DNA of 61,848 bases from contig MQRK01202286.1 in assembly GCA_001938485.1 (NCBI GenBank), positions 4,257-66,104 of the forward strand. The letters run 5' to 3'. Origin of the DNA: Girardia tigrina (lineage: Eukaryota). This document shows positions 1-61,848 of this stretch, piece by piece; the stretch's first letter is position 1; each line of letters starts with the position of its first letter. The position numbers and the translations under genes are program-made. The notes below the pieces were generated by a model. The model was not told where the DNA came from. It saw only the letters and a program-made list of their open reading frames with translations, and made no database searches.

Positions 1-51
1 CTGGGCGATTTCGGCCTGGACGGCGAATGTCCCGGTTTCACAGTCGGACAT
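1..51 (-). CDS. HSP90: Hsp90 N-terminus (continues beyond window start)
   Basis: Reverse strand from ATG at 51 reads MSDCETGTFAVQAEIAQ, matching the Hsp90 start motif ETFAFQAEIAQ; only 17 codons are visible. Confidence 0.75.
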   Translation of the reverse strand, partial: MSDCETGTFAVQAEIAQ

Positions 52-429
52 GATTAGCGTTTGAAAGTATTTTGAATATTGCGGTTCGAGTTTTTGTAAA
101 TTTGAAAATTTAAACAATTGTATTTTTTTGATAATAATTTGCTAATTTGTTTTCGAATTTTTATTTTGCATTTCGATCACTCCGTTCACAATTTTATTTT
201 TTTTGATCGTTTTTTTGTTATTTTAAAAAAATTATTTTGATTTTTTTTAATTCACTACAAGACCCTTCTATTGTGGGTGACACGAAGTCGTATGGACGTG
301 TTTGAATCCAAGATGTTTTGCAAGAGCTTGAAATAAATTGCTTTCGAATTACCGACCTTGATCCGTGATATCTTGAGAAGGTACACCGTACCTGATACAC
401 CGCTCTCTTTTCTCCACAAAAAATTAACC

Positions 430-667
430 TAAGTCAACTGTGCTACATTACTGAGTAAGTAAAGAAAAAATCAGAGTAGTCATATTTCATTGTTGACTGA
501 AGTCTCCCACTTATACTACACCTCTAATGTCTCCCTACAAAGTCGGACTAGAGTCAAGCTCAACAGGATCTTCTTTCTCCGCTATACATTCCAAGCCCGT
601 TTCATTGACTGTAGTTTCGCTAGATAATAGATAGGGACAGTAGGAATCTCGTTAATTCATTCATGCA

Positions 668-702
<35 letters not shown>

Positions 703-817
703 GAAGAGAGTCATAGTTACTCTTGCCGTTAACCATCACTTGATTGAATTTCTTCACATTGACATTCATGGCACTGGAGAGAAATCACATTACGTCAAAG
801 CCGTTCACCATCCATCG

Positions 818-852
<35 letters not shown>

Positions 853-1960
853 TAGTCCAGTGGTCTTCAAACTGTGTTCCGCGGAACCCTAGGGTTCCAT
901 GAAATTCCTCAAGGGTTCCACAAAAAAAATAAAATCAACAAATCTAAAGCTGAACCTTTGGCACGAATGCATCACTAACGGAAATACTGAATGTTTTGCT
1001 AAATTAACCGATACTTTGGAAAACCAAAGTGTCACACTCGACCAAAACGTTAAAAAACATATTTTGGAACATTTATCTGAATTACAAAAAACATTTTTGG
1101 AATACTTTCCTCCTTAAACAGACAATTTTAGTTGGGTGCAAAATCTGTTCTAGTGATGCAAAAACATTATCACTTAAAGAAAGAGAGCAACTGATAGAAA
1201 TATCTACAGATACAAGATTAGAAACCACATATCGCCAGGTTGAAATTGTTACATTTTGGGTTAAATTATTGAATGAATATCCGGAAATTTCCGAACGAGC
1301 CGTAAAAGTATTAATGCCTTTCGTAACAACATATCTTTGCGAGAGATCATTCTCCCTTTACATTGCTACAAAGACAAAATACAGAAACAAACTTGATGCA
1401 GAAAATGTCATGCGCCTACGGTTAAAATATTGTCAAATATTGTCAAATTATGTGGTGAAAAACAAGCTCACCCAAGTCATTAATTTAATTTTTTTATTTT
1501 TACGTTTTTTATTGTGTAAATAGATGTTACATTGATTTTTTTATTTTTGAATAATTTTGAATTTATATTTAAAAAAGCTAACTATGCATAAATAAATTTA
1601 TTTCACATGAGGGTTCCGCGAGCTTTTGAAGTTTGAAGACCACTGCTCTAGTCCATGCCAGTTATAGGTTGACCGTTAATTGTACAATGACGACCATTAA
1701 TCCGAAAACACACAAATCATAGCCTAACCCGCCCATCAATCAAGTCGAAAAAGTTCCATTTCAACTCCATCTCAAGTTGCCAAAACACTTTTGACATTTC
1801 ACATTCCTTTATCCAGATAACCAGATAACATGGTATGTATACAAAGAAAAGAGAACTCTTCCCGAAACACTTGATGACGTCTCTTAGATCCCTTGTGTTA
1901 CTGAAATAACCAAATTTTGGCATTCAAGTTCAGGAATGTTAATCTGATTCCCTTTCACCT
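430..1960 (-). rRNA. Dispersed, degenerate 28S rDNA fragment (pseudogene), split by a hAT insertion
   Basis: Reverse strand has conserved LSU segments GAAAGGGAATC.GATTAACATTCC, GAATCCGACTGTCTAATTAAAAC, GTAACTATGACTCTCTT.AGGTAGCCAAATGCCTCGTCATCTAATTAG and GAAAGAAGATCCTGTTGAGCTTGACTCTAGT; many substitutions and an apparent internal deletion; left boundary approximate. Confidence 0.9.
858..1645 (+). mobile_element. Internally deleted hAT (Buster/Charlie-type) DNA transposon
   Basis: 16-bp perfect TIR CAGTGGTCTTCAAACT; 8-bp TSD CTCTAGTC (850-857, 1646-1653; nnnTAnnn); hAT C-terminal dimerisation domain FWVKLLNEYPEISERAVKVLMPFVTTYLCERSFS...KTKYRNKL. Confidence 0.93.
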
Positions 1961-2850
1961 TCCCCTTCTTCTTTATCTCTCAAGACCTGCTGATCAGTTT
2001 TTCTATCAGTATTCTCTTTCGTTAAATCAATAACGATCCTTTTCTCAATGTTTTCAATCGATTTTTTCCAAGTTCTCTTTTTTTCAGTGTCATTTCTGAC
2101 TATTATAAGAACCGGACATTAATGTTAGGCTTCTAACTGCTCTACGTGAAGAATTCTCACTTTTAGTGGTACTAGGTGCAGCTCCTTGAACTAACTGATT
2201 CTTTGTTTGAGAAGTTTCCATTTCAACTTCATCAAAATCAACAAGTTCAATAAGTGGTTCTATCAATTCAACTTCGGAATCCTTTTCTAAATAGCTTCCA
2301 CAAACTTCATTTTCTTTTTCTAAACATTCACTAATTTTCCTATCATTATGAGTATTAGGAAACCTAATTTTTATCTGCACCGAATAAATGGATAGTATTG
2401 CATTCTTTAGACTTAACATGATTAAACAAATATTTTTCGGTATATAGATATATCTTTAGTAATGCGGTTACTATCTCATCACCGGTAAACCTCCCTCTTC
2501 CTGATTCTATAGTTTTATTCAGTATTTTCTTTGAAAAATAATTTAAGGAATATTTTTGGCCATAGGGTGTGAGACCCATATTAGAGAAAGTTTTAAAATT
2601 TGATAAATGCTTAAATCCCATTATTTCATTCTCCTCTAATTGTATACTATCCAAGGCTGTCATTGTTCGACAACCTATTACAAATGTTCCTCTCAGAAGT
2701 GTTTGAGCTTTTATAATAGCCTTCCTTTAATCTAGTTTATCTATTACATCTGTTTCCTTCAGATCATGTATATCATAGAGATAATTTCTTTTCATTACTT
2801 GCGAAGTCACCATTGTATTTAAGAGTTCAGTTCCTTCATAATTTAAGACG
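1961..2850 (-). pseudogene. Intronless degenerate DEDDh (REXO4/ISG20-like) exonuclease-domain ORF with acidic tail
   Basis: VLNYEGTELLNTMV...KAQTLLRGTFVIGCRTMTALDSIQL...YSLNYFSKKILNKTIESGRGRFTGDEIVTALLKIY follows the REXO4-family pattern (V.NY.G..L.D..V / L.GR.LVGH...DL..L / SL..L...IL...IQ.G.H....DA.A.M.LY); one stop and at least one frameshift. Confidence 0.6.
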
Positions 2851-2854
2851 CAAA

Positions 2855-3312
2855 TGTAGATTGGAATAGAATGGATTGGAATACAACGATTGGATAGAAT
2901 GGAACAACAGAACGTCCCACCTGCAATATAAAACGACAGTCATTTCGCAGTTAAATCAGAAGTTGAGAACATTAAGAAAAAACAAAGCGAAACATTAACA
3001 TTGAACATTAAGCACAGCAGAAGCGACATAACTGATAAAACGAAACATTTACAACACTGAGAACATTTTAGAAAGGAAGAACAGACATTTGAAAGAATAC
3101 TTCGGGGAAAAATTCTACGAGAAGCGAACGATTAGAACTGCGAGAAAGAATAATCCATTTGAGAACCAATTCCTCCGGAACCTGAGTTTAAACGAAATGT
3201 AAATTTTGAAGTTATCATATTGTATATTTTCTATTTCGATATCGTTTTAATAAATGTATAAACCTGTAATAAAGTTTTTTTATATAATTATATTCAATTT
3301 CTAACCCCTTTC
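2855..3312 (+). mobile_element. Candidate LTR of an unidentified retrotransposon
   Basis: Starts TGTAG, has a TATAAA, later AATAAA signals, ends ...TTCA before a PBS-like TTTTAGCGAG; no partner LTR or TSD seen. Confidence 0.3.
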
Positions 3313-5145
3313 AGTTTTAGCGAGTAGATTAAGCCCGTCGTTGTCGTTGCCGCCGTCTCCATAAGAAATGTTCCGAGCAAATCATAAATCCAATAAATCA
3401 GGCAGAAGAGACCCCGAGGTTGCACGTAGTTTGCAAACCCATATTGAGAATCGGAGTTCCACGAGAGAATACGATAGAATCCAAATTTTCGCAGACAGGA
3501 AGTCAGATCATACTAACTCTGAGACGTTGGTAGTGTTTCAAACCAACGCTGACCAATTTTAGTATAGAACGAGAACGCGATACGACTGAATGAATCTATA
3601 TGAAAAATTGATATTCATAAATATTTATGATATTCTTGATAATAATGATGTTCTTACTAATATGATATTCTTAAACTAGTAAATCAGATAAATTTTAGGT
3701 ATTGCACTAGTAAATAGTTGGATAGAATTATGGTGATGATTAAACTATTGACAATAAATGATTATAAATGCTAATATTATAATAAAGGATGAATTAATTG
3801 AATTACTGATTTTAATATAGACATAATTCGACAAATGTGAAGGTTCTATCTGAGAATCGACGTCAGACACCGAATTACAAAACAATGTCGCAAGTTTTAC
3901 ACAGAGCCACAAGTTACGCATACGGCACAGCAATTACAACCAGCATGAGAGACACATTCACGGAGGATACAAATAACAAACCCGACAGTGATTGGATAAG
4001 TAATGTACATAACAAGAAATCAGCCCCAAGCGGCGCTGAGCTAGGCGGGCGCCCACAGCCCGTCCTGTCTTGAACCGAACCCGCAGGCCCTCTGAACTTG
4101 GCACTGCTGGTCAGATGTCAAGTAAGGAGAGGCGTCCGAACCCTTCACATAAAGTATCCATAAAATTAGAAATAAATGAAATTGGGTTGTGGTTGACCCT
4201 TAATAACCACTGGGGGCTCAAGAGAGCTCAGGAGGGTCGGGACATAATATGTTTTCAAGCATGGATTTTGTAGACATGATTACAATAAGTTCAAATAGTT
4301 ATAATTTGACAATGACTTAACATTTTGGTGCTCAGTTTTTTTTGTTTGAATGTTAAATGTCTTGTGGATTGAACACATCAATACATGTTTGATTTACACT
4401 GCACTTTATTACAAAACAATTAATAAATATAATGAATTTTCGAACAAATATTCTAACTTAATAAATTAGAGAAACTAAGAAAGGCAGCTTATTTATCTTT
4501 ATTACTTCTTTGGACTCATCTGCTTGTTAACGGGATTAATATTAACTTCTATTTATCTTTCTTTTGTTTGTTCGGTTGATAAAGTGGTATTATTTTTTAT
4601 TTATTTTTAAAGGTAAATTAACTCAAACAGTTTAACAAATAGTATATTGGTCAATGTTCTTCTACAATGACACATACATGGCGATACACATATTCATATT
4701 TAGATTTAATCATTTTCTCATAAAATATGACAAAAAATAAAATATTTTAAAATCACATAATATTTAACATTTATTTTACAAAAAAGTATTAAAAAAATAT
4801 TTCCTAATATCAAAGGTTATAATAAGAAAATGTACATATTATATCTTTGCAATTTTTCAAGGGACCCCAAATTTTTCATTTCATGCCAATCATTAACCTA
4901 AATGATAAAATAATCGACACGGTTGAGAACCCATTCTTAATATCATGAAATGGTGAACACCAAATTTTGAATATAAAAAATTAAATATCTTTAATAGTTA
5001 AAATTCTTATTTGTATTATATAAATATGAGAATTTTATTTCAAAAAAGTAATTCAAATAATATTAAATGGTAATTCAAATCAATAAATAATTCGATCAAA
5101 TCGATTTGCTGATAATTCCAATTACCGAAATTCGTTTAGGCTGCG

Positions 5146-5208
5146 ATGGCTGCAAAGAATCTAGATCTCAAAATCAACGATGCCGAATATTGCAATGAAG
5201 AAAGATAT
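5146..5208 (+). CDS. Tandem DUF1330-like protein, coding exon 1 of 5
   Basis: AG acceptor at 5138-39, ATG at 5146, MAAKNLDLKINDAEYCNEERY, GTAAAT donor, 53-nt phase-0 intron. Confidence 0.7.
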
Positions 5209-5261
5209 GTAAATTTTTACGCTATTAATGAATACTTTGAGCAATATTTCATTTATCTCAG

Positions 5262-5402
5262 GGCTGGCAAGAATGCTTCGTGTTGATAATCTTCCCAGAA
5301 GACCGTGGACAGGCCTACAGGAATGCAGCTGTAAAAGAAAAGGCAGTCATATCGCGTTATTCGATTCATGCGCCGGGTAAAAATGTCGGATTTGCTTATC
5401 AG
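5262..5402 (+). CDS. Tandem DUF1330-like protein, exon 2 of 5
   Basis: CTCAG acceptor and GTGAGA donor; 47 open codons GWQECFVLIIFPEDRGQAYRNAAVKEKAVISRYSIHAPGKNVGFAYQ, phase 0. Confidence 0.75.
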
Positions 5403-5412
5403 GTGAGACATG

Positions 5413-6352
5413 AGAGGGGATCCCGGGGACTTTGCGGGATTGAAATCCTGGGAAAATGAAATTGATATCCCGGGATTCAGAATTTATTTACCTTTTTTCA
5501 AATATTTAAATTACTCGTTATAAAAGTGAATTGAAATGAAGTCAGTAAAAAAACAAAAATTTCATTATGGTATTTTAAAGTCTAACGTTTGAAAAAATGA
5601 TTTTATTTTATGACAGGGGGGGGGCAACCGAAATGATCTTACGGGACACTTTGTAAAACCATAACTCCACGAGTTACATATTATTAAAATCTATTATATA
5701 TTTTCATATAAGATTTTAACCCACTAGTTTTTTTTGGACGGAGAAAATGAAACATAATGAGTTATTATTAGTGTTTACTAATATTCATACACATTAACAT
5801 AGATAATATAATATTAATCATAATAAGCACACATTGTTAAGAAAAATATAAAAATAAATAAAATAAAAAAATGAAGTCATTAAAACATTTTTTTCTCCAT
5901 TCTTCCACTTAGCTCTTGGAAATTTATTTCTGTTTTAGTATTTGCACATCGTAATTGGGCTTGGAAGTTAACGTCCGTTATGTTTAACCATGTTTTTTTA
6001 TGTTTAGTCATTTTCATTTTCGAAAGAATCTCATTAGTAAGTTGAACCAAAGAACTTTTTGTGTCAGATTTCTCTTTAGTAACGTAAGTATTATAAAAAT
6101 CTATTTTTGATTCTGATATTTCAAAAAAAGTTTTTTAATTCAATATTGCATTGAAAGCTAACTATATATTTTGTAAAAAATATATTTTCTAAAAGTATGA
6201 TGAATCTCGCGGGCACAAAAATGTTTAAAGCCCTGGTTTATGAAAAAAGATTTTAGCCCATGAAAATGATTACGTAAAAAAAAGATATAATTGATGGACC
6301 CCGGGATTTGGGTCCGTATTGATCCCGAAATTCCGGGAGTTGGAACCCTTAG
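5413..6352. mobile_element. Possible non-autonomous DNA transposon with CCCGGGA-rich subterminal repeats
   Basis: Clusters of ATCCCGGG/CCCGGGAT at 5417-5478 and 6299-6340 in roughly inverted arrangement; no clean TSD. Confidence 0.35.
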
Positions 6353-6377
6353 ACATAAGATAATTAAATCTGATTGA

Positions 6378-6450
6378 ATATATATATATATATATATATA
6401 NNNNNNNNNNNNNNNNNNNNNNNNNNNNNNNNNNNNNNNNNNNNNNNNNN

Positions 6451-6502
<52 letters not shown>
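6378..6502. repeat. (TA)n microsatellite spanning an assembly gap
   Basis: Seen directly; N-run at 6401-6450. Confidence 0.95.
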
Positions 6503-6504
<2 letters not shown>

Positions 6505-6516
6505 GTGATAATATAA

Positions 6517-6553
6517 GACGACGCGTTTCGAGATAAAAATCTCATCATCAGGT
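6517..6553 (-). ncRNA. Minimal hammerhead ribozyme (Penelope-type)
   Basis: Reverse strand CTGATGA-T-GAGAT-TTTT-ATCTC-GAAA-CGCGTC: intact core, 5-bp stem II, palindromic stem III, GUC site. Confidence 0.8.
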
Positions 6554-6589
6554 TAATATACACCATGTATAAAACTAACACATTATACG

Positions 6590-7260
6590 AGTTCCCCGAC
6601 AAAATAGTGATAATATTTTTTAATTATTCAATTTTTGACTTTTGATATTATTTTGTAAACTATAAAATATTTTGGAAAATAAATATCTAAATAAACAAAT
6701 AAATAATAAAATCAATATATTTTATATTGTTTCATGAATACAATAAACTTTTATTTAAAAAAAACAAAACAAAAATTGATTTACTGAATGTATTTTATCA
6801 CAGAGTCAAATTGAAGACTACACTTAGACATTATATCAGTAGTACGATATCAGTAGTACATTATATCGTATGATGCTATATATTGACAACGAAGCTGCAA
6901 GATATCTGTTTAATTGAACATACTTGACCTTACTTGCTGTTTTGATTTGTTCTCCTGCATTGTATCTTGGAATTTTGTTCTCTGTGTACTCTTTTTCTCT
7001 GAGAAAATCTTATCTTGTAGACATCAGGGTAGATACCCTCAATAGACATTTAAAAAGCATGGTGCCAACCATTCACTGAATTGTTTGTTCGCAGTAGATT
7101 GACATGTACTCGATCTTGAACAATCGACAATGTTACCGGAAATCTCGGACTAACTCTGAGGTTTCGTCTTCAGTGACCAGTATAATTTTAATCCAAGGAG
7201 TCATACAAATTCTCAATAACATCATTCAGTTCTTCAAAGGTAGTATTAAGGTAGAACAAA
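6590..7260 (-). mobile_element. MULE (Mutator-like) transposase C-terminal remnant
   Basis: Reverse frame SPRFPVTLSIVQDRVHVNLLRTNNSVNGWHHAF...YPDVYK matches the MULE RTNN.VEGWH motif; multiple stops. Confidence 0.75.
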
Positions 7261-7360
7261 TGAAAGTCCTAAATTATCCTAAAAATTTCTAATTCTAAAA
7301 TAAAAATATTTGTCGTAAATGAAAATAAAAAACTATTTTGTATGGAAAATTGGAGTTACT

Positions 7361-8735
7361 TAGGCTGTCCCAAAAATCCTCAGGTGGCCTTTATAAACAC
7401 ACTAATATTTTACCAAATTTAACCAAATTTGGACTGAATATTATTCAGACTGTCATAAATACTGTGTTAAAATTTCAAAGCATAAAATTTGAAACTTACC
7501 AAAAAAATAATATTATTAACCAACAAAAAAATTAGATGCAGCGAATTTAAAAATTTCTTTAAAAAAAATATTTTAAAAATTTCTTAAGCAACAACATATT
7601 CACCATGGTTGTCAATAACCAACTGACAATAGTTAAAATGTTTATCTAGTTGATTTTTTGATCTTTCTGTTGATAAAGAATTAAAAAAGAATTTACAAGC
7701 TTCTTCAATTTCTTCATGTGATTTGAAAACATGATTTTTAAAACTTTTCTTCATTTTTGAAAACAACAATCTGTCACACAGATTAAAATCTGGACTATAG
7801 GGCGATTGATGATTTTTTTCAATTTTTCTTATTTCAAGAAAAAAGAGTTGTTTCTTTGCTAGAATGAGGTCTTACATTATCATGCAACCACTTAAGTTCC
7901 TTTAGCTTGATGCTGTTAGATCTAAGTTTCCGCCATTTTTCACCGGTGTCGTGAACAAAGTTCACATACACCTTGGAATCAATCTTGGTACCATATGGCG
8001 GTGCTTTTACATTAAAACGTTTGTTGCAGGTAAAGGTTACGAAAACAAGAGATTTTTTATTTGTCATTGGCGATGGCTTTATCACTTTTAGTGGAACAGC
8101 ATTAGAAGGAATCAAAACTTTGTGATCTTCTTTCTTTCCTCTACCTTGGAAAAAGACCCATGTCTCATCCTCCATCGCTATGTTGGAATATGCTTCAATA
8201 CCCATCTGTGAAATTACATGACGTATAAGCTTTGCAGTGTTAATGCATTGTTGTTTATCAGCAGCAGAAAGTTCGTGAGGGACCCAAACAGAGCAAACTT
8301 TTTTGTAATGAAGTTTTTCACGCAAAATTTTGTGTACTGTATTTTTGCCTAAAGAAAGTTTATTTTCAATATAACACGAAGACGCATTTGGAGCTTCATC
8401 AATCACTTCTTTGACTGCTTTAATCTTTTCATCGTCTATTAATGACAGCCTGCCATTTCTTGATGAATCGTCGAAGGACGTCCGCTTTTCTTTTTTAAAA
8501 TCAGTCAACCATTGTTGAATAGTTTTCAACGCTGGGTGATTTGCGTCTTCCCATGCCTGCTGAAGTTGCTGAAGAATTTCTGAAGCAGAGAATCTTCTTT
8601 TACTTTGAATTAGAACAAAAAAACGTTGGTAACATTTATTTGGTTCCATTGTTAAAAACCGCTTGATTTGAATTCGCTGCACTTTTAATATTTCAATACT
8701 TTAATAAAACAAAATTTGAATAAAACAAAACTTGA
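7361..8735 (-). mobile_element. Divergent mariner (DD34D); transposase 7584-8649 with one frameshift; 5' TIR lost
   Basis: WVPHEL, EDETW, HDNVRPH and (after a shift in a homopolymer near 7842) SPYSPDFNLCD; 34 residues between the 2nd and 3rd D. Confidence 0.9.
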
Positions 8736-9460
8736 CAGAGCCTCCGAGTTTACCGATCTGTCGCCTTCGCATCTGTTTGTTTCATCCATTTCATCGATTC
8801 CAGCGACTGGTGCTTTATATCGGTTGGGTTGCCATCTTTTCTGATCTTGATGTACATTCAGTGCTTCTTGTTTATAACAGTGGTACCATAAATGACCTGG
8901 AACGTTGCAATTTGAACATTTAAGGTATGGGCATTCTCTCCGAATATATCCTTTACATCGGCACCCATAACATACTTTGATATTTTCTGGACATTCCCGT
9001 TTCATGTGTCCGGGTTTCGTTCAATTAAAACATTCAAAATCTTTACCGTCATGTCCACTATATTGTCGATGAATCATTTTGTTATCGTTTCGTTTCTTTT
9101 TGTGAAGTCTGGTCGAGACATCCTTGTCTGTTGGAATCTTGGCTGATTGACATAATTCGATCTATCCTTTAATATATTAGCGAACGTTTTCTGTCGTTGT
9201 ATTTGGGCAATTTCGTTAATATGGACTTCGGCCTTAATATTTTCCATTTTCTCGATTACAGCTTTGATGGATTCCGGTGCTTTTGCTTCTTCCATGTAGA
9301 TTTGTGTCTTCACTTACACATCTTCAACACAATGGGTCAAAAAATATGTCATTAGCTCCTGTTTGTTCCATTTGTGCAACAGGATCTTGTCCACCATCTT
9401 CTCTATTCTGTTACAGTATACTGTTACTGAATCTGTTCATTTTCTGTAATTCAGCAGTCC
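8735..9460 (-). mobile_element. Ty3/Gypsy gag fragment with zinc knuckles
   Basis: GHMKREC, CYGCRCKGYIRREC and CSNCNVPGHLWYHC CCHC-type knuckles; frameshifted; joined directly to the mariner. Confidence 0.75.
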
Positions 9461-9464
9461 ATTG

Positions 9465-11335
9465 AGGTCTTGTATTAACGATGATGGACGTTTAAATGCC
9501 TTCAGCAATCTGTCGGAGAAATCTGAGATTTTGTAATCCACCGCTTCCTAAGTGGCAACCATATCTCTACTTATCAATGCCTTGACCATTGTCGCTTGGA
9601 TGGTATTAAGAACACCAACATGGGTTTTCAAACTTCTATTTTCAATACAATCAGAATTGTCTTTTGGACAATTCTCAACAAAACTTTCGTATTTCGACAT
9701 CGTTCTAAATTGATAATTTTTTGTTAATGTTTGTTAATAAACAATTATTCGAACAAATTTTTCATTATTTTCAGATTTTAGTTTTACAGTTCAAATTTGG
9801 TAATTTTAGTATTAATTTTATTTAAAAATATTTTATTTGAAGGAACATTTATTTAATTCAAAACTTAGTTAAAACTATTTATTTTATTTAAATTTTAATA
9901 TGAAAATTTGAAATGATTTAATATTTTTAATGTTTTTAAATATCTTATGCTGTACTTTAAAATGTAAATTATATTCGTTAAATTAAATTATAATCTATCG
10001 TGAACATCCAAAATATCAATTTTCCATCTGGATGGGAGAAACACATTTCCAAATACTAAACTCAACATACAAAATTCAACAAACCAATTCCAACATACCA
10101 AATTTAAAATATTCCTAACAGATGGCTTCATTGATTTGGGCGACTTCAAAAAATCTTCGACATTCGGATATAAAATCTTCAATATCCTGCGATCCATCGT
10201 AACTTTTTGGAGCCAGATTGCCTATAACACTGGCCATGGTCGCCATGTAAGAATTTTCCATCAATAATTAAAAAGTCAAAATAAATTGCAAAATTTATTC
10301 TTATTTAAAAAAGTGCGCGTTTTTGTTTATTTAAACAAAAATCATCAAGAGACTTAATTCAGAATATTTTGGATCCATTATTATAATATTGTGAATGTTA
10401 TCTTAGTATAGTAAAAATAATATAGAGATAAATATAGTTATTTATCCTTACAAATAATATTTTTACGTTTCTTGTAAAATTTTGTTATCTGGAAAATTCT
10501 AATTAATGTTGTTTAAATAATCGAAAATAAAAGTTGTCAGTTTTAAATTAAATATATGCTAGATTCTTTTGTTATGAGTGATTTGAGTGGAATGGAATTA
10601 TTTTTATCATAAGTTTTCAAGTCAAATGTAAAATCAGCGCCAATATTAAAAGGAAATGATATATCTGGAAATCGATATTATGAAATTCCGGCCCACATGG
10701 TTGGTAAAAATAGCAAACCGAAAAGATATATTGGAGAACCAGAAAATTTCACTGCATTTAAAATAAAAATTGTGTTGTCGGCTGGCACTTGTTTTCGCCA
10801 AACAATTGTGTCGCACGAGGATTTGCACGCTGTCGAATTTGTCGACAAAGAATTAACAATTGAATTTATCGAATCGGTTTTCGAAGACACAAACACTTCA
10901 TCGAAAGACATCACGAAATATTTCTCCGAATCGAGTTTCAATTTGTATTTATTTGAATTGATTGACGAGAATCGTTCGGATGAAATCGAATTAATTGAAT
11001 CGAAACTCAAAATTCTCAACTCGTTATCAAATCAACCCGCTAATTTCAATAATCTAATTGGATGCGCCAAACGAATAGCGGTTTATGTGCATTTCTTTTA
11101 ACCTGATTTTGAGTATCTAACGTGCAGCCTGGTATTTATTCAGAATTCTAAGCGAATCAAACAGTTCTATTCAGATTTGTTTCAAAAGATATCGGTAGAC
11201 ACTACGGATTATCACAATAACGATGAGAATGATCAGTCGATGGATTGCCCGTATGTCGGTGGTGGCGGTGGAAATAACGGTGTGAGATTCATGACGGGAA
11301 ACATTATTCGGTCTCTCTATTACCAGCACAAAAAG
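9465..11335 (+). pseudogene. Intron-containing fragment of an unidentified gene nested in intron 2 of the DUF1330-like gene
   Basis: Exon-like blocks with GT-AG borders (to ~10246|GTAAG; 10563-11080; 11144-11335) and in-frame stops (e.g. TAA 10610); first block is interrupted by a solo LTR. Confidence 0.5.
9604..10120 (-). mobile_element. Solo LTR, Gypsy family B
   Basis: Reverse strand TGTTAGGAATATTT...GTTCTTAATA; 5-bp TSD GATGG (9599-9603, 10121-10125); homologous to 25906-26367. Confidence 0.85.
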
Positions 11336-11799
11336 GTCACGACATGCAACAACAGAAGTTATCAAAAGTTGCTATGCGATTTTCGGTTACCATATCAACC
11401 AACAGCTATAAAAATTGACTTAAAAGACTGCTTATGTACAGTAACAAAGGTTAATTACTGTCAAAATTAAGAAAATTTGCAAGTAACTATTTGTGGCTAT
11501 GTGATTTTCGGTTACAATAGTAACCGGTAGTCAAGTCAGTAAGGTACCTCATGTACCTCAGGCGGAATCTTATTTAATGGTAAAAGGGTGTTTTGTTATT
11601 TTGAAATCATTTATAATGTGCTAGTTCAATATATGATATGATTTGACCTAATAATGGGGTGATTTTGTTAAAGTTTTTCAGAAATGAGCATAGGCACTGA
11701 AATAACTTCTTTATTTATCTGCTAAAAATGTGCCATTTATTTTTAACTATGAATGTCACATTTAGAAAGATAGATTCGCAATTCGGTTTCTACTAGCAG

Positions 11800-12170
11800 C
11801 AACGTTAGCATCAATTTTTGAGAAGTCTATTAAAGATTAATCGATACATATTCTGAGTGCAGACATGTGCAGTACAGAGATATATAAATGACATCTTTGT
11901 GGTTTTCAAAAAACAATCTCTGAAAGAACCATTTGTAAATTCTTGAATGGTAGTCAACCTAATATTAAATTCATTAAAAAATCGTAAGTAAATAAGAAAC
12001 TTCAATTCTTGTCACTAGGAGATATCGAACTAAATAGTGTAGAGACGATAGATACATGTTTCTACACAATACCACAGAGCTTTTGTGAGGATAAATATAA
12101 ATATGGTATGATAAAGAACTTAATTCATAAAGTTTGGAATTGATATTCCGATTTTGAAATCTGGATCATG
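11800..12170 (+). mobile_element. Penelope-like reverse transcriptase remnant
   Basis: RYINDIFVVF (YxDD region) followed by PNIKF; heavily disrupted. Confidence 0.55.
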
Positions 12171-12423
12171 GTTTAAATATTCTTTTATTTATATGTACAC
12201 AAGCACACAGATAGATCACAACGTTAAGGTGTTATATTTTATCATTTATTGATTTTCTACAATTTTGATCGACTATTTAATTTTTATCAGCAAATAATTG
12301 TTGATTATTAATTATTGATTAAAATAACAAAGGAAGTTGCTTTTTTTGTGTTTATAAAGTCTACAAAATTATTATTATAGTAATTATGAAATCTAGAAAA
12401 TAACAAGATCATTTAAAATTTAG

Positions 12424-12601
12424 GTCAAAGTTATTGAAGGTAATTGGAATCCTAAAGTATCTATTGGGGCATTAAAGTTTGCGACATATAGAGATGCCAG
12501 TATGTGGTTGGAAAGTGATAATGCATTTAGACAACAAGATTTCCTAACTCACGTAGACATATGGATAGTACCCATCAACCGAGAAGACATGAGCCATAAA
12601 G
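12424..12601 (+). CDS. Tandem DUF1330-like protein, exon 3 of 5
   Basis: TTTAG acceptor; VKVIEGNWNPKVSIGALKFATYRDASMWLESD... resembles DUF1330 V.EG.W.P....V..F.S...A..WY.S; phase 0 to 1; donor GTACCA is weak. Confidence 0.75.
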
Positions 12602-14425
12602 GTACCAAGAATACTTTATTAAAGATTAACTTAAAGAGCTCATAATTTCAATCTATTGTCAAACGTAAAGTGTTCCAGTCATCATACAGATGTCATAAAA
12701 TGTATTTAAAAGTATAAAATTTTACAAATTAAATTATTATTGTATTTTTATTTATGGTTTTTGTGTATAAAATTTTCTTCATTATTGAAAAGAAATTGTT
12801 AACTCAATTTAGTCGACCCTCGACACTCTAACTCATAGTTTCTTGTTTGTGAAACGGTCGACCCTGAGGGCTCTCTGGCTGTTCAAATTAAAAAAAGACA
12901 ATTTTAAACCAATTTAAAATCACAAATTTTAAAGCAATCTTTCTTTTTAATCTTTTACTGTTTTAGTTCTGCATGAAAATCGTTCTCTTCGTCGGTGATG
13001 TAATCAGTTGGTGTATAGAGGGATCTTTATATTATTATAAGCCAACTTAAAAGGTAAAAGGTATAAGTTATAAGCTATAACCAGTGAGAGTTATATGTAT
13101 CTTGAAATCCGAGAAGCAAAAATCAAATGATTCTTCATTCTTTAACTTCACGTTCTAACAATAATTTAACTGTATTATTAATACACTTCTTTCTCATTTC
13201 TAGCATGCAATGTGTTCCTACAATTTTGAGGGTGTTTCTATTAATATTCACAGCATAAATAATCCAAGAGATGGTGGTAGAGATTGGCTTAAAGGAAACT
13301 AGACATTCAGAGAGGAAACCTTCTTTCTCTAACTCCCCAATTTATGGGCCGATCTCAAAGAAAGATATGAAATCGTCCTTCTTATTATTAAAAGAGCTCA
13401 ATAGTGTTGTGAAAGGGAAAGAGTAAGGGCCAAATTTCCTGGTAGGCCGAGATAGAATTTGGGTATATTCATGACTCCAGACATATGCTTTTTGGAGAAT
13501 ATGTGAAGTATACTCCCAGTTCTTCTTTTATAAACGATCTTGATAAGCAAATCATGTCAGAAATTATTTACAAGGAGTATTTGAAAAAACGAAAAAGAGT
13601 GAATATTGAAGATGAATTGGAGAAATGAAAAATCAGTCAAGGTTGCCTTCAGTGGCTCTCCATCACTACCGGTCATGATGAGGATTTTTTATCTGTCTGA
13701 GTCAGGCGATTAATTGACGATGAGGAAGCTCCTCGTATTTTATAAATTAATAAATAATAAATCCTTTTTCATATTCTATTCTCTACAGAAAAATGATAAA
13801 AAATCGTAATAATGAAAATCTAACTCAAATTATGCATGATGACAAATAAAAAAATATTTAAAATGAGGAAAACTAAATATTTCTTTCTTTTATTCACCAA
13901 CAAAAGGGAAGAAACGTATATGTAGTGCCCTACTCTAGTTCTGCCTTTTCCTTTCTTTTGTGTGTTTCTTTTGTCAGTGTCTTTCATCAATGTGTACTTT
14001 TATTTTATAATATTTTTTTATTAATCTATGTAAAAGATTGAGTCATAAAAAAAGAAGAAAAAAAAAGAAAAAATTATTGTTGATAAAAAAAAGGAAAAGA
14101 ACAGAGGACAGAAGAAACATAATAATTAATTATTTATTTATATAATTAATTGCCAAGAATAATATATATAATTAAAAAATCAATAACAAATATTGATCCA
14201 AAAATTAAAAATATTAATTGGTTACCAAAACAAAAGATACAATCCAAGAAAATTATATATTACGACCTTGCTGAACAATTACTATCCAAACCAAAATTTT
14301 CAGTTCATTATTTCCAGGAGAATCAGAAAACTATACAATTCAGGAAAATCATATTTTTGCGACGTTGCGAAACAACTTGAAAGAAAATCTATCAGAAACT
14401 GAAGAATACCTGACGAAAGAATACC

Positions 14426-14654
14426 TTTGTCTTTCTATTGTTAACATGATTCAGTATTCAAGAATTATTCGAGTAAGAATTTTCAATCATATTAAAAAAT
14501 GAATTTTTATTTTCAAGAAAAATGTGTTAACGATGTTCCTAATATTTGGGGTGTGTGAGGAATATTTGGTGTGTTGATGTTTTTGTGTAGTGTTTGAATG
14601 TCGTGTGTTGATTTGGGATTGTGCCTCTCCTAATCAGATGGATGATTAATATTT
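14426..14654 (+). repeat. 229-bp direct copy of 18121-18349
   Basis: Appears identical to 18121-18349; covers 128 bp of flank plus the first ~100 bp of LTR A. Confidence 0.9.
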
Positions 14655-14849
14655 CATTTGAACCAAAGTAACGTTGTATATAGACTTTTTTATTTGACCT
14701 TTTCTTCCTTTTACTGTGATCGACTCAAATACTTTTTTTGGAATCCTTCTGTTAGTTGAATAATTATTTTTGTTCATTGTTTTAGTCTTTTTATTTATCG
14801 TCCTCATATAATTGTAAAGGCAATTTTAAATTCTCAGTCATTGAATATC

Positions 14850-15860
14850 AAGTTGCCTTTACAGTATATATAGACATTAACTGTCTTCATAACTTTTGGA
14901 CAAAATTTGTACCTAAGATTTATTATATGTGATAATGAAATGAGTGCTATTAATGCCTTAGGTCAAACATTTTCTTTTGCAAAAATACGTGGTTGTTTTT
15001 TTTTCATTTCACGCAATGTTTGTGGAGATGTATTCAAAATTATCCACAAACATTACATGAATATAAGATGAATCTAATGTTTTTATTACATATACGGATG
15101 TTGGCATTAATTGCCTTTGTACCTGAAAATCATGTCATTATGGCATTTGAAACATTATGGGGATCGGAATATTACTTTGAAAATGAAGTTTTATTAAATC
15201 TGATAATATTTTATTTTGAATATATTTGGATTGGTCGACCTTAAATGAAGAATTGGCGTAAAAGTTTACTATTTCCTCATATTTTATGGAATTGTTATAA
15301 ATCAGTAATGTAAGGACTTCCAAGAACTAACAATTCGGTTGAAGGTTGGTATCGAGCATTTAACGAGCTTTTGATTTCAAATCATTCAAATATTTGGTGT
15401 TTCATTGATGTACTGAAGCATGAACAAAGTCTTAATGAATTAAAGATTAACCAGTATTTTGGTGGACAACAGCCACCTTTAGGAAGGAAAAAATATAGGG
15501 GATAATTCACAAGGACTATACAGTATAGTAACTAGTTACAATAATGCATTAATTTTAAATTATTTGAATGGTGGGGCAAGTAATTTTTATTTGAACGTTT
15601 AATAATAAAAATTTGTATCATTAAATGTTTTTTGGTAAATGAAAATGGATTTATAAAATATGCTTTTGTGTTGAATATTGAATGCAAACAGTTTTTATTT
15701 ATTATTATTTGTTTTGTAGCTATATTTTTATTTTTCATAGATTACTATTAATTTATTTTAAGTAAAAATACTAATTTATATTAAGTTTTTTAAACATTTT
15801 ATACCCACGATATTTTTGATCGCGATATTTTTGTTGGAGATATTTTGACGTGAAATCAAT
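14850..15860 (+). mobile_element. MULE transposase remnant with terminal repeat
   Basis: GCFFHFTQCLWR, LALIAFVP, YFEYIWIG, RTNNSVEGWYRAF, IWCFIDVLKHEQ; repeated CGATATTTTTG units near 15808-15850. Confidence 0.85.
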
Positions 15861-16070
15861 TACAAAAATGTTGATTGTGTAATCGATGCATGAAATCACG
15901 TTCATCAAAAATTCTGAATAAGCAGGTTGAGGCTGCCGATTGAACATTAATTTCAGGCAACGTGACCTAATTAACGATTCTTCACATGACTTTCTCTCCC
16001 AATAACTATCAAAATGCTTACTTAAGTATTTTGAAGATGACGGTTGATCTGTCGAAATATATTATTATAA
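15860..16070 (+). mobile_element. Penelope 3' remnant with degenerate hammerhead (16031-16057)
   Basis: LNKQ-type ORF end, then TTGAAGA-T-GACGG-TTGAT-CTGTC-GAAA. Confidence 0.5.
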
Positions 16071-16983
16071 AATTCTTTATAAAATTGTTTGTTTTTCTCT
16101 TTATCTATTTTTAAATACTTTTTTAATGTTTTTTTTATTTTTAAAAATTAAAATAAATTTTTAAAATTTATACCGAATAAATTTAATAAACCTTCATTAA
16201 AACGGTAATGAAAATATAATTCAGTTGATCTACTCCAATAATGCAACAAATATCTACTTTGAATATTGTCCCTATGAGGGGTTATTTTAAGTTTCGCTAA
16301 AATAGTTTATTATTTTTTTAATTTGAAAATTTAAAAGAAATAAATTAAAAAATTAAAATGTAGAGTAAAAATATGATAAAATAAATACTTATTTAAAATA
16401 TGTTTACATTAATAACAATTAATATATTTTAATAAAAGTTAAGGAATAAGTTTAAATAAATTTTAAAATAAATAATTAACGGATTAATATTTTAAGAAAT
16501 AATTTTTTTAATAAAAGGTTTTATTGTAAATTTAAATTAATTAGTTTTTATGATAAAGTTTCGTAAGAATGTAAAATTATTTTACATTTTAAATTCTGTA
16601 AAATGTTTTGTAAAAAAATGTAAAATTATTTTAAGGTTTAATTTTCGTAAATTTTCAAAATTTAATCGAAAGAATTTAATGAATTAATTTTGGGCAAAAT
16701 AATTGAATTAACAAGAAATTTGTTTAAATATTTGAATTGTTGATATTAATAAAATTTTTGGTGTTAAATTATGACTTCGGAATGTGATAATAATGAAAGT
16801 GGCATAAACGCTACTTACAGTCCCTAATATTTTGTTGGGTGACTGTGAACCCCTTTCTAAGAGCAGCTTTAATCATTTAAATTGTTCTAAACTTATGTTT
16901 AAAAAAATTATATTTAAAGTTTTAATTATATTTTTATTATGATTATATTCTTCGCATCAATTTAAATTTTATTAAATTATCAG

Positions 16984-17205
16984 GTTATCCAATACTTCAA
17001 ATGGTCAGTCAGAAAGTTTGTTATCCTGATATATTTTTCCATAAGTATTTGCCAGCAGAAGAGGCTGCCGTCACAAGTCATGAAGGGGTACCATTTGTTG
17101 TAAACTATCCTACTCCTTACGCATGGAGAGGCAAAAAACCGCCGGGTCATATCGTTATAAACCAGTTTCCGTCATGCGAAGCATTCGAGAATTATTTATC
17201 AGTTG
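16984..17205 (+). CDS. Tandem DUF1330-like protein, exon 4 of 5
   Basis: ATCAG acceptor, GTAGGG donor, phase 1 to 1; KYLPAEEAAVTSHEGVPFVV...HIVINQFPSCEAFENYLS is a second DUF1330-like repeat. Confidence 0.8.
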
Positions 17206-18248
17206 GTAGGGATTTGATTTATGTGATCTCGTTTTACAATAAATTATAAGGAAATAAGAGATTAATTAATTTGAAAGAGTTATTTTATTATATTATTTTA
17301 TTATTATATTAATGAAATTTATAATATAATTTTAAAGAAATAATTTATTTTTTTGTGGAAGAAATTGTTGTCTGGGAAATTATTTTTTTTAAATTTTAAA
17401 ACAAGATTAAAAAATTTTTTTCTTAAAATAATAATATTTTTTAAGTAAAAAAGTATAACTATGTCTAAAACAAAAAAATTAAAAGTAAAATTTTTTCATT
17501 ATAGAACTTATGTACATTAAAATTTGTACTTAAAGACGTCTCTGAAGTTTAAAAATTCAAAAATATTAATTTAATAATATATTATCAAAATAAAGCTATA
17601 AAAATAGTTTTAAAACAATTATTTAGACGTATTAAAATTAACTGAAATTATTAGATTATTGTCTTTTTTTAGTGTTTATATGTGAAAGGAATGATTGTGT
17701 AATCACTTACGTAAAATTAATTTCAAATGAGTTTAAAAACACATTTTAAGAGTTGGTAAAAGGGATATTGCTAACTAAAAAAATTGTATAACCGCACCAT
17801 AAATGGTTTCTTATTTATATGCAAGCATTTTAAAAATTATTTGGAGATAGTGACATATGAAGACATATTAATTTGTGAAGAAATTTGGATTAATAAAACA
17901 TAATTTAACAACAATCGCAGTTCAATGGACTTTAAAAGTTATTAAAAAATGTAACCGATAAATGTTCTATTTTAATTCTTTTGATTTTATGAAAAATATC
18001 ATTTCTTGACTAAATTATATCATATATGATTCGGTTAGGTAGGATTCTAATTAGGTTGAAATAAGTTAGGTTACAAATATCATTTTAAAATAATTGTTTT
18101 ATAAACAAGATAATTTAAATTTTGTCTTTCTATTGTTAACATGATTCAGTATTCAAGAATTATTCGAGTAAGAATTTTCAATCATATTAAAAAATGAATT
18201 TTTATTTTCAAGAAAAATGTGTTAACGATGTTCCTAATATTTGGGGTG

Positions 18249-18688
18249 TGTGAGGAATATTTGGTGTGTTGATGTTTTTGTGTAGTGTTTGAATGTCGTG
18301 TGTTGATTTGGGATTGTGCCTCTCCTAATCAGATGGATGATTAATATTTTAATTCTTATAGTCTGAAACTAATTTATTCAAATTCTTATTTTTTTTATTA
18401 TTGTAAATTTTAAATAATTTTATTGATTTTATTTTTGTTAATTTTTAAATAATCAAAATCAAATTAATGTTTAAAAATGGTTATAAAAAGTAATTTTATT
18501 TTATCCAAAAAAATTTAAATTAAATATTTTAAATAAAATAATTTTCTTCAAGTTAGTTCAGATTGGGATGAGAAGTATTAAACATTGAGTGATGGATTTA
18601 AGTGAGAGCAATACTAATGATTGTCATAGAGATGATCAAAATTGTGAATGTAATAAATGTTCTATCAAATGTGTGAGTTCTCTTAACA
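18249..18688 (+). mobile_element. LTR, Gypsy family A (no TSD; fused to a mariner)
   Basis: TGTGAGGAATATTT...GTTCTCTTAACA, colinear with 55630-56094 and 39654-40106. Confidence 0.85.
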
Positions 18689-19952
18689 TGTAGTTCAATA
18701 AGTACTCAACCTAAAGTAAAAAAAGTTAATAGCAAATTTTAGTTTTTTTGTGTGATTAAATAAATTATTATAGGCTTTTATTTCAGTAATTGTTTTATCT
18801 TGTAAAATGCATTAAACTTTTTATTTCGACATTTAAAGATTTCGTCAGTGCGATGATTTCAGACATCGAATATTGAAGAGTTATCAAGTTCTTTGTGTTT
18901 CAGAAGAAAACATGCAGGGAAATCTACGATCGTTTACCATCAACTTACTTACATAAATCTGAATCTCTGACAACTGGTAACTATTTGATCAGAAAGTTTA
19001 AAGGTGATCAGACTTTCGTTTTTGATGAACAAGAAATTTTCGACACAGTTGATGAAACGTTGATGACGATAATTCAAGATAAGAGTTAAATTACCATGAA
19101 ATGTCTGCAGACGAAGCTCAAAATCAGTGTTGGTACAGCCAACGCTAAATTGAAATTTATGGGTATCAGAAAACTATGCTCCTGATCTGTACCCAATTTC
19201 CTGACTGGTGAAACTTCGAATGACTCCCAAACTACTTGAAGTGCAGTCAGAACCACTTGAACCTGTGGGATAAGCATAGTGAGATTTCCTGGTAAATTTA
19301 ATTACGGAGGATGAAAACCCCACTCAATATGTATTTGTCGGAAACAAGGCGTGAGTCAGCAAAGTGAAAACTTTCTGGAGAGAAACCATCTTTGACGATG
19401 CGAACAAAGGCAAGTCATGGACGAGCGATGATACTTTCCATTTTCTGGGATTATAAAGTTATTCTCATGGATATCATGGATAAAGGCATTATCATTAACG
19501 CTTTTTATTACAGCCGACTCGTTGCAACTGCCAGAAAGAATAGACGGCAGCAGAACACGCCACTATGGTTTCTCCACAAGAATGCTCAAGTGAAGACAGT
19601 GGGCATTTTCGGGCCATGTTTGGAGGTGCTGGACCAGTGCTTGTGGTGCATCCAGAATTTGCACGGAGTGATTTTTACCTATTCAGGCAACTATAGAAGC
19701 ATCAGAAAAGTTTCCAGCTTGGATCAAAAGATGATTTGAAGGCTACCGGGGAAGATGTCTTCGTCGCATGCTCCCCAAAACTTTTGCAGAAAGGCGATTT
19801 CGGAGTTGATTATTCGTTGGTAGATGTGTGGAGAGCGAAATGGACATTATATGAAAAATGATCTTTACATACATCAAGCTTGTTGTTTAATAAAAATGGC
19901 CCTTTCTGGAATCTTTTTTTTGTTAGGTCGAATACTTATTGAACTCACCATG
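18689..19952 (+). mobile_element. Degenerate mariner element
   Basis: TIRs AGTTCAATAAGTACTCAACCTAA / TTAGGTCGAATACTTATTGAACT; remnants VIKFFV, LITEDE, ILSIFWDYK, FLHKNA, SDFYLF. Confidence 0.85.
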
Positions 19953-20385
19953 TAAGTTTCATAATGACTACGTAGAAATCATTGAGCTTACAAAATCAAA
20001 AAAATAACATTTATTATGCAAATATCTCTTTTAGGAAATTTATTTTATTAATTTTCTTTTTCATTTTTTTTATTTCTTTATTTTATTTTATTTTTTCACC
20101 CAATTGACTGCTTGTTTTTATCTTCCTTTTTAATAATATTATTTTTTCTTCGTATTATAAATATAATTGTTAAAGTATTTATTTACCCAGTGGAATTTAA
20201 AATAGTTTTGCTATAATTTTGATAAAGATTATATTAAACACACAAAAAGTATTATTTTATTAGGGTAAATGTAAAAGAGTTGGAAATTTATAATTTAGGA
20301 TCTTCTTTTAACTCTCATTTTATAAATAATTGAATTGTATGAATTGTTTTTGCAAACAGTACATTATTTATATATTATTATTCAG

Positions 20386-20468
20386 ACCTTTACAAAGCAT
20401 TGGCAGAATATAGAAAGCAAACCGGTGAAGGATTTATGATCGTCGCTAAATTAAATATCGACCTATAA
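20386..20468 (+). CDS. Tandem DUF1330-like protein, terminal exon 5 of 5
   Basis: TTCAG acceptor, phase 1; DLYKALAEYRKQTGEGFMIVAKLNIDL* fits the DUF1330 end (Y..L...R......IV). Spliced CDS is 687 nt with no internal stop. Confidence 0.75.
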
Positions 20469-21159
20469 TTTTATTTTTACTTTATAATACTTTACTTAAC
20501 TTTATTTAGTGCTATCCTTTTTTCCTTTTAAAAAAATACTATACTTTATTTCATGATGAATTGTATTTTTCTTTGAAATTTATATTTTCAACTTAAATAC
20601 TTTTTTATATTTTCAAAACAATTTTTATGTTACAATTATTCTGTCAATTCAAAGAATAAAAGAATTTTATTTTAATATTTTTTTTATTATGTCGGTAAAA
20701 AAATGAAATTTTATTACATGTGATGTTAACAACAGTAAAATATGCTCGGAATTGTTGAGCTGAGATTTATGTATAAATATTCAAAATATTTAGCATCACT
20801 GCATATGAAAACCAAAAATAAGAGCATTGGAAAATCAATAAACATTGTTCAAAAATCCTGGAAGTAATTCTAATCCTTCTGATGAGGTTGCTTCCATCAA
20901 ACAGAGTTTTTATGATGTTCTTTCTCAAAAATTAGTTATTTCCCTCTGATTTTACAGTTAGAACAACTTTTGAGATTTCAAGAGTTTAACGAACCAAGAT
21001 TATGATTCTCTCTCCCAATATCAACCATCAACTAATTCCCTAGTATTATGATAAGAATGTCTGAGACTTCGGGAACAGTGGAAATTATGGATCATGCCAA
21101 ATATTCTAGTTTTCTTCTTAAGTATACTGAACTTTTCTCTACGAGGAATTCAAGCCTCA

Positions 21160-21160
<1 letters not shown>

Positions 21161-21201
<41 letters not shown>
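21161..21201. repeat. (TA)n microsatellite
   Basis: Seen directly. Confidence 0.95.
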
Positions 21202-21203
<2 letters not shown>

Positions 21204-21227
21204 TAGTTTACTTACAATTGCAAATAG

Positions 21228-21712
21228 TAGATCTTTGAGCGTGACGTGCAGACAATTTTTAGTCTAATATTATAAATTATTTTCTTAACACAAATTCCAC
21301 TTTACAATTAATTTCAATAAAACATTATGATTTTTTATTTTAAAAACTTAAACATATTGTTCCGGATTAAATAATCAAAAGTTTTATTAAAAAAATATTA
21401 TTTATAAAAATATTATTTATAAAATATTGTTTAATTATTATTTCTGAAAAATTAATTTTTGTAAAAATAGTTCTTTTGATTTGAACTTAAATTATACATA
21501 TTCATTTTAATTAGACTTTCAATTTTTTTATTTGATTTTCTAATTTAAGTTTAAATTTACTTTAACTTAACTATAAATATGATGTTTGATTTAAAAATTT
21601 CAAAACTTTAAAGTTGATCGAAAGCCCTTACACCATTGAACACTGTTATAAATTGCTAAATAAAAATGTATTTCAGCTACGTCTAACTACTCATACAGTA
21701 TGAGTCATACTG
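21228..21712 (+). mobile_element. Helentron/DINE-like non-autonomous element, copy 1
   Basis: 5' TAGATC...GTGACGTGCAG; 3' GCTACGTC plus hairpin ACTCATA-CAG-TATGAGT; shares internal blocks with 43101-43761. Confidence 0.5.
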
Positions 21713-21789
21713 ATATTGTTCCGGATTAAATAATCAAAAATTTTATTAAAAAAATATTATTATTAAAGAAAATTTTTATATTGATATTT

Positions 21790-22677
21790 CTAGTGACAAT
21801 TTGTGTAAAAAAGTTTTTAGTAGAGATCTAGAAAATTCTGATGTTTTTGTTTATCTAACCGTTGCTTTGAGCAGAACGATGATGTACGCATTTATTTACG
21901 TTCAAGAGCTGCTTTAGCTTTTGTCCATCTGACGGCATTCCAGAAGCATTTGATTCATAAGCAGAGGCTAAATCAGATTGAGAACTGTTGGATGAATTTT
22001 TAACATTCTTCAAACAAGCTTATGTTCGAGAAAGAAGGCTTCGAGATAGAGCTCATGGACCAGCTCTTGATCCCATTCACGTCGGAAACAAGCATACGGC
22101 AAGTTTTGATTGTATAACTCGTACGAATAATTCGGTCTAAGCGTGGCATTTCGGTTTGCAGACCATTTTTCTTTGCTACCATTCAAGAGGTGTTATGACT
22201 AAACAGAAAGCAGCATTTTGACAGACTAATGCAGTTGTTATGCATACATAAACTGTATTGCCAGATTAATGAACTAGTGCAGCGTGCAATTTAATTATAG
22301 GGAAGAATAAAAATATTAACGTTTCAGAATTCAATTGCTCAAGTTTCTTTCTCCGAAATTCTTGTCCTCCTTTTTTTACTCTACTGAACTTCACTTTCTT
22401 TGATAAAGATAAATGACGTTTCCATTAAATTCTAAGATGTATGCGAGTAACTATTTTGTAAGCGCTGATCTGTATTTTGCCTTAAATTGCTTTGTGTTTA
22501 AATGTGATCTTACACCTAATAGAAAAAAAGAATAAAGAAAAAAATAAATTAAAAAAAACAAAAAGGTAAATCTTCCAAATTGGGGATAAAAGAACGCTAA
22601 ATAAACGAATGGGGATGAACGAACGTGGGTCGAATGTGTTTGGAATGAACGAACGAGGGATGAAAGAACGGTATATC
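21790..22677 (+). mobile_element. MULE transposase remnant and terminal repeat
   Basis: ALAFV, FKQAYVR, CITRTNNSV*AWHFGLQ; terminal array of GGGATGAA(A/C)GAACG units at 22583-22671. Confidence 0.8.
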
Positions 22678-24586
22678 TTAAAATGTATTATCAAAAATTC
22701 GATTTCGATTTTACTTGGAGAAATGATTCGGGTTCATTGATCGAATCTGATAATGCTTACCAAAACAAATTTAATGAAGTGGTTGGGATCTCAATGAATC
22801 TGACTTTTATTTCGAGTTCGGAATTGATTATTTTATTGATAATAAAAAAGCACCAATTTGATTGTTAATTTTCAAAATGATCGATTTTATCAAATACAAC
22901 ACATGAAACATGCGATTGATTTAAAATTACTCAACCGAACTCATGTCGAGGAGGTCAAAAATAAAGTAAGCACGATTTCATTCAAGCAGCTTTTTCAATT
23001 CAATTCACCAGTAGATGATAAAGAGGAGAGAGTTGGAGTCTCACAAAATGGCTTTTATTTTCTTTTCCAATAAAGAACTGGTTTCACGTTGCCATTTCAC
23101 TCTGCTAAATCATATTTACACTACACTTCTAAAATTAATCCTTGTACATCATTAAAAAAAACAAATGATAAAATGTCCCAAAATGAACATGCCTGTCACG
23201 AAAATGAAAAAACGTTATAACATATTTTATTAAATTCTACTTTTTAATTACTAATCAAAAAAACAGCTTTTTTCTTTGTTAATTCTAGATCGCTAAAATA
23301 ACATCGACTATACCCATAATCTTTTGAACTTATCGACTTCGGACTAATAGACAAAACTGTGTACATAACAATTTTTCTGATGTATCGTCTTCAATTTTCA
23401 TGTCTTTGGTTAACTGAGGTTTATGAAGAGAGTATTCTACACTCTGAAAAAGATGTTTCATAGTCGATTTGCAGTTGTGGTATTATCAATTTACGTTTCT
23501 AGGAATATCCAACAATGTTGAACATACAAAAATAACAGCCAGACAAATGATTGGAATCTGATTTTTTACTGTTTAGCCCTTTGGTAAGCCAAAAATAGCA
23601 GAAAATACAGTAAACATAAGGAGCCCAAGTTTTGTTCTGGTTAGAAACTTTAACCACAAAGGAAAAGGCATGTGCCTGTTTTATCTTTCAAGAAAATCTT
23701 TCGCTGATAATAATATGACGCTTTTTTCTCCGATAGAAGGTACATAGAGAAATTCTTTTCCCGGTGTTATCAATCCTTACTGTGATAAATATTTTAAATT
23801 TTATGTGATTCATGAATAAGGACTCTGTTAACCTAGATGTTTAAATGATAAATTAGATCATATTATTTATATTTAAAATTTTAAATGTACAAATGCAATT
23901 TAATGATTTTTGAAAGTTTTTTTTAATTTAAATGAAAAGAATTAAATATCCCAATAACCTTTTAATATTTAAATACATATTAATAACTTGTTGAAATAAA
24001 TTGTAAACGATTATCAATTTATCAATTGAAAACGATGAACCACAGTGAAAACCGTTTAAAAATTATTAAAACAATTCTCTTTCTCCTATTAATAAATTTT
24101 ATCGTATTATTCTTGTTGTTTTTAACGAAAATTAAAAAAAACTTTAACAATAAAATTTGAATAAAAATAAATCAATTAAAAATGAAAAATAAATGATGGA
24201 ACTTCAAACGCAAATAAAATATTTTTATTTTAATTTACTATCAATATCAATTAAAAAAAATATTTTCCAAATATTTACCAAAGAAAAAAGAAAAGAAACC
24301 GATAATAAAACGATAAGAAATATATTTGATTATATCATCATAAATTTGAAATGGAAAATCACAATAAAAAAACAATTATCGATATATTAAAATTGTTAAT
24401 CAATAATATCACATAATTAATAATAAAAAAAATAAAGTCTCATTTTGTTTTAATAAATCAATAACGACCTTCATCGATATTTTTAGTAACCTCGCTAAGG
24501 CTATTTAAGATGATTCATAGTTTCAACATTACATTTGTCATTGCTATTTCTTTTTGATTGTTTTTCTATTCACATCAATTTGGAAA

Positions 24587-24756
24587 ATGCTCTCCTCGAA
24601 GCATAAACCGAACTCGTTGAATTTCAAAGATTACAACGGGCAATCGGCAACACAATTCACTCCGAGCACACCGACCGTCATCAACTTGCTCCAAGACTTG
24701 ACACCGACTAATTACGGCTACCACTTCGATATCTCAGAAAATGACGATGTTCTTCG
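24587..24756 (+). CDS. Jun/AP-1-like bZIP transcription factor, exon 1
   Basis: ATG at 24587, MLSSKHKPNSLNF...TPSTPT; GTGAGT donor; 56-nt phase-2 intron; TATA-like CTATTTAAG near 24501. Confidence 0.8.
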
Positions 24757-24812
24757 GTGAGTTTATCATTTGCCACGTCGTAATATCTATCAATTACTCG
24801 TTAATATTGCAG

Positions 24813-25374
24813 ACAGTTCACGATTCACTACAAGTCGTTCGAAGACTCGGACCGAGCGAAAGTCGTCAACGAATCGCATTTGAATTATCTCTACTTGAAC
24901 AATGGCGGTAATTTCACCCACGATTTACTGACGAGTGACGATTCGCCGAACGGATTGATGCAGCTCGAGGCAACAGAGATCGGTCTCCGGCCGTACGATC
25001 AGCGCGTCAATCGATCATCGTCACCGCCGCCTGCATCGATCTGTTACTCGGACGGAGTCTCGTGTCACTCGAGCAACACGGGCGAGTCCCACTCCAGTTC
25101 CGGTCGTCCTTCGACCGCGTCCGCGCCCTCAAACCACGATCACGTGCAAACCGCCAAGAAACGCGAGAGGAATCGATTGGCGGCCGAGAAATGCCGCTTG
25201 AAGAAACAAGGGAAAATCGCCGAACTCGAAAACGAGAAACGGAAACGAATCCACGAGAATCAGATTCTGCTGGATAAAGTGCAAAAACGTAAAGAAACAC
25301 TCAAAAAGTTGAGAATTTTCTATGGGAAGTTGAAATCGGGAGAATTCAAACCGCAACCGTATTTTATGAATTGA
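24813..25374 (+). CDS. Jun/AP-1-like bZIP transcription factor, exon 2
   Basis: TTGCAG acceptor in frame with the ORF; basic region KRERNRLAAEKCRLKKQGKIAELE (c-Jun [24 protein letters not shown]); AATAAA downstream near 25519. Confidence 0.88.
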
Positions 25375-25905
25375 TTTTCTTTTGTTCTTAAATCGAGTTT
25401 TACTTTTATTTCTAGATGCATTTGTAAATAGAATTATTGTACGCTTTTATCTCTCTCTCTCTCTCTCTTCGTTCTCTCTTTATTGATTTTATTTTCCTAT
25501 GTTTATAAATAATAATCAATAAATGTGTAAATATTATTTTTTGTCATTTTTCTCTCTCTGTCTTCGATGTCGCTTTTGTGGAACCTCATTAATTCGTTTG
25601 GATGGCGAATGAATAATTTTTTTTTAAAAGAAACAATCGTATTTTTGTGTGAGAATGATAAAAAATGGATTTACTTTTGTGAAATGTGTACAAATTTTTA
25701 GAAAATGAAATTGTAGAAAGATAATTTTTTTTGTGGTAAAAAAAAAGATTAATGAAATAATTTTTGATTTTATTTTTCTAACGCGAGTTGTGTTGATACT
25801 GGAAATATTTATTGTGTAAATAAATTATTTTTGCTATTGATTTTGTTTTGTTTTTGACAAGGAACGAGACCTATCTTTTAATTATTTAACAAAAATAATA
25901 TATTA

Positions 25906-26367
25906 TTTTGGAAATGTGTTTCTCCCACTAAGATGGAAAATTGATATTTTGGATGTTCACGATAAATAATTATTCGAGTATAATTTGCATTTAAAAGTAC
26001 AGCATAAGATATTTAAAAACATTAAAAATATTAAATCGTTTCAAATTTTCATATTAAAAATTTAAATAAAGTAAATAACTTTTAACTAAGTTTTAAATTA
26101 AATAAATGTTCTTTCTTTCCATAAAATAATTTTTAAATAAAATTAATATGTAAATAAAAATTAATACTAAAACTACAAAATTGAATTTTAAAAATAAAAT
26201 CAGAAAATAATGAAAAAATTGTTCGATTAATTGTTTGTTAAAAAACATTAAAATTCATCAATTTAGAACGATGTCGAATTACGAAAGCTTTGCTGAGAGT
26301 TGTCCAAAAGACAATTCTAATTGTTTTGAAAATAAAAGTTCAAAAAGCCATGTTGGTGTTCTTAATA
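25906..26367 (+). mobile_element. 5'-truncated LTR, Gypsy family B
   Basis: Colinear with 9604-10050 (reverse); ends GTTCTTAATA. Confidence 0.8.
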
Positions 26368-26459
26368 ATTTTAATGTTATAAAGTGCAACCATTTTTTAT
26401 CTATTTATAATTTGATTTAAGCGAGGTGTTGAAAATATCAATTAGTACCGTTAATTAAT

Positions 26460-26800
26460 ACATCTATCAATGTACTTTTCGAACGGCAGTTTATTCCACC
26501 TTCATCATGCAAAGGTCGAATAAAAAAATCATCTTTTCCTGTAGGTACTCAACCATTCACACGCCAAATTCGATACCTGTTTATGAATTCAGTAATTATC
26601 AAGTTAAGCTAATGAATTAAGATCAATCTCGAGTGCGATATAGCTAATCACCCGGTCCACATCTTTGGAATTTCTTGCAAATGTCTAACATCTTAATCTT
26701 TCAGAAAAACCCATCTGTGTCAAGACTCATGGAATCACAATCATTTGTCGCTTGTCGGGGCACTGATTGCCGTGTAAAAGCAATCTAAAGTCCTGATATT
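26460..26800 (-). mobile_element. CR1/L2-type LINE 3' remnant
   Basis: Reverse frame RKR*FFYSTFA**RWNKLP resembles the R..FF..R....WN.LP terminus. Confidence 0.4.
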
Positions 26801-27559
26801 GTGCACTTGAGATACTTTTACTTAAAAAAAATGACAAAATAAACCAAACAAAAACTCAGATTTTTAAATGATATTTACACAACGTCCGATACAAAATAAA
26901 TAACCGTTCAGTATGATTGTGACGGAAATAAAGGAACAACTGTGGTTCATGGGTTTACACTGGCGCGAGATCGTATATTTACCGTCAAATGATGTCGGAT
27001 ATGTCTTAGATCGCGTATTAATTTGCTGGAATGTTATCAGTGTTCTGTAGACGATCTGATGGATTGTTTCCGTTTTTTGAAATCCTTTTGACGATTAATA
27101 GAGGTAAAATCCAGGTATACGCTCTCGAAAATTAAAATTGTTCGGTAATTTGATGAGAATTATTTTTCAATATATTTATTGATTTTTATATTATTATTTT
27201 AATTATAATTATATATTATATTATTATTATATTATTATTATAATTCATAATTTCTTTCGTGACAAAACGGCCTTTTAGATCTTGTTTTACCAGCACCAAC
27301 AGGAATATTTGCTTCCGAATGAGACGGGTTAAGGATAAGAGAAACGTGAACAACAAAAATTATCATCACAACAACATTCAAATAAGATACACAAAAAATG
27401 TACATTAATATGCGACACTATGGTGTCTGAAGTAGTGGGAACACTACATGCCGCAACGGATCAACTCGACGTATGTCATTATTTACGACCTTCAGCTCAT
27501 CGTTAATATCATTCTGAGACTTAGTCAGCGTATGCTTTAGCAGTAATTTGTCTTAGTCG

Positions 27560-28660
27560 TCACGAGTCGTATCCATCTGAGATAAAATTTCTTTTAATCA
27601 TCCATGCAGTTCACTACTCAATCTCCTCATGTCAGCAAACAATTTTTTTAAAAAAAAAATTCATTTTTACCAACATATCCAATCCAAACTGTCAAACGTT
27701 TTCTTCATTGATTATAAAAAATCAGCTTTGGTAACTTTACAGATGTTACAGCTTTGCTGGCACCGACCTGATCATCACAAAACTTTCCTAAAATATTTAT
27801 ATCCAAGAACGACGATAAATATACGAAGGAGGATCACCTGGCTTTGTCGATTGAGCTTTACAGAGATTTTTCTCTACTATCATGTTCTTTCCAAGCTTTT
27901 TCCGGGGAATTAGACTTTCCCAATCCCATCATATGCAAATAATTGTCTTCAACGAATATAGGTTTTTCTTTATCCTGGTTTAGGCTTCTGTTCAGGATTT
28001 ATCAATTATTTCTTTTGCTTTTTATTTACCTAGAAATACCATTCATCGTCTCCAGGGACGATTCGATAAAACAAAACTTGCCTGTGTCAATGGGTAACTT
28101 GGTTTAGAGTGAAATTTTGAGAAGCAATGAAAAGCCGATTATTTTTCTGTTTTGGGGTAAGTACTTCTGGAGCCTAAGTACAAAGTTTTTGAATAAAATC
28201 TATTGGCGAAGGGTGATGTGAAGATAGCGTAAATTTACAAATCATATTTTGGCTCAATTCCTTACTTGACTAGCCCGTTATATTCCTTCAAAAGATCTCC
28301 AAGGAATTCATCATCCATCAATATGAGGAGTGTCGTTTAAGTCGAAATTATCACGTTTGAACATGTCAAACCAATGCGAGCAGTTCGACTAGCTATATCA
28401 TCCTCTCCAAACACGAGAAAAATATCTGCAGTAGCTCAATCGCCTTTTGACCCAGATTAAAAGCGAAAAGAATATATTGAAAATACGATTCATTGTAGAC
28501 TTGACAATCGATTTGACGGTAATAATATAGGCGAAAACGATCACTTTAATCTTTTATACTATAGCACGGGCTGTATAATGGTATATAAAACTTTGTCGGG
28601 TATCAAAGACTCTTTGTAGAAAAAATTGTTTCATGTAACAACGAGAACTTTTGCAAAAAC
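27560..28660 (-). mobile_element. Degenerate mariner, same family as 37401-38269
   Basis: 5' region closely resembles 38030-38260; transposase remnants include SPGDDEWYF. Confidence 0.75.
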
Positions 28661-30009
28661 AATTATAAATGGAAATATATCCTAGTTAATTGAGTTAGAT
28701 GATGATCCGTCGAAACTAATAACAATATATTATGATCAACATTTTTTCTGTGTTATACTTATATTTTTTTACCGTTTTACAAGTATTTAAACCAATCTTA
28801 TATTTTCACATTTACAAAACTAATAATATTAAGTATTTATATAAAGGATTGTTAATCCTGTTTGCCATCATAAACATTGTTACATTTTATTGAATGTATT
28901 TGGAACGGAAACCATGCATCCACATTAATTCAGAACCTCCGATTGTCGAACAAATAGAAAGGTAAGCAAATAAAAATGAAGGCATAATTTCTATTGGAAT
29001 TAATACCACTTTCGATCAGAAAACACAAAGAGTTTGATTAAATAATTACAAGTCGACTGAATTGTCTCAAGGCAATTTTTATCATCCTGATTATAATGAC
29101 CGTAGATGAGATTCAGAAAAATGTTATTTATCGTCGATAAAATCGAATTTTAGTTTTTAAATTCAATAACGATATTTGAAACTTTTGTTGGATTTAATAA
29201 AAACGTTTTATCATAAGGCTTTGTCAAACTGTCGATTGATGAAAACCGATTCGTTAATTTTGATAAAGTAATTTTTTTCATATCTCATTGGATTTATCGA
29301 AATACAATTAAAATATCGTAAATTTGAATCAAAATTTTAAAGTTCGCACAACTTTTATTTTTTGCATTAAAATTAAACTTTTTTTTTGAATTGAACTCGA
29401 AATTCCTTTACTTTTTTACTCAACAATTTTTCTCCTTTTATAACACAAACATTTTTTAAGTGTGAACAAAGACATTCACACATGCACACAATTTTTCCCA
29501 TTTAAAATAAACATTAAAACACACATTCACAGACAAATCACAATCAATCACACGCAACGTAAACATGCACATTAATCGATATTTCAATTTTTTACATTTC
29601 ATTCCACAAACATTGACACATATACGCACACTGATCTCATGGCGTTATCAATTGGTTCGTTTTAAATATATAATGATTGCTACTCACCAATATTATTAAG
29701 CAATTTGAAATCAATAATGTAACAAAGCAATGCAATCAAACTAAAAGCCACATAATTATAAATGTTTAATACTTTATTTAATTTTTTACTTTTTTTAATT
29801 TTTAATTTCTTTTTATTATTTTAATTATTTATTTTATGTTACTTTTAATTATTTAATTTAATTATTTTTATTAATTATATATTTTAAATAATTTATTTAT
29901 GAATTTTCCAAAACTGGCAAAATGTTCGGTCGAAATGATAAATTTTCCGCTCCAGTATTATTAGATCATCAAACATGAAATTTGTAGAACTAAAGTCAAG
30001 GTTTATTGA

Positions 30010-31181
30010 TTTAATTGATTTTAATTTATCAATGCAATTATTTATGTACCCATATTATCTACACACTTTTGCCATTTGAGCGACAACTTGTTAAGGCAAT
30101 TTCAATAAAAATTTGGAGGGCGAGAATCTATATATTCATGGAAGGCCATTTTTACGGCATCTTCGGAATTGAATTTTTTGCCTATCAAAAATTGTTCAAA
30201 TTGAAGAAGAAATGGTAGTCAGTTTGGGCTAGATCTGGTGAGTATAAAGGATTATTCAGAAGTTCGAACTCTAGTTCCTGCAGTTTTGTCACGGTCTTAA
30301 GTGCATTATTTAGTTTTGCATTGTCGTGGAGCAAGATGGGTTGACCTATTTACCAAATGTGCTTGTTTTTCTTTAAGTTTCCGCATCACCCCTTCCAATT
30401 GGTTGTAGTAGGCATCTGCTTTCACGAAGTCATAATGACTTACACCAGCGGTAGACCACCAAACACTCACTATCAGCTTTTTTGATGAATTTTTGGTGCT
30501 TCATTTATGTCTAATCTTCTTGCTGAACGTTTTGGATAATCATATCTGATCCACTTTTCTTCACCAGTGACAATATGATTGAAAACGTAATAAAATTTAT
30601 AACTATAATGCATCATTAAGCAATCTTCCACATGCTTTTATTTCTGCTTTTCATTCAATTCATGTTGAATCCACTTATCAGACTTTATTGCTTTACCGAT
30701 TTCAACCAAGTGATTCAATTTTCTTTGTTTTGAAACAGCAAACGTTATCGATAAATCAACAGGACCGGTTAGCTTCAGTTTGTCATTGTATACCTGCGTT
30801 GTTGGGCTACCCCGAGACTCATTAGTGAAATTAAAATTAAGTTTCACGAATTCACTGAACTAATTTGAGAAGGTCTACTGCGTAGTAGTATTGTATCAGA
30901 ATACACTATTGATGTTTCAATGGTTTCTGATACTGAAGTTCCACGTGGAAACTCGTACTTCATAATAGTTTGAATTTCTGCATTTTCCACTTTTTAAAGT
31001 ACTGATTATTGAAACAAGTTATCAATAATTTAAATTAATTCGTATTGATGTACTCAATTGCCAGATATGTAGCAATTAAAATAAAAAAACTGAGCAACAA
31101 ATTGTTCAGTCATTTTCAATTTATAACTATTTTAATTTATTGTAATTATGTCTAAAAATTTCATACTTGACAACCTAATAT
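30010..31181 (-). mobile_element. Degenerate mariner
   Basis: KWIQHELNEKQK (WVPHEL), IVTGEEKWI, VSVWWSTAGV, PILLHDNA. Confidence 0.8.
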
Positions 31182-34100
31182 TATGACATGTAATGTCTTG
31201 CACCATGGATCTTTTCTGAGTGATGTGGGGATAAGCCACACTTTAGACCTAAAACTCTTCCGGAAGGTGTACACATCTTTTCATAAGAATTGAATATATT
31301 GCCACTTATTTAACTTTTAGTTTAGTAAAATAAAGAATATATGTTTTCAAATTTGATACAGTGAAACTGCAACCGTATTGTTCGCTCTCCTCTCCTTCTA
31401 TCAGAATTTAAAATCCATAATATTGTAAGACCTATTTGTAATTAAGTATATAATCGTTTGTTTCATGTTTATATTTTAAATTTTAAAAACAGAAAATTTC
31501 ATTTTTGCATTTTAAAATTTATTGATCATTTTTATTTCTATTTATTGTGTATTATTCGTATGAATATAATATGTTATTTTCTGTCTATTTGTGTAGTGTA
31601 AAATTCTCAACAGAAAATTTCAAAAAAAACAATAAAACAAACAATTTTATTTATATATTTTTCAAACTCCGTTTGTGTTGAAGTTGAAGATGAGCCTCGT
31701 GTCAATAGAAATATTGTTGGTATTGATTTTTGTTGTTTTTATTGTTAACATAATTTTTAAATGATTTTAGCCAAGCTACAAACGTCGCTTTCGATGGTGA
31801 GCATTTCATTTGATCTGGCTGGTGCGTTTATTGGTGTACGGATTAAGAACTAATTACATCTAATTCTTTTAACATCGCGATCTACATTATATATTTATAT
31901 TTATTCACTCTTTCTTAGCCAATATCACTATGGTGAAAAATAAAGAATAAACAAAACAGCTTTAAGGTTTCACGTAACACTGACTCAAAAAACTTTAAAT
32001 GAACGTTTACAGATTTATTCATTAAATCGTTCTTCAAATTATTGATTCAAAGACTTGATTGTTTCTTCTTAAATTGCATTTCAGTGTTTAAAAAGTTGTT
32101 GACTATTGGGAGATCATTCAAATAAAGTGTCTCAAGTAAGGACATTTTGGAATTACTAGAAGATAAAGTTGAGGTTTAATAACATTAAGACAGATTACTA
32201 TCAACACTAAAATGAATATAAATAATTTAAAAAATAAATGAGTAAATAACGTACAATGTTCGGTACAGACTCCAGGTTTCCATAGAGACTGACCGGTAGT
32301 AGCAAAGACATAACAGTTGAATTGAAATTGCTGCTGTTCATACTGGGCCCATTAATTCTTTTTTTTTTATTTTTGATATTATTTCGGGTCATTTTGGGGA
32401 CAAATGTAATTAATTAGTTCGATAACTTAGCGGATTTCGATACATTCAACAAATTACTAGTTCACAAAAAATTTAATCTACTTGATAATTATTTCTTTTT
32501 ATCATAAAAAATAAAATATTTTTTAAAAATATAAAAGTCAATTGATTCAATAAATATTGTACTGCTGACAAAAATTCGTTGTAACAGAAACAGTAAAATT
32601 CGAATATTGTGCGACAAAAAAGTCGTTAATTATTAACGAAATGAAAAAAAAAGACTGGAAAAGCAGTCGTTTTTGTATATAAATAAAAAAACCATTATAT
32701 AAATAATCATAATATATTCCGCAACATACAAAATTAATAAAAATATCGAATTAAATTTGAAGTTTTATACTTGTCAAGTTAATCAATATCAAAATCTTTG
32801 TTAGTTTCGAGAATACATTCTGATGATAATTCCGATAAATACATTTTTTAAAACTCTTATTTGATAACAACAATAAAGATATCATTTAAACAAGTTTTGT
32901 CTAAGTAAATTTCTGTGGAACGATTTTTTATTTTTTTTGCGCAAACCAATAATATCAAAATAATTGTAAATATCAATGTATGTAAATTTATTATTTTCTA
33001 ATTTTTATATTAAAAAAATTTTTTTAATTTTATAAAATCATTTTAATTTAAAAATATTAAAATTATAAACGTAAACTATTTTCAAATATTTTTTATATTA
33101 TTTTTTGTATTTAATTTTATAATTTTTTTTAAATATTGTATTTTCTTTTGATTAAACATTTTATTAAACTTTTTAAAAATTTTAATATTTTTTATGATAT
33201 TTAGTTTTTTCCATATTGTATTTACTTTTTCAAGTTTATTAAATTCTATTTAACTATTTTTAAGAATTTATTTAATTCGCTTTCAAATCAATTTTATTTA
33301 GTAATTTTATTATTTTTAAATTTAATTCGTTTTTTAAATCTATTTAATTAGAAGTTTCATTTCTTTAAATTTTATCTAAAACATTGTTTTAATATTATTG
33401 ATATTGTAACTTTATACCACATTTATCTTCTTTACATATTTTACAATAAATTTCTTTTTATATACATTTATAATTAAATATTTAATTTACACTTATGTCG
33501 ACCTTCTTTTCTTCATCATAATTTGCAGTTGCAGTTGTATTTAATATGTTAAATTATTTTACTTTAATGTTCTAGCAGAGAGTTCAATATACCTACATCG
33601 TTTACAATAAAATATAACTATAACTTGAAACTCTCACCATATTTTATAAATTAAATGACAATTTTTATTTTACTTCGGTAATTATAGCTAATTTATATAA
33701 TGTTATTAAATAATATATTAATATATACTAAATAATTGATAATTAAAAATCTTAAATTCAGCTGTTGTTTTTTTTAAATTGTTGTTTTCGTATTAAATTT
33801 AAATAAAATATAATTTAAGTAAAGGGAGACAAAAATTATTAAATAATAATAATTTTTTAATTTAATCTTAATCTTAATTAATTAATTAATAATATTTATT
33901 TATTATCAATTTTGTTTTGTAAAATTGCTTCTAAAAATGTTTAGGGCCGTAAATTATGACTTGAAAGAAGTAATATTTACCAAAATAAAAAATCTGGACT
34001 ATTTACTAAATTCAAAATCCCAAAGAACTTTAACCATAAACCTTTAAACATTTTTCTCCTTAAGATTTAAAAGATAGACCAGTCACAAACCACTGGTGGT

Positions 34101-37100
34101 TAAATGACGCATAATAAACATAATGTAAATGTAAACTTTACTAATGAAAATTTTTTAACATAAACATTTACAAAATTTATATACCTATTAAAGTAAAAAA
34201 TTAGACAACATAAAGAATATAACCATTTAAAATACGAAAACCAAATAAATAACCATTGATAAAATCGATGTCATGTGCGAATTTCAATCTAAAAATATCA
34301 TTTAAATATATTTATTAAGAAACTTTTTGTTATTTTTAGAACAATGTCAATTTGCATCTCAAAACATTTGAAGTTAACGTTGGAAAACAAATATCAAAAT
34401 AAATATAATATACATTTTCACGATTGTTAAAAAATCAACTCGATCATTCCACTATTATATGCTTTTTGTAGCAATAATAAATTATTGAACGAAAATGTGC
34501 TAAAATGATAAATATCGATTTGTTGCTTGTGAATTTTACTTTCAAATTTCAGTTTGTCATTCTTTGAAATTTGTCGATTATATGAGCGATTATCAATCGA
34601 TAATTTCAAATTTATCGATCGCCATTGTCTTTTTTGTAGCATGAAATTGTTGAAATTGTTATGATGTACATTATAATAAAATGTTGAATATAATAATAAT
34701 AATAATAATAATAGATGACATTTAAAATTTTAAAACCATGAATTAAATTTAAATTAATCAAAATTTTTTAAAAAAAGACCCGCTCTACCTTTGGGGACGA
34801 ATTGTGTGAGAGCTATGCGGGACTCATAACAGACGGATATGGTTCAGGAGTGATTCACAAATGTTGAGTATCCGTTTCTAGGAGCACATAGGATGAGGTT
34901 CTTTTGCGAGTTATGAAGTTTTTGTTTTTCTGTTTTTGGAGAATTGAACTCATTTAATGTAGTTATATTGCTCTTACAACTTCCGATTGGCAAAAGGTAA
35001 TCTTAATATCGCAAAAATTGTTAGAAGCATTTCATTTTCAAATTCAAATATAACTTTTGAATGAACATCAGTAAAGCAACCATTTATTACTTCCATAATC
35101 ATTTATCAGATCACTATTTTTCACTACATGTTTTATTTTACATAGAAATTCTTCAGATGTTTGGAGCACTTTTTAATTCACATTTTAATTTGACCGACTT
35201 TTTTTATTCTGAAACGCCATCAAATATTCACAGACTTTACTTTTTCGATTTGGGTGTGTGTGTTTACTAACGCGAGTTAGAATACGACGATATGCCTCTA
35301 CAATCTACAAGTTTTGATTGTTGTTAAAATATAAAACTGATTTGCGTTTGCGTGTTAATATTGTGTACAAATCTTTGGATCGGTGGTCGCCGAGGAAAAC
35401 ATAGGGTTGGAACTAGTTGAAGAAGATAATGGTTAATTATTGTCAATACTAGTCAATTCATCAAAGAACCAATCTTATGAGGCTGGTCTTGATTTACAGG
35501 ATCTTTATGTGCTCACGAATTGTGAAACTTATCATCGGGATACAAACTTTCAAAACTTATTGGATTTTAAGGAATCATTACTGAATTTCTTAATAGCCCG
35601 CTAGGATGCAAGACCCATACAAGGAATTGGAGAAAGGTGCAAAAGAAATTATCAAATGCAATGGAAATTACACTTTACATTTTGGAATTTATTTTTAGAT
35701 GCGTTATGAATACTGTTCACTGTTTATGTAATATTCAATATCGGTATTTTTAAGAACACTTTAAAGATTCTGTTTATTCCGAACTTAGTGATAGAACAAA
35801 AGAAGATGACACATGATACCTACACATCTAGCACAAAGGATCACAACAGAAGCATAGGCAAAATTAATTAATTGTAACATTTCAATTAAAATAATTAATG
35901 AATAAAATAACGAAATTTTGGTCAAAAAACATTAGAAACTTTTTCTGAAATTATTTGTAGAAAACTTTGAGGAACTATCCATGATTTATATAACATTAGA
36001 GGAGTCTTAGCTATCACTGCTTGAGATGATATTTGGATCCCTAAAAAAAATTGAGCTCCATCGTCTCATGATTAAGAATATTAATAGAAATTAAAAAATA
36101 TTGATTTAGGAACATGATTTAATATTTTTATTTATATTCTTTTGTATGGCTTTATCAAATGTATCAACATTTTAGTAATAACTGATATGGAAAATGATTA
36201 AAAGGCATGTGGCTGGGATTATAGATTTGAGGACCTTACGCATCATTCAATTCAAGTTTAGAAGAATAGAAAATTAATGCAAAGAAAAAAATTTTTGGGT
36301 TTTCCGTTTGTTATTTAAAGCTGATGAGCAACGAACAATTATTAAATCAATGATTTCATAGAACCCAGTTGTTTTTTCTAATACTTATTCTTCAATTAAT
36401 TTTATCCAAGTATTTAATTCAGGTAATGCTTCTTCTATGCTTCCTATTTTTACCAATTATGTTAAGCTTCACCCAGAAATAATAATTTTAACCGTACACA
36501 AATATACCAACAGGAAATAAACCAACCCATGTTCTTAGTATATGAAATAAAGGGAAATGATTAGTACGTTCTTATAAAATATCCCATAGCTTTTTGCGTA
36601 ATGTACAATACATATAAGTCCAAAGATCTGGGATGGATCATGCACGTACAGTGACGTACCACATAAACTTCAAATAATTTCAAATACTCTTAGTACTAAT
36701 ATTTTATTCATTAAATTATTATTTCACAATTTTTAGTTTGACATGAAGTAGATAGAAGGATTTAATGGAAATTTATCAGTTTGTTTTTTCTTCTTATATT
36801 TGGAATGTTGGACCTATTGATAACACAGTGTGCGCAGTGGAATCGTGGCTACCGCACTCTGGAGACGGTGGCTGATCCTGTTGTCGGGGGATCGATCATA
36901 TATCCTCTCACTGGTGATCAGAACCCCCCAAGCATTCCGTGGTCGTCGCATCTCATCAACATTATTCTTTTACTCATCATCATCATCATGCCGTTGACGT
37001 CCGTCTCTTTCAACTTCTACATCCGTGACGAAAATTCTATCTTTGTATTTATTAATTCTCCTTTTATACACGATTTCTTTTCAATTAAACTGCCATTTTC

Positions 37101-37400
37101 ATCAAAAAACACATAATTTTCATTCAAATGCTATTTATTTTCAATTCAATATTTATATTCAAAATTTTTCACTTCATTTATTTTCATTCAATAAAACAAA
37201 TCACATTTTTTACAATTAGTCTCATTTTTTACATAATATAATTTTCACATAACAATTTCTTTTTTAACGTCAACAATTCGTTTTTTTACAATTATTTTCC
37301 AAGTTTTTTTTCTTTTTTTAGAATTTTCATCATCGATAAAGTTTTTCCCTGGTAATTAACATTTTTGCGCAAACACCTGTTTCGTCATCGTTTTAATGTA

Positions 37401-38269
37401 TTGGGTTGTTGCAAAAGTTCCCGCCGTTTTTTAAACATTTACTTTCAAAGAAATCAAAGAATTTTAAGAGCCAAAATAATAAAACTTCTACTCTCCTTCA
37501 TTGTTCACTACTTCTTCCCATCCTTCCACCAGTTTGTTGATTCCATTTCGCCAGAAATCCTTAGATCGAGTGTCGAAGAAGTTGTGGAGCCAATTCTCAG
37601 GATGATCCTGATTTTCGAAGCTAAGACTCCTCATTTCATTTGAAAGGCAGCGGAAGAGATGGTAATCCGTCGGGGCGAGGTCTGGGGAATAGGGAGAATT
37701 TGAGGGAGATTTGGAGCAGCAATGGAAAGCCGCTTATCCTTCTGTCTTTGGGTGAGTTCGTGTGGGACCCAAGCTCCAAGCTTTTGAGTAAAACCCATCG
37801 ACTGAAGGTTGCGTGAAATTGTCGCAAAATCACAATTCATCTTTTCGGCAAATTCTCAGCATGTCTGGCGGCCATCTTCCTTGAAAAGATCCCCGAGTTG
37901 GTCCTCGTCCATCTCGACTGGTCTTCCGGAACGAGGAGCGTCGTTGAGGTCGCAAATCAATCCCGGTCTGTTCTCTCAGCTATAGTGTCCTCTTCATACA
38001 CGGCACAAATATCTCTGGTAGCTTCACTCGCTTTTTGACCACGATTAAAGGCAAAAAGAAGGTATCGAAAATGCGATTTTTTGTCGACTTGACAATCCAT
38101 TTGACGGTTCTAAAAAAATACAAAAAATAATATAGGCAAAAACGATTACTTTAATCCTGTAGAGCATAGCACGGGCTTTCTAATTGTATATAAAACTTCA
38201 CCAAACATTAAAAAGTCTTTGTAGAACAAGTAGTTTCATGTAACGGCGGGAACTTATGCAATAACCCAA
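37401..38269 (-). mobile_element. Internally deleted mariner with both TIRs
   Basis: TA|TTGGGTTGTTGCAAAAGTTCCCGCCGTT ... AACGGCGGGAACTTATGCAATAACCCAA|TA; LGAWVPHELT joined close to the C-terminal motif, so the central domain is deleted. Confidence 0.92.
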
Positions 38270-39248
38270 TAAAACAAAGTGTTTCAGGTACCAGATCATC
38301 CGCAGGAAACCTAGATGTCGCATTGTAAGGGATCACTGTAAAATAATGCTTTCAGTACAATTGTAAAGAATAACACGATTCGCTGGTTGCTGCCTCTTGA
38401 GATCCATGTAAAAGTGATATTTGAACACCCAATCTTATTAATGTTCTTTCACTCTGATCGTTGTTTGACATGTTTATGTTTTGGCATGTTGATTTTTGTT
38501 GATGATTATTATTTAACATAGGATTAAATGAGTTTTTATATAAATGTAATTTATAAATTTTAAAAATTTATTTAACTATATATATGTGTGTGTTATGCGG
38601 AATTTGTGTAATTTCTGAAGTCGTGGATTATGCGATTTTTGCCGAATTCAGGAATTAGACAACCGACTTGCCGAATTCATGAACTCGGCAATTAATATTA
38701 ACATTTAATATCAAAAAGTATTTATTTAATATGAAAAATTATGTATTTTTTCATATTAAAAGCATATTTTTTCATATAAAATGCGCATAAAATGAAATTA
38801 TTTTTCTGAAATAACATTTTTATGAAGAGTAATAAAGTGAAACCAAAGAGACTATTTTACGCGTTCTAATACTTCAGCTTTTGCAAAAAATATGTTAATG
38901 TACTTCACAAATACCGAAAATGTTCACTAAATGTACGATTACTAACTACTACATTGTGATGGTTTTTGGATAAGAAATATAGGATAAAGCAAATGAAATT
39001 ATCCTTAAATTTACACAAGTAAATAAATTAATCCCAGAATCATGTTATTGACTTGATCCGAAAAATATATCTATTATTATTTCTATACTGATAAAAAAAC
39101 TATGTGGAAAATTAATATAAATTATGTTGAAATTATAAAATTGATAATGGATCGTCATTTGAAAATTGAATACTTTAGGTATGAAAAATGAGTTTCTTCA
39201 ATATCTGTGATTTTTAAAATGGTTGAGCAGCTTAAGTGGAAATCTTCA

Positions 39249-39437
39249 TCAATCACTTAACTCACAATTATGACCATTATCTTCTGCAGAGGTCATTCTT
39301 GGTCTTCCTGATTCTTTTTTTCTCTCAAAAAGTGTTCTGTTCTCCTGCCAGCTATTTGGTAATCTGCTGTACTTTCTGAAGGCTGACGATGTTCTCTGCT
39401 CCCCATCTTTCAACAAGAAAGCAGCGGATTTCAGCAT
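39249..39437 (-). mobile_element. Tc1-type transposase N-terminal fragment
   Basis: RKKESGRPRMTS (GRPR motif). Confidence 0.5.
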
Positions 39438-39653
39438 TTAGAACGTTATTTCATGTTACAGTTGCTAAAAAGAAATGTTTCAGGCGAAATCATATAACCA
39501 ACTCTAATCAATTTATTTAAATTTGAATCTTAAATTAAAAGTTCTCCAATTTTGTTAATGATCTAGTTTTGGAAATTTATCTTAGTAATTTAAAATTTTA
39601 TCTTTAGGTATTTTCGTACCGTTAAAAACTAAATTGATTTGGTCGGTACTTAG

Positions 39654-40106
39654 TGTTAAGAGAACTCACACATTTGACAGAACATTTATTACATTCACAT
39701 TTCTTATCATCTTTATGATGATCAATAGTATTGCTTTCACTATAATCCATCACTCAATTTTCAATATCTCTCATTATAATCTGAATTATACTTGAGAAAA
39801 TTATTTTAATTAAAAATATTTAATTTAAATTTTATTGGCTTAAATAAAATATTTCTATAGTCATTTTTAGACATTAATTTGATTTTAATTATTTAAAAAT
39901 TAAAAAAAATAAAATCAATAAAATTATTTAAAAGTTGAAATAGTAAAAATTAAAAATTTGGATATTAAATCTAAAATTAAATAAATTAGTTTCAGATTAT
40001 AAGAATTAAAATATTGATCATCCATCTGGTTAGGAGAGGCACAATCCCAAATCAACACACAACATTTAAACATGCAAATACAAGTACACACCAAATATTC
40101 CTCACA
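39654..40106 (-). mobile_element. Solo LTR, Gypsy family A
   Basis: TG...CA termini; 5-bp TSD CTTAG (39649-39653, 40107-40111). Confidence 0.92.
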
Positions 40107-40677
40107 CTTAGATAAATAATACTTTCTCAATTTGTTAAATTTAAAAATTGAATAACATGAAGAAACTGAATAATTTGCAATATTTACTCCAATCTGTAGA
40201 TGTTGAATTAAGTGTAAATAAATTTGTAGATGCTGATTTAACTTTAGTAACAGACAATATGTTTGCTGAAGAATTTAAAAGGGTGCGGTTGAATTCATGA
40301 CTTATGAAAAATATCAAGATGATGAACTTGAAGATGAAGTGCATCTAATACTAATGTAAGCAGGGACCAACTACCATTGAAATAATATAATTTGCAAAAG
40401 GATTTCTTGATCAGTTTTTGATTAGCATTTAAGCTTTGATCTATTGGACAAGATACAATACCAAGCTCAAAATGAGTAGCTATATTCCACCAACCATTAT
40501 AAAATTCTTTTGTATTTTTATTTGTTTGCAATATACATAATTATCTTTGTTTATGGGACGGAGAAAAATTTTTTTGTAATTAGAAATCAATTTCTTATTT
40601 TCCATTGAAAGACATGTAGAAAACTGTAAATAAATAAATTTATTATTAAAATTTAATTAAATTAAAGACTTTATGGT

Positions 40678-40960
40678 TGTGAGGAATGTTCTCAATTGTT
40701 TGCTGTTTTATGATTTGCATGTTGTATGTTGATTCGGATTGTGTCTCTCCTATACAGATGACTGATTGATATTTTCTTTGATTCCTACCAATTGAAAATA
40801 ATTTAATTTAATTTTAGAGTACAAATATTTAAAATATTTTTCAAATGTAATATTTAATTTTTTAATTTAATTTAAAATTTTAATGTTTTAATTTAATTTG
40901 TACTTCTTTTTTAAAAACGTTTTGATTTGCTTTTAATCAATGGAAGTTTTAAAAAATTAA
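40678..40960 (+). mobile_element. Partial LTR of a related Gypsy family
   Basis: Starts TGTGAGGAAT and carries GGATTGTGTCTCTCCTATACAGATG; 3' end undefined. Confidence 0.55.
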
Positions 40961-41979
40961 TTTATATTATATTTATTTTCCCGCTTGTTTTCAAACACTA
41001 GATGGTCCACAAAAGATATTAATCCAGGAAGATTTCGTATAGTGAAAGTGATTTGATGAATTGTTGGAGTGACAATTCTATTTGTAATAATAATAAATGT
41101 TTAAAAAAATCATATTGGCTTAAAATTGTAATTTATTTTTATAAAAATTATATCAAAATATTAAAGAAAAAAATTTGTATTTTTAAAACCGAAATTGAGT
41201 TTTAAAAATATTTTACACAAAAAAACATTTTTTAAAATACCGAAAATTCAATTCTTTTAAATCATTTAACAAATTTATAGTAATGTAAAATTAATAAAAA
41301 TACGATACTCGCTATGAATATATATTTTGTGTGATATTAATGAACATAACTAAGCGATATTATCTCTCATCTAGATGTCTCAACAAACTTTATAATTCAA
41401 AATATAATAAAAATATGTTTGTGTATTGATTTGTTGTTTTATATTTCACGTAACAAATAATGATCAAGAAACTTGATCAGGAAAACTCAGGTTGGAGCCA
41501 TTGACTGAATATTATTTAATTGTATTATCAATTCTTTTCAATTGATCGGAATCGATAGGGCCACTGTTTTCTAATGCGAACCACTTAAACCTAAACTGAA
41601 TGATGTTTCACTATCATAAATTGTTTAAATTTCAATTTTCAAAGTTTATTTTCAAATTAAATTTTTTAAAAAATCATAAAAAAACAAAAACTCTTTTAGT
41701 TTTGAGCTATAATTATGTTGGAAAAATTGGGCTTGTCCATAGCTCAGGCTTTCTTATCAGACATACCAAATAATTCTTATAAAGTAAAGGTTTTATTAAT
41801 CATCTTTTCAATAAAATATATAGTTAGACGTCAGGCGTAACGAAATAATTCTCGCTGTTATTAGCGCATTTTCTCATGTGAAAAAAATGCGCTATTGTAT
41901 TCATCATGTCCGTATATGTATGTATATGTTTATCACAGCAAATTACGGGTACCTTGTTCGTCCAAGACTCCATAAACTA

Positions 41980-42446
41980 ACGGATAACATGAAATAGTAG
42001 GACACCTACTATTTTAATAGTAGGTGGAAAAAAAATTGAAAAGGCGCCCAATATTGGTTTACACCTACTATTTGGTGCTTTTGTTTTGAANNNNNNNNNN
42101 NNNNNNNNNNNNNNNNNNNNNNNNNNNNNNNNNNNNNNNNNNNNNNNNNNNNNNNNNNNNNNNNNNNNNNNNNNNNNNNNNNNNNNNNNNNNNNNNNNNN
42201 NNNNNNNNNNNNNNNNNNNNNNNNNNNNNNNNNNNNNNNNNNNNNNNNNNNNNNNNNNNNNNNNNNNNNNNNNNNNNNNNNNNNNNNNNNNNNNNNNNNN
42301 NNNNNNNNNNNNNNNNNNNNNNNNNNNNNNNNNNNGATACACCTACTATTTGATTCCACCTACTATTTTAATAGTAGGTGGAAATTTTTTTGAAAACTTC
42401 ATTACACCTACTATTTCATGTCCACCTACTATTTGATGTTATCCGT
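41980..42446. mobile_element. TA-flanked MITE/foldback element spanning a gap
   Basis: TIR ACGGATAACATGAAATAGTAGG / CCTACTATTTGATGTTATCCGT, TA flanks, many internal ACCTACTATTT units. Confidence 0.8.
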
Positions 42447-43100
42447 TATATATTTTTGAAAAGGGCTCGTCAACAGCAATCCGCACATTTTTTTTCAGTT
42501 TTCTGGAGATTGAAGAAATATCAGGCAGAAGTCTTCATCTACGAGTGCTACGTCAGCTATCATAAGCCATTTGTTTTAAGAGTTTTCGATGTCTAGTTAT
42601 TAACAAATGTATTTTTGAAAAGAAAAGGAAAAAATAAAAAAATAAATAAATCGAATCTTGTGTTTTTTGTCAAAGTTTTCTTTCAGGTTGAACATTTAAA
42701 GAAACTTTCATGCATTTTTTTAAACTGGTTTTTTGTAAAATACTAATGTCTCTATGATATTAACCATTTCATAGACCAACCGCAGTATAATGCACTTTTC
42801 TCAGTATAAAATACCAATCACAGTTTAATAAACCATTCGCAACATATTATACCTATTGGGTTCGTGATTAAAATTCAAAGTCATAATTAGCAAACTTTAT
42901 TTCTAATACAACTTTCATTATTCAAACAAATTTATGAGGAACAATATTTCAGTTACATGATCCAGATCTTAAAATTCCAAATATTAATAATAATATCGAT
43001 GTATAAATATATATATTTTATTTTATTCAATTTTGCATAAATCATATTTTGTTTTGTTTTATTTATTTTTTTACAATGTTTATTAATGGAAATATAAATT

Positions 43101-43761
43101 TAGATCTTTAAAAATATTTTAATGGACATATCGTGTAAAAATTCGATTCCTAAATAATTTTTCTTTAATTTTAAATCATTCGATTATAATTTTTTTAAAT
43201 AAAACTTTCCCATTGACAATTAAATTCAATAAAACATTATGATTTTATTTTTAACAATGTTACAAGATATATCAAAATCTTCTTTACAATATTCTTTACT
43301 CCGAAGCTGTTATTTTAATTATGAATTTTTAAAACTTAATTTTTATAAAAAATTGTCCCAATTTAATTAAAATATTATCATTATGCTATAATTTTTTACA
43401 AAAATTATTTCATTTTAATTAGTAAAATGCTATCTGTGAACCATAATTTTTACAAAAATTATTTCAATTTAATTAGTAAAAATATTACCTATAAAATATA
43501 TTTTTTTATGAAACCTTATTTATTTTAATTAGTAAAAATATTATCTATAAACTTAAATTTTTTATTTAAAAAATTATTTCATTTTAATTTATCTAAAATA
43601 TAAATATGATTTTTAATTTTAAAAAATCAAAAAAGTTTAAAGTTCACCAAAAGGAACCCCAACAATACCATTAGCAGTATAATGTAATATTCGCAGTAAA
43701 AAACTATTTAGAAAAAGAGCAAATGCGCTGTACGTCACTCATCGCAGTGAGTAATGATCTA
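43101..43761 (+). mobile_element. Helentron/DINE-like non-autonomous element, copy 2
   Basis: TAGATC start; ~55-bp AT-rich tandem repeat at 43385-43590; 3' CTGTACGTCAC plus hairpin ACTCA-TCGCAG-TGAGT, then AATGATCTA. Confidence 0.5.
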
Positions 43762-44069
43762 TATTTTTCTTACTTTATTTTAATTATTAAGTTTGAACGA
43801 AAGTTTCGTCAATTATTAAAAATCTGTAAATAAATTTTCAAAAATGTTTTTGACCAGAAAACGCCAGAGTTTTACTGCTACGGAATTTTCTATTGCAGCC
43901 TCGTTGTAGAAGAACAATCGAAAGTAATGGCGATAACATTAATGAAAACGACCCCTTGCTATTGTAAAAATTTCATTTTAAATAAAATGTTAATTTACTG
44001 TTAATATTGTTAAATAATACTGTTAAATGTTAATATCGAACGAAATGGGTCATTGAAAGATAGTCAATA

Positions 44070-44320
44070 ATCAGGCTGAAGTTTTTCGACACAGTTCGAG
44101 TCGTATGTGAATGTTGAGAGACTGAAGAGTTAACAATGCTGTGATATCGTTTTCGACGTTGAGGTTTTATTGGAATATAGTAGTCATGGCAATCCGAAAA
44201 TGTCGCTTCAACATCCCGGGAGTCGGCTTTCTTCGGGTATGATAATAATTTATTCCCCGGTCTATAGTCTGCCCCAAACACTGGAATGTCGCAGCCACGC
44301 AAGTTCTGCTATCACCATTT
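44070..44320 (+). mobile_element. Gypsy RT fragment
   Basis: KCRFNIPGVGFL resembles KC.F....V.FLG; disrupted. Confidence 0.4.
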
Positions 44321-44417
44321 TCTTCAACTTTATTTAAAGTATTTTTATGAAATTACATAATGAGTGCATAGACATTGCTTCAGTCTATAAATGTGAATAT
44401 ATTATGGTTAGTGTAAT

Positions 44418-44444
44418 CTGATGATGATGTTTAATCCGTCGAAA
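44418..44444 (+). ncRNA. Minimal hammerhead ribozyme core (Penelope pLTR remnant)
   Basis: CTGATGA-T-GATG..CCGTC-GAAA; ACATAATGAGT directly repeated on both sides. Confidence 0.6.
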
Positions 44445-44899
44445 TTAAGAACTACATAATGAGTATTTATTTAATGGCAGATAAGAATGATATTTTGTCA
44501 ATATCAAATAACAACAAATTATACCACAATATTTTGGAATATGGAAAATCTCCCCAAGGGCCTACTAGTGTTTTATTAATGAATAAACAAAGACTATTGT
44601 GCAAAATATTTTGATCCATAATACGTGTCGAACCCGTCAGTTTTAATAAAAATATTTTCTAAAAAATAATTTTCCAATTGAGAGTACGAAATAAACAAAT
44701 TCTAGAAATATGTATTAAATTATTTTACAATAATATGGCGTTACAAATTCTGCATTACAATATATACTAAAATTAAAATCAAAAATAATGAGGGTTGATT
44801 TTTTTAATTTATTGATCAAAATTACATTTTAGATAGTTTATATCGTAAAAGTTAAAATTAATTGCAATAATTAGTCGAAGGTCGTGTGTAAAAGAACTA

Positions 44900-45318
44900 A
44901 AGTTGGTTCCTCTTTCACGGACAAAATTCCATTCCAAAAATCAACGGGACGGAACAGCCAAAATAAATGGGACAATTTTTTGTAAGCAAAAATTTATAAT
45001 ATTAAATAAGATATATTTTATATAGAATAAGAGACAAATATAAAAAAATTGTATATATATTTTGTAAAAAAATAGTTTTTTTTATTTCAATATTATCAAG
45101 TCTAATTATAATTGAATTATTTTTGTTATGAAGTATGAAATAATTAACTGTTCGTATATTTTCAATTAATAATTTTTATAAATATTTTGTGTTTTTGATG
45201 AAAAATATAAATTTATAGTATTATATTTTTAAAGTTTAATTTAAGAAGTCGTTATAATAAAAAAATATGTAACGGGACAAAATACTGAAATTTTGTTCCG
45301 CGAAATGCGAACCAACTG
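44900..45318. mobile_element. Tc1/pogo-type MITE
   Basis: Imperfect ~30-bp TIR (A/C)AGTTGGTTC...GGA.CAAAATT with TA flanks and an AT-rich interior. Confidence 0.65.
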
Positions 45319-45831
45319 TAGAATGTAAAGGTAATTCAGAACAATGCCTTAAATTTTATATAAAAAAATAATGATATTAATTTTAATATCGATTTGTAAA
45401 TAATATTTTAAAAATAACAATTTATGTAAGTGAACTTCACATTTTTGTGAGAAATCGTCAGCCATCCGTCAGTATATCAATATAATAACGCGTCTGGAAC
45501 CAGCCAACCGTGAATTTTAAGTATTCTAAGTAAATAAGTTGAATTATTCTATTCATAATATTCTAAAGTTCTTCTTAAATTAAACTTTAAAAATATAATA
45601 CTATAAATATTTTACATATTTAATTACTTTGGGACTGCAAGAGGTTTGCGTAAGACATATGTTGTTTTATTGGGAGTATCCTTGTTAACCCTGTTTTTGA
45701 TTGAAAAACATGTTTGTTCAAGTGTGATTTAATTTAATTTAACCCTAATATGAGCAAATAATTTATAAAGTCCACAAACTTCCTTCGGATTTTGTTTAAA
45801 GTATTTTTGTATATTTATTAGAGTATACATA

Positions 45832-46600
45832 CGTGGGTTGCCAAATTATTATGGACACTTATTTTTTTTTGAAATTTTAACTTAAAATTAATTTTTTGAG
45901 TAAACAAAAAGTTTAAAGTCTTATGGTTTTTTTAATTTAGCAAAGTGTTTGCTTAGAAAAACGAAGTCAAATTTCAAAAAAAAATATTACAAATAATGTA
46001 TGAAAAGTGATATGAAGACGATAGATATAATTTTATTAAAAAAAACTAATATTTTGTAAAACCGCCATTTTCTCGAATTACGGCTTCTGTGCGTCGTGGA
46101 ATATTTTCTATGCAGATTTTAACAGTGCCTATGAGAACTAGGGTATGATTCTACACTCTGTTAATGGTTTCTATTAGCTGTTGCTTGGTTGCTATGACTT
46201 GTTTAGCTATTACCCTTTTTTGTGATTTTCCACATGTGTTCGATTCCCTGGCCAGGGTAAGACTAACATTTTTTTCATCTAGAAAGGTAGTGACTCTTCT
46301 GGCTTTGTGACAAGGTGTCGAATCGTGCATAAAGATATAACCTTCCTCATTTGAGAACCATTCTTCCAACTGAGGAAGAAGAAGAGTTTCCAGCAGTTTC
46401 TGGTATTGTTTCTTTCTCATCGTCCCTTCCACAATGTGCAGAGGTTCCAAACCCCTGATCGCAGTTTCAAAAAAAATAAGTGTCCATAATAATTTGGCAA
46501 CCCACATATATATACTCTAATAAATATACAAAAATACTTTAAACAAAATCCGAAGGAAGTTTGTGGACTTTATAATTTGATCGCAGACCACAGTAGGACA
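45832..46600 (-). mobile_element. Tc1 3' half, interrupted by an inverted templated insertion
   Basis: TIR CGTGGGTTGCCAAATTATTATGGACAC after TA; VLLWSAIRGLEPLHIVEGTM...IFMHDSTPCHKAR. Confidence 0.8.
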
Positions 46601-46601
46601 C

Positions 46602-47848
46602 TTATGTCACGACACCTTTTCTATAAGGCATTCCTTGAGGAGCTGCTCTCCTTGGTGCCGTCGGACGAAGCAGCATTTGTCCACCAAAATTTGAAACGTG
46701 GACTCTTCGGAGAAGCAGACCTGTAAAATGATACCATAGTGTCAGGAGGTCTGTATGGTTGGTTATTGCTCTCCTGACTTCCCACTTCATTTTGCAAAAA
46801 ACGGATCAATTGGATTGAGAAATGGAGAATATGGAGGCAAATTTACCATTTCATGGTTGGAGAAAGTATTGAAGTGAATTTTCGCATTATCCTGGATTAA
46901 ACAATGCGGTGTCCCTGGCAGAATGCTCGATAAATCGTTTATGAACGATTGATATTTGGCATGATCCACACTGCCACAGTATAATTTAAATAGCAGGATA
47001 CCATTCCTGCCTATTGCCATAATGAGGGACATATTTTTCCCCCTGTTTGTTGGAATGACAATATTCACCGGAATGCCTTTCTTTGAACGACCGATTGGCG
47101 GTTGGTCCATAGATTGAATCCAATTTCATCAATGTAAACACATTACTCATTCGCCAATCTTCATTCATAAATCGGCAGGCATATTGAAATCTAAGATCCT
47201 TCACTCGATCTGAATTTCGTTCTTGGACGAAGCTCCTGATCTTCTTAACGGTTATTAATTTACCGGTGAGGAAGCGGGTAATTGTAGATTCCGATATATT
47301 GATTTCGCTGTTTTCCTCAATATACCTTTTCATCTCTCCCAACGTCGATTGCGGTTTCACCACCACATACCGAATGATCGTCTCGGCGATTTCGTCGGTA
47401 ATAATGGATTTCTTGTGGCCTCCATGTTTACCGACCGATATGAAACCGCATTTTTGATATTTGTATACGATGTTCTTGGCAGATGATTGGGATATATCGA
47501 GCTGCCTTGCCAGAGTCAAATAGTCCTCTGACATATTGTAGACTCTGACGAGTCTTTCTTTGTCTATTAGACTTATTCTGGAATAATTTTTTTATTTTAA
47601 TTTGAAATTGAAAATAAAAATTACGATTTTCGAGTTTTTTTATCCGACATGGTTCTGTTTTTGGCTGTCTTCGGAATCACCGCTATGATTATTTAATAAA
47701 ATATCATGATTGACAATAAAGTATCATATTTCAGTATCATCGGTACTGCTAACGGGGGATAAATTGTAATTTTGCATCATTTTGTAAATTTAAATTTTTT
47801 ACTCTTAAAGTTTGGATTCACTCTTAAATGCTGGCAAAACAGGTGTGT
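46602..47848 (-). mobile_element. IS630/Tc1-like transposon (frameshifted transposase)
   Basis: HTH N-terminus (ORF 46986-47534), FIDEIGFNL, LIQDNAKIH, LPPYSPFLNPID; putative 5' terminus near 47848. Confidence 0.85.
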
Positions 47849-48639
47849 ATGAGATAAGTATGAGGTGTGTTTTTGTTTCTGTATGTATTTATTGTATGTG
47901 TGTTTTGTGTGTATGAGGGGTAGAACATTTTTTTTCTATAATTTACACTATTCTTAAATGCGGTGAGTTATTTTTATCATCTGTTTAAACGTATTTTATG
48001 ATTTTTAATTGGCTATTTATTTTTAGATTACCAATTTTCATTTGGATTTTATTATCGAAGGCTGGTATTTCAATGTTAATTGCAAGCGACTGTAATTAAA
48101 AATCCAGCATTTAATACAAAAACATTTTTACTATTAAAATTATAATCGTCATATCAAAAAAAAGTTTTATTGGCTCCTTTAACAAAGCTGATATATTTTG
48201 GTGATTAATTTAATGTAAATTATATGTTTAATAAATAAATAGATAAATTTCATTACCTTTTTTAAGAAAGACAAAACATCTTTGTCATAAATATAATCAT
48301 ATTTTTCTTATTAAATCCTGCATTTGGATTATTAAATACAAGCAACTGTATATTATAATACTTATTTGAGTTATAAATAAAATACACATATCCCAGATTC
48401 ATCATCGACATAACAAGATTAATCAATAGTTAAAAAATATTTATATATAGGGTTTTTGAAAGGCACTATTTTTTATAAGAATGCAAACAAATTAATTATG
48501 TTTTAACTTTAGCTTTTTTAAAAAAATATTGTTTATAATTAGGAATACTGTTATTTTTCTTTTCGAATAAAGTTATTCATATTTTGAAATAAAGTTGTTA
48601 AAATTTTGGAATAGAATAATTTATATTTTGGAGTAACTT

Positions 48640-49790
48640 TATAATGTTAGGATATCTTGCTTTCCGCATCCTTTTCCTAGCTCAAATAATAAAATAATTC
48701 CAGATTTGAATTCTTCTTTCTTTCTTTTGGACATTAGGCTTTGACTGTGGGTGCACGCAATAATTCATAAGCTTTCACCAATGCTCTATATTTTCAGCCG
48801 CTCTTTTCAAACATTCCAAGTTCCATCGGCTCCATTATTTTAAAGTCATCTTACCATTGACTATGATTTTTTCTTGGTCTTTTTCCTTCTACTATTTCTT
48901 CAATCAAAACTTTTACTGGTGCCTGTTTTCGCATCTGATGTCCATAGGATTTCTGATTCCTTGATGGTATTTTCAATTGATTCTGGTCTTTAACCTAGTA
49001 TGTCTGTCTCTCTCTTCCAGAAACAAATGGTTTGTTTTCTGTTCTTTCTATGTAATCTACAGCATTCTCCTGCAGAGTTTCATTTCAAATTCTTTAAGTT
49101 TAGCCATGCTCTTCTAATTTGTTGTTCAATTCTCGCATCTAAACTTTATATAGATAAATGCGGCCTAGTGCTCTTCATTCTGCTTTGGATGTTGATTTTT
49201 CAGAATTAAAACTATGCTTGTTGCAATACCAATCCTTTTTCGGGTTTCTTCTTCCATTCCTTCATTCTCAGAGATGGGTAAAACATAGGTATTTAAAATT
49301 CATAACTTCTTATAGCTTTGCCCCATCAATGTCGATCTAAGGTTTAACCTTGTTGTTACGGTTTCCTGAAACTATTACTTTGCTTTTTTCTATTGTTGAT
49401 TTTCATTGTAAATTTCTTGGAGACTTTGTGCGTCTGTTCGTAAGATTCTGTTTCATGAAAATTCTATCAAGGAAAAGGTTTAACAGTGTTGGTGAAGAAT
49501 TCAACATTGTCTTACTCCTATTGATGATTTAAATCAGTCAAAAAATGAATCACTTGTAAACACTTTGATCTTTCTGTCTTCATAAAAGCTTTTGATAATT
49601 CTTGAAAATGTTTCCCAATGTTGTGCTTATTTATTTATTTATACTGTGAGATAATAAAGTTATGATAAATTATTCTTTCGTGATCGCTGGTATTCTCAAA
49701 AATCAACATCAGGTTGGTTATCTATTCCATTGAGATGTAGTCTTTCCTGAATCCTGTCTGCATCTCATTAAAACTTGCTTTACTTGCAAT
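48640..49790 (-). mobile_element. RTE-clade LINE reverse-transcriptase remnant
   Basis: Reverse-strand pieces GFRK, SPTLLNLFLDRI, EVMNFKYL, RKRIGIA, EFEMKLCRRML; many lesions. Confidence 0.7.
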
Positions 49791-51016
49791 GTAATTCTTA
49801 AAAAATGATCCAAATTTTTCAACTAAAATATTAAAAGACTAGAACTTTGTGGACACCCTGTAGTCAGGTCACTAAAAAGTTAAGAGATGGCAATGTTTAT
49901 ATGATAATGAAATACTTATTCCCAATTAATTATATGATGGTTTTTATGCATTAGGAAACCATTATTCAACGGACAACAAAAAAAGTAAATAAAATAATAT
50001 CTAAATAAAATGTATATTGAAATCACTAAATTTCAATCTTTTTTGATGACTTTTTATTTTGAACTAAGTACGTCTTACTTTCAATAGATATAAATCTGTT
50101 TTACTCGATGTTTAACTTTAAATCTTACTTTTTGATGTAATATAGTTCGGAAGGATCTCATTACCTTTCTTTCTTTTTATTCTGAAATGGAGGGGACCAT
50201 TGCGACAACGAATTGGTGATGAATATGGGGAACCCTGGAATATTACCCTTTCTGTCTTCATTGTCGAATGCCTTGGGTCATGGCTACATGACAATGAGGA
50301 TATATTAAAATTACTATAATTGCAGAAGAGGAAAAATACAATTGCCACTGCTTATGTTATTGCTAATATAAAGTGGTCATAACTGCAGATAGATTGTATT
50401 CCAAGACAGAAACAACCACCTCTGATCACAATCGCCGTGATTATGAAGACAAGAGCGACGAGGACCAAGACATGCTAGAGTAACAAACAGCCGAAACCTG
50501 ACCAAAACATGGATTAGAATATGACGTTATCCATCAAAACTGTTAATATAAATAAATAATATTGTTCGAACAACCTTACACCCAATCTCAAGCTATCAAG
50601 ATTGTGACTTCCATTTCGGATAAAAGTAGACAATGTGAAAGAATTTGTGGTCCACTAGATTCATAAAACACTTTTGCTTTGCAGAAGAAAGAGGAAAACC
50701 TTACACAACTATAAAACTCTAAAGTCCGTAAAAGGTTTATGTCGAAAAACATATTTTCATTCGTCATTAACTTGTAATTTAATAATTTACTCAAATTTAA
50801 ATATCTATTTCGAGTTGTTTTAAATAATGAAATGAAAAATCTTAAGAAGTTTCAGGCTTCGAATGTTTTATTAAAATCTGATGGTAAAATAAAAATAATA
50901 ATCGAATCGGTAAAGCATTTTTAGAACTTAAATGAGAAGGTAACCAAAATTAGATCACTGACTGGTAAAATAAACTGTAAATATGAAGGTATGATTAAAA
51001 TAAAAGTCAATCTTAG

Positions 51017-51395
51017 TTAAGGCATAGCTGTGATTCTCTGTTCAAGATCGTTGAGTTCTTTGAGAATTTCTGCGGGTAAATCATCGTTTAGTTGTTCTTC
51101 GAAATACTTTCTGATTTCTTTCACTTCGGTTTGCCAAAATGGTTTGGAAATACTCAACACTTCTTCTAAATCGGCTTTTGTCATTTTCAACCCGCTAATA
51201 TTTATGTCATCAGGTTTCGGTAGTAATCCAATCGGTGTTTTTACAGCTTCCACCTCGTTACTTAATCTTCGTATTATCCATTCGAGTACTCGGCAATTAT
51301 CCCCAAAACCGGGCCAAAGAAATTCTCCCTTGGACGATTTTCGAAACCAATTGACATGGAATATCTTAGGAACTTTCGGATACTTTTTACCGAGG
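51017..51395 (-). CDS. PCK: Phosphoenolpyruvate carboxykinase (GTP), terminal exon
   Basis: PKIFHVNWFRK...FLWPGFGDNCRVLEWI...TPIGLLP...FWQTEVKEIRKYFEEQLNDDLP to stop; TTTAG acceptor at 51396-97; no upstream exon recognised in the window. Confidence 0.93.
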
Positions 51396-51475
51396 CTAAA
51401 CATACAAATAAATTAAATAAATTATTTTGCAAGACATAATTTAACAAAATTGATGACTTGATTTGAATCTATTTT

Positions 51476-52550
51476 CCAGGTTGTCACAGAAGTTATTATT
51501 TTTGTTCCATTACATTTGTTTTTCTATTTCTATAATATATTAACTTTTTTATCAAATTTGACATCGTTTTAACGATCTTTAATAGGTTAAATTTATTTCT
51601 GTTATACATTTTTTATAATTGATATATTGCGTTATATGTCATGTAGAATGACTAAAAAAAGGATGAATATTCGAATACTTCTATTTCACTACTGAAATAA
51701 AAATCTGAGATCAAAGCGACGACTTGTGAAATCTATTATGTTGAACGAATGAACGCAGTGAAAAATTACACAACACGATGGAGGGTTCAGCGCTTCAAGA
51801 CAGGTGATACCAATCATGAAGATGGACAACACTGGGAGCAACGATCGATGTTAAATCAGGAAGAGCTGTATATCTTGGTAGAATATCATCCCAGTTCAAA
51901 CACCCACTGCACAATCATGAACTCGGCCGCTAAATTCTTACCAACCATAGAGAAAGTGCTAATGGCAGCGAATTGTAACGGGGGAAAATAGGTCTGTAAC
52001 CTGGTCAGTCAGTTAAACATGTTGTCTCAATTAGGCGTTTCGAAACGAAAATCATGATATGTGTGGTTGAATTTCGAAGGTCCTGTTTACTAGGAGCTAT
52101 TTATGGATAATCGGGCCATAAGTGTCAACATCAATACGCTAACGTCTGGAGCGCGTTCACGATGCTTTGAACATTAAGTACCTCGCATTGATGAATCATG
52201 GAAAAACACTTCTCCAACATTACAATGCTCTATCTTCACGGAACTTGCAGCAGAAAATATAAGACCTGTAGGGAAAAGAAGTCTGTCGCACCCTGCATAT
52301 AGCACTGACCTCGCTCCTCAGGATTTCCATCTGTTCTGTTCATTATACATTATGTGATAATTTTCATGGCCAATTTCTTTGACACAAAATAGCCTGACTT
52401 ATACCGTCATAGCATTGAAAAACTAGCTAGAATGTAGCTTTTAAGTGCTAAAAACAATGGATTATACTTCGAGGAACGAAGACTTTTTCAACTGTTATTC
52501 ACAATTGAAGTTATTGACTGAAAACACTAATAAATTTTGGGCCAACCTTA
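51476..52550 (+). mobile_element. Highly degenerate mariner
   Basis: RWRVQRFKTGDTNHED, CVVEFRRSC, HPAYSTDLAPQDFHLF; TIR-like ends. Confidence 0.75.
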
Positions 52551-52599
52551 AAATACTAAAAATTTTTAAGTATTTAATTAAAAATTGTCTTCAGATTAC

Positions 52600-53380
52600 A
52601 TCATATTTCGTTTATCTTTGAACATTATCAGATAATTTGTTAAAACAATTATTATAAAATTGGAATTTCCTTTTTTTCCTGGAATTTCCTTAACAAAAGC
52701 TGTTGACATTGATTGACTGAAGTGCTGTGCTTCATATCGATTAAGAATAAGATTTTCCATTAATTCATTCAAATTGCCTTTAGCAGTTGATTTGAACTCA
52801 TCCATTCTCACTAGAGTAGAGTTTGGAGACTGTAGCTGATTTGATTAAACGAAGAGAAGCTGAAAAGAAGAAGCTTTGATATCTGAGTTGTCTACAGCAG
52901 ACCACCAGCTTCTGATGATAAGTCACTACCATCTGCAAAAATTTCTTGCAAAGTGATTAATATTGATTCCAAACATTTGATTGTCGATGCAATGCACTGA
53001 TGATTTTTCATGACATTCCTGGAGAGATTTTGCAAAACATAAAAGAACATTTAGAAATGCGTACACTAAAACAAATTAGATGGGTCACCCACATTGCAGT
53101 TAGGGCTGATGAGGCAACTAATTTGAGAAGACGAACTGTTTTATCAGTTTGCATACGCATTCTTACCCTTAAATGTGTTCCAGTTGAGACTTTTATCGAC
53201 TCAGAGAATTGAAAAGTACTTAATCGGTGCCCCTTACCGACGGTATTTTGGATGTGTTGGGAAAAATGGATATTCACGTCAAAGATGTATTGTGGCTGTA
53301 CTTCGATAGTGCCAGACACATGTCTAATAAAAAAATTGCCCACAAGCTCTGCTGATTAAATATCACAACAAAGATATCAT
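52600..53380. mobile_element. hAT (DUF4371/ZMYM-type) transposase fragments in opposite orientations
   Basis: Plus strand IAVRADEATNLRRRTVLSVCIR...FDSARHMS; minus strand ESILITLQEIFADGSDLSSEAGGLL. Confidence 0.6.
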
Positions 53381-53384
53381 TTTT

Positions 53385-56094
53385 TTGCAAAAATCAAAAT
53401 ATTGTCCAAATATACAACTGCCTCTTTCCAATTCAAGTGTCCTAAAACTTTGGCCATTAGTTCTTGGAAAGTTACTGGGCTGCTTCTATCGCGAAAGGCA
53501 TCTTTTTGAAACTATATTGTCCGTTCTTTGTCGAGAACGCTGTTTTAATCTTTAATTTTTCTTCCAACTCAACTTGGTAGTACGCCTTGCCAAGATTAAT
53601 TGTACTAAAATATTGCACACCATTCAGTGTGTTCAGCATATCATCTACATTTGGCATAGGAAACGCTGGTCTGACGGTAATTCTATTCAATTGGAGGAAG
53701 TCTAAACACACTCGAATATCTTGTTTTTCCTTCTTCCACACACATACTAAAGGGAAATTCCATGGTGAGCTACATGTTTCGATTATGTCATTTTCTTCGA
53801 AATTTTTAATAATATCATCCAATTGTTCTTCAAAGTGTTGACGTTGCCGATAAGGCTTTCCTAGTCTTGGATCCCCGTTTGTTTCTATTCTGTAATTTGT
53901 CAATGATGTTTTCCCGATATCCCACTTATCAGCCATGAATACTGATTTATAATATGTTAGAATCTTCATTCACCATTCAATTCACTTGTTAAATATTTCC
54001 ATTATTCTTTTTATTCTGTCGTCATCTGATGGGTTGTCTCTAATCACCAATATTTCTCCACCTCGAGGTTTTATTCCGAATTTATCCAAGAAATCTATAC
54101 CTGCGATCATTTCGGGGTCTAGTTCTTTGACCACATAAAACTCTATTAACTTTTGTGTTCCCTCAATAGCCACATTTAATTGAACGATTCCATGATTGAT
54201 CAGTTCTGAATCATTTGCGCAATGGATACGTTTCTTCCTTTCTCTTATTTTAATATTTTCATGTTTATAATTATCTCCGCTTTAATTACATTTACTCGGG
54301 CTCCGGTGTCCAAAATTTTCTATCTTTCACGTAAAAATCCACACTTGGACGTCCTTTCAGTTCTTTATAATTTATCTTAAACTTTAATATCTTCAATATT
54401 TCCGTTTTACAATTTAGTTTCTTATCATCTTGAGTTTTCATATTATTACACTGTTCTCGTTTTCCAATGTCTTCACAGTCAAGTTCGCAAATCTCTTGAG
54501 AATTATTTTCATACTTAAAATCAAACATACAATCACACACACACATTCATACATACAATCAAACATACATTTACATTGGTTTTCTTATGAAGCACACTCA
54601 TCACCTCTCCTTGTGATCCTGCTTCCTCGTTTCCCTATTCGTCTCCGAATCTTCTTTTACCTATAGAATAATTTCTTGTTGTATTCTCTTCTCTTCTATC
54701 AGAAATTACCGATCTCCTGTCCATTTCATCCTCCCTGTCGTCTAACTCCGCCAAATGTTGTTTCTTATTCATATATGCTGGTCGTTCTCTATATCTTTAA
54801 TTAGAATAATCTCTCCTGTCATTCCAACGATTTCTATTATTGTCCCATTTCCGTTGTTCACGTTCTTTAAACCTATTTGGGTTTTCATAACATTATGGTC
54901 GTAGATATCCTCTTCTTTGACAATGGTTACACTTAACATTCGGACATTCTCTTCTAACATGACCTTCCTCATGGCATGCCCAACAAATTATTTTTCTGAC
55001 TTTATAATTTCGATGTGTTCCTCCTTTCTTTACTTCTTCGTTCCGTGGTTTTGGTGTTCTTCTTTTATTCTCCACATTTTTCTTATTGTTTTCTTTTCTT
55101 GTCTTATATGCTGCTATTGGTGAGTTTCTTTTCTTTTTCCCGTATTCATACATCTTCATTTGTATGTTTTCGATCTCATATACCTTTGTTATCCCGTAAA
55201 TCGCTATCTCTTGATCGACGTTATCATCCTCAATCATAATAGCATAGACGAAGTTTGATAGTTTTTTCTTACCAAACTTTTTCTCCACTAATTTTTCGAC
55301 TATCTCATCTGCTTTGCGGAACGCAATTGACGGGTCACCGCAACCTACTCTTAACTCTATGAGATCTTTCATCAAATCCAAAATAGATTTTTCATTTGAA
55401 AATTCCGCTCGCATTTTCTCTTTGCAAGTACTCCCTGTGGCCTTCACGTACCTCAGAATCGCATCTGGAGTCAAGTAGGGTGTTATCAATAGGATTTTCC
55501 TCTCTTCTGATAATCCCATAATCTTTGAATACCTGTTAAAACTTATCAAGAATTCTTCTAATTTGTGCTCAGATCCATCAAATGTTTCAGGGCCTTTGAT
55601 GTTCGGAGTCACGTGGTGTGAAGTCACCATGTTAAGAGAACTCACACATTTGATACAACATTTATTACATTGACAAGTTTGATTATCTCTTTGACAATCA
55701 CTATTATCTCTCGCACTTAAATCTATCACTCAATGTTTAATAATTCTCATTACAATCTGAACTAACTTGAAGAAAATTATTTTACTTAAATTATTTAATT
55801 TAAATTTTATTGGCTAAAATAAAATTACTTTTTATAATCATTTTTAAAAATTAATTGGATTTTAACTATTTAAAAATTTACAAAAATAAAATCAATAAAA
55901 TTATTTAAAAGTTACAATAATAAAAATAAAAAATTTGAATATTAAATCTAAATTTAAATAAATTAATTTCAGACTATAAATATTAAAATAATAATCATCC
56001 ATCTGATTAGGAGAGGCACAATCCCAAATCAACACACAACATTTAAACATGCAAAAAATACACAAAAACATAAACACACCAAATATTCCTCACA
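53385..56094 (-). mobile_element. Ty3/Gypsy retrotransposon, 5' part (LTR, PBS, gag, protease, RT; truncated)
   Basis: LTR 55630-56094; PBS TGGTGAC; gag with CWACHEEGHVRREC; protease KILDTGARVN; RT SSPWNFPLVCVWKK...RVCLDF...KTAF...MPF...VVYLDNIL; frameshifts and stops. Confidence 0.93.
55630..56094 (-). repeat. 5' LTR of the Gypsy element (family A, 465 bp)
   Basis: TGTGAGG...CTTAACA, immediately followed by TGG. Confidence 0.9.
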
Positions 56095-56333
56095 ATTATA
56101 TATTGATTTTTTTTATATTAAGTAATTAAGTAATTAGTGTAGAAGAGTCAATAGATAAAAATAGGGATCTCAGCGCCACCAATCGGTATACAATTATTTG
56201 AAGCAGTAATTTGCATAAATTGATTAATACATTTCGAAATTGTAGACGAAGTTTATTATAGAGAGCATTTTAGACTTTTTGAAAGAAAAATGATTATTTG
56301 GATAACGAAAGATTTCTTAGATAAGAAATCTTA

Positions 56334-56640
56334 GTTATCCACAGGGATAACTGGCTTGTGGCCACCAAGCGNNNNNNNNNNNNNNNNNNNNNNNNNNNNN
56401 NNNNNNNNNNNNNNNNNNNNNNNNNNNNNNNNNNNNNNNNNNNNNNNNNNNNNNNNNNNNNNNNNNNNNNNNNNNNNNNNNNNNNNNNNNNNNNNNNNNN
56501 NNNNNNNNNNNNNCTACTATATAAACCGTCATTACAATAGTAATTCTGTTCAGTACGAGAGGAACCACAGATTCGGATCACTGGTAAATGTGCTTGATCG
56601 AAAGGTCAGTGGCACGAAGCTACCATCCGAGAGATTAAGA
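56334..56640 (+). rRNA. Dispersed 28S rDNA fragment with the sarcin-ricin loop (gap inside)
   Basis: CCACAGGGATAACTGGCTTGTGGC..CCAAGCG and CAGTACGAGAGGAACC...CGAAGCTACCATC. Confidence 0.9.
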
Positions 56641-57145
56641 ATCTAAGAATTCTTAGATATTCTCCGGATTTAAATCCTATTGAAAAAGTGTATTTTCCTG
56701 TATAAACAGTCATATTGATAATATTAACGTTTATGATCGAGGAAATTCGGTTATTAACTAATTACTATAGATCCCATTTGCCACTACCAGATTAACCTTT
56801 AGGCAAAGTAGGCCATTGCCAAAGAACCCCGCGATAAAAAGAAAAATATATTATAGTATTGTGTAAAAATTTAGTACCACGTTAAAACATCGAAAAAAAA
56901 GTCAAATGTAAAACGTCGAAATGTTAAAACAACGAAAAAATATTTTTAATAAAACATTAAATAAAATGATGTGTTATTAAATAATGCTTAGGTAAATAAA
57001 TGAATAAATAAGTTAATGAAATTTCTAAATATATTGTCTCAAAACAATGATATGTTAATTTTAAAATTTATGAAATCATATGATATTTTAAAAAATTAAA
57101 AAATAATGGCAAATTATGTTTAAAAACAAAAACACGTCATTTGTT

Positions 57146-57196
57146 AAATTAATTTTTTACGATAATTAATTTCGACGGTATAACCGTCATCGTCAG
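57146..57196 (-). ncRNA. Hammerhead ribozyme core 3' of the Penelope endonuclease ORF
   Basis: Reverse strand CTGACGA-T-GACGG-TTATA-CCGTC-GAAA, then stem ATTAATT/AATTAAT. Confidence 0.7.
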
Positions 57197-57270
57197 GTCT
57201 GAAGAAAGAAATGAATTTTAAATCTGCTTATATAGCCAAGCAGTGATTATGTCATCAATGGATTATTATG

Positions 57271-57615
57271 TCATCTAAACACGCTTAATAGGGTTTTCGA
57301 GAGACCCGTTTGCACATTAATCTTAGGATCTAAAGATCTGATATAAAGGGCTTCACAGGCCACCTTCTCCCAATAGTTTTTAAAACGAGAACACTGAATT
57401 TTAAAATCATTTATGTTTATGTTTTCATTCAACTTACAACCCTTTCTGTGTTCTGCAATATTACTCCCACCTACATGCCGACCATGTTCTTGGATTCTCT
57501 TACAAAGATGACGGGACGTCTCTCCAATGTATGTGGCATTACACCCATTACATGTAAATTTATATACGAGATCCGAACATAATCCAAATGGGGTTGGAGA
57601 TTTATTACAAAACAC
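57271..57615 (-). mobile_element. Penelope GIY-YIG endonuclease domain
   Basis: LVYKFTCNGCNATYIGETSRHLCKRIQEH...EALYIRSLDPKINVQ. Confidence 0.9.
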
Positions 57616-60600
57616 ATTTTGGATTTTATATGTTTGTGATATTATTTTTAAATTAAAGGCATTATTTAATGGCGTGTTTTTGTTTTTAAATATGATATTT
57701 TATTTTTTTATTTTATCTTGATGTAACCAGGTGATTGATATATTTTTCGATTAAAAAGAAAATAAAACGTGATATTATTTTTAAAATATATATTTTTTAT
57801 TCACAGTTTACAATTACAATATTAAAACGAAGATTAAAAGCCTTAACCTTACTTTCTGAATTTATATTTTGAATAGTTAGAGAAGTAGATTCTACTTACC
57901 CTAAGTGATTTTAAGTATATAAAAATATAAAAAATATATATTTCGTAATTTGGATCCAACACTTCAAAATTTTATGCAGTGTGAGGGATAATGTAGAATG
58001 TTGTAAGTTTGTTGTTTGTATACTGTTTTGATCTGTGACTCTCTTACTCAGATGGGATTGATATGTTATTTGAATGATTATTTGAATTTAATGATATTAA
58101 TTTTAAGTACTAATTAATTAAAGTTTTATAATTATGAATTTTAATAATATTTTTAGTAAACGATTTTAACTTATTAAATTTAATATATTTTAAAAATTAA
58201 TGTTCATTTAAAAAATTACGTAATGCCCTTTTATCCAGTAAAATTTAAGAAATTGAAAATTAATATTAAAAACTTTCCCATTCATTGTTTTTTTAGATTT
58301 GAATACTTAAACAAAAAACTATATCAATCAAAGAAAGATGATTGTTTACATTCAAATTGTGATGTTGTTAATATGCAGAAAGTAAAATTCGAAGAAAGAT
58401 CGTGGTTTCAAACATTCCTTATGTTGATGAATGGTGAAACCATTAGAAGAAAAAAGAAATATGTGGTTTTTAACGAAAAACTAATAGCTGATTTAATAGA
58501 CCGAGCCAATAGAAATCCAGAAACATATACTTTGGAATTAGTAGGTTTTATTTATTATTAATAAATCTTTTTCGACGTTTTTATTTTTAATGTCTTTATT
58601 ACATCATAAATTTTCGACGTTTTATTTTTCGGTGTTTTAACGTGCCACGAAAAATTTACAGATATGAGCAAGTTAGCAGCGACAGTTGACAGAAAAACAA
58701 TCTTAAAAATTCAAATGAATTGTGATCAACATTCAACTGTCAATATGTTATTAGTATTTGTTTATGGTTGACTGAGTCAATTATTTCGCTTCGACTCGCT
58801 ACCGCCGGTAAAAAAAACACCAGACGAGTCACCGTAGATGAAAGTCGCACGGCGTCGGTGTCTGATTACAAAATACAAACGTTTACGTTACTAGCGACAG
58901 CGTGACTGACAGTGAAATGAAAAATAAGCCAAAATACTTACAGATTCTAAGAAATTAATTGACGGTTAAATTCGCAAATTGAAATACGACTCTAGAACAC
59001 TCGTCGATGCTTCGGGACTCTTAATGTGACTGCCTATGGACCTTAATTGTGCTTAATTCGGCACTACTTTCACTTCGGTTATATTAAGTGAAAAAACAAA
59101 ATGTAACTTTTTACTATTTTCAAAATATAAACGTTAAAATTTTCATGTTTATTGTTTTGATTTGTTCCTTTAAAGTTGGGAAACGCTGTAATAATATGTA
59201 GATATGTTAGTTAAATCATTTTAGTAATATTCTCAATCTTAAATTGTATGATATGTATAAAAAACACATTTTATAGTAATTGACATTAATTTAAATTTTA
59301 AAAAATAACAATAACTAATTGAAAAAACAAAATTCACAGAATTATGTTCAGAAAAAGTATAATTCTTCTTATTTTTCACGTAAATATTCTCTATATTAAT
59401 TGTTTTTCAATGATTCTTCAACAAATACTAAAACGTCAAAATTCAGTTTTATATTTACGAAACAATTTTGGCACATCTTCAATAAATGAAAATAAATCAT
59501 TTCAGTTTACAGAAAATTGGTTTTGATACATAAAATAATTTAAATTAAACGAAAAATCAAGCTTAAATTAATAATTCGCAGAAAGAAGAAACGAAACGAA
59601 AATAAATTAATTTTTTCAAATTAAAAAATTTAAATTAATTAATTAAAAAAATAATTTTATAATAATTATCAATTTCAATAATGATTTTTTGTAAATTTGT
59701 AAGCCAATCGTTGACATTACTGGTCACAAGTAATGATTCATAATATCCGCTATAGCTGTCTGAAATCGACATCGTCAAACACTGACACCCACGCGTTGCG
59801 TGCGGAGGTGTAATAGCACACACCGAACACTGGAGTGTGTATGTGTGTGTCGGCAACTACATAAAAATGATGTATAGCTATTCGTTACCAAATGAATGCG
59901 GCGTCACACACACACAAACACACATTTTATCATTAATGAATTTCTCTAATCAATATTAGCTTTATTTGAAAATTATGTTTAAAATATGATTTTAAAGTAC
60001 ATTATTATTATTATTATTTTGTTATTTGTTATCTGTTATTGGCATTTTCTTTGATTAAAATTTAATTAGAAAAAAATTTCAATTAATTTTTTTATCTTTT
60101 AAATTAAAATAATTACTTTTAAAATTTTTATCTTACTGAATTATTCATATTAAGATCTACACACACAATTTTAAATTAAAGATTAAAAAAATATTTTTTT
60201 AATGAAATTCAAATTGAATACTAAAATAATGAATCTTTCGATATTTGTTCTGGCAATAATTGGCAACGTTGATCTTTCGAAACCTTTCCAGCAGTACTAA
60301 ATACTCTTTCAGATGGAACGCTACTTGGTTCGAAGGTAGATAAATATTAACTAATTTTTAAAAATTTGGGAAGCAGATGCTGCTTATGTTCCACCATTCA
60401 ATTAGAGTTTCCAGTCGATGGATCTCATTTTCATATAACGAAGATTCTGCTTCACAATCAACAGTAAATGATGGGATTGGAGTGGCAAAAACTATAAAAT
60501 TCAAAGACATGAACTAACTAACATATTAAAGTTTTATTCATTTTCAGGCTTTAAAAACTTTGATTCATTTTATAATAACATGTTAATCAGCTTCTTCAAG

Positions 60601-60840
60601 TTCAGGCTAAATGCAAAATGAACCCAACTTTGAAATCTCTTTGGAATATCAGCGATTATTTCAGAAAAAAACAGCGATTTTTGGAATAAATAAACTTAAT
60701 AACTTCCGTTTTATTTGAATGTTTCAATATAAAAACGCTGCTTGCTGGTACGAAGAACTTTAAAAAATTACGTTTTCAAAAATATGATGGTAAAATATAC
60801 TTATGGTACTAGAAGTACCCTATTATTTATTTTTTATTTA

Positions 60841-60849
<9 letters not shown>

Positions 60850-60885
<36 letters not shown>
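60850..60885. repeat. (TA)n microsatellite before a gap
   Basis: Seen directly. Confidence 0.95.
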
Positions 60886-60974
60886 NNNNNNNNNNNNNNN
60901 NNNNNNNNNNNNNNNNNNNNNNNNNNNNNNNNNNNNNNNNNNNNNNNNNNNNNNNNNNNNNNNNNNNNNNNNNN

Positions 60975-61848
60975 GTTTTTGGACACAAACTTCAAAGACG
61001 TGCAAATTCACAGAAACAAAAGTTTATTATTAAGTATAAACCGTTGGCATCAATACATTTTTGCCAACGAGAAACAAGTTCTTTTATTCCATCAGCATAA
61101 AATGCATCGGTTCTCAAAGCGACGAAATCTTGGAAGGCATTTTGAGCATCATTTTGGTTTTTGAAATTTTTTTCACGTAGGAAGTTGTACAAATACCTGA
61201 AAAAGTAGAAGTCCGTTGGCGAGAGGTCTGGTGAATATGGTGGATGAAGAAGGGTTTCATAGCCCAACTCATTAAGTTTTTGAAGAGTTACTTTTGAAAT
61301 ATGAGGTCTAGCGTTATCATGAAGAAGGATGGGACTTTTTCGACTGACTAATCCCGGACAAAGGGTTTTCAATTTTTTATGCATTTCATCAATTTCATGA
61401 CAGTACCTCTCCGCTGTGATTGTTTCACCTGGATTCAAGAAGCTATAGTGGATGATTCTAGCATCACACCACCAAACTGTCACCATAACCTTACGGGGTG
61501 TTAGTTTCGGTTTTGGAAACTGTTTCGGTACTTCATCTTTGTCCAACCGCTGTGCAGATCGACGTCGGTTATCATACAGGATCCATTTCTTATCACAGGT
61601 AATAATACAATCAAGAAATGGATCATTTTTATTGCGAAGATGATTGGCAGAACAAATTTCATAGCGTCGGTTCTTTTGATTTTCATTCAAATCATGTGGA
61701 ACCCATTTATAAAGTTTATTGATTTTTCAAAGTTGTTTTAAATGATCCAGGACTGTTGAATGACTAATGCCCAACCCATCTGCAAGTTCTCTGATTGTTG
61801 TACGGGGATCTGTTTCCACCATTGTCCTCAAATTGTTGTTGTTCACAG
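60975..61848 (-). mobile_element. Mariner (DD34D, Hsmar1/SETMAR-like) transposase pseudogene, runs off the window
   Basis: WVPHDL, ITCDKKWILYDN, HDNARPH, HPPYSPDLSPTDF; in-frame TGA upstream of WVPH. Confidence 0.93.

Follow-up and report, generated by a model that had tools for sequence, protein, structure and literature searches.

The gag frame of a Ty3/gypsy-type element in Girardia tigrina opens inside the LTR and extends across a predicted poly(A) signal and the tRNA-Arg primer-binding site

INTRODUCTION

In the yeast element Ty1 the GAG start lies inside the LTR. The locus described here raises the question of whether Gag begins in the same way in a retrotransposon of Girardia tigrina, where the last part of the LTR can be read as a 32-codon frame that continues into gag, and, if so, whether it is the residues of this leader or only its start codon and frame that are kept. 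Positions refer to the window, i.e. the whole 61,848-nt stretch of DNA that was analysed.

RESULTS

LTR copies in the window

Comparison of the window with itself gives five LTR 3' ends, all of which retain the 32-codon frame, as the original prediction had stated. The first codons, at 18592 (+), 39750 (-), 55726 (-), 9700 (-) and 26271 (+), each lie exactly 96 nt upstream of the final LTR base (18688, 39654, 55630, 9604 and 26367, respectively) and read ATG or, at 55726, ATA. The leader peptides match those given earlier (by program for 55726, by eye for 18592, 9700 and 26271). LTR limits were set by 5-bp target duplications of two copies (39654-40106 and 9604-10120) together with two-LTR copies elsewhere; the parts of the element are collected in Table 1.

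In the copy whose LTR ends at 55630 (-) the frame crosses the LTR end and the primer site and enters a gag with a zinc knuckle. The copy is decayed, with ATA as first codon, premature stops in gag, whose remnants go on to about 54580, and a broken pol. One of the pol pieces within 53472..54546 (-) we take, by sequence likeness, to be protease. No 3' LTR of this copy was found in the window.

Table 1. Parts of the element and its LTR copies in the window
Feature	Position	Strand	Basis
5' LTR, family A, 465 bp, TGTGAGG...TTAACA	55630..56094	-	self-comparison and LTR boundaries
32-codon gag leader within LTR, first codon ATA	55631..55726	-	translation
AATAAA, predicted poly(A) signal, coded as Asn-Lys	55661..55666	-	predicted function
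Junction ATG (last LTR base plus TG of primer site), possible second start	55628..55630	-	
Primer-binding site for tRNA-Arg(ACG), extended, bulged, in gag frame	55601..55629	-	
gag, open part: capsid and first zinc knuckle, ended by premature stop	54893..55630	-	
pol pieces, broken: RT fragment (RVT_1, E 1.4e-6) and presumed protease region	53472..54546	-	
Family A LTR, ATG 18592; frame stops 1 codon into flank	18249..18688	+	
Family A solo LTR, target duplication CTAAG, ATG 39750; frame stops 10 codons into flank	39654..40106	-	
Family B solo LTR, ends TA, target duplication CCATC, ATG 9700; AATAGA replaces AATAAA	9604..10120	-	
Family B LTR without 5' start, ATG 26271; frame stops 17 codons into flank	25907..26367	+	
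Family A LTR 5' fragment, without leader	14554..14654	+	self-comparison

Several other features of the window should be mentioned. An exact 229-bp duplication (14426-14654 and 18121-18349) takes in an LTR start. Rfam reports a large-subunit rRNA fragment at 1-1089, and the region at about 56340-56640, which Rfam did not report, is presumably another such piece. Pfam detects a C-terminal piece of PEPCK (51017-51412), a GIY-YIG nuclease piece (57271-57699) and a bZIP frame (24805-25374), while frames at 7834-8700, 60992-61726, 46986-47591 and 1008-1523 are, by resemblance, presumably remnants of mariner/Tc1 and hAT transposases.

The element and its families

Copies are numerous: a search of the 1.43-Gb genome gave 3547 first-look candidate matches. 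Two-LTR copies measure about 5.0-5.3 kb. Their LTRs, about 410-530 bp long, are 91-97% identical within a pair; the copies have 5-bp target duplications and a polypurine tract, GAGGGGGA, preceding the 3' LTR. The gag of about 380 codons carries two CCHC knuckles, present in all five family gags; pol overlaps it in the -1 frame, and RT-RNase H precedes integrase, as judged from the frame order in locus L068 and the domains of close relatives. The best solved relative of the RT is Ty3 (E 7e-64). Close relatives of this RT are metagenome proteins with up to 93% identity, and no named reference element is among the close hits. Capsid fold matches are weak (dArc and Ty3 capsids, E 0.007-0.03, none under 0.001). 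The element is a Ty3/gypsy element of unplaced lineage; its layout resembles that of Ty1, but it is not Ty1/copia.

All five gag families taken from the protein database (P0002-P0006) were recovered in the genome, plus two further ones, F and G. Families A to G have an in-frame ATG within the LTR, with leaders of 32, 32, 32, 32, 31, 22 and 26 codons, respectively, and in other, short-leader families the leader takes 7-13 codons. The 32-codon length that had been called conserved is therefore not kept in E, G and F (31, 26 and 22 codons), and in the wider group leaders span 3-38 residues. Leader DNA of families A and B is 49% identical, so that the families, first described as sharing little DNA similarity here, are homologous rather than unrelated. 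LTRs end in CA in family A and in TA in families B-G; the TG...TA form (e.g. window 9604-10120) is confirmed by target duplication, AAT and AAC both being Asn codons.

After duplicate removal, 66 junction copies of family A, 49 of B, 22 of C, 15 of D, 30 of E and 22 of F were analysed. They are a small part of the hits listed, and N-containing or non-homologous regions were dropped per test, so that n varies. Queries for A, D and E included the leader; B, C and F copies were found essentially with the gag body alone.

Three structural observations belong here. At L255:1-9133 a 4480-bp element occurs twice head to tail with one LTR shared per unit, which may reflect a one-LTR circle, a tandem or an assembly effect. 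At L061 (771-1267 and 5540-6037) both LTRs have a common foreign 3' end, with a primer site of the tRNA-copied type. Finally, the LTRs of A, B, D, E and F, and also of C, share a conserved TCTCC...CAGATGG block, located in the first five at 74-95 nt from the LTR start; it resembles an E-box and may be part of the promoter.

The primer is tRNA-Arg(ACG)

In 93 cases a genomic LTR end is followed by an exact 16-nt tRNA-Arg complement including CCA, against 0 in the control. Among 54 such LTR-tRNA products assigned to families A-F, 26 copy 18 nt of the tRNA (the mode), the stop expected for plus-strand copying of a primer, and one copies the whole 76-nt tRNA. The tRNA-Arg(ACG) genes themselves form tandem arrays and lack CCA; at L368 and L369 the array has a period of about 429 bp, and one copy has the anticodon GCG. 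Longer tRNA-Arg copies of 36-39 nt follow LTR ends at L354-L357, L359 and L360, and at L244:250-425 an LTR end is followed by the whole 76-nt tRNA-Arg with CCA. These longer copies are likely dead-end reverse transcripts that got inserted. A reading of the GCG anticodon in L244 as inosine read-out was dropped, since a genomic gene copy has GCG too.

The normal primer site pairs with the tRNA, with a bulge, out to the T-loop, and this duplex beats shuffled sequences in 5/6 families (shuffle fraction 0.006-0.02 in five families, 0.11 in family E). The primer site of the 55630 copy, TGGTGAC, is a minority form: among the top patterns of family A, TGGCGAC counts 26 versus 8. A tRNA-Trp primer, suggested by the window's TGGTGAC, is out for this reason. 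A bipartite, Ty3-like primer site involving the CAGATGG motif near the LTR start was rejected once the real primer was found, with 0 matching tRNA ends in the genome.

Start codon and open frame are retained

The in-LTR ATG is retained in 53/62 copies of family A, 39/42 of B, 16/18 of C and 25/30 of E, about as often as the junction ATG (56, 40, 17 and 26 of the same copies), and the leader frame is open and in phase in 55/62, 35/42, 16/18 and 23/30. Between families A-F, whose leaders have 49-72% DNA identity, length differences are always multiples of 3 (96, 96, 96, 96, 93 and 66 nt). Under neutrality, retention of ATG, open frame and 3n lengths across these families has P about 3e-5 in an analytic model along the minimum spanning tree of the families, and a shuffled LTR end yields an open, ATG-started in-frame leader of at least 22 codons with P 0.055-0.068 per family. 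By these two calculations the leader frame is beyond chance, and the first of them suggests that Gag likely starts in the LTR. Tests confined to the leader were not significant: shared changes creating a stop number 0/45 versus 12/166 singletons (p=0.07), and shared frameshifts 0 versus 16 in the upstream LTR (p=0.36 against rare indels).

Leaders occur well beyond these families. A profile search gave 71 further gag matches (E up to about 1e-10), of which 21 were removed because of length or missing knuckle; among the remaining 50, 37 have a leader before the junction Met, 7 start at it and 6 are without the motif. Where the junction Met is recognisable, a leader is thus present in 37/44 and the gag is called from the junction Met in 7/44. 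In a hand-picked set of full-length distant gags 36/42 carry a leader, of 3-38 residues, and in 32 of these Asn is the last residue. It should be noted that these are protein records without DNA context and that gene callers may use non-ATG starts, since they can write GTG or TTG starts as Met. A true in-LTR ATG is seen in the DNA of L255 (13 codons), in 8/12 loci of other small families and in 7/10 family-G loci, the last two sets having been chosen only by their tRNA copy. Across the group in-LTR ATGs thus recur at many different distances.

Of the metagenome loci, 2/79 (L255 and L321) belong to this group by identity, and the gag junction is present only in L255; no member of the group was found in the viral contigs searched. 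RNA contig sets X5 and X6 contain the element, but among the pieces listed, all contigs, none joins the LTR ATG to gag, and the loose ends listed include no poly(A) tail. Truncated LTR-tRNA products have 20 non-edge breakpoints, scattered from -60 to +357 with no clustering at one place; two of them (L244 and L391) map 8 and 14 nt ahead of the ATG, too few to be informative. Family A has a further in-frame ATG with a 6-codon frame just upstream of the leader (position 344 of 464). In many copies of this family, including the one at 55733-55750 (-) of the window, a 6-codon frame in the same phase as the leader stops two codons short of it.

No selection is seen on the leader residues

Shared variants, defined as those present in at least 10% of copies and in no fewer than 3, are taken to have passed through active lineages; they were compared with singletons, which are mostly post-insertion decay, with families A, B, C and E pooled. 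In the gag body the shared N/S ratio is 57/64 versus 770/227 for singletons (OR 0.26, p=2e-11), and for the first 30 codons past the primer core OR is 0.12. In the leader, from codon 2 to the fifth from the end, the ratios are 36/9 and 138/28 (OR 0.81, p=0.66), which resembles non-coding LTR windows, and the change rate equals that of the upstream LTR (45 shared changes per 321 nt versus 52 per 384 nt). Frame +1 of the leader gave OR 0.41 (p=0.024), which was treated as multiple-testing noise. The proposed protein-level selection on the leader is therefore not borne out. AlphaFold gives no confident structure for residues 1-36 (pLDDT 42-49), with capsid helices from residue 56. Since no signal is seen at the amino-acid level while ATG, frame and 3n lengths persist at 49-72% identity, it appears that start codon and frame are kept by selection and the residues of the tail are not.

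An untranslated region would give the same absence of dN/dS signal, and the leader could then be a relic, held open by nucleic-acid constraints, with Gag starting at the junction ATG made by the LTR end and the primer site. The junction Met is indeed invariant in 48/48 aligned gags and its ATG has A at -3 and G at +4; moreover, the capsid fold begins downstream of it in the AlphaFold model. Yet ATG, frame and 3n lengths persist in a leader that otherwise changes at the rate of the upstream LTR, we found no notable RNA fold over the leader (z -0.92), and the variable distances of in-LTR ATGs across the group also argue against such a relic. We regard this alternative as unlikely and favor a Gag that starts inside the LTR.

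Likely nucleic-acid signals read as codons

The Asn-Lys of the leader is encoded by AATAAA, which in all families A-G lies 37-40 nt upstream of the LTR end. It is found at -37 (-40 in E) in 55/64, 42/46, 17/20, 15/15, 29/30 and 20/21 copies of families A-F, respectively (85-100%), and at -37 in all 10 family-G loci; a family-E LTR that was examined has a single AATAAA. In short-leader families the motif lies upstream of the ATG, at -35 to -49 in 5 loci and at -77 in one more, which indicates a role at the nucleic-acid level. In most families AATAAA is followed by CA and a GU-rich tract, the usual layout of a poly(A) site. If AATAAA is the poly(A) signal, the leader, which had been placed in U5, is probably mostly R, with a U5 of only about 20 nt. 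The final Asn of the leader is the LTR end itself, AAC or AAT giving CA or TA ends, and MAT(TP) after the LTR end is the primer site, the tRNA-Arg complement translating to MATTPG in the gag frame. In the same way (V/I)xV(L/V)N corresponds to the GU-rich tract plus the integrase end, so the conserved residues are likely by-products of signals that occupy the same bases.

As to the cysteines, seven representative leaders contain 25 Cys against about 6 under base shuffle, TGY is in frame in 25/46 cases (p=0.003, with families that are not independent), 7/7 families have the Cys of C-x-x-N-K, and Cys columns carry shared variants less often than others (3/26 versus 31/125, p=0.20). A Cys-containing leader selected in A-G as a protein module, for metal binding or lipid attachment, would be compatible with a Gag start in the LTR and would add to it. 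In contrast, dinucleotide shuffling already expects 14.7 Cys, and family D is the one family to fall below p=0.05 on its own. The invariant Cys sits 9 nt before AATAAA in all seven families; in every one of them nearly all copies use TGT for it, and TGC never occurs as a shared variant, which looks like a nucleotide motif. The spacing of Cys varies, no dN/dS signal is seen in the leader, and only 3/36 distant leaders have Cys at all (3 among 538 residues). The Cys-containing leader of the original prediction thus holds for A-G, where Cys is enriched and one is invariant, and fails in the wider group. Cys richness is local to A-G, and TG-rich DNA accounts for most of it. The cysteines may have a local function; a selected module seems to us rather improbable, if marginally less so than an untranslated leader.

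Solo LTRs do not appear as fusion donors

Each solo LTR had also been thought to supply a promoter and a start codon that fuse the leader to host sequence. In most copies the frame stays open right up to the final base of the LTR, and the candidate matches (3547) run to thousands. On the other hand, the predicted poly(A) site lies inside the leader, and at 28/36 LTR ends without recognisable primer site the read-through is 1-34 codons long (1, 10 and 17 in the window). The six longest read-through frames of these 36 ends are gag-linked copies with altered primer sites, and the other two have 55 and 80 codons. No host fusion was found among the fetched loci, where unspliced frames were considered. 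We therefore hold fusion cassettes to be very improbable, far more so than the other alternatives.

DISCUSSION

It is likely, judging from sequence, that in this Ty3/gypsy element Gag starts at the in-LTR ATG, the gag frame opening there and reading on across the predicted poly(A) signal, then the LTR end and finally the tRNA-Arg site; a Gag start in the LTR, as in Ty1, is the supported part of the original interpretation. The frame, the retention of its ATG, the identity of the primer, the position of AATAAA and the absence of an amino-acid-level signal are direct observations, and the following course of events would fit them. Transcription would begin upstream of the LTR ATG, and scanning ribosomes would initiate Gag at this codon. 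The N-terminal tail of Gag, predicted to be disordered, would span the poly(A) signal, the LTR end and the primer site before the capsid. AATAAA would act as the poly(A) signal, tRNA-Arg(ACG) would prime on a site that is also coding, and the junction ATG, being in good context, may yield a second, shorter Gag.

A bolder version can be imagined, in which one stretch of ~130 nt is at once R repeat, poly(A) signal, integrase end, primer site and the first 40 Gag codons, with two starts giving a short Gag and a long one whose Cys-rich tail is functional. As no stop interrupts the leader frame ahead of the poly(A) site, short transcripts of the many solo LTRs would in that reading be stop-less messages and would be destroyed by the cell. 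We consider this combination doubtful, slightly more so than an untranslated leader.

In Ty1 of Saccharomyces cerevisiae, by the account in (PMC4974528), the primer site lies in the GAG ORF and tRNA pairing extends to the T-arm. Here too the primer site is within the gag frame and tRNA pairing is extended. Unlike in Ty1/copia, where integrase comes before RT, the RT is of gypsy type and precedes integrase. Further differences from Ty1 are the primer, tRNA-Arg(ACG) instead of initiator tRNA, the pol in the -1 frame and, in families A-G, an ATG upstream of the predicted poly(A) signal, with the signal itself read as codons. Ty3 is resembled in RT, weakly in capsid (E 0.007-0.02), in a length of about 5 kb and in two overlapping ORFs. 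Its primer site, as described in the same source, adjoins the 5' UTR, with other parts at the RNA 3' end (PMC4974528), whereas here it lies within gag. Mdg1 uses tRNA-Arg according to Table 1 of (PMC3286476), as this element does, while the Culex Mdg1 element described there has 6.6-8.5 kb and 4-bp duplications (PMC3286476) against about 5.0-5.3 kb and 5 bp here. Mag elements are closer in size and target duplication (4-5 kb, mostly 5 bp, one with tRNA-Arg), but have shorter LTRs and, in that description, mostly tRNA-Ser or -Leu primers (PMC3286476); this comparison is by published description. Microsporidian Ty3/gypsy groups are likewise unplaced, but are described with a single polyprotein (PMC4202319), whereas gag and pol are separate frames here. 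No account of this layout in Gypsy elements turned up in the literature searched, which covers few subscription papers and neither Repbase nor GyDB; a printed description may therefore exist.

The layout known from Ty1, with gag overlapping the LTR and the primer site, occurs across a wide Ty3/gypsy group too, and it goes further than in Ty1, since here even the predicted poly(A) signal is read as codons, for Asn-Lys. Annotations that let gag begin past the primer site would leave out its N-terminus. What looks like a peptide motif at an LTR end can be a translated cis-signal, and genomic LTR-tRNA products reveal the primer directly from sequence.
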